A stretch of 64,000 nt of DNA from Octopus bimaculoides (taxonomy: Eukaryota): assembly GCF_001194135.2 (NCBI RefSeq), contig NC_068984.1:18444279-18508278 (forward strand), in the 5' to 3' direction. Position 1 is the first letter of the stretch. Every line of letters starts with the position of its first letter. Positions 1 through 64,000 of this stretch are shown piece after piece. The notes beneath the pieces were generated by a model. The model did no database searches, was not told where the DNA came from, and saw only the letters and a list, made by a program, of their open reading frames with translations. The translations under genes and the position numbers were made by a program.

Positions 1-243
1 TCTTCTATCCCAAGTTTCCTCATTGACCACCAGATAAGGGATCGGGGGACCCTGTCAAAGGCTTTCTCCATGTCAACGAAAGCCAGGTACAGAGGTTTAT
101 CCTTGGCTAGGTATTTCTCTTGCAACTGTCTCACTAGAAATAAGGCATCAGTAGTGCTTTTACCTGGCACGAACCCAAACTGCATCTCATCTAAATTGAT
201 TCGCTCCCTAATTAGTTGGGCTATGACCCTCTCTGTAACTTTC

Positions 244-245
<2 letters not shown>
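1..245 (-). mobile_element. RTE-clade LINE reverse transcriptase fragment, open frame, runs off the left edge
   Basis: Minus-strand translation from 245: MKVTERVIAQLIRERINLDEMQFGFVPGKSTTDALFLVRQLQEKYLAKDKPLYLAFVDMEKAFDRVPRSLIWWSMRKLGIE. It contains the QFGF..GKST.DA and AFVD.EKAFD.VPR motifs of LINE RT and has no stop in 81 codons. The 5' end abuts a (TA)n(TG)n tract. Confidence 0.93.
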
Positions 246-281
<36 letters not shown>

Positions 282-1917
282 ATTCATGACCTATTTTTAT
301 TAATCAATTTTAGGAAACTAGAATGTAGCCTTGAATAGAAACCTTGAAATGTAAGTTGTAATATCAGATTGAAGTGAAGAGTATTTATTTAGACTTGCAA
401 AAGCCTGGAGAATATTTTCAATAAAACCGAAATTCTTATCATGTAGGTGATTGTTATAGAGAGATGATCACAAAAATAGTTGGCACAGGTGAGACAGCGG
501 CACAACTCATGCCGATATGGAAAAGTTGATGCTTATAGGTACATGCAACGGCTGTGTGGTTAACAAGCTTGCTTTGCAGCCATGTGATTTTCGGTTCAGT
601 TCCACTGCACTGCACCTTGGGCTCGTGTCTTCTACTATAGATCCAGGTCAAACTTATGAGCGGTAGATGGAAACTGTGTGAAAGCTTATATAAATGAGTG
701 TGTGCACATATGTGTTTTTGCTTGTCATCATGAACACCAACTGCTGTTGGTTTGTTTACATTCTTGTAGCTTACCAGGAACAAGTAGCACACTTTTAAAA
801 ATAAGCAATGGGGTTGATTTGTTCCCATAAACCCTTCAAGATAGTGCCCCAGCATGGCCACAATCCAATGACTTTTCTCTTTTTCCAAGTTTCCTCAGCT
901 TTTCCACTAATTTTACATGGGTTAAAGATGTACTGACTTGACTTCAGACTTTTGTATCCATTCTTGATGACTTATTTTCTTTTTTGTAATTATTTCATTA
1001 CCTACTCACCTTTGAAATAGAAGTAGTATCTATTTCTTTAATTAGTAGTGAGAAGCAGGTGAAATAATGACTTTTGCCTAAGAACACTACAAAATATCTA
1101 CAGCTAAATTTGAAATTATCTCCTACTTATCAGTACTTTCACTTTACAAGTCTATCTTTTTTTTTTTTGCTGCCATTGGCAATAAAAATGTTTCCTCAAA
1201 TAACCTCATACCCAGTACTCCGTCTAAGTCTATCTAGAGAATCATTTTGTAATTAGTTTTTGGATTCTTGGACGACTTTATTTTCGCACAGTAATTTGCA
1301 TCAAAAGTACCCTACTGCTCATAACCTACTTACATCAGCCCTACTCAGATAGCATCTCCGACTGTCACATATATATTGTACCTGTCTTATCAGATCATGA
1401 CAAGAAAGAAATAATAGCTTAATGCAGCGAGAATATTTTATCTTCTTTATCTAAAGTCAAGTCGACAAGAATATAAATTTATAAAGCAACAACATGTTCA
1501 TTTTCGTTTTATTTCTTGATAATATTGTGTATTATGAGGTGTCAAAAACATTTTATCGTACATCTACAAACTGGTCTTTGATGCAGCTCCACAGCTGTGT
1601 GTGTGTGTGTTTTCAATGGCTATCATAACTCTTCGGCAATGTAATTGTTTTAGTTGCAATGCTAAGTCTTGGATCAAGTCACTTTCCAAACATGTACAAC
1701 TCTTATACATAAAGATGATTTCTTTCCATTGCAAATTTTATAAGGGAAGAGCTAAAGTTGATTGAATCTGTCATATAAATGCTAGAGAGAGAGGAAGGAC
1801 AGTCGGTGCTTACAGGATTTGAACTCAGCATGTATAGAGAAGTAATGAGTTGCTACAGTTCAGTCTCTGTTATTCCATGGATTCTGGCATCCAGTAAGAA
1901 TGTCTAATTTGTTTTAA

Positions 1918-2138
1918 CCGTCTTGTCATTATATATTTACAATGAGTAAACTGCCAATGTGTTTCAATTAATTTTATATATAATCAATATTTTGAAGGAA
2001 TTTAATAAAATATCTGTAACTTTATATATTGGCGTTGTGCAACCAAAATTTCATATCTTTCACATTATGAGATTTTGATCAAAATTTAAATATAAATTCT
2101 TTAGTTGGGTGGTCTCACGTGGATTGGTTCTAAAAGGG
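1918..2138. mobile_element. Degenerate TTAA-flanked MITE, family G (second copy near 4885-5066)
   Basis: Both copies share aatgtgttYcaatYaatttt...gaaRRRatttaataaaat...aacttta...attggc and are bounded by TTAA; this copy ends AAAAGGG|TTAA. Confidence 0.6.
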
Positions 2139-3924
2139 TTAATCAGATAGTTTATACAATAGTATCATCACCGCAACCAATAATCTCATTGTAACATTCT
2201 TTATTTAATGTTTCTTACTCAATTTCTTTTCCCCAATTCACTATAGATCTTCATTCACTTCTAATTCTTCCTGCTGTTCTACCTTCTTACTTCAGTGGTT
2301 TGCCTTCCATAAAAAGAAACGCTCCCCTCCTTGCTGACAGAGCTTGGAAGTTATTAAAATTAAAATCTATTTTGGTGATTCAAAAAATGCAGGAGGAAAG
2401 AAAATGGGGAAGACAGTTAAAGTTAGGCTGAAGTTTCTGTGGAATCTCAGTCAGAACAAAAATGTGTTAAGCAAAAATACAAAGACATTTCGCTATTAAA
2501 AGGTTAAAAGTGAAGGTTGTTTTGATTTCTGCAAAAAAAAAAAAAAAAAAAAAGACATTCTGGTTTTGATAATATCAATTTCAGTTGTTGTATTATTGAC
2601 TTATGCTCTTCTTTCAAGTCAGTTGCATGGAGTGCAGCAATTGTGTCCTGATGTTAGGATGAATACTACAGTGAGGAAGCTAAAATTACATGTTCAATCT
2701 AATTTTCATTTGCCGTCAAAATATGCCCGGTCTTGGAGATAATGTCGTTATATTTGCCTGTAATTTTCCTTTCAACAGTTAATAACTTGACATCTCTTTA
2801 CAAATGATGCTGCTATTCAAGACCTTTTTTTTTTTTTTTACTCTCTCATGCTCTCATTTTCTCTTTATCATTTCTTTTTCCTCATTTTATAACTTTGATT
2901 TTGTTCTCTGAGCAATTCCTAGTGTGCTTTTGTATAGCAAACTATCGGTCAAAATTAAGTTAATGTAAGCTTTGTCCAAAATAGCTTTAAAAATGTTTGT
3001 TATTGCAGTGAAGACTTAGTTCGACAGTAGTCATTGGATTAACTGAACTGACACATCTTGCTACAGTGAACAGCAAAGCCAAAACCTACAATAAGCTCAA
3101 TATCTGTGTTATTGATCTCGCTGTCTATCTAGTTACACCTTCTTCAATATTACACTGTACAATTTCTCAATTCTCTCTCTCAGTTTATTACTTGGCTTTA
3201 CATTTTTGGCTTCTGCTAATCAGTTTCATTTTGTCAGTGAAGTAAAACTCATATATTAAGTCTGTTAAGATAGAAGAAATTAGTTGAAAGGATAGTTTTG
3301 GTGGTAGTGTAGTGGTTGTTGTTGTTGTTGTTGAAGTTGAAATAAATCTTGCCCCAAATAATGTAGTGTGCAAGCTTTTGTGCTCTTATTTAAAATATGA
3401 AATTTTCTTCTGAAAACCAGTTGCCTGTACAAAGTTGTAATCATATAATGAAATAGAATTTCTGTTATTCTCATTGAATTTATGTGAAACCCTTGCTTTA
3501 TACGTTTTCATTTTAACAATAATTTATTACGTTTCAAAATATATTTTAGAAAATGTATTTGGTAAAGAGAAAAGGAATGTCATTTCCTTATATGTTGCAA
3601 ATGCTTTCTTTACAAAGAAAATAACATTTTTATGGGGTAGGCTTCTGACGTAAGATATCAGTGGACTTCTGGATAAATCTGTTTCTTTTCAATAAATTGA
3701 ATAAGGAGAGTCAGGGAATTGGTAAATGGTGAGTTGTTATTTAGCCCCTGGTCAGCTCTTACCCAGCAATCCTATGATCGAATGCTACGACTATCCCATT
3801 GTTTTCTTCAGTTTTTGTATCTATAAGCTGGTGTTCGGACTATAACTTACACAAAATTATGGTTTAAATATGAAGATATTAAAAAAGAAGGCTTAGTATT
3901 ATAAATCAAGGAGCAGTCTCAAGT

Positions 3925-4317
3925 CTTCTTCTTCTTGGCACTCCTTCGGTTACGACGACGAGAGTTCCAGTTGATCCAATCAACGGAACAGCCTACTCGT
4001 GAAATTAACGTGCAAGTGGCTGAACACTCCACCGACACATGTACCCTTAATGTAGTTCTCAGGGAGATTCAGCGCGACACAAAGTGTGACAAGGCTGACC
4101 CTTTAAAATACAGGCACAACAGAAACAGGAAGTAAGAGTGAGAGAAAGTTGTGGTGGAAAAGTACAGCAGGGTTCGCCACTATCACCTGCGGGAGCCTCG
4201 TGGAGCTTTAGGTGTTTTCGCTCAATAAACACTCACAACACCTGATCTGGGAATCGAAACCACGATCCTACAACCGCAAGTCCGCTGCCCCAACCACTGG
4301 GCCATTGCGCATCCACT
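3925..4317 (-). mobile_element. tRNA-derived SINE, family D (octopus OR-type by recollection), full length, (AAG)n tail
   Basis: Minus-strand head with A box TGGCCCAGTGG and B box GGTTTCGATTCC; 11-bp TSD cagtctcaagt at 3914-3924 and 4318-4328; homologous to 25622 and 49245 copies. Confidence 0.9.
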
Positions 4318-5180
4318 CAGTCTCAAGTGGGTTGGTTTCAAAAGAATATTTTCACTTGTTTCTGTCATCTAGGTTGTTCCATGCTGGAACATTGCCTTGA
4401 AGAATTTTAGTTGAAGGCATTCACTCCAGTACTTATTTTTTTTTTTAAAGCCTAGTACTTATTCTATTGCTCTCTTTTGGCAAACTGCTAAGTTACAGGG
4501 ATATGTACATACCAACACCAGTTGTCAAGTGGTGGTGGGAGACACACACATATACATAATGGGTTTCTTTCAGATTCTCTCTACCAGATCCACTCACAAG
4601 GTTTTGGTCAGTCCAAGGCTTATAGTAGAAGACACTTGCCCAAGGTGCCGCGCAGTGGGACTGAACCCGGAACCATATGATTTAAAAACAGACTTCTTAC
4701 CACACAGCCACACCAGTACCTTATGAATATATTTTTAACACATCAAAGTGTAAGAAAACAATTATAAGATAGCAAGAAATTTAGATTATATTTCTTTTAG
4801 TATAATGTAAGCATTCACTCAGCCCTTTGGCTCCTGCTAGGATAAAGGTCTAGTAAAGCAAGATGTATGTATAGTTTGTGTTAACCTTTTCCTGACTATA
4901 TTCATTCAGAGTAGATTGCAAATGTGTTCCAATCAATTTTCAATATAATCAAGATTTCGAAGAGATTTAATAAAATGTCTACAACTTTACTTATTGGCAT
5001 ATAATATGTTGGCATCGGTTTCACCTGAAACTTCATATCATTCATGTTAGGATGGTTGCAAGTAAGTTAATAATAATAATAATAATAATAAAAAAAAGCT
5101 AAACAGGTTGTTTATGTATCAACAAAATCATTTAAAAAGTATATATAATCGACACTTTTTATATTACTAATTGAAGAGGG

Positions 5181-5345
5181 TGAGTTGGCAGAATCGTAAG
5201 CATGCTGGGCAAAATACTTTTTGATATTTCATCTGTCTTTATGTTCTGAGTTCAAATTCTGTCAAGGACGACTTTGCTTTTCATCCTTTCGGAGTCTGTA
5301 AAATAAGTACCAGTTGAGCATTGGAATTCAGTGTAATCAACTTAA
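5181..5345 (+). mobile_element. Family A SINE, diverged (similar copies near 14385-14520 +, 18720-18935 +, 23390-23516 -, 38810-39000 -, 51525-51668 +)
   Basis: gagttggcagaatcgtaagcatgctgggcaaaatac...gttctgagttcaaattc...gactttgcttttcatcctttcggagtc. Boundaries approximate. Confidence 0.8.
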
Positions 5346-5792
5346 CTACCCCTGGGTATGAGTACAGAAACCTCTAAAGGAAGTTGTATTCCTCTGTCAA
5401 GCCATACTAAGCTAGTGTTGCAAAATAGGTTCATCAAACCAGTATGACCCCCAAGCCATTCTCTGGTGGAGGGAATATACTGAGATCCTTGTTCTGCAGT
5501 GGACTGAACATGGGCAACCCAGGCCAATCCAATTGTAATTATAATTAGACATTTATGGAGCTTCTATGTGGTTGTTCAACACGTTTGATAGAGCAGCAAG
5601 CCAACTCTCCCTCAAAGAGTAGGGTGGTCAACCCAGAAAGGTTTCTTCTGATGTTTGCTAAATGCAGTATGGCTGACTGGTTAAGACATTAGTTCTCCTC
5701 TTAGCGACAAGGTCAAGGGTTTGATCCCCATGTGTGACATCTTAGGCAAATTCCTTCTTCAATGGCCATAAGTCAACCACTGCCCTATGAGT

Positions 5793-6176
5793 ATTCTTTT
5801 ATTCTGTTGCTTGTTTCAGTCATTTGACTATGGCCATGCTGGAGCGCCACCTTTAGTCGAACAAATCGACCCCCAGGACTTATTCTTTGTAAGCCTAGTA
5901 CTTATTCTATTTTTTTGCAGAACCACTAAGTTACGGGGTCATAAACACACCAAAATTGGTTGTCAAGGGATGTTGCAGGGACAAACACAAACACATACAC
6001 ACACGCACACGCATATATACGACCAGTTTCATTCAGTTTCCATTTACCAAATCCACTCACAAGGCTTTGGTCGGCTGGAAGCTGTAGTAGAAGACACTTG
6101 CTCAAGGTGCCACACAGTGGAACTGAACCCAGAACCATGAGGTTGGGAAGCAAGCTTCTTACCACTCAGCCACATG
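5793..6176 (-). mobile_element. tRNA/CORE-like SINE, family B, full length
   Basis: Minus-strand head GTGGCTGAGTGGTAAGAAGCTTGCTTCCCAACC...GGTTCAGTTCCACTGTGTGGCACCTTGAGCAAGTGTCTTC; tail CCAGCATGGCC...GACTGAAACAAGC...AAAAGAAT. Confidence 0.88.
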
Positions 6177-7129
6177 GATAAATGGATAGTGTAAGGAAGC
6201 CCATCAGATGGACCTGCACCTGAAATTCAAAAGTCCAGCCTTGTCACAGAGGATTACATTAAGGGTACACATGCCTGTGGGATACTCAGCCACTTACTTG
6301 CTTATTCAATGAAGCTGTTAGTTCAGTTGCTCGAACAACTGAAAACCCATTCTCAGATCCATTTATTTATTAGTTGCATGGTATTTTGTGTGTGTCTGTC
6401 ATAAATGGATTACATTCCAGATTATGGCTTCACTCAGTTGGCCTTAATGTACACATCAGTAGATTGAGAAGAAATGACAGTTAATGGTGTTTGTTGCATT
6501 TTCAAGTGATCATGTAATCATTAAAGTTAACTGTCATTTATCATTGCACCATTACCAGTTGTCCCTCATCAATCCATTGGTGTGTACAGTCGACTGAAAG
6601 ACTGATTGAACAAACTGATGATTCAGAAACAATTCCTTTTTACCTCACATATTAATGAACGCATGTCAGGCTTTACACACTTTTAGCATGAGGTCTAATG
6701 TGATTTTTTTTTTTTTTTTTTATACCACAAACGAACAGAAGCTGTGTATACGTGTGTATAAATAGATTGGCTACTTGTTTCTCTGGGATTAGTCACATGA
6801 TGTAGACATCTGATGAGATCCCTTTCCCTCCCAATAAGGGTAAAAAATCGATTGAATCTGATCATCATTTTCTTCAATCTTTGGAGGAATAGGCAGAATT
6901 TACATATTTGTATGTCTACTATACAGGTTTACACACTCACTCACTCACACACACACATACACACACGTGTGTGTATGTATATATATCTATATATATATAT
7001 ATATATATATAAATTAAAAAACGTAAAAATAAAAATAAAAACGTTTTTAATTTATTCTTTCACCCCGGCCATGATCTGGCATACACAGGTGCTTACAATT
7101 ATCAAGTATTACCTCTAACATTTACTTTA

Positions 7130-7177
<48 letters not shown>

Positions 7178-10100
7178 ACAAACTGGTAGAATTGTTAGAT
7201 TTCTGATAAACTGCCTGATAGTGTTCATTCCAACTCTGCGTTCTGAGTTCTAATCCTGCCAATGTTGATTTTGCTTTTTATCTCGGAGTAGGGGTGGGGG
7301 GAGACAGTGGATTTGGAAGAATTATAAAAACATCAGATTGAATTTCTTGTGATGTTTGTTCTGGCTCTTTGCATTCTGAATTCAAATACCACCATGGCCT
7401 GTAAGTGTTGTAGACTTCATCCATTGCCCATTTTAAAACCATCCCCTAACACCCTGGGTGCGTTTAGCAGAGTACACTCTGATGAAAGCATTCAGACCAG
7501 GCCTCCAGTTTGAGGACACCTTCCATTTACCTTTCCTCTTGATTAAAAGTTGAAAACAAAAAGTCTCTGTGTTTTGACACTATAATGTATCTTTGAATGA
7601 ATCTAGTTTTCTCTTAATACTTCATTTGTGTAAATTAAATTAAATAATTAATCAAATAGGGCAATTGTAAATAACTGTCTTTTAAACAATCTCTTAGTGG
7701 ACAGAAAAAGAGGGATCAGTCCAACCAGCTTTATTTCATTTTGGAATCTCATCAAGAACAAAGCATCCTTTCTATAATTGTCCATGAAGACATTGTATTT
7801 ATAGCCACTAGAATTAAGGGCTTCATTATACTGGAAAATCTGATTTGCATAAATAGCATGTTGGCAGCTAGTTCTATTGATAATGATGCATTAAGCTGTT
7901 TCTAGTTCGATATAATAATGCACTCCAGAATAAATCTTAGTTTTTAGTTGACACTGTGCGTGTTAATTAAACCAAATTGAATTTAGTTTAATTTACTCAA
8001 ACAATACAAAGGTATTGCTGGAGGATAAATTGGGTTGGCTAAACTGTTCAAAGTGTAGAGGGAAATTCAGTATTCTTCAATGTGGTAAGACTGTAGTAGC
8101 CAAGCCAAATTAATGAATAAGGGTATATAGAAGAGCTGGAGAGTTTTTGAGTATGGTGTGTGTTTGGTTACCAAATGAGGATAAGATAAAAATCAGCAGC
8201 AAAAAAAATTACATTTTCCATGGAGTGGTGTCATGCATCTCATCTTGAATTATTTATGACTTTAAAAAAATATCATTCAGATCCTGAATAATTTCAAGAG
8301 CATGCTTTTATTCTATCTTTTCCTGTAGTTATCTGAGTGTCTGACTGTCTGTCTAGTGAGCTAGCTAGCTAGCTAGCTACATGATGGCAACATCATATTA
8401 GCTATTTATTAAGCAAATAAACTATTTAATTCACTGAAAATAACATGTGAATTTAATAAATGGACAATATAACTCTTTGAAAATGCATCAATATCAATTT
8501 TCAATACATATGACAGGTCAATTCCCTTTCGAAATATTTCCATGTGAGGTGCATGTTTGTGTGCACATGCACATGTATGCATGCATTCCTCTGTATATCT
8601 AAGCATAGACATGTATATTTATTCATAAATATGCTTCAATAATCATATGTTCTGTCATGCTCATACTAAATAGCTTTACATCATGCATACATGCCGACAA
8701 GCTGACTGCATGTGCTTTTTTATGGAGTTAAATTTGGATGACAGTGATAAAGCTCTTCTCACTTTTCAATATTTACCTAGCAGAATTGAGAGAGTAATGG
8801 ACAGAATGCATTGTGGTAATTAATTCCATCCTTTTACATTTTGAGTTAAATTCCAGCTTAGATAGACTTTGACTTTTTCATCATTCCAGAGATGACAAAT
8901 TAAGTACCAAATATTGGTATCAATATAATCACCTATTCCCTCCCCTCAAACATGAAGTATAATTATGCCTATGTTAAACAGAAATCAATATTTATGCTTA
9001 AAAATGTATCAAGCAAATTTTGTTTAAAATGTAAGGAATATTTCATTGTAGTATTTGAAAACAATTATGTTTTACATTAACTTAAAAAAACAAAAACCAT
9101 GGCAATGAAATACAATAACCTAGATTTTATTTTATTTATCTATTTTTTGTTATATCTTAAATGTATTTTATGCGGTTGTAGCTTTTCTTTTTTTTTTTTT
9201 TTTCGTTATTGTTCTTTCAGTGGCTAGTAGTGAACAGACAGCTTGTAAAATTATTATGTTTCTAATTAATTACACATTGAGATTGACTTTGTGTTTATTT
9301 CTTTGTTTTTTTTTTTGTGTGGGGGGAGGGTTGTCCTTTTTTTGGTTTTATCTTTTATACAAAATATTTTGTACATTAATTATAAATACGTTATTTTCAT
9401 CATCATCTTCATAATCATCACACATTATCATACCTAACTTTCAGCAAACATATGTCAATGTGAGTTTCCCATGCTTGTACGATTACTGTACCATTCTGTA
9501 GACATATTACAGAACAATACAGAACTTTGTAATATAAAGAGCTCTGCAGTCAAACTCTTGGGACAGGCATAGAGATTTATCATCTCAATATGTCAAGTTG
9601 TAATCTAGGTTAGGTGCAGGGTCCTTATTTTCCTTTGGTGAATTTATGTAGTCTGTCAATCAAGTTGTGTGCTGTATTATTCCAAGTAGATCAAGTTATA
9701 TGACTACAGAACAGATATGAAATATAATCCAATTGGTGAATGGCATCTGAAGTTCACCAAGTTTTCTGTGCTTTATTTCACCAGACTATCCACTTCCTTC
9801 TGCTAACATATGCATCAAAGAATTTGTTTTGGGGAAAGAAAAAAAAATTCTCTTGTGTTTCAAACATGGCAACCAGTACAATATTTTGATTTTTTTTTTA
9901 TTGTTTGTTTTTTTTTTTCCTGCAGTCAATATGTATTTCTAATTAATTGATTAAATGTTCTTTACTTTTGCTGTTTTAAAATTAAAAGCATTATTTCAAC
10001 ATCAATTTACATGCATCCAAATCGTCACTACTATCAACCATTCCTCCATCATACGTCAACATTAAGTTCCTTCATTTATAAATTTTTTTATTTATAATCT

Positions 10101-11327
10101 TCAAATGAACTTCATAACCAAACTAACAATCGCATTTCTTTGCTCTAACTTTGCTAAATATTTTCTCTTTCCTCAAATTTCACATTTAATTGTGGTGCTT
10201 AATGTGTTGCCTTGTAGCAGTTTCATTGCATTTCTATAACATCAACATTCTGAATCCAAGTAAAGAGAACGGTTTCTTGTTTAAAGATTCTTGTTGGAAA
10301 AGAAGCAGGTTGGAATGTAGAGTTAGAAAAAGAATTTACAAACAAAGCAAGGTGGAGGAGTCATTAAATAATTCTAAATGAATTATAGAAATTAAGGTCA
10401 ATGCTGTCTCTGTAGAAACTGAAAACATTACTCAAGACTTAGACTTATTTAACTTCTAAATCTGAGATTTGTTTAACCTCTAAATCTGAAATTTATTTAA
10501 TTTCTGGATTCCGAGATATATACTAACATCTAATATAGTTATGGTCTACCTGTGAACTTGTAATTGTTTAAAACTAATGATGATGATGTATTCTAAAGTA
10601 GATTCCCATTTACTCTCTTGCTACTACTTCCAGAGATAAGTTTTAGGAAGACAACTGTCATTCCTGAACTTACTAATTCGTACGAATAACATTTGTCACA
10701 AGGAAAGTCAAAAATAGATTGCATTCTTTAATGAGTGGTTGTCATGAGGAATGGTTCATCCACGTCTGATGCAATTTCTAGTTAGTTGTTCTTAGCAGGG
10801 AATATTTTCAAAGAGTACAAAAGATCCAAGTATCTCAGAATCCAACTCACCAAACAATAGCATCAAAACACTAGTTCAATGTATTTAAGAATTTTGTTTT
10901 TCTTGTCTTAGAATCATGTTTTGTTTTGTTTTCTATTTTCCTTCTACTAAAAACTTTTACAATAGTTATTTTTGAAGTTTTTCCACAAAGTTCTTCTTAA
11001 TTTTCTATTCTATCCTTACGGTTTTTATATTTTATCTTTTTAACAGAGCTTCTTGTTTCAAATATCAAAGAACGAGATGTACTAGAATTATTTAATTTAT
11101 ATGGCAACTAAATAATTAATACTTTTGATTAGAATTCACTGATTGCTGAATTAGCTTTGCTCATAATCTTCAAATGAACGTTTGATCGCCATGTGGGTTT
11201 TTTATGTTTTTGTATTCTTCCTTTCTTTTCTTTTTCCTTTTTTTTTTTTTTTTTTACTGGTATATTTCTGAATTCAGGGTTGTCTTGTTGAAGATACTAC
11301 TGTTTGCATTTGTCTTTTATTCAACAG

Positions 11328-11464
11328 GAGCATACACTGGTTGGCCGCACCGATGCTGCTGTTCAACAAGATATTCACCTCAGTGGCCTGGGAATCATGC
11401 CAGAGCACTGTATTGTGGACTTTGAAGGCAATGACGTCTACCTCACACCTCTTGAAGGAGCCAG
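11328..11464 (+). CDS. KIF13: KIF13 exon, N-terminal half of FHA domain (EHTLVGRTDAAVQQDIHLSGLGIMPEHCIVDFEGNDVYLTPLEGA+AG)
   Basis: Acceptor tcttttattcaacag|GAG, donor CCAG|gtaaat; 137 nt; FHA motif DI.L.G.GI.PEHC. Confidence 0.95.
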
Positions 11465-11749
11465 GTAAATTACCTTTAACACTACTACCACTGCTACTAC
11501 TCTGTTTGCATCCTGAATGTTGGATTTTATTTGGGGTGCTATGTGTTCTTTAAGACGACTTTGGTCATAACAGCAACAAAAGACATCTATTCTCATTTAT
11601 CACAGGTGTTTGGTTCCACAAAACACCTGTGATAAATGAAATACAGAATATATAAATTAAAATGTTTGTGGTTCAAGCAGAATCTTTGACTGATCACCAA
11701 CCCATGTTATCACAGATCACTTCCTGTTAAGCATAACACAGTTTGCAAT

Positions 11750-12079
11750 TTGAGTGTGGCCGTTGCCAGTACCGCCTGACTGGCTCCTGTAGGATTTTCG
11801 AGCGAGATCGTTGCCAGTGCCGCTGGACTGGCTTGTGCGGGTGGCACATAAAAGACACCATTTCGAGCGTGGCCGTTTTCGTGCGGGTGACACGTAAAAG
11901 CACCCACTACACTCTCTGAGTGGTTGGCGTTAGGAAGGGCATCCAGCTGTAGAAACTCTGCCAAATCAGACTGGAGCCTGGTGTTGCCATCCGGTTTCAC
12001 CAGTCCTCAGTCAAATCGTCCAACCCATGCTAGCATGGAAAGCGGACGTTAAACGATGATGATGATGGTGATGATGATG
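11750..12079 (+). mobile_element. Family C element with internal tandem units and (GAT)n tail (other copies near 15297-15486 +, 22781-22979 +, 33136-33350 -, 51745-52092 +, 52240-52430 +)
   Basis: gcacgtaaaagcacccactacac...gttggcgttaggaagggcatccagc...ccaacccatgctagcatggaaagcggacgttaaacgatgatgatg. The (GAT)n tail suggests an RTE-type 3' end (inference). Confidence 0.85.
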
Positions 12080-15000
12080 TTGTCCTTGATCAGTGATGAA
12101 TGAATCAGTGATAAAGGAGACTAAATATATGATTGGTTATATGAAATTTCTTAATAACATATTCAGTCTTTGGAATCTTAAATGTCATGTTTTGCGGTTG
12201 AAAGATTTTCAAATATTTATGTCTACATTCTCTTTGAATGACTTCCATCACCTATCACCATACGGTGTCTTAATAGATCTTTCTTTTCTTTTTTTTTTTT
12301 TATTTGTTTCAGTCATTAGACTATGGTCATGTTGGGGCACCCCCTTGAAAAATTTTAGGTGAATGAATCAACCCCAGTACTAAATTTTTTAAGCCTGGTA
12401 CCTATTCTATCAGTTTCTTTTGCCAAATTGCTAAGTTACAGGGACATAAACACACCAACACCACAGACACAAAGACACACGCACATATATTGTATGTATA
12501 TATGATGGGCTTCTTACAGTCTCTGTTTACTAAATCCACTCACATGGCTTTGGTCATCCTGAGGCTATAGTAGAAGACACTTGCCCACGGTGCTACTCAT
12601 TGGGACTGAACCTCAAACCATACCTGCACTGTACACACTGAGTCAAACTGGCAACTGATATTTTTAAATAAGTTATCCATTAGACTTCCGATTCATATAT
12701 GTAGTTCCCGGTTCAAATCCATCCTGGCACTATCTACACATCCAGGAATGAGACAACTGATGGCCATTGTGGTTGAAACCAATCTGAACATAGTGGGGAT
12801 GTATATGTTAAAGATGGTGCTAATTGTCTGGAAAATGGTCTGATAATTTTATTAACTCAACCTCAACTCAGACATTTCAATAAATGTCCTCTTTGAGAAA
12901 AGTATCATAATTTAGAGCTAATTTTTACATTACCTAATCACAACCATATTTAATATTCTTAACTTGGGAATGTTGACATTAAGTTACTATGGGAAACACT
13001 CTTTACTCATTCAGTAATATATTTGTCAGAGAATCATTTTGAGGTGTTCTTTAGTCACTGTATCCTAATCATGGCCAAAAATGAGGAATTTATCCCTAAG
13101 CACTTCTTAATGCTCTTACAAGCCCATATTCCATCTTTCTCAGTTGATGAATATTGCTTTCATATATTGAAGAGAAGGGCTCCCCACCCTCTCTCTCTCT
13201 CATAACAACAGTTCTCAGTTCTTCGTGAAAAATGAAAGTATCCTCTTTTGATTAGCTTAATTTATTTCATTAACAGGTTCCAGCTAGTGCCCCACCATTC
13301 AGCTGGGATTTCCTATTGCCTCTTTTAGCATTCATTATTCTGCTGCTCAGTACTTTATGGTTTCATACTAGCTATAATAAAACCATCTGTTCATCTAATT
13401 CTATTCTCTCCCTCTTCCCTCTTCACTTCTCCCTCTCGCTTTGTGATACATACACACTCTCTTTGCCTTTCACTTTCTCTCTTTGCCACTCTAACCTCCT
13501 TTTTCAATTTCCTTTCTGTTTTCCTTTCTTCACCTCTTTTCCTCTCACCTTTCTTTCTTCTCTTCCCCTCTGTGTTTAGATTGTTCTGCTTTCTCATCAA
13601 TTACCTGCCTTCATGCCATTCACAAAGTTGCATAAATCACCTTTCCTCCTTCTACTGAATGTAATTTATAGTTCCGTGGCTTAGTAATTAGAATGTTCAA
13701 ATCTTTGGCAGGCCTTAGGTTGTGACCATGACCATGGTTCAATGCACTGCTAGCCTCAGTCTACCTAGCTGAAAACTGTGTGCCACTTTGGAATTGAACG
13801 GTTCTTATTCACAGTGGCATCCATCTGTAAAAATATATATTTCAATAAATTTGTAACTCAGGCATGGTTGTGTGGTTAAGAAGTTTGCTTCCCAACCACG
13901 TGGTTTCTGGTTCAATCCCATTGCACAGCACTTTTGGGCAAATGTCTTTTACTGTAGCCTTGGGCCAACCAAACCTTGTAAGATGGAAACTGAAAGTTCT
14001 TCATAAAAATGATGGTGGTACTCCAGCATGACCACAGTTTCTGGCTGAAGCAAGTAAATTGAGGAAATTTGTAAATTCATTCTTTGGGCATGGTCATGTG
14101 GTCTAGAAGTTCACTTTGCAACTGGGTGGTTTGGTTTTAAGCCCACAATACAGAAAGTGTCTTCTGTCATGATTTTGTGCCAGCCAAAGCCTGTGAGAGA
14201 AATTCAGTTGATAGAAACTGTATTGAAGCCTGTTAAAAGCTTATTCCTATTTTTTATCTGTTGCCTTGTTTAACAATGCTCCTGGATCTTTGAGTCCACT
14301 TTGTTGTGAGACTCAAACAACTATCCAGTCTGAGAATAGCAATTAATAATTATTATGTTCCCTCTCACTAAGACTGAAAACTTGGCAAAGTTGTTAGGGT
14401 GTTGGATAAGATACTTCACAATGTTTGTTTTGACTCTCTGCATTCTGAGTTCAAACTCCACTGGGGTCAACTTTGCCTTTTCTCCTTTCAAGGTTAATAA
14501 AAAAGGTACCAAGCCAGAGAAGTGAACTGACAGAACTGTTAGAAAGTCAGGCTGGCAAGTTGTATTGGCTGAAATAGGTGGCCTTTTCCTTGAATACATG
14601 TATGTGTCATGGAAAGGAAAGATTCGCATGTATGGGCAATTGCTAGTCTTCCTCAAAAAAAAGATCTTCCTCTGACTAAACTTTAAAGAAAAATATAATG
14701 TAAAACCAGACAAAAATTTTTAATAAAACTCAGTGTGTCCAACTTAATATATTATCTCTTGTATATATATAATATATTATCAAAATTAATTTACAAAGGT
14801 ATCGTTAATTCTACTATTATCTAATGTAATAGATAATAATAGAATTAACAATACCTTTGTAAATTAATTTTAATAAATCATTTTTCTCATAAATCTTTAA
14901 CAAGATTATTTCACACTGGTAAGCTGCTGTGATTTTGGCGCGAAATGAATCAGTAGTGGCACAGACTTCAAAAAGATAAGTTGGGAATCTCTTATCTTGG

Positions 15001-15623
15001 TAATACATGCTGAAGAAGCTAAGGCTTATTGTGCCAATGTAGAAACTAGTCCATGTGAATCCAAATACTTAAATGTATGTAAGTAGATTGTCTTAACCAA
15101 ATTTGCCTTCATTTGATTTCTGTAGTTATCACCAGTGTATTTTTGGCGATTTAATAACAAGTTTTAACTGTTATTTCAAGCAGGTAGACATACTTAGTAT
15201 GTCCTTTGATTAATTTTAATTTTATAATATATTATCTTCCATTTTATCTTCAACAATCTGGTGCCTAGATATTTGAATAGTTGATGCTGTGCAGAAAGCA
15301 CTTGTGCTGATGCTACATAAAAAGCACCCAGTACATTCTGTAAAGTGGTTGGCATTAGGAAGGGCATCCAGCCATAGAAACCATGCCAAAACAGACGATT
15401 GGAACCTGGTGCAGCTCTTCAGCTGGCCAGCTCCTGTCAAACTGTCCAACCTATAGAGAATGGACATTGATGATGATGATGATGAGCTCTTTAATCAGTG
15501 GTTAAGACATTTGCTTCACAAACTTTGTGGTTTCAGGTTCATTCCTCCTATGCGCCTTCTGCCTTAGCCTCGGGCTAACCAAGGCTTTTGAGTGGAATTA
15601 GTAAACTGAAACTGTTTGGAAGC

Positions 15624-15660
<37 letters not shown>

Positions 15661-17222
15661 CACACACTTGTGTGTGTGTGTGTCGACATAAAGATGGTAT
15701 AATTGTTTGTATTATTGAGCTGTATGTCATTCAAAAGACCAAAGGAACTATTATCTTACTTGGAAACAAGTGAGCATTGGTGACAGAGAGGTAACTGGAT
15801 GTAGAAAATTGCCCTCATAATTCTTGGAAAAAGCAGGCATTAAAATGATGAAGAGGACGACAACAAATACTAACTTTATGACACTAAGACTGTCTATTCA
15901 ATTAAGCTGCAATGTACCTATTTTATCTTGTTTTATTGTAAGCTGTATAAAATGAATTCTGGATTTGTGATTATGAGTGCCTTGTTGTTTAGCCCAAGGT
16001 CAGCTCTAATTGAACAGTGCTATAATCAATGATAGTCCAACCATGATCATCTATTCATTTTACCATACATAGTGTATCTGGGATTATATCCTTCCCTTTT
16101 TTACTATTTTAGTGTGATTTCTAACAGACCAAAAGACCATGTAAAGAGGGAGATGTTCTCTCTAGTTGGTTTATAATTACAAACATTTTGTTTCATTATG
16201 AAAAAACCATAGTTTCTTATACTCAGATATATCTTTTGAAATTCTTAAAACTCTCAGCGTATGAATGGCTTTTGGTTAATGTTGATTTAAAATTATCCAA
16301 ACAACTTATCACAAATAAGGGGGTCAATTAATATGCTACCTGACTCATTGCTTCATTTCACAATTAAATATATCTTCATGCATGAAATGCTAGCAAAATC
16401 TGTATTTGGTTTCAGAATGCTTGAGCCGTGCCAAATAACAGTAGAACAAGAGCAGCCAATCAGACAGCAATTAGAATGATTATCATTGTTTCGTTGTTGT
16501 TGTTGTTGTCAATCTTCCGTCATTTTATTCTATCTGTATTCCTTTTGAAATACAATCTGTAAGTCGTTCATTAAATATTCTCTCTGCTCTTCTTGTGAAA
16601 TAACTATTTGTTTTGTATTTATTACTTCTTTCAACTTTGTACAAAACTTCACATTTCATTATCATTAGTTTATTATATTCTGCGTTTAGAAAATGTCACT
16701 TTAGAAAGCTTTTCTCATATATCTAATAAATCTCAAGTTCTGCCAGTTTCTAGTTTTAATCTAATAAAATTCTTTAATGATTCGATTCCTTCCCCTTCAC
16801 GTTCAGATATAATTTAAACTAGCCTTAGTTCGCTATAATAATTTCCTGGAGATATCCTAAAATTCATTTATGCCAAACCAGGATTTGATCATTAATTTCA
16901 TTTCTATCTTGTACAAACTCATCCACAATTTCTCAAAACATTTTAATATCAAATTTGGACAATAATATCTGTTATGACATCTCAGAAATCATTTTTGAAT
17001 CATTAAGTTTATAATTTCATTTCTAACATTTTTTGAGAGCGTCATGAATGTAATTATATATCTGTAATTAGTAGATAAATTTTAAATAATTTTTTTTTAA
17101 AGTTTCAGTTAATTTTTATTGAAAAACTTCTGCAACTCGAGACTTTCATATAAATAAACAAAACAAACTTTTTACAACATGTAGTATACTGGTATTGTTG
17201 GTTGCCAACAGAGAAAAACAAA

Positions 17223-17231
17223 TATTACTAA

Positions 17232-17271
<40 letters not shown>

Positions 17272-17630
17272 TTTATTATTCAGTAGTTTTATTTTTATAA
17301 CGTGCTTTCACTTCCCTACCGAGCACAGCTCTGTGTGCCTTGGGTATGTGCTGTGGTTTGCTGTGATGCTCTTATGGTTACTGTATTGAAAGTGTTTTGC
17401 GTAGGATGTGTGCAGTGCCCAATAGTGCAATTTCTGTATGTTATATATATTTGTAAGTCCTGATGTTTTTGTTATGTATTTGTCTGAGTATTTTTTTTAT
17501 TATACCTAAGGCGCCTACTATGATAGGAATTGTTTCTGTTTTTAGATTCCACATTCGAGTTACCTCTATTTCCAAGTCTTTGTATTTTGAAAGTTTCTCC
17601 ATTTCTTTTAGGGAAACGTTGTCATTAATT
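17223..17630 (-). mobile_element. R4/Dong-clade non-LTR retrotransposon 3' end (endonuclease C-terminus, 3' UTR, (TAA)n tail), cut by gap
   Basis: Minus strand: NDNVSLKEMEKLSKYKDLEIEVTRMWNLKTETIPIIVGALGIIKK/YSDKYITKTSGLTNIYNIQKIALLGTAHILRKTLSIQ* (stop 17378-17380). One extra A in an 8-A run shifts the frame. KE.EK..KY.DL..E..RMW, IP.IVGALG and QK..LLGTA.ILRK are R4-type motifs. Confidence 0.88.
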
Positions 17631-18466
17631 NNNNNNNNNNNNNNNNNNNNNNNNNNNNNNNNNNNNNNNNNNNNNNNNNNNNNNNNNNNNNNNNNNNNNN
17701 NNNNNNNNNNNNNNNNNNNNNNNNNNNNNNNNNNNNNNNNNNNNNNNNNNNNNNNNNNNNNNNNNNNNNNNNNNNNNNNNNNNNNNNNNNNNNNNNNNNN
17801 NNNNNNNNNNNNNNNNNNNNNNNNNNNNNNNNNNNNNNNNNNNNNNNNNNNNNNNNNNNNNNNNNNNNNNNNNNNNNNNNNNNNNNNNNNNNNNNNNNNN
17901 NNNNNNNNNNNNNNNNNNNNNNNNNNNNNNNNNNNNNNNNNNNNNNNNNNNNNNNNNNNNNNNNNNNNNNNNNNNNNNNNNNNNNNNNNNNNNNNNNNNN
18001 NNNNNNNNNNNNNNNNNNNNNNNNNNNNNNNNNNNNNNNNNNNNNNNNNNNNNNNNNNNNNNNNNNNNNNNNNNNNNNNNNNNNNNNNNNNNNNNNNNNN
18101 NNNNNNNNNNNNNNNNNNNNNNNNNNNNNNNNNNNNNNNNNNNNNNNNNNNNNNNNNNNNNNNNNNNNNNNNNNNNNNNNNNNNNNNNNNNNNNNNNNNN
18201 NNNNNNNNNNNNNNNNNNNNNNNNNNNNNNNNNNNNNNNNNNNNNNNNNNNNNNNNNNNNNNNNNNNNNNNNNNNNNNNNNNNNNNNNNNNNNNNNNNNN
18301 NNNNNNNNNNNNNNNNNNNNNNNNNNNNNNNNNNNNNNNNNNNNNNNNNNNNNNNNNNNNNNNNNNNNNNNNNNNNNNNNNNNNNNNNNNNNNNNNNNNN
18401 NNNNNNNNNNNNNNNNNNNNNNNNNNNNNNNNNNNNNNNNNNNNNNNNNNNNNNNNNNNNNNNNNT
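17631..18466. other. Assembly gap, 836 N (other gaps: 24236-24294, 31832-31958, 41384-41498, 50180-50189)
   Basis: Runs of N. Confidence 1.
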
Positions 18467-18712
18467 GGCACAAGCTGAATAGATTTTGGGATCGATCCAG
18501 TACTGGACAAGGATTCTGGATTATTTTTCCTGTTTTTTTTTTTAATTAATTTTTGAAAGCGGTCAGGTTCATTTTTAATATTCTCGTTTTTGAGAGCAGT
18601 CGAGTCTGTTTCAGATATTCTCATTTTAAAAATCATCTCTGGCTAATCGCTGAGAGTACGTTGGTGTTGCCTTGGCAGAGGTTTGCGCTTTCTCAGTGCT
18701 TTTATTATTATT
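18467..18712. repeat. Unclassified interspersed-repeat end next to the gap, ending in (TTA)n
   Basis: CpG-containing, complex sequence (gggatcgatccagtactgg...gcagaggtttgcgctttctcagtgc) unlike the flanking intron and unrelated to the R4 sequence across the gap. Class not established. Confidence 0.4.
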
Positions 18713-18944
18713 ATTATTGAAATGTGATGGCAGAATTGCGATAACTTTCGATAAAATGTTTAGTGGTATTTCTTCTAGTTCTTTACTTGCTAATTTCAAA
18801 TCCTGCTGAGACTAACTTTACCTTTCATCCTTTTAGAGTCGATAAAATAAGGTACCAGTCAAATACTGGGGTCAACATAATCAATTGACTCTCTAACTCT
18901 GAAATTGCTGGCCTTGTACTTAAATTTGAAACAATTATTATTAG

Positions 18945-18996
<52 letters not shown>

Positions 18997-20204
18997 TCTC
19001 TTTAGGGATAGCTGTTAGTATAATACAGAGAATATATTGTAAGATAAATTTGCAGTTACTTTATATACCCTGCCTGTGAAATGTTGTTTGTTGTACAGTT
19101 TGGCATGAGTCAGGAAGCTCTGGAAGTCTTTTAAATAAGAATGTCTAGGAAATATAAGAAATAGAGACACATACCTCCAAATAATACATTAGTTATTGTC
19201 CAGCTGTAGGTTAGCTCTGATCAATGACATTCTTAACGTGACCATCTCATTTTTACATTTTAGGCTAAGGTACGAGTTGAAGGGGGATTTAGCTGCTATT
19301 TCTAGCATGGCAAGCAACCACTTTGAGGCTCCCTTAGTGCATTAGTTGTAACTTTGGCCAGAGGTGGTTTCAATGCAAGAAATGTGAGTTAGAATAAAGT
19401 GGAAAGATATATTTATTAAAAGATTTGCTGAAGAAGCAATTACCTGTTGAATACTAATTGTGGATAGAAGTAGTAAAACTAGATTAAGATTGGTCAGTCA
19501 TGTTGCTTTAAGGTGGTGGCTGTCATAGTTGGAGAGGTATTTGCAAATTATGTAAGCTTTCAGTTTACTACAGAAAGCCATATTGGACTGAATTCTATGA
19601 AAGACATATGGACAGGACTATAATAAATTATATCATATATATGTGTGTATGTGTGTGTGCGTTTATAGCTGTTTAAGAATTCATTATTATCATCATTATG
19701 ATTATTGTTGTTATTATTTATGTCCTAATTAGTGTACATTTATGCTACTTTACAATCTATAAATCTGAAGTAGAGTAGATTCTGCTGTTAAAAGCATTCT
19801 TGAAATAATGTACATTTTAATATATGAATGTGCTAATGTATTGATTGTGTTTTTCTCTGAATGCATACAGCTACTTAGATCACTAATTTTAGGGAGCCCA
19901 TTTGTTGAAGATTTGCTGGGATATCTTAGGAATATATAAAAGTTCCCAAGGATATCATCCAGTTTTGATCTCAGCCAACAAGTGTTCACCTGAACAATTT
20001 TCTTATAGACTGGAATCTACTTGTAGACCAAATCTAAATAAATTCCTTGCTGAAATTGCTGCCAATCCTTAAATTGCTCACAGCATGCTAGTATGAAGCT
20101 TGAGCAACTCATCTGCTATTCATTTAGCCCTTTGTGTATGTTTGTGTGTGTGTATAGCTGCATGTGAGTGTGCACATGCAGATGTACACTCCCTCACACT
20201 CACT

Positions 20205-20206
20205 CA

Positions 20207-20296
<90 letters not shown>

Positions 20297-20297
20297 A
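20205..20297. repeat. (CT)n-(CA)n microsatellite, representative of many (TA)n, (CA)n, (CT)n, (TTA)n and (GATA)n tracts (e.g. 7132-7174, 18945-18995, 22293-22335, 29296-29337, 51136-51172)
   Basis: Direct reading of simple repeats. Confidence 0.98.
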
Positions 20298-22283
20298 GTG
20301 TGGAGAGAACTAATTCAAGTAAATTGAAGAGTAATAATTTATCATTTAAGGATTGAACAGCTGGTTACTGTAAGGTATTGAACCTTCCAATTCACACAGT
20401 AAATAGTTTTATTTATATAAGAGACAAGTGCACTGGCACTTAGCAAAGGTTTGATAAGTGTTGATGCATGAAACTCTTGGCTCTTTGGTCACTCCATAAC
20501 TTCTTCCAATTAAATAAAAAATATATTTTCATATTTTGAGTTCAATTTCCTTTATGTCACCAACTCTTCTCTCTTTTTGTATGTATGTGTGTGTGTGTGT
20601 TTATTAATTTTCATCTTATGTGTTACATTTATAATGTATGCCCTTGTGATTTGTTCTAAAGGTACATCATCATCGTCGTCGTTTAATGTACATGATTTGC
20701 CCTGTTAGGAAATTATTAAAATTAAGGGGCGCTGGGTCTTGTTACAAATTGGAAAATACTATTAATTTATAAGAAAAATATTTTTTCTCCTTTCTTTATC
20801 TTGACCAAACTATCAAATTTTGTTATATATCACTAGTTACAATGCTCGTCACATTGTTTTAGCTTTCAAATGATGCCACTCTGCTGGCTAGGAGAGCAGA
20901 TCAACACCACCCACTCCCCCAATCAGAAGGCTAATCTATCATAGAGTTACCCATCTACAGCTGAAGCCTTGGTCTCGAGACCACTCATGTCTAGAAACTG
21001 AGGTTGGGGGTAAACAAGGGCATGCTCCAAAAAAGCCTCATGATAGCAAAGAGAATGGGCACCAGCTACCCAGCCCAAAGTTTGGGGTGGGCTGCACCTT
21101 CCTACCTCAGTTGCTATGGCAATGAGGTAAATCCAACTACCTCCATTAACGGGGCCAAATTCAAGTTTGAAATACTGGATGATGATGATGCTAGTAAATG
21201 TTAAAAGTGAAGTATTTTGCTCAAGAAGATAATGTGCTACCTGGTCCAGGAATTGAACCCATGATCTAATGACTATGATTGCAACACCCTAGCCACTAGG
21301 CCACGTGCCTTCACAGTTACGTGTATATGAGACCAAAACCAACATTCAGAAACAAAATCTTTACTTGTTTTCCCTTTTTGTGATTTATAATCAAAAATTA
21401 GAATATTAAAATGTCCATTTACTTTATTTGAAATGTTTGTGTCTCACAGCATATTGCAAAATGACTCCTGCTGTTAATCTAATCTGTGCAAGCAGGGCAT
21501 TCAAAAAAAATTCTTTTTTTTTTTCATTTTACAGCATTTATTAGATATATTTCTGAAAATATTCACTTTATATTCCCGTCTATATTTATTAATTATTAAA
21601 TATTAATACATATAATATTGTTTTGTGTGCTATTTCTTTTTCCTGAAAAAATTGTGAACGTCTGTCTCATTTTTGTAGTGTTTTTTTTTTTCTCTCCTCT
21701 ATAATCAATCATTACATCGACTTTTATGTAACTAATGCAATAATTTAGAATGAATTAGTGTAAATCTGAGCAGGAGACAGTTTGAATATGCTCAGAAATC
21801 ACCTGAGAATTTCCGATGCCAGATGTTGGTTTAGAGAGAAAATACAGTCACTAAATCAGATAAAGAATTGTTGATGTCCAGTCATTTGATTGTTATCAGT
21901 TTAGTTGTGCAGCAAATAAAACATTGGACTGAACTAGCTATACCTGATCAAATAGTTTTCATTCTGTGTATCACGTAAGCATCAGAAGATAGATATAGAG
22001 ACGATGAGGATCATCATCATTGTCGTCATCATCATTGTCGTCATCATCATTTATTATCATTGCTCTGGTCAACTCTTTTGGCTCCATGCTATAACTAATC
22101 TTTCTCTCCAATCATATCAATATTTACCATTACTTTAGCCGAATCTTCTATTTAAGTCACGATATATCTGATGCTACTTAACTACTTACAGACTTTTTTC
22201 TTTGCTATTCTTCTGTAATTCCATACTGCTGTAATTGAAACATTTATTACTGTTTGTCGTTGCATACCTGTGGCGTATGTCTA

Positions 22284-22343
<60 letters not shown>

Positions 22344-23194
22344 ATTGTACATTCATACATACATACATACATGCTACATACATACATTCATTAGTAAGAT
22401 ACTTTACACAGATGTTTGTAGTTTTTTTCTTTATGCTGGCATGGTCAGACTGGTCTCACATCTCTTCACCTCCTGCCAGGCTATTTCAATGTCTGGTACA
22501 CACAGCAACAGAAAAGCCTGTCCAACTCTGCTAATTTATATGTCATTTAACATGGCGTCCACAGTTGGATCTCCTTCAGATCACCAACAACTATACAGCA
22601 TATACTGTATGCATTTCAGTGTGCCACCAGCCCTAGAAGATAATGTAGTCCAGGATACACTTTTACTGGAAAATATACACAACAAAAAGTGGTCATGATC
22701 GAATGGATTTTAATCATAAGTTTTGCTCAGTCAAGGCTGACCTGGGGGTAAACAGCAGCAACACTGAATTATAGGTATACTGCCTGACTGGCCCTCGTGT
22801 CGGTGGTACGTAAAAGCACCCACTACACTCTCGGAATGGTTGGCGTTAGGAAAGGCATCCAGCTGTAGAAACTCTGCCAGATCAGATTGGAGCCTGGTGC
22901 AGCCTTCTGGTTTGCCAGTCCTCAGTCAAATCGTCCAACCCATGCTAGCATGGAAAGCAGACATTAAACGATGATGATAATAATGGTGTTATGGTGGTTA
23001 TATTTTTTACATCTTTCTCCCCTTCTATTAAAAGCCTCATAAATAGTAAAATCTCCCTCATTTTACGATCTTAGATTGCCTTAAGGACACATTAGATCAT
23101 TTAGTTTTAGTTACTCTTTAACAAGCAGTGTAGACATAACTCAAAACTTGTAAATTTAGGTCATCTAAACAAAGCCAGCATTTTTAAAGGGAAG

Positions 23195-23388
23195 GATGTG
23201 ATCGTATGCCAGGGCTGCCTGACTGGTTCCCGTGCCAGTGGCGCATAAAAAGCACCATACGAACGTGGCCGATGCCAGTGACTCCTGACTGGCTTCCATG
23301 CCAGTAACACGTAAAAAGCGCTATCCAAACGTGAGCAATGCCAGGGCCGCCTGACTGGCTCCTGTGCCGGAGGCACATAAAAAGCACC
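23195..23388 (+). repeat. Three tandem 66-bp units of the family C internal repeat
   Basis: atgccag recurs at 23206, 23272 and 23338; unit about atgccagggccgcctgactggctcctgtgccggtggcacgtaaaaagcacc. Confidence 0.9.
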
Positions 23389-25621
23389 AGCTGACCGCAG
23401 TGCACAACTGGTACTTATTTTGCCGCTGCAGGATTTGAAACCAGAACATAAAGATAGATGAAACGCTGCTAAGCATTTTGCCCAGCATGCTAACGACTCT
23501 GCCAATTTACTGCCTTTACAACAAAATAAACAGGAAAGGTAATATTGATCATAATTGATGGGTGTGTAGTTATTGATTGAGACGATTTTTTTTTTTTTAG
23601 TTTTTTTTTTTTTTCAAAATATGACAAATAAATAGAGATCCTTTAAAAAATATGAAATTTCAAATTGGAGATTATCCAGTCAGGGGTAATGAGGGAAGCT
23701 TTAAGTTGAGTCTCCGAAAAATACTACAATATCTGTTTGAAACTCAATATGTACTTGATTTCATTTTGGTAACTCTTGCGAAGCACAAAAAAGAACCTTT
23801 ATATCTAAATTTTCATTAATACATGTATATATACATTGACACACAAACACATCTATGTATGTCTTATAGTATCGATATATATATATATATATATATATTA
23901 AAATGTATTTACTGGAAGAACTCTTTTTCATATTTGTTGTGTGTTGCATCTCTCTCCTCTCTCTCTTTCCCTTCTGTTTCTTCTATGAGAAGAATATACC
24001 CAGGTGGCAAACACACAAATATCATTATCTTTATTTACTTTACAAAATTTTCACTTTGTAAATGATTTACAAATAGTTTTTTTTTTTTTTTTGAAGTTAG
24101 TAAACCAACTTGAATAGACATTTAAAAAAAATAAAAACAGTTTCAAAGAAAAATAATTCACTAAACAAAATCAAACCAAATCAATGTATTCTATATTATT
24201 ATTATTATCATCATTATCATTATTATTATTATTATNNNNNNNNNNNNNNNNNNNNNNNNNNNNNNNNNNNNNNNNNNNNNNNNNNNNNNNNNNNTTATGT
24301 CTATTTTTGGTACTGTTTTTGATTCTTCTTCAAACCTTTACTATATATTATTCCCATCAAACAATGGTATTAGAATGTTTGGAACTTTTTGGTTTCTTTT
24401 GTTTGTTCGTTTTCGAGGTTTTTTTCTTTTTTCCTGTTACCAATTATTTTAAGATGTTACAAACTAGAAATAACTATTTTAAAAGTTAAAAATAAAATTT
24501 TGTACATACTATATTTATATATTTTCTCTCGCACCTTATATTGCCTTTCCTTAAAATTCTTGCAACTAGTTTGCTTCACCTCCTGCCACCCTCTATTAAA
24601 AATCATTGATTATAACAGAATCATATCCTGTTTCCACCTTCTGTCTCTGTTTCTGCTCCTGCTCCCTCTACCATAGTTTTCATTCTTCGTCTCCTGCCTG
24701 TGCGGAAAATGATATTCCCAAAATAATGGATGCTTGGAAAAACTGCAGTAATGTTCAATTAATGGAACATCACCTATCTTTCACAGTCACCTGTTGACAC
24801 TAAAATTCATATCTTGAAATAATGTCTGATTATAAATTCAAACTTTTTTCCCCGCTTCTAGATTTCAATCACATGTACTCCCGCACACATGCCCAAGCTT
24901 AGATGATGTGTCTACTCACACATATGGCCATGCATAGACCATATGTATCTGCACACACATATTTCCACACATACATTATATCGTTGTCTGCTCACCCATA
25001 TGCCCAATCATGCACTACATACATACATATGTTCATACCATGCGACTACTTCAGTGTTATATCTGTCAATAAGTATTGATTTCTCTTGACTAGGTTCAAG
25101 TCCAGTTTTTGTTATAGCTGGCTGTTGTTAGAGTTGGTTAAACCAATGCCAGTTTATTACTGGCAAATATTTTGTTGGCCTTGAAGGAATGAAAAGTAAT
25201 GCTTATTCTAATGTAATTTGAACATAAATGTTGTGGCATAAAAACACAAGACATACACTGTAATACATTTAGTAAGATGTTTATTGTTACTGCCTACTTC
25301 AATGTTAAAATAACTATTGGAATTTCTTTGTTTGGAATGTTATTTCTTGTATTTTTGCACTTTTTTTTTTATTCTGTTATGAATGAGTCAGAAGAGGAAA
25401 TGCTGTAGCAGTCATGACTTTTGTAAGCCACACTACTAGACAGATGAGATTGCATGAAGGTGATATCCATCCTGAATTATCTGTCTCAACAATGTGGATG
25501 TGGGGTGGCATCAGTAGGTTAATCATAATGCTTGCCACAGTGTGAACTCTGCTAAAGGCACCCAAGAACAAGATGAGAAGTGTGCTGTTGTTCAGTTCCT
25601 CCCTCCTAATCCCTGGATAGC

Positions 25622-26008
25622 TTGTTGTTGTTGGCACTCTGTCGCTTACGACGTCGAGGGTTCCAGTTGATCCGATCAGCGGAACAGCCTGCTCGTGAAA
25701 TTAATGTGCAAGTGGCTGAGCACTCCACAGACACGTGTACCCTTAACGTAGTTCTCGGGGATATTCAGCGTGACACAGAATGACAAGGCTGACCCTTTGA
25801 ATTACAGGCACAACAGAAACAGGAAGTAAGAGTGAAAGAAAATTGTGGTGAAAGAGTACAGCAGGGTTCGCCACCATCCCCTGCCAGAGCCTCGTGGAAT
25901 TTTAGGTGTTTTCGCTCAATAAACACTCACAACGCCCGGTCTGGGAATCGAAACCGCGATCCTATGACTGCGAGTCCGCTGCCCTAACCACTGGGCCATT
26001 GCGCCTCC
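25622..26008 (-). mobile_element. tRNA-derived SINE, family D, full length, CpG-rich (young), (CAA)n tail
   Basis: Head GGAGGCGCAATGGCCCAGTGGTTAGGGCAGCGG...GGTTTCGATTCC; 13-bp TSD atccYtggatagc at 25609-25621 and 26011-26023. Confidence 0.92.
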
Positions 26009-26119
26009 CCATCCTTGGATAGCATACTTAAACTAAAAGACATTCCAGCTGTGACCATTACATAGTTCTGAATTATCACTAACTTCAGTGTTTAACCCCA
26101 GGACAATGGTTTTTTTATC

Positions 26120-26690
26120 AGGCAATTAGGTTGTATTGATGGTAATCATCTCAGCCGAGATCAGCAATTGGCACACGACTATGGCTCGGCATATATTTAC
26201 ATCAATCGCTTTAAAGGATGCACTGTTTGTTTATGTAAACTGTCATCACTATGAGTTCTGTAAATTCAATGAAACTGGTGTAGCTGGATTCAACTGTAAA
26301 TTCCGTGAAGGACTAGAAGAATTCACTGAACGTGTACGAATTTGATTGGAAGTCATAGTGCAAATGGTGGTTACACTACCTTTTCCACTATGACTTCCTA
26401 TCAAATTCCTACATGTTTTTATACTATTATGGTGATGAAGTCTCGAACTGAGTTGGAAATATTTACATGAAGAGTCTAACAAACCTATCAGATACCTTGA
26501 AATTTACACAGCGGCCTTTATTATTGATTTCATAAGTGATAGCAGATATTTATATCAACTGGTACATAAAAAGGTACAAAACCACAGCAGATAGAGCTGC
26601 ATGTATTTTCGTCATCTGATTCAAAGTGAATACATGGCGGACGCACGTAAATTTACATCAATTGATGTTATGGAGTTAATGTGTGTTATT
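26120..26690 (+). pseudogene. Probable decayed PIF/Harbinger DDE transposase
   Basis: Ordered motif remnants across stops and frameshifts: LGCIDGNHL (26126-26152; cf. GAIDGKH), GSAYIYINRFKG (cf. GS.YFNYKG), SYMFLYYYGDEV (GDE 26431-26439; cf. PYV.VGDEAF), IFVI*FKVNTWRTHVNL (WR 26635-26640; cf. FGIL..RWRI...INL). First-to-second Asp spacing is about 99 codons. Aligned by eye. Confidence 0.5.
26328..26418 (+). ncRNA. Candidate intronic pri-miRNA or hairpin RNA (91-nt ungapped foldback)
   Basis: 44 facing positions: 37 Watson-Crick, 3 G:U, 4 mismatches, no gaps; loop 26372-26374. The structure is certain; processing or expression is not shown. No match to a miRNA I recognise. Confidence 0.45.
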
Positions 26691-27726
26691 CCCCCCCCCC
26701 TAAATTTGTGAATAATAGCATAGTGCAGTTGAGTACAGGTTTCTGAGAGACTCATCACTGTTCCATTGCATTTCTGACTGTCGGGATGACAAGGAAGGGT
26801 TGTGCATAACAATAGGCTTTGTTCACCAACGTTCACAGTTTTCTCTAATATACACATACAAGATATAAATAGTGTGTTTGTGTGTGTGTAACTGTAGACA
26901 TTGCTGTGGTTAAAAAGTTCACTTCACAACTACATAGTCTCAAATTCAATATTACTGCACAACATTTCTTCTGCTATGGACTTGGATGATTTAAAGTCAT
27001 AAGAGGAAACTGCATGAACCCTTACCAAAACAAACAATCGGAGCCTAGGCAGCCCTCCAGCTAGCTATCTCCTATCAAACTATCCAACCCATGCCAGTAT
27101 GGAAAATAGACATTAAATGATGATGATGATGATGATGATGGGATGTCCATCGATGTTTATAGATTCTGTATTCATCATCATTCGAGTGAAGTGGTTCTGA
27201 TGTTGACATTATGACTGGTCACTCTACATTTTCAAAGACTTGTGGAATAAAGATGTCCCTTACTAGAAAAACAAGTAAGGATTGGCAGTAGGAAGAGTAT
27301 CAAGCTGTAAAATCATTCCCTAAATTCATCTCCATCCAAATCCATAGCAAAATGGATTTTAAAACGAAGAAAATTAAATATAAATGGCAGGCTTCCAAAC
27401 AGTTTCCTACAGTTGTTCCCAAGGTAATATTTCCTCATGAGCTGACATATTTATGCAGAATAATGGAATTGAATAGGATTACTTATATGACAGAGACACT
27501 CACAACTCTCATGTGACATCAAGACAAGGAGACACAAACACACACACACAATGGGTTTTTGTTCAATTTCCATCTGCTGCATCCACTAACAAGGTTATGG
27601 TAGAGGAATCAAGGTACCACACAGTGGAACAGAACCCTAAGCTATATAGTTGGAAGGTAAACTTCTTAACCACACAGCCACACCTGTGCCCATAATAAAA
27701 AAATTCAATTCCAAATTTCAACTCAC

Positions 27727-27781
27727 AAAAATAATGCTGTCTTCATTTGTCTTGGAGACAGACGAAGACAGCATTATTTTT
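27727..27781 (+). other. 55-nt near-perfect hairpin
   Basis: aaaaataatgctgtcttc (27727-27744) is the exact reverse complement of gaagacagcattattttt (27764-27781). One A:C mismatch follows, then 7 more pairs and a 3-nt loop. Confidence 0.85.
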
Positions 27782-28367
27782 AGATTTTACAGATCATAAT
27801 CTTCATTAAAATTTTGACAATATTTTCACACTGAATTTTCCATCTTTAGTACAGTCTGGATATTTCTATGCAATCAAATAGTGACTGTTATTGAAGTGAA
27901 TGTTTTTCCAGATGGATTGCATTTAGCAATCAGTTTTTCAAGTTGGCATTCTTCTAAGGTTGGGAGAATGACGTGTCTTGCCTGAGCAAATAAGATTCTC
28001 TTATTTTCTTCACTTTCACATGACATTTGGGTTTTCTTTGGTGCAAGGCAATTTGTGTTCTTTCATTTTTCTTTTTTTTTTTTTTTTCTTTCTTACAGAA
28101 AAGCTGTCTATGCTTTTGAATTTCATAGCTCATTTTCTATAACATCTTATAAAGCCGTATAATTCATGCATGAAACTACAGGCTTGTACATGTGTATTTG
28201 TATGTACCTATTGCCTGCCTTATCCATTCTGAAATACTAAATACCAGAATTTCTTGTGAACTGCTTATGACATGTAATCTTGGGTGTAAAACAAAAATAA
28301 AATAATCGATATTTGTCCATGTGTAACTTGAACTAGTTTCTATGAGCTTTCATCTTTTGTAATTTGG

Positions 28368-28729
28368 TTGTGGCTGTGTGGTAAGAAGTTTGCTTCTCAA
28401 GCACATGGTTCCAAGTTCAGTCCCACTGCATGGCACCTTCGTCAAATAGCCTCAGGCCAACCATAGCCTTATAAGTGGATTATTTCGTAGACAGAAACTG
28501 AATGAAACCCAACATATGTGTATATGTGTGTGTCTTTGTCCCCTGCTACTGGTGTCGGCGTGTTTACATCCCTGTAACTTAGGGGTTCAGCAAAACAGAA
28601 TGATAAAATAAGTACCAACCTTAAAATAAAAATAAATGTTGGAGTCAGTTCATTTGACTAAAAATTTTTCAAGGCAGTGCCCCAGTATGGCCACAGTCGA
28701 ATGACTGAAACAAGTAAAAGATAAAAGAT
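28368..28729 (+). mobile_element. Family B SINE, full length (other copies near 541-873 +, 4349-4720 -, 12296-12622 -, 13860-14058 +, 27500-27690 -, 32978-33130 +, 40022-40412 +, 43262-43420 +, 56690-56930 -, 59045-59363 +)
   Basis: gtggctgtgtggtaagaagtttgcttc...gttcagtcccactgcatggcacctt...ccagtatggccacagtcgaatgactgaaacaagtaaaagataaaagat. Boundaries of the listed copies approximate. Confidence 0.85.
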
Positions 28730-29292
28730 TCCATTACAAGAAAAGATAAAAATTACAGTGTGAATGGAACGTTTGTTGTTCTAAGTCTTCTAAAAATGAT
28801 CTCAATAATTATGTTGGTTTGTCTCCTCCCTCTCTTGAATGCATTCCAATTTCAAATTGATAAAGTTGATTATTCAATTGTAGAATCAACAAAACTGATA
28901 GAACACTAGTTGAAAAGCAAAAGTTTGAGAGATTATATACAAAGAGCAAAGATGTCAGTCTTGCAAAGCTCAGCTCTCAAGTAAATTTAATGTGTAATTT
29001 CTTTAACTTTGTTAAAGAAAATGATACATGCCAAAAAAAAATGAAAAATATAGCAAAATTCTTATTATTCATTTCTATCTTCTTTTTTATATTTATTAAA
29101 TTCAATATTTCTTAAGTAAATTCACTAGGAGAAGACTTATAATGCTTTGATTTGACTATCAGCTATTGGGTAACTAATTAATTGAACTTGTATGGCATCT
29201 TTTCATTTCTTTTCAATCGCATATTATTACTGATTTGTTAAAAAGAAATCATTTACAAAGTAATTGTTTTAAAATTTGATAACATATTTGTA

Positions 29293-29338
<46 letters not shown>

Positions 29339-29355
29339 TTGTCCTATTATTGTAG

Positions 29356-29465
29356 AACCTGTGTCAATGGCTCTGTGATACATCAGAAAACCAAAGTCAG
29401 AAATGGCGACCGAATTCTTTGGGGGAATAACCATTTTTTCCGGATAAATCTACCAAGACCCAACA
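29356..29465 (+). CDS. KIF13: KIF13 exon, C-terminal half of FHA domain (R-TCVNGSVIHQKTKVRNGDRILWGNNHFFRINLPRPN+A)
   Basis: Acceptor ttattgtag|A completes AG|A = Arg, donor AACA|gtaagc; 110 nt; GDRILWGNNHFFR is characteristic of KIF13. Confidence 0.97.
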
Positions 29466-29696
29466 GTAAGCTTGAAAATGTTTTCTACATCGGATATTAT
29501 GTATAGTTGTTGTTGGTTGTTTCTATATTTGTGTGTAAACCTTATGAAAAACCAGCAGCCTATCCAGGGAGAGACTAATTTCACATCTGTTTCATGCTGC
29601 AGAGCTTAGAACTGATCTGAACTTCGCAATGACGTCAAACAACAATAAATCCTAGTTTGCTCCAAATATATCAAAACTGTCTAAAATATTCCTTAA

Positions 29697-29912
29697 CCCT
29701 TTAGCATTTAAACTGGCCATATCCAGCCAAAATATTCTACCTGATTTATGTTCAAATCAGTTAGATCAGGCCTTTCACACCTACCCTACAATGTTATTCT
29801 AAAAGTAAGCAATCACATCATCAAAATCTCAGAGCAACAAGGTAATGCCTGATTAATTCAAAACAATGTTAATAAGTATTACATTTGATGGAGAAATCTG
29901 AATGTTAAAGGG
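29697..29912. mobile_element. piggyBac-like MITE, family E
   Basis: TTAA|CCCTTTAGCATT ... AATGTTAAAGGG|taaa; 12-bp TIR. Homologues at 48028-48247, 56196-56644 and 58585-58755. Confidence 0.8.
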
Positions 29913-30261
29913 TAAAATATTATTTTATAACCTAATTCTGTATTTATTTGATATATGCATGGGTGTTTATATCTGCAACTGTATGCACAAATGTGCAGTG
30001 GTCAGTTTCTCCTGTCAGCAAATCATCTGGGCACTTTGTGCCTTTACATACATATGCTATATGCATTCCCTTACTTTAAAAGCAGGGAAAGGTTAGCATC
30101 GTGAAAGCCATCCTGCTGTAAAACAATGCCTCAAATAATATACTCATCCAACTCATGCAAAAATGGATGTAAAACAAAGAAAACCTCTTGCAAATTATTA
30201 TATGTATTGTTTCTATTTTTATTTGCAAAAAAAAAAGAAAATTAGAAAAGTTAGTATGTAG

Positions 30262-30310
<49 letters not shown>

Positions 30311-31517
30311 AATCCATCTCCTGAGAGGTTTGCATAGTAAAATTCTGCTGTTAAATGGCCTATAATGTAAAAACTTCTAACTGTTTTTATGCATGTTAAG
30401 TATATTTGTAGTATACTTAAATTTTGAACATGTGATTCGTATCAATTAGTAGAATCCTGATATATATAGCTTTATATCTAGAAAAAAAAATATATGTGTG
30501 TAACATATATATAACACCCACCAACAACTCACAAATGAACCATAAACAAATTTATAACACAGACACACACCTACAATTGAAAGAAATACAAACACCATGC
30601 TTACAACCAATGCAAAAACAAAAAAAAAACATTGGACAAACACTAGCACAGATACACACACACTCACACACCAACCACCATTACTGAGTTGTAACAGTTT
30701 CACCTGAAGATCACAGTGGTGTGAAACTACAGTCATGAGACTTTTAGTTTGAATTTCAATAACAAAAACAACACTCTGTGTGTGTGTGTGTGTATGTTCA
30801 AAAAAAGTCTTAAATGAAACTTTATTGCAAGTTTTATTTACTTGTTTCTTACTCTGACCCCTCTCTGAAACCCCATACTCCACCTTGAGTCTGTAGAATT
30901 AAAGAAATAAAGAGAAATATCTCAGATGTTGAAGAGTGGAAAACTTACAACAGCTTACTTTTATTCTCGGACATGATCCTCATTTGGAGCAAAACCTTCT
31001 GTAAACAGTAAGGGAATACTTTTTGGTGTTCATTACTCTTGTGATATTACATTTCAAGTTAATGATGTTTAATCACACAAAATAATATTACCCTTTGACA
31101 TTATATCATTTATAGCATATTTGTTAGGGATTTAACTTTTCGCAGAAACACAACCCCTAATTTCTCTATTTCTTGGCTTCCCCATAAAGAAGGTTACTAG
31201 CAGCCCCTGTAATGTTTGTTTTTTTACCATTTCCAAAAGTTTACTAGTGCTAACGTATTTTTCATATTTTACGCGCACACACACACAATATATACAAACA
31301 CACACACACACAATACATACACACAAACAAACATGTGCATACACATACACGCTGACACACACACAGTAGGCACAATGTAGATGTAACAATATCGACAAAA
31401 GCAAATTTTGATATTTCCAGATTATATGGCTGGTTGAATTGATAAGATCTAATATTTGCTCAGGTTGAGTAGACATTTTAGTTAAATCTGTATTTGACAT
31501 TATCAAATCCGTCTCCT

Positions 31518-31558
<41 letters not shown>

Positions 31559-31958
31559 ACATAGTTTATAATTCAGGTGTTAAATGACCTATAATGTAAA
31601 TGTTTTTAGAATTTTCACGTTTAACTCTTTCATGCCTTTCAAGTATATTTCTGATATACTTAAATTTTGAACATGTGGTTCATATCAATTAGTTGAATCC
31701 CAATATAGTTTATAGCTAGATCGATATTCATACTCTAAAACTTAGCATTGAAACTTACCGTAATCCTTTCATATTAAATCTAGTTGTAACAATCTTTAAG
31801 TAAATAGTTTATATTCTTATCAACCATAAAANNNNNNNNNNNNNNNNNNNNNNNNNNNNNNNNNNNNNNNNNNNNNNNNNNNNNNNNNNNNNNNNNNNNN
31901 NNNNNNNNNNNNNNNNNNNNNNNNNNNNNNNNNNNNNNNNNNNNNNNNNNNNNNNNNN

Positions 31959-31992
31959 GCCATTGAAAAACAATACGAAGAAGACAAACAGG
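31959..31992 (+). CDS. KIF13: KIF13 exon, visible 3' end only (AIEKQYEEDKQ+G); 5' part lies in N gap 31832-31958
   Basis: GCC ATT GAA AAA CAA TAC GAA GAA GAC AAA CAG G|gtaatt. The phase-1 G joins AG of the next exon to give Glu, producing EKQYEEDKQEALERQKQMYE, the expected KIF13 coiled coil. Confidence 0.9.
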
Positions 31993-32686
31993 GTAATTCA
32001 TTTTGTTTTTGTAATAGTTTTTTTGTTTTTGATTATTTTTAATTTTTAAAGTTGCATACCTATTTTCTTTCTCACTTACTATTATCAGCTTTGGTTTTCA
32101 GCATGAAGATGTTTGATAAATGAGAACAAAATTACTTCTAATATAAAAGTTTTATAAAGATTTTTAGAATTTCAAAGAAGTATTACTGCTTAAGTTGCTA
32201 CTTTGTATGAAAAGAGTGGAAAATGATAATGCTTATCCTTTTAAAATAAAATTCTAAAGGAAGGTGTTCATATACCTTTATAAATTATATTTGAAAATAA
32301 CAGATAAAAAGAATTTAGACTAATTTTATTTCAACCAAAATCATTTTTACTGAATCACTTATTAAGATTTTCATTGAATTTTAAACTGCCATCAGAAACC
32401 TTCTCAAAAGCTTCTCTTATGTAACTATATATTTCACAAAAATAAAAAGTATATTGTAAGCATTTCAAAGGGTTTATTGTAGCATTGCAACATATTTGTA
32501 TTCACTTTACATCAGTATGATGTATATTTACTTTATATTATTATGAAGTGTTTGTATTCCATTTCTCCTGCCACTTCTGGTATGAGTGCAAATTCTCTTA
32601 CTACAAGTAATAAGCTGTTATATTACAGTTTCAGTGAAAAGTATTTTGTTTAAAATCAGTTAAGAATATGTGACTGTCTGCTTTAA

Positions 32687-32908
32687 CCCTTTTGATACCA
32701 ACCCAGCTGAAACCACCTCTGGCTCTGTAGTACAAATGTCTTGTTTTCAAAAGTTCTGAATTAAAATCTTCCACCAAACCTTAGTCACAATTTATGTTCC
32801 TAACACTAGCTGAATGATAACTAAGTTATTTTACTAAATTCTTTGTTTTATTTAAAATTAATTGAAAGAAACACAGAATATCTCAAAGTAAATACGGTAA
32901 CGAAAGGG
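32687..32908. mobile_element. piggyBac-like MITE, family F
   Basis: TTAA (32683-32686) CCCTTTTGATACC ... GGTAACGAAAGGG TTAA (32909-32912); 13-bp imperfect TIR; interior unrelated to family E. Confidence 0.8.
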
Positions 32909-33607
32909 TTAAGCAAAGTCACATTCACAGTAAAATAGTAAACTTAGTCATTTTTTTTTTAATCAGCTGCTAAAGATGCAGGCATAGCTGTGTGTTTAAG
33001 AAGTTCATTTGACAACCACATGGCTCCGGGTTCAATACCAGTGCACAGCACCTTGGGCAAATGTCTTCTGCTATATCTCCAGGTTGATGAAAGCCTTTTG
33101 GGTGGATATGGTAAATAGAAACTGAAAGGAGCATCATCATCATCATCATTTAGTGCCTGTTTACCATACTGGTTTGGGTTAGATGGTTTGACTGGAACTA
33201 CTAAGCCAAATGGCTGCTCCAAGTTCCAGTCTGTTTTGGCTTGGTTTCTATGTCATCCACTTCATAGAGTATATTGGGTGTCTTTAATGTGTCACCAGCA
33301 TGGGTTCCTCTCTTGTGGCACTGGCACAGTACTTTACATGTGTCACCAGCAGAATATACATGTTTGCATGTGTGTGTGAACACAAGCAACTATATGCTAT
33401 GTCTGTTTACATTTGCATATCCCCAAAAGTTGCAGAATCACGAGTGGTGACATTATTGTAATTTGCCCCTGTCAACAGATCCTCTGTTGGCTTTACACCT
33501 TCAAAGTTGTGCAAAATACCAGATTCCTTACTTGAGAAACAGGTAACATTTAGTGACAGGAAGGGCATCTGACTGTAAAACAGTGCCTCAACAATATATT
33601 CATCTAA

Positions 33608-34094
33608 CCAAAATTTCGGACCTTGTTCCAAGAGTAGAAAAGAATATTTAAAGGCAGCGAGCTGGCAGAAACGTTAGCACACCAGGTGAAATGCTTAGCG
33701 GTATTTCGTCTGTCTTTATGTTCTGAGTTCAAATTGTGCCAAGGTCGACTTTGCCTTTCATCCTTTCAGGGTCCATAAATTAAGTACCAGTTGCATACTG
33801 GAGTCGATCTAATCAACTGGCCCCCTCCCCCAAAATTGCGGGCCTTGTGCCTAGAGTAGAAAGGAATATTGAAGAATTGAAAGGCAGCGAGCTGGCAGAA
33901 ACATTAGCATGCCAGGTGAAATGCTTAGCGGTATTTCGTCTGTCTTTATGTTCTGAGTTCAAATTCCACCAAGGTCAACTTTGCCTTTCATCCTTTCAGG
34001 GTCGATAAATTAAGTACCAGTTGCATACTGTAGTCAATCTAATCAACTGGCCCCCTCCCCTAAAATTTCGGGCCTTGTACCTAGAGTAGAAAAG
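33608..34094 (+). mobile_element. Family A SINE concatemer: 3'-end fragment plus two full head-to-tail copies
   Basis: Tail fragment 33608-33650, copy 1 33651-33870, copy 2 33881-34094; flanked by 15-bp direct repeat aatatattcatctaa (33593-33607, 34095-34109). Confidence 0.88.
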
Positions 34095-36174
34095 AATATA
34101 TTCATCTAAACCATGCTAGCAAAGAAAAAGCACATAAAAGAAAACGAACACAATGATTTTTATGTGAATATTCTTATTCATTATAAACACCAAAATGGTA
34201 GATACTTTGGATCATATTTCATCAGTGATCCTCTTTCTGTCTTCTATCTCAAACTTGCAATGTATAATAATATCATTTATTAATTTTTATTTCTTTAGAA
34301 TATACCAGAATTGACTTGGTGCATGATTAAACAGTTAGAGAGAGAAGTACATGACAGATGTAGCTAATGATTGCCAACAGAAATCAATATTTAAATCTAC
34401 TGTGCTGAATTGGAAATCCAACTTTTTAGTATTTCTATTACTTAGAAACAACAAAAATGGTTTTGAAATTTTATCACTTTCACATGAATGAATCTGAGGA
34501 TATTGGTTCTCACACAAATTCATTATTCACACATGCACATGTGTGTATGTGTGTGTATAGCAGGAGAGAAATAGTGAGATATGTATATTTAATATAGATA
34601 GACACACACACACACACACATATATATAAATGTGTGTGTGTATATATACATGCACACACACACTCACATGTATAAACAATATAATAGATAATAGATATAT
34701 ATATATATTATACATAGAGATAATGATGTATATATGTATATACAGATTTTTTTCATCTAATGAGCTTTATAATAATTTTTGTTAATACTTTTTACATGTT
34801 TTTTTCTTTTTGTTTTTTGGGGTTTTTTTCCTTAGGAAGCAATTAAGATTGTTTTAATGTATTTTTTCTCAATCTTGTCATGCCGAATATTATTAAAAAA
34901 TTTGTTTTACATATTCTGGTATTACATGTATCTATAAACAAATGTATTTCATGTTAATCTTGCAGTTATTAAATTCATATTTTTGTGTGTGCATGCATGT
35001 GTATATATGTGTGTGTGTGCGTGTGTATATGTGCATGTATATGTGTATGTATATTTTAAATATACTCTTCAATTACTGCTTTAATTACAATTTTGGTTTG
35101 CTGAATCTCCAGAATGTTCCGTTTCCTTAAATATATCTACCTACCTAGTGTTCTATGCTTCTCTTCAGATGAAATTAAAATTGATTCTCGGTTTTTCAAA
35201 ATCTTCAGAACTATCTATTTTTCAAAGAAAATTGTATTACCATCTTTAAAGAAATTTCTTCACAAGCATTGTGCTTCAATATAAAGACAAATTTACTTAG
35301 GAATTAACAATGCAGTGGAAGTGCAGTGTTTTTTTTTTCTTTTTCTTTTTCTTTCCCCTTCTTTTCTCTTCTCATTGACTGTTCTCTTTTGAAGTACAAA
35401 TCCAGAAAACTATCTCTTTGCATATTTCTATGGAAGATTAACTAGGACAGCTAAATATAATTGAGTATATAAGTAAACAGATATACCTATGGATGTGTTT
35501 GCAGTCAAATGTCTCTGTTTTGTCTCTTTCAAGCTTTACAGAGTAAAGGCTAGTTCAATATTTGTTTCTCCGGAAACAATAGATCTCTTCCGTATTTGAT
35601 ATTGGACTTTCTATGTTTCTTAGATTACAATTCCTCTAGATATTGTTCATTATTGATGTTTTATAGATAAGTTATTAGAAGCTTTATGCTGAATTGTTTG
35701 ATTCTTGCTGACTGTATGGGAATCAATAATTCATTAAAAACAACTTCCATTGCTTTTATTCAAAGCTCTACTTATCCCTTTCATGCTTAGAAACTTTATC
35801 AATATGCACAACACACAACAGTTTTGTTCACTCAGCCACTCAGTTTTTCATTTAATTTTTTTTTGTCTTCCTGTAAATGCCATTAAAGGGTTACCTAGTT
35901 TCCACAGACCATTGGTTTATAAACTTTTTAATGCTATTTCTAAATTACTCTACTTTATCAATAGTCTTTTGAAAAAAAAAAAAACCTATATCATATTTCA
36001 TCTTCATTTCCATTCTCAATTTTTTTCTTTCATTTTTTTTTTTATACCTGTTTGTAAATCTTGTACTACTTGCCAAAACCATGTTCCCCGCTGGTCTTTC
36101 GCTGAAATTGCTTAGACTTTTGACTTTAGCACTTTCTTGATGTAATATGTGATGTTTCTTTAATTTTCATACAG

Positions 36175-36352
36175 AGGCTCTTGAACGGCAGAAGCAAATG
36201 TATGAAAGACAAATGCAAATGCTGCGTAGCCAGTTAGTATCACCAAGTACACCTTCATTTCCATTCCCATCATTTGACCTGAACCGAATGACACCAGGCA
36301 ACTCTACACAGAGCAGTATACAACGCAAGTACCAACAGTGGGCACAAGAAAG
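36175..36352 (+). CDS. KIF13: KIF13 exon (E-ALERQKQMYERQMQMLRSQLVSPSTPSFPFPSFDLNRMTPGNSTQSSIQRKYQQWAQE+AG)
   Basis: Acceptor tttcatacag|AG, donor GAAAG|gtaaca; 178 nt; ALE.Q..MYER and QWA.ER motifs; phases match both neighbours. Confidence 0.93.
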
Positions 36353-39300
36353 GTAACACTTCCTTTTATCATCTATCTCTTTTGTCTTCCAATGTTTGCT
36401 GATTTGTGTTTCATGGTTTTCTCTGTGTTTCCTCAAAATTTATTTTTTTTAAATTCAATAATTACTGAAAAATCAGAGGATAGCAGATTTATCATTATTC
36501 TAATGAAATTTATTTTTTATACTTGGCACAAGACAAGAAAATTTTTCTTTTCTTAGAAAACTTAGTAGCATCTGATTAAAAAGTTTTTTTGATATTTTAA
36601 TCATGTGGGCCCAGGATTGTTTAGAGGGCCTCCAACACTAGTGGAAGGAAAGTATCCTTAAACTGGAGACCTTACCTGAATGCTTACAATTGAGTGGGCT
36701 CTTCTAAAGGTACCAGGTGGTTGTGATAAACTGGGTGACAGATTAAGTCCCCCACCCAAGTATGCCATGGCTGAATTTGAACCTAGAGAACCAAACTAAA
36801 TACTGCAAGACATCCCATCCAATGCTTTACAATTTCTGCCAATTTACCATCCTAGACTAGTACTTTGACCCTGGAAGGAAAAAGGCAGGATTGAACTCAG
36901 AACACAAGGTACTGGAGTAAATGCCACTGCACATATTGTTCACTCTATTATGACTCTGCTGCCAAGTTGTGCACTTAAAAATAACAAAAATGGCGCACTC
37001 TAGAGATTGATAAAACATCTAAAATGGATCACTATATTTCAAATAAATATCGCCTAATTTTTAGTTGAAATGCTTGAGACCACTCATTCACAATGTCAGC
37101 ATATTCCAACAGTGGTGGGTGGTAGTTGAGGTTTCAATATTGTTTTATGATGCTTAAATTCTTTACTGGAATTAAGAGATGTTGTTGTTACCAGTGAAAC
37201 ACAAGAGAGCAACTAGGCCACTCACAAAAGATTATTAAACTAAGATAATAAAATTCTGCCGGAGTAGATAAATATATCAGTGCCAATGAACTAGTAATTC
37301 AACTTATTAAATGGTTTCTTGAACAAATTGTCTTATTATTCATGACAGTTATTTAAATATGTAAATACTTTCACTTCAATAATTTGTTTCTCAATAGAAA
37401 TTAGACCTCTGCTGGGAAAAGATTTTAAGATTTAGGAAATGTAGTCAAGATGTTTAAAATAATAAGGGTTAAACTGAATTTAAAATTAAATTTATTACTG
37501 TCTCTTATTATCAATTTTACAATGAGGATGTCTAGCCATAAAAAGAAAATTTCTCTTCTCAAAACTCATATCTAAATTAGTGTTTTAGTGAACAAAAAAG
37601 ATAACGTATTCACCTAGCTCGTATGAGACACTCCAATATATTTTTAGATATCGTGGTATGATGTTATCGACCAGACTCTCAGATATTATACATCATTGGT
37701 TACAATGCACTTCACATTGTTTTAGCTTTCAAATGGTGCCACCCTGCTGGCTGAGTGAGCAGGCTAACATGGTTTGTGATCGGAAAATTATTCTGTCTCA
37801 GGGATACCCATTTACGATTGAGTGGACTGGATCAATGTGAAATAACATGTATGTATGTTTGTGTCCCTGTGTATACAGACACTCAGGCATTCATACACAG
37901 CATAGGGGTTTACATTACTAAAGCTGTTTTATTGTAATAAGCTCCATTAGTTACTTCTATATAGCCTCAAGGAAATGTAGATACCACACATTAATATAAT
38001 GTAATTTAAATCCTAATAATTAGATACCTTTCCAATATATATTTACATCCCTATTATATACCAAAATATACCTTCTGCTTATTTTCTTGCTTTACTTATG
38101 TGACTCTGAATTTTGATGTTGCTATTTACTACTCTTCTGTGTTTCTGTACAGGCGTTGTTGCTATGGGGACTTGCAAGCTTCCAACCCAAACCTCATTTT
38201 CAAGTAGAGACCATTTTCACTGATTAATCTTAAACTATTTGAATTGTCTCTGCTCTGCAATAATATTATCAGATGTGGTTTTGAGGATTAGAGCATTTTC
38301 AATACTATCAGTTAATAATTGGCTCTAGAATAAACATGCTGCTAAATTCCAAATTAAGATATCATATCCCATTACCAGCCAGAATAGTTTATGAAAATAT
38401 TGCTAAACAGAAATATATATGGCATGACTGAGTGGTTGAGAAGTTCACTTTTCAACCATGAAGTCTAAGGTTCAATCCTGCTGTGTAGCATCTGTGGCAA
38501 GTATATTTACCATAACCTTGAGTTAACTTTGGCCTGGCATTGTGAGTAAAATGAGGTAACCAGAAGCTGTACAGAGCCTATCGGATGGATTGTATCTGTA
38601 ATCCCAAGGTGCAACCTTATCACATACCGTGTGTCTAAGGAATATTCAACCACCTTGCATGCTAATTCAATAAGTAGATTGTTCAGTTGATCAAACAACC
38701 AGATGCACTTATATCTAAATCAATGAGTGCCCATTCTTAACACCAACTGGATAACTAAATTTTAAAATAAAACATTCACTTGAATAATTCGTTCTAAAAT
38801 TGACACAAGGCCAGCAATTTGGGCAGGGAAGTAGGTCTAATCAGTTACAATGACCTTATTACTTGACTAGTGCTTTATTCTATCAACCCTTGAAAAGATA
38901 AAAGGTGAAACTGGCCTCGGTAGAATTTAAACTTCAAACGTAAAGACTTAGAAACAAATATCACAGAACAATTATGCCTGATACCAGTCAATGCAATAAT
39001 GATTGATCACAATTCTTCTTACTTTTGTTTCTTAGCTTTGCCATATTGAGTCCCTTTCAATATAGTCCTAGCATTCATTGTATAAATGAATAACATGTTG
39101 TTAGAAAATAATGCTTTGATTTCAGGGACTTTATTTTCTAAGTTAGTCGAAGGGAACAATGAAATCTCACAAGTGTAGGAGGCCATGATGTCCTTCTGCA
39201 CTTATTAGACTCATGTAGCTGATCTTCATTTTGACCATCCGTAGGTCAGTGTCTGGAGAGAGAAATATGAACCGAGGTGGTTCCAGAGGGCCACAGTTCA

Positions 39301-42300
39301 GATGTAGGGAGAAAGATTGAGAAATATATATAATGTCAGGTTTTGTAAATGAGACACTAAGGATGATGAGACTACAAGAGACAGATGGGACAAATAGTCT
39401 TGAATGGCGAGGGTATGTAGTTGGCTACTTATTCAGAAGAGCAGAAATCATTATAACAGCAATCAAAGAGATAAAGGAAAGAAACGGCATGATTGTGATT
39501 GAAGTGTTTTAGTGATTGAATCTTTGCCAGTCATTTGAATGGCCTTCCTTTTGATAATTGAATGGCCATGTAATGTTTCCACTGACTAGTTATCTACACA
39601 ATTTAGTGGTGATTTTAATATAAAGCTCTCCATAAAGGGTATTTACATCATTAAAAGTCAGAATGACAAATTTTGTATGTATTTATGTAAGGATTTTTTT
39701 GTTGTTGTTTTTTTTTCTTTTAAATTCAAATTGATAAAACTGAAAAATATTTTTTAACTAAAATTAGCGGAGTCAAAATATCTGTAGTTGAAACTTAAAT
39801 TGAAATCAAAGTTAAAAATCTAGAATTTTCCTTACAGAATCAAAATTGAATTTTAGCTCTCTGCGGTTTGATTAAAAATTAAATTTCAGTTTCAATTCAA
39901 AACATTTCTCAATTTAATTTTTCCTCTTTCTTCATTGCTGTTTCAAAAATACCTTCATTTTATTAATTTGAAATTTCAAACTAAAATTGAAATGAGTGAG
40001 ATAATTAAAGGAAAATTCATATAGGTGCAAGCATGGCTGTGTGGTTAAAAAGTTTGCTTTGCAACCATGTGGTATCAAGTTCAGTTCCACTGCACAGCAA
40101 CTTGGGCAAATCTCTTCTATTATAGCTCTGGCCTTGTGAGTGAATTTGGTTGACAGAAACTGTGTGGAATCTCATCATATGTGTATGTATGCATGTATTT
40201 GCTATTACTCACACACACATGCACCACCTAGCAACTGGTAGTGGTTTATTTACGTCCTTGTAATATAGCAGTTTCATAAAAGAGATAAATAACATAAGTA
40301 CCAGACTTTGAATAAAAGTATTGGAGTTGATTTGCTCAACTAAACACTTCAAGTCAATGCCCTTCAAGTCATGGTTGCCATTCAATGACTGAAATAAGCA
40401 AATGATAAAAGATATCCAATGGATCAAGATTTGATTTTTTTTATACTGGATACTCTATAATGCTTTATTTGTGGCCAAGGACATGATGACTTTTCAAGTA
40501 TCAATACCACACTAAAATCTACCCACACAGTTTTGTAACGTGGTTGGTTTTCAGAAAGAAATCCAGCTTTAGAAGCCATGCCAAAATGAAATGTATTTGT
40601 GAGATGTAATCCTACAACACGGATATGAGAGCAATAACTCCGATTAAGCATGGGCTTGGACCATGACAACCTGTCCAACTCATGCCTGCATGGAAGGAAG
40701 AAATAAAGTGGTGAGAAAGGTGCATTCAAACTCAGAATATATAACATAAAAACACTGGTGGTTCTATTTAAATGAAGCTAGTGTTTATGTAGTTGCTATG
40801 GTGATGTTTTTGTTTCACTGGGGTAAGGAGTTAATCAAATTCCATAGCAGAAATGGAAGTGTTGCATTAATGCTTACAATGTTAGAATCCGTATTGAGTG
40901 AGAGACCAATGGTAAAGGCAAAATTTGAACACATAACCTTTGTTTACTACTGTTGGCATTTTAGTGTTATAACCATCCCAGAGCTACTTAATTCTACAGA
41001 TTTTTAGTCAATACATTAACTGCTGGATAATAAGGGGTAGCGAGTACTACTTTAAAAATGAATGTTTATAGGCTTGGAAACACCTAGAAGATATATATAT
41101 ATATATATATATATTAAGAGAGAGAGATATACAGATGTAATGATTTCTGTGTTTAGTGAGATTAAAGAAAAGAAGGTAGTGCTTTTAGGAAACGTGCACA
41201 TTTGAAATGTTATATTTACACTCTGGTACTTTCACCATATATGATAAAAATTTCAAGCTGCTATTATTTATATTACTTGATATGCTAGAAGTATCAAAGA
41301 AAAAATTAAAATGTTTGAAATTTCCATGATTTAAAATGAACAGATTAAAACATCAAAAGATTATCAATGTTCTTTCATTTCCTNNNNNNNNNNNNNNNNN
41401 NNNNNNNNNNNNNNNNNNNNNNNNNNNNNNNNNNNNNNNNNNNNNNNNNNNNNNNNNNNNNNNNNNNNNNNNNNNNNNNNNNNNNNNNNNNNNNNNNNAT
41501 ATATATATATATATATATGAATGCTTGTGTGTGGATAAACATATGCATAGACGTGTGGTGGGATGCATGTGTGTGTGTGTGTGTATATACTTATGTGCAT
41601 GGATGTAATTGATATGACAGAATTGTCTATGACTACATATGAAAAATATTGAAAATGCACTCAGAATGCCTGGAAGTAAACAGATGCAATACTCTCTTTT
41701 TTTTTCTTTTTTTCCCCCCTCCAGATCTGAAAACAAGTATTTCTGTAATAATTTCTCTTGTACATACCTTGCATAAAACACGGGTTGTTATTATTGAAGG
41801 AAAATTTTATTAATTTAGTTTTCCATCATGAAAGATCTCTTTAATCTGTGTGCATTTGAAAACAATGTTGCTATATATTATTCGTCCTCCCAAAATGCAC
41901 GGATGATGTTTTTGATTTGTTTGTGTGTGTGTGTGTGTAGTTTGCAATCATTAAAAAAATCTGAGTACAGAAAAGCAAAAGGAAAGTCTGGATTTATATT
42001 ATAGCATGTATTGTTATTTGGCCCCAACATCGCAACTAATATGATCTTTGGTCAAAGGTGATCCATCATAGACATTTTTTTTTTCTAAAAATAGTGTAAC
42101 TGAGCCTACAGTTTCTAGCATATCCAACTTTTTTAAGACAATAGAGTATTATATGAGGGAGATTCAGTTGCTTTTTCTAGCACATTAAAGAGATTAACTA
42201 GTTGACATGCAATATATGCAGTTTATAATGTTATCTGGAATAGACACAAATATAGTAATATTTAAGATCAAGATAGGTGACAACTAATGGATGATTCCTT

Positions 42301-45300
42301 ACTACTTTGTTTCTAGTTTTTGAGCCAATAAAGAAACTTCAACATGGTTGCTCAACCTGCTAGAAATAGCTACCAAGTTTCCCTCTTAAATCATATCACA
42401 CCTTCTTGTGAAATGGAATAACATGAACAGTGTAGTCATAGATATACATAGAAAATGAGATGGTCAAGCTGGAGTACCTTTAATCACAGGCCTGCTTGGT
42501 CAGGACTGACCTTAGGGTAACTTGGTCTTTTATAGGGAACTTCAGGTCTGAATCTTCTTGAAACCTTCTTCAGTTGAAGATTTCATTGGAAATCAGTTAA
42601 TGAATTAGTTGCAAGAATAATTTGAAAATAGGTGAAAAAGACTCAAATGAAAAGACCTTAACCTGACCATACGTGGTATTAAGATCATCTAAATCTTTAA
42701 ATGTCAGTTATGTAGTGAAATTAGTTAGAAAGTACATCAATGCTTAGCAAGTAGAGCAATCAATAAGTGCACAGGAAATATAACAAGATTTTAAGTAGAC
42801 TAATAGAGATTGCACACTTTCAGAATGACTGATAATGTAAACAATGAAAGATTGAAGACAAACTCTTTAGCAGGGAAGGGCAACTTGGAGTGGTGGAAAT
42901 AATTGGAACAGAAATTGAATATTCATCTCCATGAATGAAGTAACATAATATAAAGATGACTGAGAATAGATTAATAGGATATCGTGAAAAATAAAATTTG
43001 TTATCGCTATCAAGTTGATCATGATCAGGCAAGAATAATAATTATAACAAGTTTTGAATTTCTAGTTTGTAAAAATAAGATAAATTCATGTGACTTGTGA
43101 GGTGTGTTCTGATACCTTGAGCCCAAGATTTTCTTTTGAATAAAATGTTTGTTGTTATGTAGTGTTTACATGCTTGTCTATTAAGTTTAAATTATATTTA
43201 GCTTGCCCTGAATCTAATTATTAATCTGTTTAATGAAAACTAAGAAGCTAGTCCCCCTAGGCAGGATGGCTGGGTAACCAAGAAGTTTGCTTCACAACCA
43301 CAAGGTATAGGATTCAGTCCTACAGTGTGGCACCTTGGGTAAGCGTCTTCAATCACCTCAGGCTGACCAGTGACTTGTCTGTGAGTCTGGTACACAGAAA
43401 CTATATAAAGCTCACCATATAAATATCATATATGAAAAATAAAGATAAACACAGGTTTATATAGTAGTTCCTATGTATTTCACCATTTATGGTTCTTTGG
43501 AGCCCTAGAAGAGGAGTTTCAAATGCTTGACCACAATGGATCATCAGCAAACACTTTATTGAATCAAGTTACAGATAACTGTCCCAGTTTCTATTCTGTG
43601 CATGTGAGTGTGCATGTGCATACATGCACATGCATGAGTGTATGCTGATATTTCACATGTTATTGTGTAAGCAAAACAGTGCTTATGTTGACATTCATGG
43701 GTGACAAGTCAGTTGCTCTGCACTTTCAAAGACCTGTGAAATTCAAAAATCCTTTACCTAAAATACAGACAGGATTGGCAACAGGAAGGGCACCCACACA
43801 TAAAATTCTGCTTCAGATAACTCTATACCTACCTCATGCTGTCATGGATAAACAGATTTAAATAAGATGAAAGAAGTTCTTTTTTGCATCATGTATTTTT
43901 TACATAAAGCACATGTGGAATTTATTTGACTGTATTTGGTTGGATTTTCATGAATGTCATCTCAATTGATGGAAAAATTGAGGAACAGTACTGAGAGAAA
44001 ATGTCTGAAAATATATAAAGTTATTCCTGTGGGTATCTAGAAGCTCTAAAATAGAAGTGTTTTGTTGATGCAATTAACTTCTTTCTTTCTTCAATAATTT
44101 TTAGTTGGAATAAACAGGTCAACAAGGAAATAATACTAAAATTAAGTTATAATCACCTGAAGCTGAAATGCAAAAGGAGCAGACATTAATGATGAATTGA
44201 ATGAGGTTCAGCAGAAAAAAAATAAATTGAAAAAAAAAACAATTTAAATAATTATAAAATATCATCCTCAGATTATTTCAGTTTGTTTATCAATTTAAAT
44301 TAAAAAAGATTAAATAGCAGCTTGGTTTTTTTGCTATTTTTCTTTTTCTCATTTTGTAACCTTTTCTCCTCCCTTAACTCCCATTAATTGAGGATAGTGG
44401 ATTGCTTTGATAACTGGATTGATTTGTACCTCTTGACCTTTGTAAAAACTTCTTTCTGCCATTCAATGAAGTAATCCGACACTCTGCTAACGCGATGTTT
44501 TTCATCTTGTATACCTGTGACATTAGTCCTGACATTTCATTAAATGCGGTGTCTCTGAGAACTGTAAACAAATATGAGGTCAACAGCCAGCAAAGTCTCC
44601 TTCTTCATGTTTGAACACAGAATAAATACTCTGACCACTACTTTTACATGTACATGTGTAAGGTATTTTATTGAAATGTAACTCACATTGATGTAAATAG
44701 TAAAATATCAAATTAGCCCAGCATTGATGTCCCTTGTTCAGTAAATCAACTTTTCAACTTTACTTCGGTTCAACTTTGAAAGACATTAAACGCTTGCAAA
44801 GCATCACAGTTCAAATGGCTATAATTCAGAAGCCATTAGTCTCCACTGAATTACCATTTTTGTATTTTTATAGGTATAGTCACTTAGTAAATTATTTCGT
44901 ACTTTCGCTCAGCTATTTAAATAAGAATGTTAACATGGAAGAATATCGATGATGATCATCATCATCGTAATAATAATAATAATAATAATGATGAATATGA
45001 TGATGATGGGCACTCCATGCTTTCTCACATAATCGTCTTCTTATTTTTACTATTAGCAGAGGAGGAAATCATTTTTATGTGGTTTTAAAACTAATTATTG
45101 GAAAATATATGCTTTTTGTTTTTAAAATACTTTTCAGGCAAACCATTGCAATTCTCTCCACTTAGCTTGAAATGATTTTCTTCTCTGGTTCAGTATGTTA
45201 GAAAAGTGCTTTTCTTCTCAACCCTTCTCTCCCTCCATCACTCTCTCACACACACACATACCAAAGTTATTAAAATTTTTGCCATACATTCTGAGCCTAT

Positions 45301-47559
45301 TCAATGTGTTAATGTACCAATGTACCATAAACTATTCAGTTATTGTAGTTTACAGAGTAAGGAACTTTAAACACATTTATTCTACAATACATTACGAAGA
45401 TAGTAAATTAGAGTTTTAGGGTAAAGAGATTTGGGTTAATGGCTCAAACTGTAACATCAGAAGTCAGTTTGCTATCTTCATTGCAAGATCATTCCTATGA
45501 TGAGATTTTTTAATGAGGAAGAACTTGTAAACATTTCATGGTTACCTTAAATATCTGAATCTGTGAAGACATTTTTTTTAGTTTGTCATTATTAAAACTA
45601 GGCATGAAATAATGAGGTATGAATTAATTTCAAGTATTAATCTATTAACTTTAAGTAACTGACAATGAATAACTGCTAAATTTTAGTGTTGAGAAATACC
45701 TTTTTACTATGTAAGTAACAAATATATTTTCATAAAGACTAAATCATTTAACTATTTCTTTAATTACTCATACAAATTCATGATATTTTATGAATACTTA
45801 TGTACACTTATTAATTCCCCATAGCTACTTCGAGATAAAATATGTAGCTACATACAATATAGCTATTCTCATAGTATTTCTATTACTTCTTCATTTTCTT
45901 CTTATAATGATCTCAAAGACTTTCCATGGCTTTCACTAGTGCAAGTACAGAATTTGCTTCAGCTTTTAAATTCATTGAAACTTACATTTGTGATTTCAAT
46001 TTAGCTAGTAGCTAATGTATGTTTTGGGTTGTTCCTCCCGTCCTCCTCTCCATTCCATCAAATTCTTTATCAAATACTATTGTTTTCTTTTTTTCTTTTT
46101 TTTTTTTTTTTATATTTTCATATAGAAAATTTAGAAAATGTTGACATTGTGAAAGGAAATGATAGGCATCATTTTGAGCGGGGGCAGTTTTCTGTTTTCC
46201 CTATCAATGAGAAATAAAAATTATCATTTAATTCTTTTTTAGATAGTTTTTTTTTTTTTTTTTCCCCTTGTTTTTAAGAATATTTTTGTTTGGCAATGAA
46301 GTCAGATGTTTTCTTACTAAAATTTTTATATGGGATCATTTGTGTCTTTAAAAAAAAAATTAACATTCAATTTCCTCTGTAATTGTTGAGAGTTATTTAA
46401 GAGGTAATGGAGAGGTAGAAAGAACAAGAAAATGTTGTTTTGTAAGGGACATTTTATCTTTTAATTCAGAGTTACAAGAAAAAAGGTTTTTATTTTTTTA
46501 ATTTTAAAGGAGACTAGTGAGTCAGATATTAAAATGAAATAAATCTCTTGTGAATGAAACTTTCTAGAATAAATCTAATAATGAACCGAATTAAAAGTGA
46601 AGGCAGTTAATACAATAATATTTGTAAGAGAAGAGAAATTTGCTGACAAAGAAAGATGCTATTTGCGGAACAATAAAATCCTGCTGTAGATATCTTTGAT
46701 TATATTGGAGACCATTAATTAGATTCCCATCAATGATTTCTGCAATTCATCATTAAAATGTATTTGGATGTTTTAACACTTGATAAAACGAACCTTCGGA
46801 TTCTACCAGAATGATCAAGAAGAGCTATTGGGTGGTAAGTCACAGCTCAAGTTCCACATCAGTGCCATGAAAACAATGGCAAGATGCAAACTATTCTCTC
46901 CATAAAGTAGTTGTCAATGAAGATGACTAATAAACGTTGTGAGAGACAGACATTTGAATATTGCCGATGGCAAATCAAGTTCAAATATTAGTTATAATTA
47001 AATGACATGCATAGAGAACTAAGGACATTGTATACAGCTACTTACAAATCCTGGCTATGGGAGGTCATTATTCAAGTTTTTACAGTAGTTAATTAGTCAA
47101 TTAACGGTTGATATCATAGATTCTAATATGAATTACAGCAGTTGCCATGGAGTTGTATTTTTCTTTTTAAATACGTTGTGGCTTTGGAGGTTAGCAGCCA
47201 TTTGTTGATTATAGGTTTTGTATTTTTAGACAAAGCGTGTGTCTGTGTTCATGCATGTATGTGTGTTTGTGTACATGTGTGTGAGATGCTGAATTGTATC
47301 TCTTTGCTCTGCCATGAAAACCAATCACATCTTAAATCTCATATCCAGCTTGAAATTGGTATTTGAATTCAATTTAGAACCAATTTGTTTGTTCATTAAA
47401 TCCATGCCTACAAGACATTTTGAGAATTTTTCTCATAGATACTGCTGTCACTTCAAAGTTAATTTGATCAGCTTCTATTGAATTCATACTGTTTCTTGTT
47501 TCTCACCTATCTCAGATTAAACAAGCTTTCACTGAGATCATGCCATATATTTAGATATA

Positions 47560-47592
<33 letters not shown>

Positions 47593-48027
47593 CTTCTACA
47601 ATTTACCAAGTAAGCTAAAAGTTAAGTATTAATAGATTATAATCGCAACTTTCAAAGGAAAAAGATACTTGACTTTGTAAACATTGTGTATCAACCACAT
47701 TTTATAATTGAAGCACTTCACACTATCTTTAATATTGAATGTTGCCTTCATTCCGTTTTTCTATTTTGCACATTACCCTTGGGTCAAAAAGGAGTTATTT
47801 TGAATTAGATGAGGTTTAAGACTGTTTCACTTGAAGAGATCATTAGTGAAATAAACCTTCTTTATTATTTCCTCCTTTTTTTTTATCCTTTTTAGCAACA
47901 TTAACTGCCATGCCTTGTTATTGGAACTTACCAGTGATGGCATGTATTTCACGCAGTCATACTGCATTCTGTTTAATTACAAGGAAATGAAATTTATTTT
48001 TGCGTTTTTACAATATTTCGTAATTAA

Positions 48028-48247
48028 CCTTTTAGCATTCAGGTTTCTTTGTCAACTGTTTTGCTTATTTATTCACATTGTTTTGAATTAATCACACATT
48101 ATCTTGTAGCTTCAGGATTTCAATGGTGTGTTAGTATATTTTTAAAATGACATTGCAGAGTAAGTATGAGAGGTTGAATCTGGTCGGTTTAAACATAAAA
48201 TGTGTAGAAAATTCAGGCTGGATATGGCTGGTTTAAATGCTAAAGGG
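48028..48247. mobile_element. piggyBac-like MITE, family E, opposite orientation to the 29697 copy
   Basis: TTAA (48024-48027) CCTTTTAGCATT ... AATGCTAAAGGG TTAA (48248-48251). Confidence 0.82.
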
Positions 48248-48756
48248 TTAAACTTTAATATTTAGCATTTGTGTAAGTTAGATATCCCTGAAACCATGTC
48301 AAAGATACAAAATAAAGCATATTTTTTTCAAATTAGGAAAATGTATCATCAATGGTACATATAGGAGTCGCATGAAGTTTGCAATCAACCACTGGTGGTA
48401 TATATGGTAATTAACATGTTAATCTATCTTCAGTGATGAAAGGAGCTTTTATAGCATATAAAAGACTCTATGAAGCACACCAAGTCTTAAAACATGTGAG
48501 AATGGTCAGGATAAGTTTATAAAACTTCACTCCTATTTTGCTGTTTACCATGTCAACAAATCAAATTTCTATTATCTAATTTATACCCTTATCATTTCTC
48601 TCTGTTATTCCTTAATATGAAAATTACTCTCTTCTTTTCATAAATTATGTAGTGTTACATAATATTAAATTAGTTTTTGTGTTCAGAATTGTTGGATGTG
48701 TAGAGGTTTCTTTTGTGTATTTATCTGGTATTATGTGTTTGGAAGTTAAAGCATTG

Positions 48757-49025
48757 AGCTGGCTAAATCGCTAGAATATCAGAAAAATGTTTTGCAGAAT
48801 TTTTTTTGATCCATTATCTTCTGAGTTCAAATTCCATTGAGGTCACTTTTGTCTTTCATCCTTTTTGGGGTTGATAAAATTTGGACCAGATATGGCCGGT
48901 TTGAATGCTAAAGGGTTAAACATTAATATTTAGCACTCATGTACCAACCAAATACTGGGGTCGATGTAATCAACTAAACTCCTTCCCCTAAAACTGCTTG
49001 ACTTGTACCAAAATTAGAAATAATT
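48757..49025 (+). mobile_element. Family A SINE, diverged, interrupted at about 48881-48940
   Basis: gagctggctaaatcgctag...ttctgagttcaaattcc...tcatcctttttggggttgataaaat | insert | gtacc...tactggggtcgatgtaatc. Confidence 0.85.
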
Positions 49026-49244
49026 ATTAGTTTTGAAGTTAAAGCTGTTAATCCTGGTGCCTCTGTTGAGTTTTATGCTTTATGATTGCAAGGGCATCAG
49101 TAAAAGTGATTTGGATTGCTAGGTTGTTTTTTTTTCTTTCTTTCTTTTAATCCTAAATGATTGTATAAATATAAATTTAAGGGGTAAAAATCAGTAGGGA
49201 TATATTCATTGGGAACAACCTATTACAAGTAAAGATAAAAGAAT

Positions 49245-49581
49245 CTGATGGGGTTCCAGTTGATCCGATCAACGGAACAGCCTGCTCGTGAAATTAACGT
49301 GCAAGTGGCTGAGCACTCCAGACACATGTAACCTTAACATAGTTCTCGGGGAGATTCAGCGTGACATAGAGTGTGACAAGGCTGGCCCTTTGAAATACAG
49401 GGACAACAGAAACAGGAAGAAAGAGTGAGAGAAAGTTGTGGTGGAAGAGTACAGCAGGGTTTGCCACCATCCCCTGCCGGAGCCTCATGGAGCTTTAGGT
49501 GTTTTTGCTCAATAAACACTCACAACTGCGATCCTAAGACCATGAGTCCGCTGCCCTAACCACTGGGCCATTGCACCTCCA
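49245..49581 (-). mobile_element. tRNA-derived SINE, family D, lacking the 3' tail and B-box region
   Basis: Homologous to the other D copies; perfect 15-bp TSD taaagataaaagaat at 49230-49244 and 49582-49596. Confidence 0.9.
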
Positions 49582-51134
49582 TAAAGATAAAAGAATATAA
49601 ATTGGAAGAAATTTCACAAAAGGAAAATTTTCATAGAAATAAAAATGTAAAGATGCAAGCAGAGCATGCTCCTCTGACTCATTGGGAGAGGTGGGAATGG
49701 TGACTCCAAATAAGAATCAACTCAAAGCTGAACAATCTGCCCAATCCATACCAGCATAGAAAAGTGGAGTTCTGCTGCTGCTTATGATGACAGTAATCAT
49801 GAAGATAACATCTCTTTTTTCTCCTCCTCAAAAATAGTAGCAATAATAATAATTTAGTTTGTAAAACATTTCATCTATTTAAATTTCTTTAATTACTATA
49901 TTTTTCATAAATGTCCTTATTCAATTATTATACTTTCTTATTTATAGATGTCTTTCACCAAGACATGACATTGTGAAGTATGTATTTTTTAATTTTAGTT
50001 TATCCATTTTAAACATACGTTCTGTCTGGCTTGTATATTTACTTATGGATAAATGAATAATAATAATATATACACTTTCTCTCTCTCTGGGGTAGTCATG
50101 TGTCTCCTCTACAGCAAGACACTTGTTTCTGCTTCTCTACTATATTCTAACCTCTCATCACCTGACACAAAGCCACCTCNNNNNNNNNNGTTCTGTTAAG
50201 TAGTTGGTGTTAGAAAGGGCATCCAGCTGTGAAAAACCATGTCAAAGTAGACAGTAGAGTTTGGTGAAATCCTCTGGCTCACCAGCTCCTGTCAAACCAT
50301 CCACCCCATGCCAGCACGGAAGACAGGCATTAATTGATGATCTTGTGTGGTTTTCTTATTAGAGCAAAATAAAACTGTAAGGTTTCAAAACAAAACTGGC
50401 ATGCCAATTTTTAAAAATTATTGTTTTAATGACTCATTAATGGCCATTGACTAATGCAGAAATTTTAAGAAAAATTGTGAGGTGGTCTTGTATTTGCTTG
50501 TATTATGTACTTTGCTTAGTCCACATTACTCTGTAAGGAGCATAGGGCTAGTTTCCCAGTTTCTCTTGTGTATACTCGTCTCTGGATGGGACAACAATCC
50601 ATTGCAGGATTACTCATTGTTACCAGCTGACTGGATTGGAGCAACATGAAATGAAGTGTTTTGCTCAAGAACACAATACATCGCCCAGTCTAGAAATTGA
50701 AACTACAATCTCATAATCATGAGTCGAACACTGTAGCCACTAAGCCACATGCCTCCACTCTATACTTTACTGGGCATATAATTGATGATGACTTAAAAAC
50801 CAAAATATGTGGTTCTATCATCAAAATATTTATTGGAACTGAGAATCGAAAATATTGTATTCACTTATTGTCACTGTAAGGGAGTTAATGATAATGAAAT
50901 ACAAATGTCATATATTATTAAAATATACAAGATTTACATTAAAATAATGTCTAATCTTACATATTAATTTATTGTTTATGGTTCTGATCATATTGATTTG
51001 ATTACAATGGTGTCCACTTTCTGCATATGGGGAACAATCAACAGAATATTAGTTGTCATTGCAGTAGGTGGAAGGTTTTTAATTACAGTACTTTATTTCA
51101 GAGATATATTTATACCATTCTGCCTCACTTACCA

Positions 51135-51175
<41 letters not shown>

Positions 51176-53414
51176 TGAGAGAAAGAGATGATGAATATTA
51201 GATACTTGTTTAATCAAGCTAGGATCTCTATCTTTTAATTGGAAGTAATGATAAATGTGAGCTGAGAGTTGCCTCTAGCTGAGTTGATAAGTCCTCACCT
51301 TCAGACCAATGAATGAATGTGTCACTGATTTATATCTTGTTATTAACAATATACTCTGACCCTCTAGCAGTGAGATTTTTCTTTGTTTTTTGGGGTTTTT
51401 TTAAATTTTGTTTTACAACTCGCAGTGATATTGTCCACCAAGCTATAAATAGGATCTCTGGACAAGTCAAGTTGTTTGAAAATGTAACTAGTAGAGTTGT
51501 GTTTTATTATTACTTTGCCATAGCAGAATCAGTAGAGCATCAGACAAAAGGCTTTGGTACTATTTCTTCAGATTCTTTACGTTCTGAATTCAAGTCTGGC
51601 TGAGGTCAATTTTTGCTTTTCATCTCATCTGGGTTGATAAGATAAAGCAGTAGTCAAGTACTGAGGTCAAACAAGATTCTGGTCCATACGTTCTGTCTGG
51701 CTTGTATATTTACTTATGGATAAATGAATAATAATAATATATACACTTTCTCTCTCTCTGGGGTAGTCATGTGTCTCCTCTACAGCAAGACACTTGTTTC
51801 TGCTTCTCTACTATATTCTAACCTCTCATCACCTGACACAAAGCCACCTCCCTCAATACCACTCCTCGCTCTCAGTTGAGAGATCCTTCTCTTGCAAGTT
51901 ACTTGGTGACTTTGCTAGTGCTACATATAAAGCACCCAGTCCGTTCTGTTAAGTAGTTGGTGTTAGAAAGGGCATCCAGCTGTGAAAAACCATGTCAAAG
52001 TAGACAGTAGAGTTTGGTGAAATCCTCTGGCTCACCAGCTCCTGTCAAACCATCCACCCCATGCCAGCACGGAAGACAGGCATTAATTGATGGAACTCAT
52101 TTACAATTGGAGCAATGTGATGAAAGCACAATGCACTGCCTCATCCAGAAATTGAAACCATGATTTTATGATCATGAGTGCTACACCCTGATCACTCAGC
52201 CACGTACTTTCATAGATATGCTGTTGAAATATAGAGAGAGCACTGGTGCTGGTGCCACATAAAAAGTACCCAGTACAGTTTGTGAAGTGGTTGGCAATAG
52301 AAAGAGCATAAAGCTGTAACAACCATGCCAAAACGGAAAATGGAACCTGGTGCTGCTTCTGGCCTTGCCAGCTCCTATCAAACTGTCCAGCTCATGCTAG
52401 CATGGAAAATAGATATTACATGATGATGGTAGCAGCTGGATTGTCGTTGATCATGGGTTTTAGGTCAGAGCTGATTCAACAGTTTAGAAACATGTCTACA
52501 CGTTTCTTACTGATTCTAATACATCATTGACATAACTATTTCTTGTTTATAATTGATTGCTGTGTTTACAATGGTTCTTTGAATATGTGTGTGTGTGTGT
52601 GTATTGATATCACTAGATAGATAGATATAGATATATGTGTGTGAATGTGTATATAGATAGATAGATAGATAGATAGATGTGTGTGAATGTGTATATAGAT
52701 AGATAGATAGATAGATAAGGAGAGAGACAGACAGACATTATGTATTAAAGCTATCTTCATCCAGGGCCGTACATTTCAAACAGAAATTTCTAGCACCACA
52801 ATGGTAATTACAGACTCCCACCTTCCAATGAATCCCGTTTATTATACATTGTTTACAATCAAGGAAATGCTTGAAGCTACTGTTTTTATTTCATATATTT
52901 TTTTTTTCCTTTCTCTTTTCTTAATGATTTAATAACTAACCATTCTTGTTCTGTTTTTCAAGTTTTTCACCCTTTTGTTCTGCTTAACCCCTTCAGCTAT
53001 GGGAGTTCAGTTTGGAAATTTATCAATTTCTCCAATCACACATCTTCTTACATCCTATCATCTTCTTACATCCTAATTCGTTACACTCTTATAAACTTTG
53101 TGGCCTTTCCTAACATGAACAGTTTTTAATCTAGTCAATGTGTCATTTCTGACTAAAATACCCGCCAGCTTCTTCTCATAAACATCTTCGCTTTCTCCTA
53201 CTCTCTCTCTCTCTCTCTCATTTTCTTGCGCTCTCCACCCCCACCCCCCATCTCAACAGGGTACTTTTCTTACGAATCCTTTTATTCATGTTATTTATTT
53301 ACAGTGTTTGTTTCATGGTTGTATTGAGCAAATTAGTTTGAACCTAATTCCACTTTTTCCATCTATTTATATTTGTTATGCAATGAGCCATACAGGACCT
53401 TACACCCACCCACA

Positions 53415-53462
<48 letters not shown>

Positions 53463-54757
53463 CATATATATATATATATATATTACTTTATTTTATTTTA
53501 TGGCTTGTGAATATCCTCTGACAGAAATTTCCTGATTTCTTATTGATGGTTTACAATTGAAAATATACATACATGCACAGGCTTAATGACTCATCATTGC
53601 CAGTGCTTCCTCAACGAATACTTCATATCCCCCACACACTCACACTTCTGCTAGTATTTGAGAGTGTTGTCTCTATCAGTGATGTTACTTGACTGTTTTT
53701 GGCAGTGGGGAGGCATCTTGCTTCTTCTGCCACACCACAACTACATTAAAGAATGTTACTCATTTCAAACTAATAAGGTACTAATTTGGACTGATAACTT
53801 GTTGAATTTTGATTATTTTCTTTAATATTTTCTTCTTTTTTTTTTAACCAGTTGCTTCTAACTCAGTATTTTGTCTTAGTAGCCAACGAGAGTGTTCTTC
53901 GCTGGTACCACATAGTTGTTCAACTTGCAAGAAATAACGTCAGATGTCTCTCAAACCACAATGTACCCTCTTATAAAAGCAAGAACACATTGGAGAATGG
54001 CATGGTCCAAAATACACAGAATCAAGAGCAAGAAATTTCTTAGAAATAAAAAAAAGACAGGGTGGTCACATTTGGAATGTGACTCAGTAGTCTGCTCAGA
54101 GCTAACTCAGGCTTTCAACACAACGATTCAGTATTCCCATAAAAGGAATACTCACAAAAAAAAAAAAAGAGGAAAGAATATTGTATATATTGTTTTTGTT
54201 TAAATCTTTAAAAGTGTAGACTATCTCATTTATGTTTAAATTTCTACAGAAATATGGCCAATATATTGATTTTTATCTGACTCTCTGGCACATGTCAAAG
54301 TGAGTGTTATATTTGCTCAAGTCTATTACTTATGTCATTCTCTTCTTCTCTTGTTTACGCTGAAGATAGATTGCAAAGTAGAAATTCCACTTATGTACTT
54401 CTAATTACTTAATTCATTCTATAACTTAATCACACACACATAAATAATTTACTCTAGATTAATGTTTTCAATTCACTACTGATCGGTTTTTGGGATTTTT
54501 TTTTAGTATGGATTTTTTTTTCATTTTGCAAAAACGGTTGTAAAGTATGTAAAGAATAAAAGTTTAGGAAGGTATAACAATGCAATATAGAACAAAAAAT
54601 GGGCTGTATACCTGTTGTAACTTGGTAAACTGTAGTCCGATGATATTTCGGAATTAGAATTCCTTCTTCAGATCTTAATTTGCTGGAGTCTCTGCTATAA
54701 AGTAGTTTTGAATTAGAGCGTTCATAGAGATATAACAATAAAACAATATGTATATTG

Positions 54758-55125
54758 ATTGGCTGTGTGGTTAAGAACTTTGCTTCCCAACCACATGGTT
54801 TTGGGTTCAGTCCTATTGTGTGGCACCTTGAGTAAATGACTTCTACAAATAGTCACATGTTGACCAAAACCTTGTCAGTGAATTTGGGAGACAGAAACTG
54901 AAAGAGGTCCATTGTGTATGTGTAGATATATGTGTGTGTGTGTACGTGTTTATGCCTCTTTGTCTTGACATTGCATGATGGTTGTAAAAGCACATCACTG
55001 TCATATAAAGTGGTATTATTTGCCTCCAATCTTCGATGGAAGCATGTTGGGTCATGGGGAAATATTACTTTACTTAGAAACAGGTGAGAGTTAGTGACAG
55101 GAAGGGCATCTGCTTGTAGAAAATC
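54758..55125 (+). mobile_element. Family B head with long alternative tail containing gacaggaagggcatc (also near 15495-15850 and 58238-58800)
   Basis: Same head as family B, then cttgacattgcatgatggttgtaaa...catggggaaatattac...gacaggaagggcatctg. Confidence 0.8.
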
Positions 55126-56195
55126 TGCATACACATGGCTTTGTGAATACAGAGTTCACTTGACAACCACACCATTATGGGTTGACTCCCACTGTGTGTC
55201 ACTTTGAGCGAGCATCTTCTGTAGCTTCAGGCCAACCAATGCCTGTATGGAAGTCCACTCTGTGTATGTGTGTTTATGCATGACAGTGGACATTTCTGTG
55301 TCTTCTTATGACACCATCCAAGCAAAAAATAGTGGCACCATTCACAGCAAAGATTATATCTAGTAGCACTCTGTTTTTGAAACCCAGTGTAATAAATAAT
55401 TCCTTAGTTGAAAATGGGTAATGAGTTACCAACAGAAGGGGCATTCAACTCTTAAATAAGTATAGATACAACCCATGCCAGTATGAAAAAAACAAATGTA
55501 AATAAGAATGTTTTATAAAATAGAGAGAAAAATAAAGTGGTCTTTCTATATACAGCAGAAATTTGATTTGCTAGCAAGCTAATTTACTGGTCCAGTTTGG
55601 ATTCCCTGTTGGAACTACTTGACATCATTTCCAATACTAACCTCTTTTAGAACTACATAAACATCAACTTATAGCATTGATATCCTCCTCCTCCTCTTCC
55701 ATTTCTCCTCTTTTATGTCAATGTAAAAAAAAAATAAATGCATTTGTAAAGATTCTTTTCAAATGACATCAATTTAGTTTACTATTCCATTGCACTAAAG
55801 TTGTGAATCAGCAGAGATCTGTGTTATTTACTCTACATATTAAACCATCGATATTACATGCAATACACCGTTATATCAAAAATATTAATCCATATTCAGT
55901 GACATTCCGAGTCCTTCAGCTGGAAATAATGTTATTTCCAATTGAAGTCTTACCGTTTCTAAGTCTACTGATAGAGTTTTGCACAGACATCTTACTAAGT
56001 TAGTGTTTCATGTTTTTATTTGAATCTAGCACAGTCTGAGTTGGTTGAAAACTTTATTATTTCTGTATGCATAAATGTAATTCATAAAATGAAAATATGA
56101 AGTCTGTTGCTAATGTTGATGCTTGGTACCAGGTCAGTCATGAATGAGCAAACTGGTGATAAAAGGCATTTCAACTATATATGCATTTTTCTTAA

Positions 56196-56644
56196 CCATT
56201 TAGCATTGAAACCAGCCATATCCAGCTAAAATGTTCTACCTGTTTTATCTCCAAACTGGCCAAATCTGGGCTCTCACACCTACCCTACAATGTCATTTTA
56301 AACATAAACAGTCACCCCAATCAAAGTCTCGAAGCTGTGAGATAGAGTGTGCTCGGTTTAAAACAATGGAAATTAGAAAGGTGGCGAGCTGGCAGAATCG
56401 TTAGCACACCGGGCAAAATGCTTAGCGGTATTTCGTCTGCCGTTACGTTCTGGGTTCAAATTCTGCCGAAGTCGACTATGCCTTTCATCCTTTCGGGGCT
56501 GATAAATTAAGTACCAGTTACACACTGGGGTCGATGTAATCGACTTAATCCCTTTGTTTGTCCCTTCTATGTTTAGCCCCTTGTGGGCAATAAAGAAATA
56601 ACAATGGAAATTAGATTTGAAAGAGTAACTCGAATGCTAAAGGA
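56196..56644. mobile_element. piggyBac-like MITE, family E, split by a family A SINE
   Basis: TTAA|CCATTTAGCATT ... AATGCTAAAGGA|TTAA; the internal sequence resumes after the SINE TSD. Confidence 0.82.
56378..56599 (+). mobile_element. Family A SINE nested in a MITE
   Basis: Same head as the 61262 copy; perfect 16-bp TSD aacaatggaaattaga at 56362-56377 and 56600-56615. Confidence 0.92.
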
Positions 56645-57374
56645 TTAACTCGTTTCAGTGATGAGACCTAAGCCATGCTAGGACACCACCTTGAAGTGTT
56701 AGTCAAGAAAATCGCCCTTAGTGCTTATTTTTTAGTCTGATATTTATTCTATCAGTCTCTTTTGCCAAGCCACTAGGTTACAAGAACATAAACAAAACAA
56801 CACCAGCTTTGAAGTAGTGTAAAGAGACAAACACAGACACAAAGACATGCAGCTCACATACACACATATATATGCATAAAAGGCCTCCACACAGTTTCTG
56901 TCTAGCAAATTCACTCACAAGGCATGAGGAAGGGGGTTGGCTACTATTTCTAGCAGGCTGTGTAACCACATATAGACTCCTTCTTGGCTCTTCTTGTTTT
57001 TCCTTGGATCAGATCAACTTTTATTAAACAATTCATTGACATGATGAAAGCCTTCAATGTTCCAGACAATGGCATTTTTTTTTTCTTTTTTAATAGATTA
57101 TATTGTAAGTAGGACTGCATTATCCAATGTGTTCTCTTTTTAAGATAGTAACATCTAATTTGAGAGATTTGACAGTTATTTCTAACAGGTTAAGTGAACC
57201 TGGTCACTTTGCATATGGTTTGAAAAAATATATTGTTTTTCTTCCCAGTTTTGTTATTATGTAACTAAATGTTATTAGAATATCCTTAATCTTCTTGCAA
57301 TGGCTCTCTGTTCTAAACATATGTATAAGAGTAATGTGTTTGTCATAATTAATTTTCTTTCCATTTATTAACAG

Positions 57375-57537
57375 AGAGAAACTATTCAAGCAGAGCTTGG
57401 CGAAACTTCGAGAAGAAGTAATCAAGGCAAACACTTTGGTGAGAGAAGCCAACGACTTGGCACAAGAAATGGGTAGACAGACTGAATTCCATGTCACCCT
57501 TCAGATCCCTGCTGCCAATCTCAGCCCAAACAGACGT
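57375..57537 (+). CDS. KIF13: KIF13 exon (R-EKLFKQSLAKLREEVIKANTLVREANDLAQEMGRQTEFHVTLQIPAANLSPNRR)
   Basis: Acceptor ttattaacag|A, donor CGT|gtaagt; 163 nt; highly conserved SLAKLRE..KANTLVREAN and VTLQIPAANLS.NR motifs. Confidence 0.97.
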
Positions 57538-57744
57538 GTAAGTATTTTGTATAGGGCTTCTTTTTGTCTTTGGAGTATTATTTAATATGAAAACTCTATC
57601 CATGGAAAATAATCATTCACTAAAACCAAGCTCAAATTCGTTCTCTTCTTTTTTTTTCCTTCTTGAGCCTCATAACTCATTAGGCCAATTACCCACTTTC
57701 CATGGCATATAAGTAACCAAAATCACAACGTTCCCTGTTGACGG

Positions 57745-57938
57745 GTCCAAAGCCAACAATTTTGAGGGAACAAGACAATTGCATCGACCCCAGTACTTGA
57801 CTGGAACTTTATTTTATCAACCTCAAAGAGATAAACGGCAAAGTTGACCTGGGCAGGATTTGAACTCAGACTCTAAAGAGCTGGAAGAAATGTCACAAAA
57901 CATTGATGTGCTAATGATTCTGCTGGCTCAGTGGCTTC
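57745..57938 (-). mobile_element. Family A SINE, diverged, downstream of exon 57375-57537
   Basis: Reverse-complement family A motifs: atcgaccccagtac, ggcaaagttgacct, ggatttgaactcaga, tgctaatgattctgctggctc. Confidence 0.82.
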
Positions 57939-58584
57939 TCTCTTAAATAGAAGTTGATAATCTTTAGAGCTGTGGATATCTACACACATTTCTTTTTTTT
58001 TTTTTTTTTTTTTTTTAACAATCAATATATTAATTTATAACATTTTAACTTTTTTTTCATTTTTGCAACCGTTAAGTATTCAGTGTTTGCTGAGAATTAA
58101 TGACTTGGTGCTTAAAGTATTGGAACATTGATTCAGACATTGCCAAAGGCAATTACTTTGTGTTCTGAGTCAAGACATATTGCTCTAAATAGCAAGTAAC
58201 TCAACCTCATAGATGAAAAAAAACTAGCATGTATGTACAGGTGCAGCTATGTGTTTAAGAAGTTTGCTTCACAAACACGTGGTTTTGAGTTCAGCTCCAC
58301 TGTGTGGCATCGTGGGCTAGTGCCTTCTATTATAGTCTCAGGCCAACCAAAGCTTCGTCAGTGGATTTGTTAGATGAAAACTGAAAGAAGCCCACCCTCT
58401 GTCTGTGTGTGTGTGTCCTTGTCTTGACATTACATGATGTAAATGAGTGTTGCTGCCATACATGCAGCATCATTCATTTCCAATATTCTTCAAAGAAATG
58501 TCTGGCCATAGAAAAATAGTAACCTTGTTTGCAAGCGAGGGTTAGAGTCAAAAGGGGCATCCAGCCATAGAAAGTCTGTTTTAA

Positions 58585-58755
58585 CCCTTTTTGAATTAAT
58601 CGTGCATTATCTCATAGCTTTGAGATTTTGATGATGTGATTGTTTATTCCTAGAATAATATTATAGGGTAGGTGTGACATGTTAGATCTGGCCTGTTTGA
58701 ACATAAGACAAGTAGGATAGTTGGGCTGGATATGGTCTGTTTAAATCCCAAAGGG
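58585..58755. mobile_element. piggyBac-like MITE, family E, internally deleted, inserted in a family B long tail
   Basis: TTAA 58581-58584 and 58756-58759 flank CCCTTT...AAAGGG; the host SINE tail continues on both sides. Confidence 0.8.
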
Positions 58756-60351
58756 TTAATAAACCCTATTTTACCCATGCAAGTAAGGGAAGATAGACAT
58801 TACAAAAATGATGGTCATGAAATGATATAGATGAGAAGTCAGCAATAAATGTGGTGTATCTTCACCAACCATTTACACAAATTCTTGAATTCATAACACT
58901 ATTTGAGACCATGCTAAATATGTAGATGATAAAACATTTCCAAAGAAGAAATTACGTTTATTTAATGAGATGTACAACAAATAGGGGCCAAACAAATAAG
59001 TTTGTGAACTTAGTTATTCATTCATATATACTAAATGTGTAAGGTTCAGGTATGGTTGTGTGGTTAAGAAGTTCACTTCACAACCACATGGTTTTTGAGT
59101 TCAATCTCACTGCACTGTACCTTGAGCAAGTGCTTTTTACTATAGCCCTGGGTCAAGCTATGGTGCATTTGTGTTCATCTTTGTTTGTCTCACATCACTT
59201 CATGACTGGTGTTTGTTTGTTTGTTTGTTTGTTTATGTTCCCATAACTAAGCAGTTTGACAAATAGAAACCAATAAAATAAGTAAAGGGGTTAGTTTCAT
59301 TGACTAAACGTTTGGAGCCCCAGGGCTGCAGTCCAATGACTGAAACAAGTAAAAGAATTAAAGAGCACTGTGTTAGATTTCTTGTGGCTTCATTCATTCT
59401 ATCCACCGTAAATCTTATACTAAATTGTCACATTGACTTAATAGTAGATTACATACCAGGATAATATGAGAATGGCTTCATGACTTACATTTCTAAGCAC
59501 AGATCTGCCTCTGCCATAAATAAGTTCAACAGAATGAGGAAGAAGACAGGTAGAATCCATGCTAATTGATTTGCTGCAATTGTATTGCAAGATTATCAGT
59601 TTGCCATTCTCTCACCTGATACATCAGGTTCATTTAAATCTGCTGATATGAATCATAAGTCACCCAGCAAACAAATAGATATTCATTGCTATGTAATAGC
59701 TTTCTTCAGTCATCTGCTTTTCTTCATACTAAATCTTTGATAAATCTATTTCTTATTTGTATCCGTTGTTATAGTTGAAAGTGAACTTTTCATTTGTACA
59801 ATGACGGAAATTTATCTGAGACCAGACTTGATGATAACAGAATTTTTTGCAAAATAAAACAAGTTTAATTAATAAAGAGATTTTAATTACTTAAAAAGAA
59901 AAAGTTGATAAATATTGAAAGTTTATAAATAAACATTGTATGAAATATTTTTTAGAGAGTTAGCTTCATAATACTCTTTGCATTAAGTATATTAACACTA
60001 ATTAACTTTAACAGAAAATATTTGTGATCATTTAATAGACAAAAGCATACAATAATAACTAAGTTTGTCTCTTTGTATATAAAGCTGATTGATCTTTGCT
60101 TAATATAAAGTTCATACAAGATGATAAATCTTGGACAATAGGATGGAACAGTGTGTTTAATGATCTTTTCCTTTTTTCCAATTAAATCTGATACACAGTG
60201 AAAAAAAAACTTTTTCCAAATGAACATTTATGTACTTCCTGTTAGCATGAATATATTGTTTAATATCTAACGCCATAAAACAATCTGTAAAATTTATTCA
60301 TGTTGTTCTAATAAACGATTTCTTCTTTTCCTTGCCTCTGCTGTTTTATAG

Positions 60352-60498
60352 AGAGGAGCATTTGTAAGCGAGCCAGCAATTTTAGTGAAGAGAAAATGTC
60401 ACAACAGCCAGATTTGGTCAATGGAGAAATTTGAGAACAAAATTATTGATATGCGGGAGTTGTATGATGAAAACAAAACTTTGGCACATCCATTGATG
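60352..60498 (+). CDS. KIF13: KIF13 exon (RGAFVSEPAILVKRKCHNSQIWSMEKFENKIIDMRELYDENKTLAHPLM); 3' end may instead be 60525
   Basis: Acceptor ctgttttatag|AGA in phase 0; SEPAI and EK.ENK.IDMR.LY motifs. Two in-frame donors: ATG|gtacta (60499) and TCG|gtcggt (60526). Confidence 0.92.
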
Positions 60499-61261
60499 GT
60501 ACTAGAAGAATCTGATGATTACTCGGTCGGTGTTGCTTTTTGCATGGCTTGTCGCTTGACTTTCACTTCTCTGTCTTATATAGGTTTCAATATCCATTAA
60601 TCGTTTTTCTACAAATTGATATTTATATTAGACTGACAGATAACTTATTACTTTAAACCTCATAAAATAACATAACAGACAATTGTAAATTCATGTTTAG
60701 ATTTCTGTCTTAGAACTATATTGTAACTCTGCACTAAACCATTGAACTTTGAGAGTCAGTGAGTCTGAGTTCAAGTCCTGTTCACATTTTTTTTTTTTAC
60801 CTTTATGAGGACAATACTAAGTTTCATCTCTTGAAATACACTGCTTTACATAGTTCAATAAGAGATGAGGAGAGTAAAGGTCTATTTTGCTTTAAAAAAA
60901 ATCAACTTGAAAATGACATTTTAGTTTGAAAAATCTGTTTCTAATTGCTGTATAAAGTTATTTAATTAAACTTTTATCAGTAATTACAGTAATCAGAAAA
61001 TAATCAGTCTAGATTAGTCATCCAGTATTATTGCATTTTATCTCACTAATAATGTTTGTTAATCAGTGAGTCAGTACTTGATTTTAACTAACACAAATAC
61101 ATCCATCACTTGACCTCTTCTAATAAGACGTATATGTACACACACACATACATACACATATATACATGCATGTGCATATACATATATAGATGTATGTATA
61201 TATACATGCATGTGTATTCATATATTTTATATATAGATGTATGTGCGTATATATATATGTG

Positions 61262-61489
61262 TTATTTCTTTACTACCCACAAGGGGCTACACACATAGGG
61301 GACAAACGAAGACAGACAAACGGATTAAGTCGATTATATCGACCCCAGTGCGTAACTGGTACTTTATCGACCCCGAAAGGATGAAAGGCAAAGTCGACCT
61401 CGGCGGAATTTGAACTCAGAACGTAGCGGCAGACGAAATACCGCCAAGCATTTCGCCCGGCGTGCTAACGTTTCTGCCAGCTCGCCGCC
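61262..61489 (-). mobile_element. tRNA-derived SINE, family A, full length, CpG-rich (young)
   Basis: Minus-strand GGCGGCGAGCTGGCAGAAACGTTAGCACGCCGGGCGAAATGC...GTTCTGAGTTCAAATTCCGCC (A/B boxes), tail AAAGAAATAA; inserted in a (TA/TG)n tract. Confidence 0.9.
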
Positions 61490-63562
61490 ATGTGTGTGTG
61501 TACATACGTATATATATGTGTGTGTATATATATGTATGATGGATTAGTTTTATGTAATGTATCTATATCTCTTCTTTAATAGCCCATGGGGGGAATATCA
61601 GCTGAAGGCTATAAGCTAATGGCACCCTCATCAGTTTTATTATATTGTGTAGCTGCTAACATTAATGACATGTCTTCCTCTCAGTAAACTAATTTATAAA
61701 CCAGGTAGACTGGGCAGTCGAGATTTGTGTGTATTTTCCAAGTATACAGTTTAGCTCTGGTGACAAGAAACTATCCATCAGTCTTCATCCAGTCTGCCAT
61801 TTGTCATTGTCACTTTTACTATGTTCACTGTAAAGGAACTTCTACTAACATTCAGAAGCAAAAGATGTTTTATCAGGAAATTTTAGTTACCATTTTTATT
61901 GCTTTGATAATTTAAAATTTTGATGGGATCTTTCATTTGTCAAGGTAGAATTAAGAATAGGTAAATTTAAATTTAATTTCTTTCTGCACAGCTTTACCTG
62001 CATTGCCCACTGCTTTTTTCTTTTCTTCTTCTTTTTTTTTTTTTTTTAAATAGTTGGGGATTCCTTTTGGATCAGTTATTTTCAATTTGTCTTCAGAAAT
62101 GTGCTAGATTAATGTTTCTTGCTGTATAATGGTTTCAAATTCATATTCTGCATCAAACATTGCATGAAATCATTTAAGAAGTCAGTTTCTTAAATTCGCT
62201 TGCTTCAATCCAATATGTTATAAATTTGCTATCTCTCTCTTGCAAACTTTGGATAACTTTCTAATAGCACCAAAATCAAGAGGTTATATACTATGTACCC
62301 TGTTAGTAAACCAAATTTAAATTCTTTTTTTGGTGTGTTATTAATTTTCTCAGGAATTCTAGAAATCCTTTGGTTTTATGTAATTTTACTGTGACATAAA
62401 ATTAATTTTATCAGCTACATAGTTACATTTTGTATTTTTAGGATAGTCTATTAATGCTTGAAAGTAATTAGTAAGATTTTTATAAAACTCTAACGTTTTT
62501 GGTGTAGTGATTTGGAATAAAACTTAATGATTGGTTAAAACTATTATAATGCTACTGTATATCACCAACATGTAAACACAGACATTCTTAGACAAGTTGA
62601 TACATAAAAGGTTAAAAGGATATAGCTATCACTCTTATCATTTTCAGTGACTCAAACCATTTCTTTTGTTACCATTTCTTACTTTTAGAAAACTGGCTTC
62701 TTTCTTCATCTTTTTATTTGCATTTTGATTACCATTATTTACAATTTTCCTCTCAAAATGTACTTTTCTACTGCTTCATCTTTACTTCCACTTTACTCAA
62801 GTGGTAGTATCTCTAAATATGGATGAAGCATCTTGCAGCAGTATTGCAAATATTGACAAAGCATCATGTAGTATCTTCAAATATTGACTAAGATTTTTTT
62901 TTTTAAAATTCTATTCCAATCCTTCAGAAATTAATTACAGTTACACTGATAGTTTAAAAATGGAAGCTTGTTTTACTTTTGAAAGTGAATCAGTGCTAAG
63001 CCAGTTATTCTATACAGATTCAGCTGAATAATTTAGTTTCATTTGTAGCATGAACGGAACGATAAAATGTTTTTAGAAAATGATGTAAGTCTTGCGCAAA
63101 CATTAAATCCATCCTCGGCTCCATCTTACTCCAGCTATCTTCTATAGATTAGCATTAAACATCCCCTGTTCATTTGATTCTTTAGAAAAATCTTTAAATA
63201 TGATTACTTGCTTTTGATCTGAGCCAAAATTCCAATCTATAAGAAAACCAAATCTATTTTGTTATAACAGAGATGCAACCAAACAAAAAGTTCCACACAT
63301 TCAGTTGAGAGTCAGGCAAGCAAAGTAAACAAATCTTTTGTTTTTCTGTATTAATGTCATTTTTATAACTAGTAATGAGAGAAGTATTTGTTAGTTTTTT
63401 TTGTTTTTTTTTTGTGTCTTGTGTTTTCGTTCTTTTGCCCCATGCCACACATTTTGTGTGTGTATGTATTTCTTGATTATTTTGTGTGGTTGTTTTATAA
63501 ATGCACATGTTTGTGTTTGTGTGTGTGTGTGTGTGCATAAAACCCATACAAATAAATAAGTA

Positions 63563-63860
63563 TCACGCTTTCATAAACAAGTATACATGTTTAATAGATA
63601 CTTCATATAAATCTCTCATATATGTATGTGTGTGTGTGTGACTATTATACACACACAAATATGCACATATATGCATATATATAGATAAATATGTACATAT
63701 ATGTAAATAGATAGATGCAGATATACACTCACATATATCTATAAGTATATGATATATAAATATGCATGCGTATATATATATATATAATACAAAAAATATA
63801 TATGCATTTATACACACATATATGTATATACTTTCATCTACATGTGTATATAGATGCATA
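63563..63860. repeat. Long imperfect alternating purine-pyrimidine tract (similar at 34527-34740 and 61128-61261)
   Basis: About 300 bp of interleaved TA, CA, TG and GCAT units. Confidence 0.9.
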
Positions 63861-64000
63861 TCAGGGTACAGGACATTAGAACAATGAACTACAGACAACG
63901 GAACGAACACATAGGAAAACAGAAAGCCACTTGGAATTATTCATCAGCTGCCTCTATTCTAACTCAACGTTTCGAAGATATATATATATATATATATATA

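Follow-up and report, generated by a model that had tools for sequence, protein, structure and literature searches.

The 64-kb window analyzed here, by which we mean the whole stretch of octopus DNA under study, carries exons of a KIF13-like gene. We located these exons by tblastn with a KIF13 sequence, a query that was used for exon placement only, and obtained two FHA-domain exons, both on the + strand, as well as a third, weaker match at 60406-60486. The FHA-domain exons bound an intron of ~18 kb, and within this intron lies a 91-nt foldback at 26328-26418, with the upstream exon 14.9 kb away and the downstream one at 2.9 kb. Both the intronic position of the foldback and the identification of the + strand as the KIF13-like sense strand, which the first-pass annotation had made, agree with this exon placement. 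At such distances from the exons, the foldback is neither a mirtron nor an exon-complementary element, and its intronic position suggests that it would be transcribed within the KIF13-like pre-mRNA. Runs of N at ~17.6-18.5 kb, ~24.24-24.30 kb and ~41.4-41.5 kb are assembly gaps, which identify the source as a gapped draft assembly. The features discussed below are collected in Table 1.

Table 1. Coordinates of the features described in the 64-kb window, with the evidence or properties of each.
Feature	Position	Strand	Evidence or properties
KIF13-like FHA-domain exon, upstream of intron	11301..11465	+	tblastn
KIF13-like FHA-domain exon, downstream of intron	29351..29458	+	tblastn
5' arm of hairpin, 44 nt	26328..26371	+	pairs position by position with 26375-26418
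Spacer or terminal loop TAC, 3 nt	26372..26374	+	fold and pair count
3' arm of hairpin, 44 nt	26375..26418	+	pairs with 26328-26371; weak direct similarity to 26247-26267
Studied hairpin as returned by inverted-repeat scan	26329-26417		43-nt arms, 86% complementary, 3-nt spacer
Non-coding dispersed-repeat block, outside hairpin	26090..26214	+	77.5% identical to L001, which lacks the hairpin
Sister palindrome	11593..11639	.	22-nt arms, 95% complementary, 3-nt spacer, no target-site duplication
Sister palindrome	14777..14876	.	47-nt arms, 94% complementary, 6-nt spacer, complex AT-rich sequence
Sister palindrome	27727..27781	.	26-nt arms, 92% complementary, 3-nt spacer

The foldback consists of 44 mirrored positions on either side of the loop, with no insertions or deletions. 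By direct pair count, the + strand forms 37 Watson–Crick pairs, three G:U pairs (26328:26418, 26332:26414 and 26369:26377) and four mismatches, which are C.C at 26337/26409 and 26361/26385 and T.T at 26347/26399 and 26365/26381. Our recount therefore reproduces the ungapped foldback with 40 of 44 positions paired that had been described at this site, and the sequence reads as it was quoted. On the - strand, the three wobbles turn into C.A, leaving 37 Watson–Crick pairs, no G:U pairs and seven mismatches, so that the G:U pairs do exist on the + strand only, as had also been stated. The two arms are 84% identical, differing at 7 of the 44 positions, with four of the seven changes breaking pairs.

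RNAfold with dinucleotide-shuffled controls, a check that the first-pass annotation had proposed, gives the + strand of the hairpin a folding energy of -51.1 kcal/mol (z = -11.0), and none of 200 shuffles was as stable. The - strand folds at -46.5 kcal/mol (z = -9.8). Among 12,442 sliding 110-nt windows taken on both strands of the 64-kb window, the hairpin ranks second in stability. It is retained when folded in a 391-nt context and is predicted as a single-stranded DNA fold as well. The structure is real and far beyond chance.

The surroundings of the hairpin had been described as a transposase fossil, a claim that we do not uphold: Pfam, tblastn and a six-frame protein search all came back empty, and the adjoining ORF-like stretch is a non-coding repeat. 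Six-frame Pfam searches detected no transposase domain in 25990-27490, nor did Pfam detect one in any stop-free stretch of at least 45 aa across 18.7-34 kb, and a concatenated six-frame query covering 26011-26889 returned no match at E ≤10 among 5.8 billion proteins. Harbinger-like strings (GCIDGNH and SDSRYL) can be picked out by eye in frames upstream and downstream of the hairpin. We rejected a PIF/Harbinger reading of these strings: Pfam does not recognize a frame-corrected chimera of the region, and tblastn with HARBI1 and DDE_Tnp_4-like queries likewise placed no Harbinger transposase near the hairpin.

An exhaustive phmmer search with the 82-aa upstream stretch against 1.84 billion representatives returned two weak matches, P0001 and P0002. 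Both are spurious ORFs with no Pfam domain, and both match window positions 26111-26233 only. P0001 derives from a 1.3-kb Logan contig (L001), and P0002 (UniParc UPI0006956A9C) from another copy of the block at 26090-26214. L001 is 77.5% identical to the window over this block, matches nothing else in the window and lacks the hairpin. It contains an in-frame TGA within the matching stretch, and its differences from the window are spread evenly over the three codon positions (8/7/9), which indicates that the upstream ORF-like stretch is a non-coding dispersed repeat. The block is probably what had been read as a transposase fossil. An invariant core motif, ATATTTACATCAA, occurs on either side of the hairpin, at 26192 and 26648, and L001 carries it three times; the repeat block that carries this motif is seen at 26090-26214 and 26600-26690 of the window and at 569-900 of L001. 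Exact look-ups of 10 neighboring ORFs in the protein collection found none of them, and a profile search with the dispersed-repeat block gave no matches. In a metagenome scan for the same block, the two matches obtained cover 23-25 nt and do not extend further; we set them aside as chance.

The wider interval 26011-26889 occurs once in the 64 kb, between interspersed repeats that recur elsewhere in the window at 85-88% identity. Immediately before it lies an interspersed repeat of ~390 nt (25621-26008, - strand) with copies at 3925-4314 and 49251-49580 that are 85-88% identical. By eye, the head of this repeat shows tRNA-like A- and B-box strings that lend it a SINE-like look; neither ARAGORN nor Rfam calls a tRNA in it. 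On the other side, 26890-27140 and 27400-27720 are opposite-orientation copies of another abundant repeat, which is represented by ~10 more fragments in the window. TRF found no tandem repeats around the hairpin.

An inverted-repeat scan of the window that allowed spacers of 0-8 nt, restricted to palindromes of complex sequence, recovered four with spacers of 3-6 nt, namely the studied hairpin and three sister palindromes. The scan assigns the hairpin 43-nt arms, to which the G:U pair 26328:26418 adds the 44th position. In 60 Markov resamples of the window (40 + 20), there were no short-spacer palindromes at a score of at least 12, and the four found in the real sequence thus point to a recurrent mutational process in the region. 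The four palindromes have no sequence in common and no flanking target-site duplications, which argues against the insertion of one mobile element. Their simplest reading is a recurrent process that would write short inverted copies of adjacent sequence. No 110-nt stretch of the window folds more stably than the palindrome at 14777-14876 (-58.2 kcal/mol, - strand), whose three mismatches are all C.A on the + strand. The presence of three more palindromes of like design within 64 kb, one of them stronger, weakens the earlier view of the hairpin as the best candidate for an undescribed element, and suggests that it has a mutational rather than a selected origin.

Two of the sister palindromes have neighbors of their own. 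The one at 11593-11639 lies ~130 nt 3' of the KIF13-like exon ending near 11465, close to the splice donor, where an effect on splicing or editing is conceivable. The one at 27727-27781 lies 1.3 kb downstream of the hairpin and adjoins an interspersed-repeat copy.

The foldback at 26328-26418 is probably best explained by a neutral inverted duplication of the template-switch type within the KIF13-like intron. Its anatomy is that of a template switch, with an inverted copy of directly adjacent sequence, a short turn and no target-site duplication, and an ungapped palindrome with so small a spacer is what a single copying event is expected to leave. In the proposed mechanism, one local inverted-duplication event during replication or repair, of the template-switching type, would have produced the foldback: the nascent strand would have copied ~44 nt of adjacent sequence as its reverse complement, leaving the 3-nt turn. 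The event would have fallen in the long KIF13-like intron, after which the copy would have drifted neutrally until the arms came to differ at 7 of 44 positions. The arm identity of 84% fits neutral decay of an age similar to that of the flanking interspersed-repeat copies, which are 85-88% identical to one another in pairwise comparison. Once the intron is transcribed, the + strand RNA may fold into a duplex of ~40 bp, on which dsRNA-binding enzymes could plausibly act incidentally (ADAR and, at a low level, perhaps Drosha or Dicer). We infer both the template-switch mechanism and the neutrality of the hairpin, and we infer no dedicated function for it. The earlier proposal of an inverted duplication in a dead transposase accordingly divides into two parts: the inverted duplication stands, given the ungapped arms, the 3-nt spacer and the three sister palindromes, and the dead transposase is not borne out by the homology searches. 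As to which arm came first, 26385-26407 in the 3' arm resembles 26247-26267, 120 nt upstream, in direct orientation (CACTATGAGTTCTGTAAATTC against CACTATGACTTCCTATCAAATTC). This similarity (p = 0.023 before correction for eight tests) hints that the 3' arm could be the ancestral copy and is too weak for use.

The strand on which the arms pair best deserves separate consideration. All seven arm differences are G:U or pyrimidine–pyrimidine on the sense strand, a bias with a crude two-sided probability of ~1/64 that weak selection in favor of the + strand RNA fold could explain. The palindrome at 14777-14876 shows the opposite bias, with its three C.A mismatches on the + strand, and the other two sister palindromes are mixed. 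At least one of the G:U pairs in the hairpin falls at a CpG, a site at which deamination is to be expected. We did not accept selection on the + strand fold, since the sister palindromes have no consistent strand bias; their opposite or mixed bias, together with an arm identity like that of the neighboring repeat copies, leads us to treat the strand bias as unproven.

Several other explanations can be set against an inverted duplication. The hairpin could belong to a multi-copy foldback element, such as a non-autonomous DNA transposon of MITE-like or palindromic type, or form the internal palindrome of a larger repeat. The arms do resemble terminal inverted repeats with next to nothing between them, interspersed repeats are plentiful in the region, and 26060-26700 includes the dispersed-repeat block copied elsewhere (L001, P0002) with its recurring ATATTTACATCAA motif. 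However, the flanks of the hairpin (...gaattcact and ttatactatt...) share no target-site duplication, neither arm nor the region 26010-26848 has a second copy in the 64-kb window, and the related contig L001 corresponds to 26090-26214 only, without the hairpin. JGI metagenome contigs scanned for the two-arm pattern, and protein space searched with the ORF that spans the hairpin, yielded no matches, and we regard a multi-copy element as unlikely. An assembly or sequencing artefact, in the form of a chimeric palindrome in a gapped draft, might be suspected from the several N runs, but it is hardly credible: artefactual palindromes are perfect, whereas here 7 of 44 arm positions differ and the sister palindromes are imperfect too. 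The hairpin might alternatively act as a functional dsRNA element, either an ADAR editing or docking site that affects the host pre-mRNA or a precursor of endogenous siRNA (hpRNA-like). The sense-strand RNA of the host, likely a neuronal motor gene, would fold back on itself into an almost perfect duplex of ~40 bp. Known Drosophila hpRNA precursors run to hundreds of base pairs, far longer than this hairpin, which counts against an siRNA precursor. A-to-I editing in metazoans, the octopus included, acts mainly on dsRNA from young repeats (PMC9989829), and the arms pass the filter for intramolecular dsRNA used in that work (at least 20 nt and at least 80% identity), so that, with transcription taken from the intronic position, the hairpin qualifies as a candidate ADAR substrate. 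Yet incidental editing would not prove function, the exons at 2.9 kb and 14.9 kb are too distant for an exon-complementary editing site, and the sister palindromes suggest that mutation, not selection, produced the hairpin; a functional dsRNA element is, in our estimation, very unlikely.

The hairpin could also be a young, lineage-specific intronic miRNA gene co-transcribed with its KIF13-like host, a reading to which we likewise give very little probability. Drosha would cut ~13 bp above a basal UG and Dicer would follow, to release products near 26340-26362 (5p) and 26386-26407 (3p). Much of the anatomy is suitable. The hairpin is stable, intronic and on the sense strand, the strand on which alone its G:U pairs function; with 40 of 44 positions paired at -51.1 kcal/mol, its arms offer the complementarity of at least 16 nt expected of a pri-miRNA, and the predicted pre-miRNA of ~67 nt is of normal size. 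The UG at the stem base that had been reported can be read directly from the sequence at 26327-26328, and the CNNC motif is, as had been noted too, absent at the expected distance, with none 16-18 nt beyond the inferred 3p cut. The basal UG and CNNC motifs are helpful, not obligatory. The shape of the hairpin counts against a miRNA: its stem of 44 positions and loop of 3 nt contrast with a preferred stem of 35 bp and an apical loop of at least 10 nt (PMC10710096), the apical 10 positions of the stem being paired save for two 1x1 mismatches. Rfam 15 at the gathering threshold gave no match in the whole window; at E ≤10 the only matches were to generic miRNA hairpins, at 22-34 bits against thresholds of 47-140 (the best scoring 33.5 bits against a threshold of 140), and the mir-315 model was not among them.

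The MIR-315 family enters because of a seed. Positions 26340-26347 in the 5' arm read UUUGAUUG, which matches the seed region of this conserved family; a 5p product that starts at 26340 would bear the seed UUUGAUU, whose target 8-mer, AATCAAAA, is that of Ovu-Mir-315 in Data S3 of PMC9699675. Against this, such a coincidence is expected ~0.2 times by chance given ~24 registers and ~138 families, and the match is probably a coincidence. We rejected membership in MIR-315, as the seed appears in one register only and the mir-315 covariance model does not match the hairpin at E ≤10. The 3p registers showed no coincidence with the seed sites of PMC9699675. We found neither arm sequence in the supplements of that paper, an absence that is uninformative because they do not give full miRNA sequences. 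Background rates bear on both sides of the question. Coleoid cephalopods gained many lineage-specific miRNAs, with at least 90 novel families in octopods (PMC9699675), so the base rate for a miRNA may exceed that in primates, and intronic template-switch hairpins are a documented source of new miRNAs (PMC10710096). In the human lineage, however, template switching left 6,054 miRNA-sized hairpins in genic regions, of which just 0.9%, or ~1%, are annotated miRNAs (PMC10710096); the novel octopus families were required to be present in two species (PMC9699675), and three similar palindromes lie near this one. The most specific version, a species- or genus-specific young miRNA born by template switching, expressed with its neuronal host and processed from 26340 to carry the ancient MIR-315 seed UUUGAUU, would be a long shot.

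What the hairpin means depends on which of these explanations holds. If it is merely a neutral inverted duplication, the hairpin is ordinary, and the interest lies in the four palindromes together as examples showing that hairpins of miRNA size form often in this region, a stock from which lineage-specific miRNAs could arise. If the version with the MIR-315 seed were true, a miRNA born de novo would have converged on an ancient seed, in the lineage whose miRNA expansion is the largest among invertebrates. Small-RNA data that showed precise processing would make the hairpin a clean case, from outside the primates, of a miRNA that arose de novo through template switching.

Read as a neutral inverted duplication of the template-switch type, the hairpin finds its closest counterparts in those described by Monttinen, Frilander and Loytynoja (2023, PMC10710096), which are likewise inverted copies of adjacent sequence made in a single event, with near-perfect stems, and which arise through frequent and recurrent events. 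Like the hairpin at 26328-26418, they are intronic, and they are transcribed with their host, as it would be. Those hairpins are defined by parent–child comparison, whereas ours is likened to them by its anatomy in one sequence; its 44-nt arms stand at the long end, and its 3-nt loop is very short. With MITEs and foldback elements that yield miRNA-like hairpins, it shares two long inverted arms, little internal sequence and a setting in repeat-rich DNA; it differs from them in having no target-site duplication and no second copy in 64 kb, and the copy of the neighboring repeat in L001 comes without it. Its fit to the canonical pri-miRNA, and to the novel octopus families of Zolotarov et al. 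(2022, PMC9699675), is mixed: it shares with them a sense-strand intronic hairpin with more than 16 nt of complementarity, and the basal UG and the predicted pre-miRNA of ~67 nt are in place here also, but the stem is ~9 bp too long, the loop has 3 nt, the CNNC motif is missing and the scores fall below the Rfam thresholds. Finally, the intronic inverted-repeat dsRNAs edited by ADAR (PMC9989829) are intramolecular duplexes of more than 80% identity within introns, as this one would be. Those duplexes form between two repeat copies, whereas the hairpin is one local palindrome, and at 44 bp this duplex is shorter than those that are typically hyper-edited.
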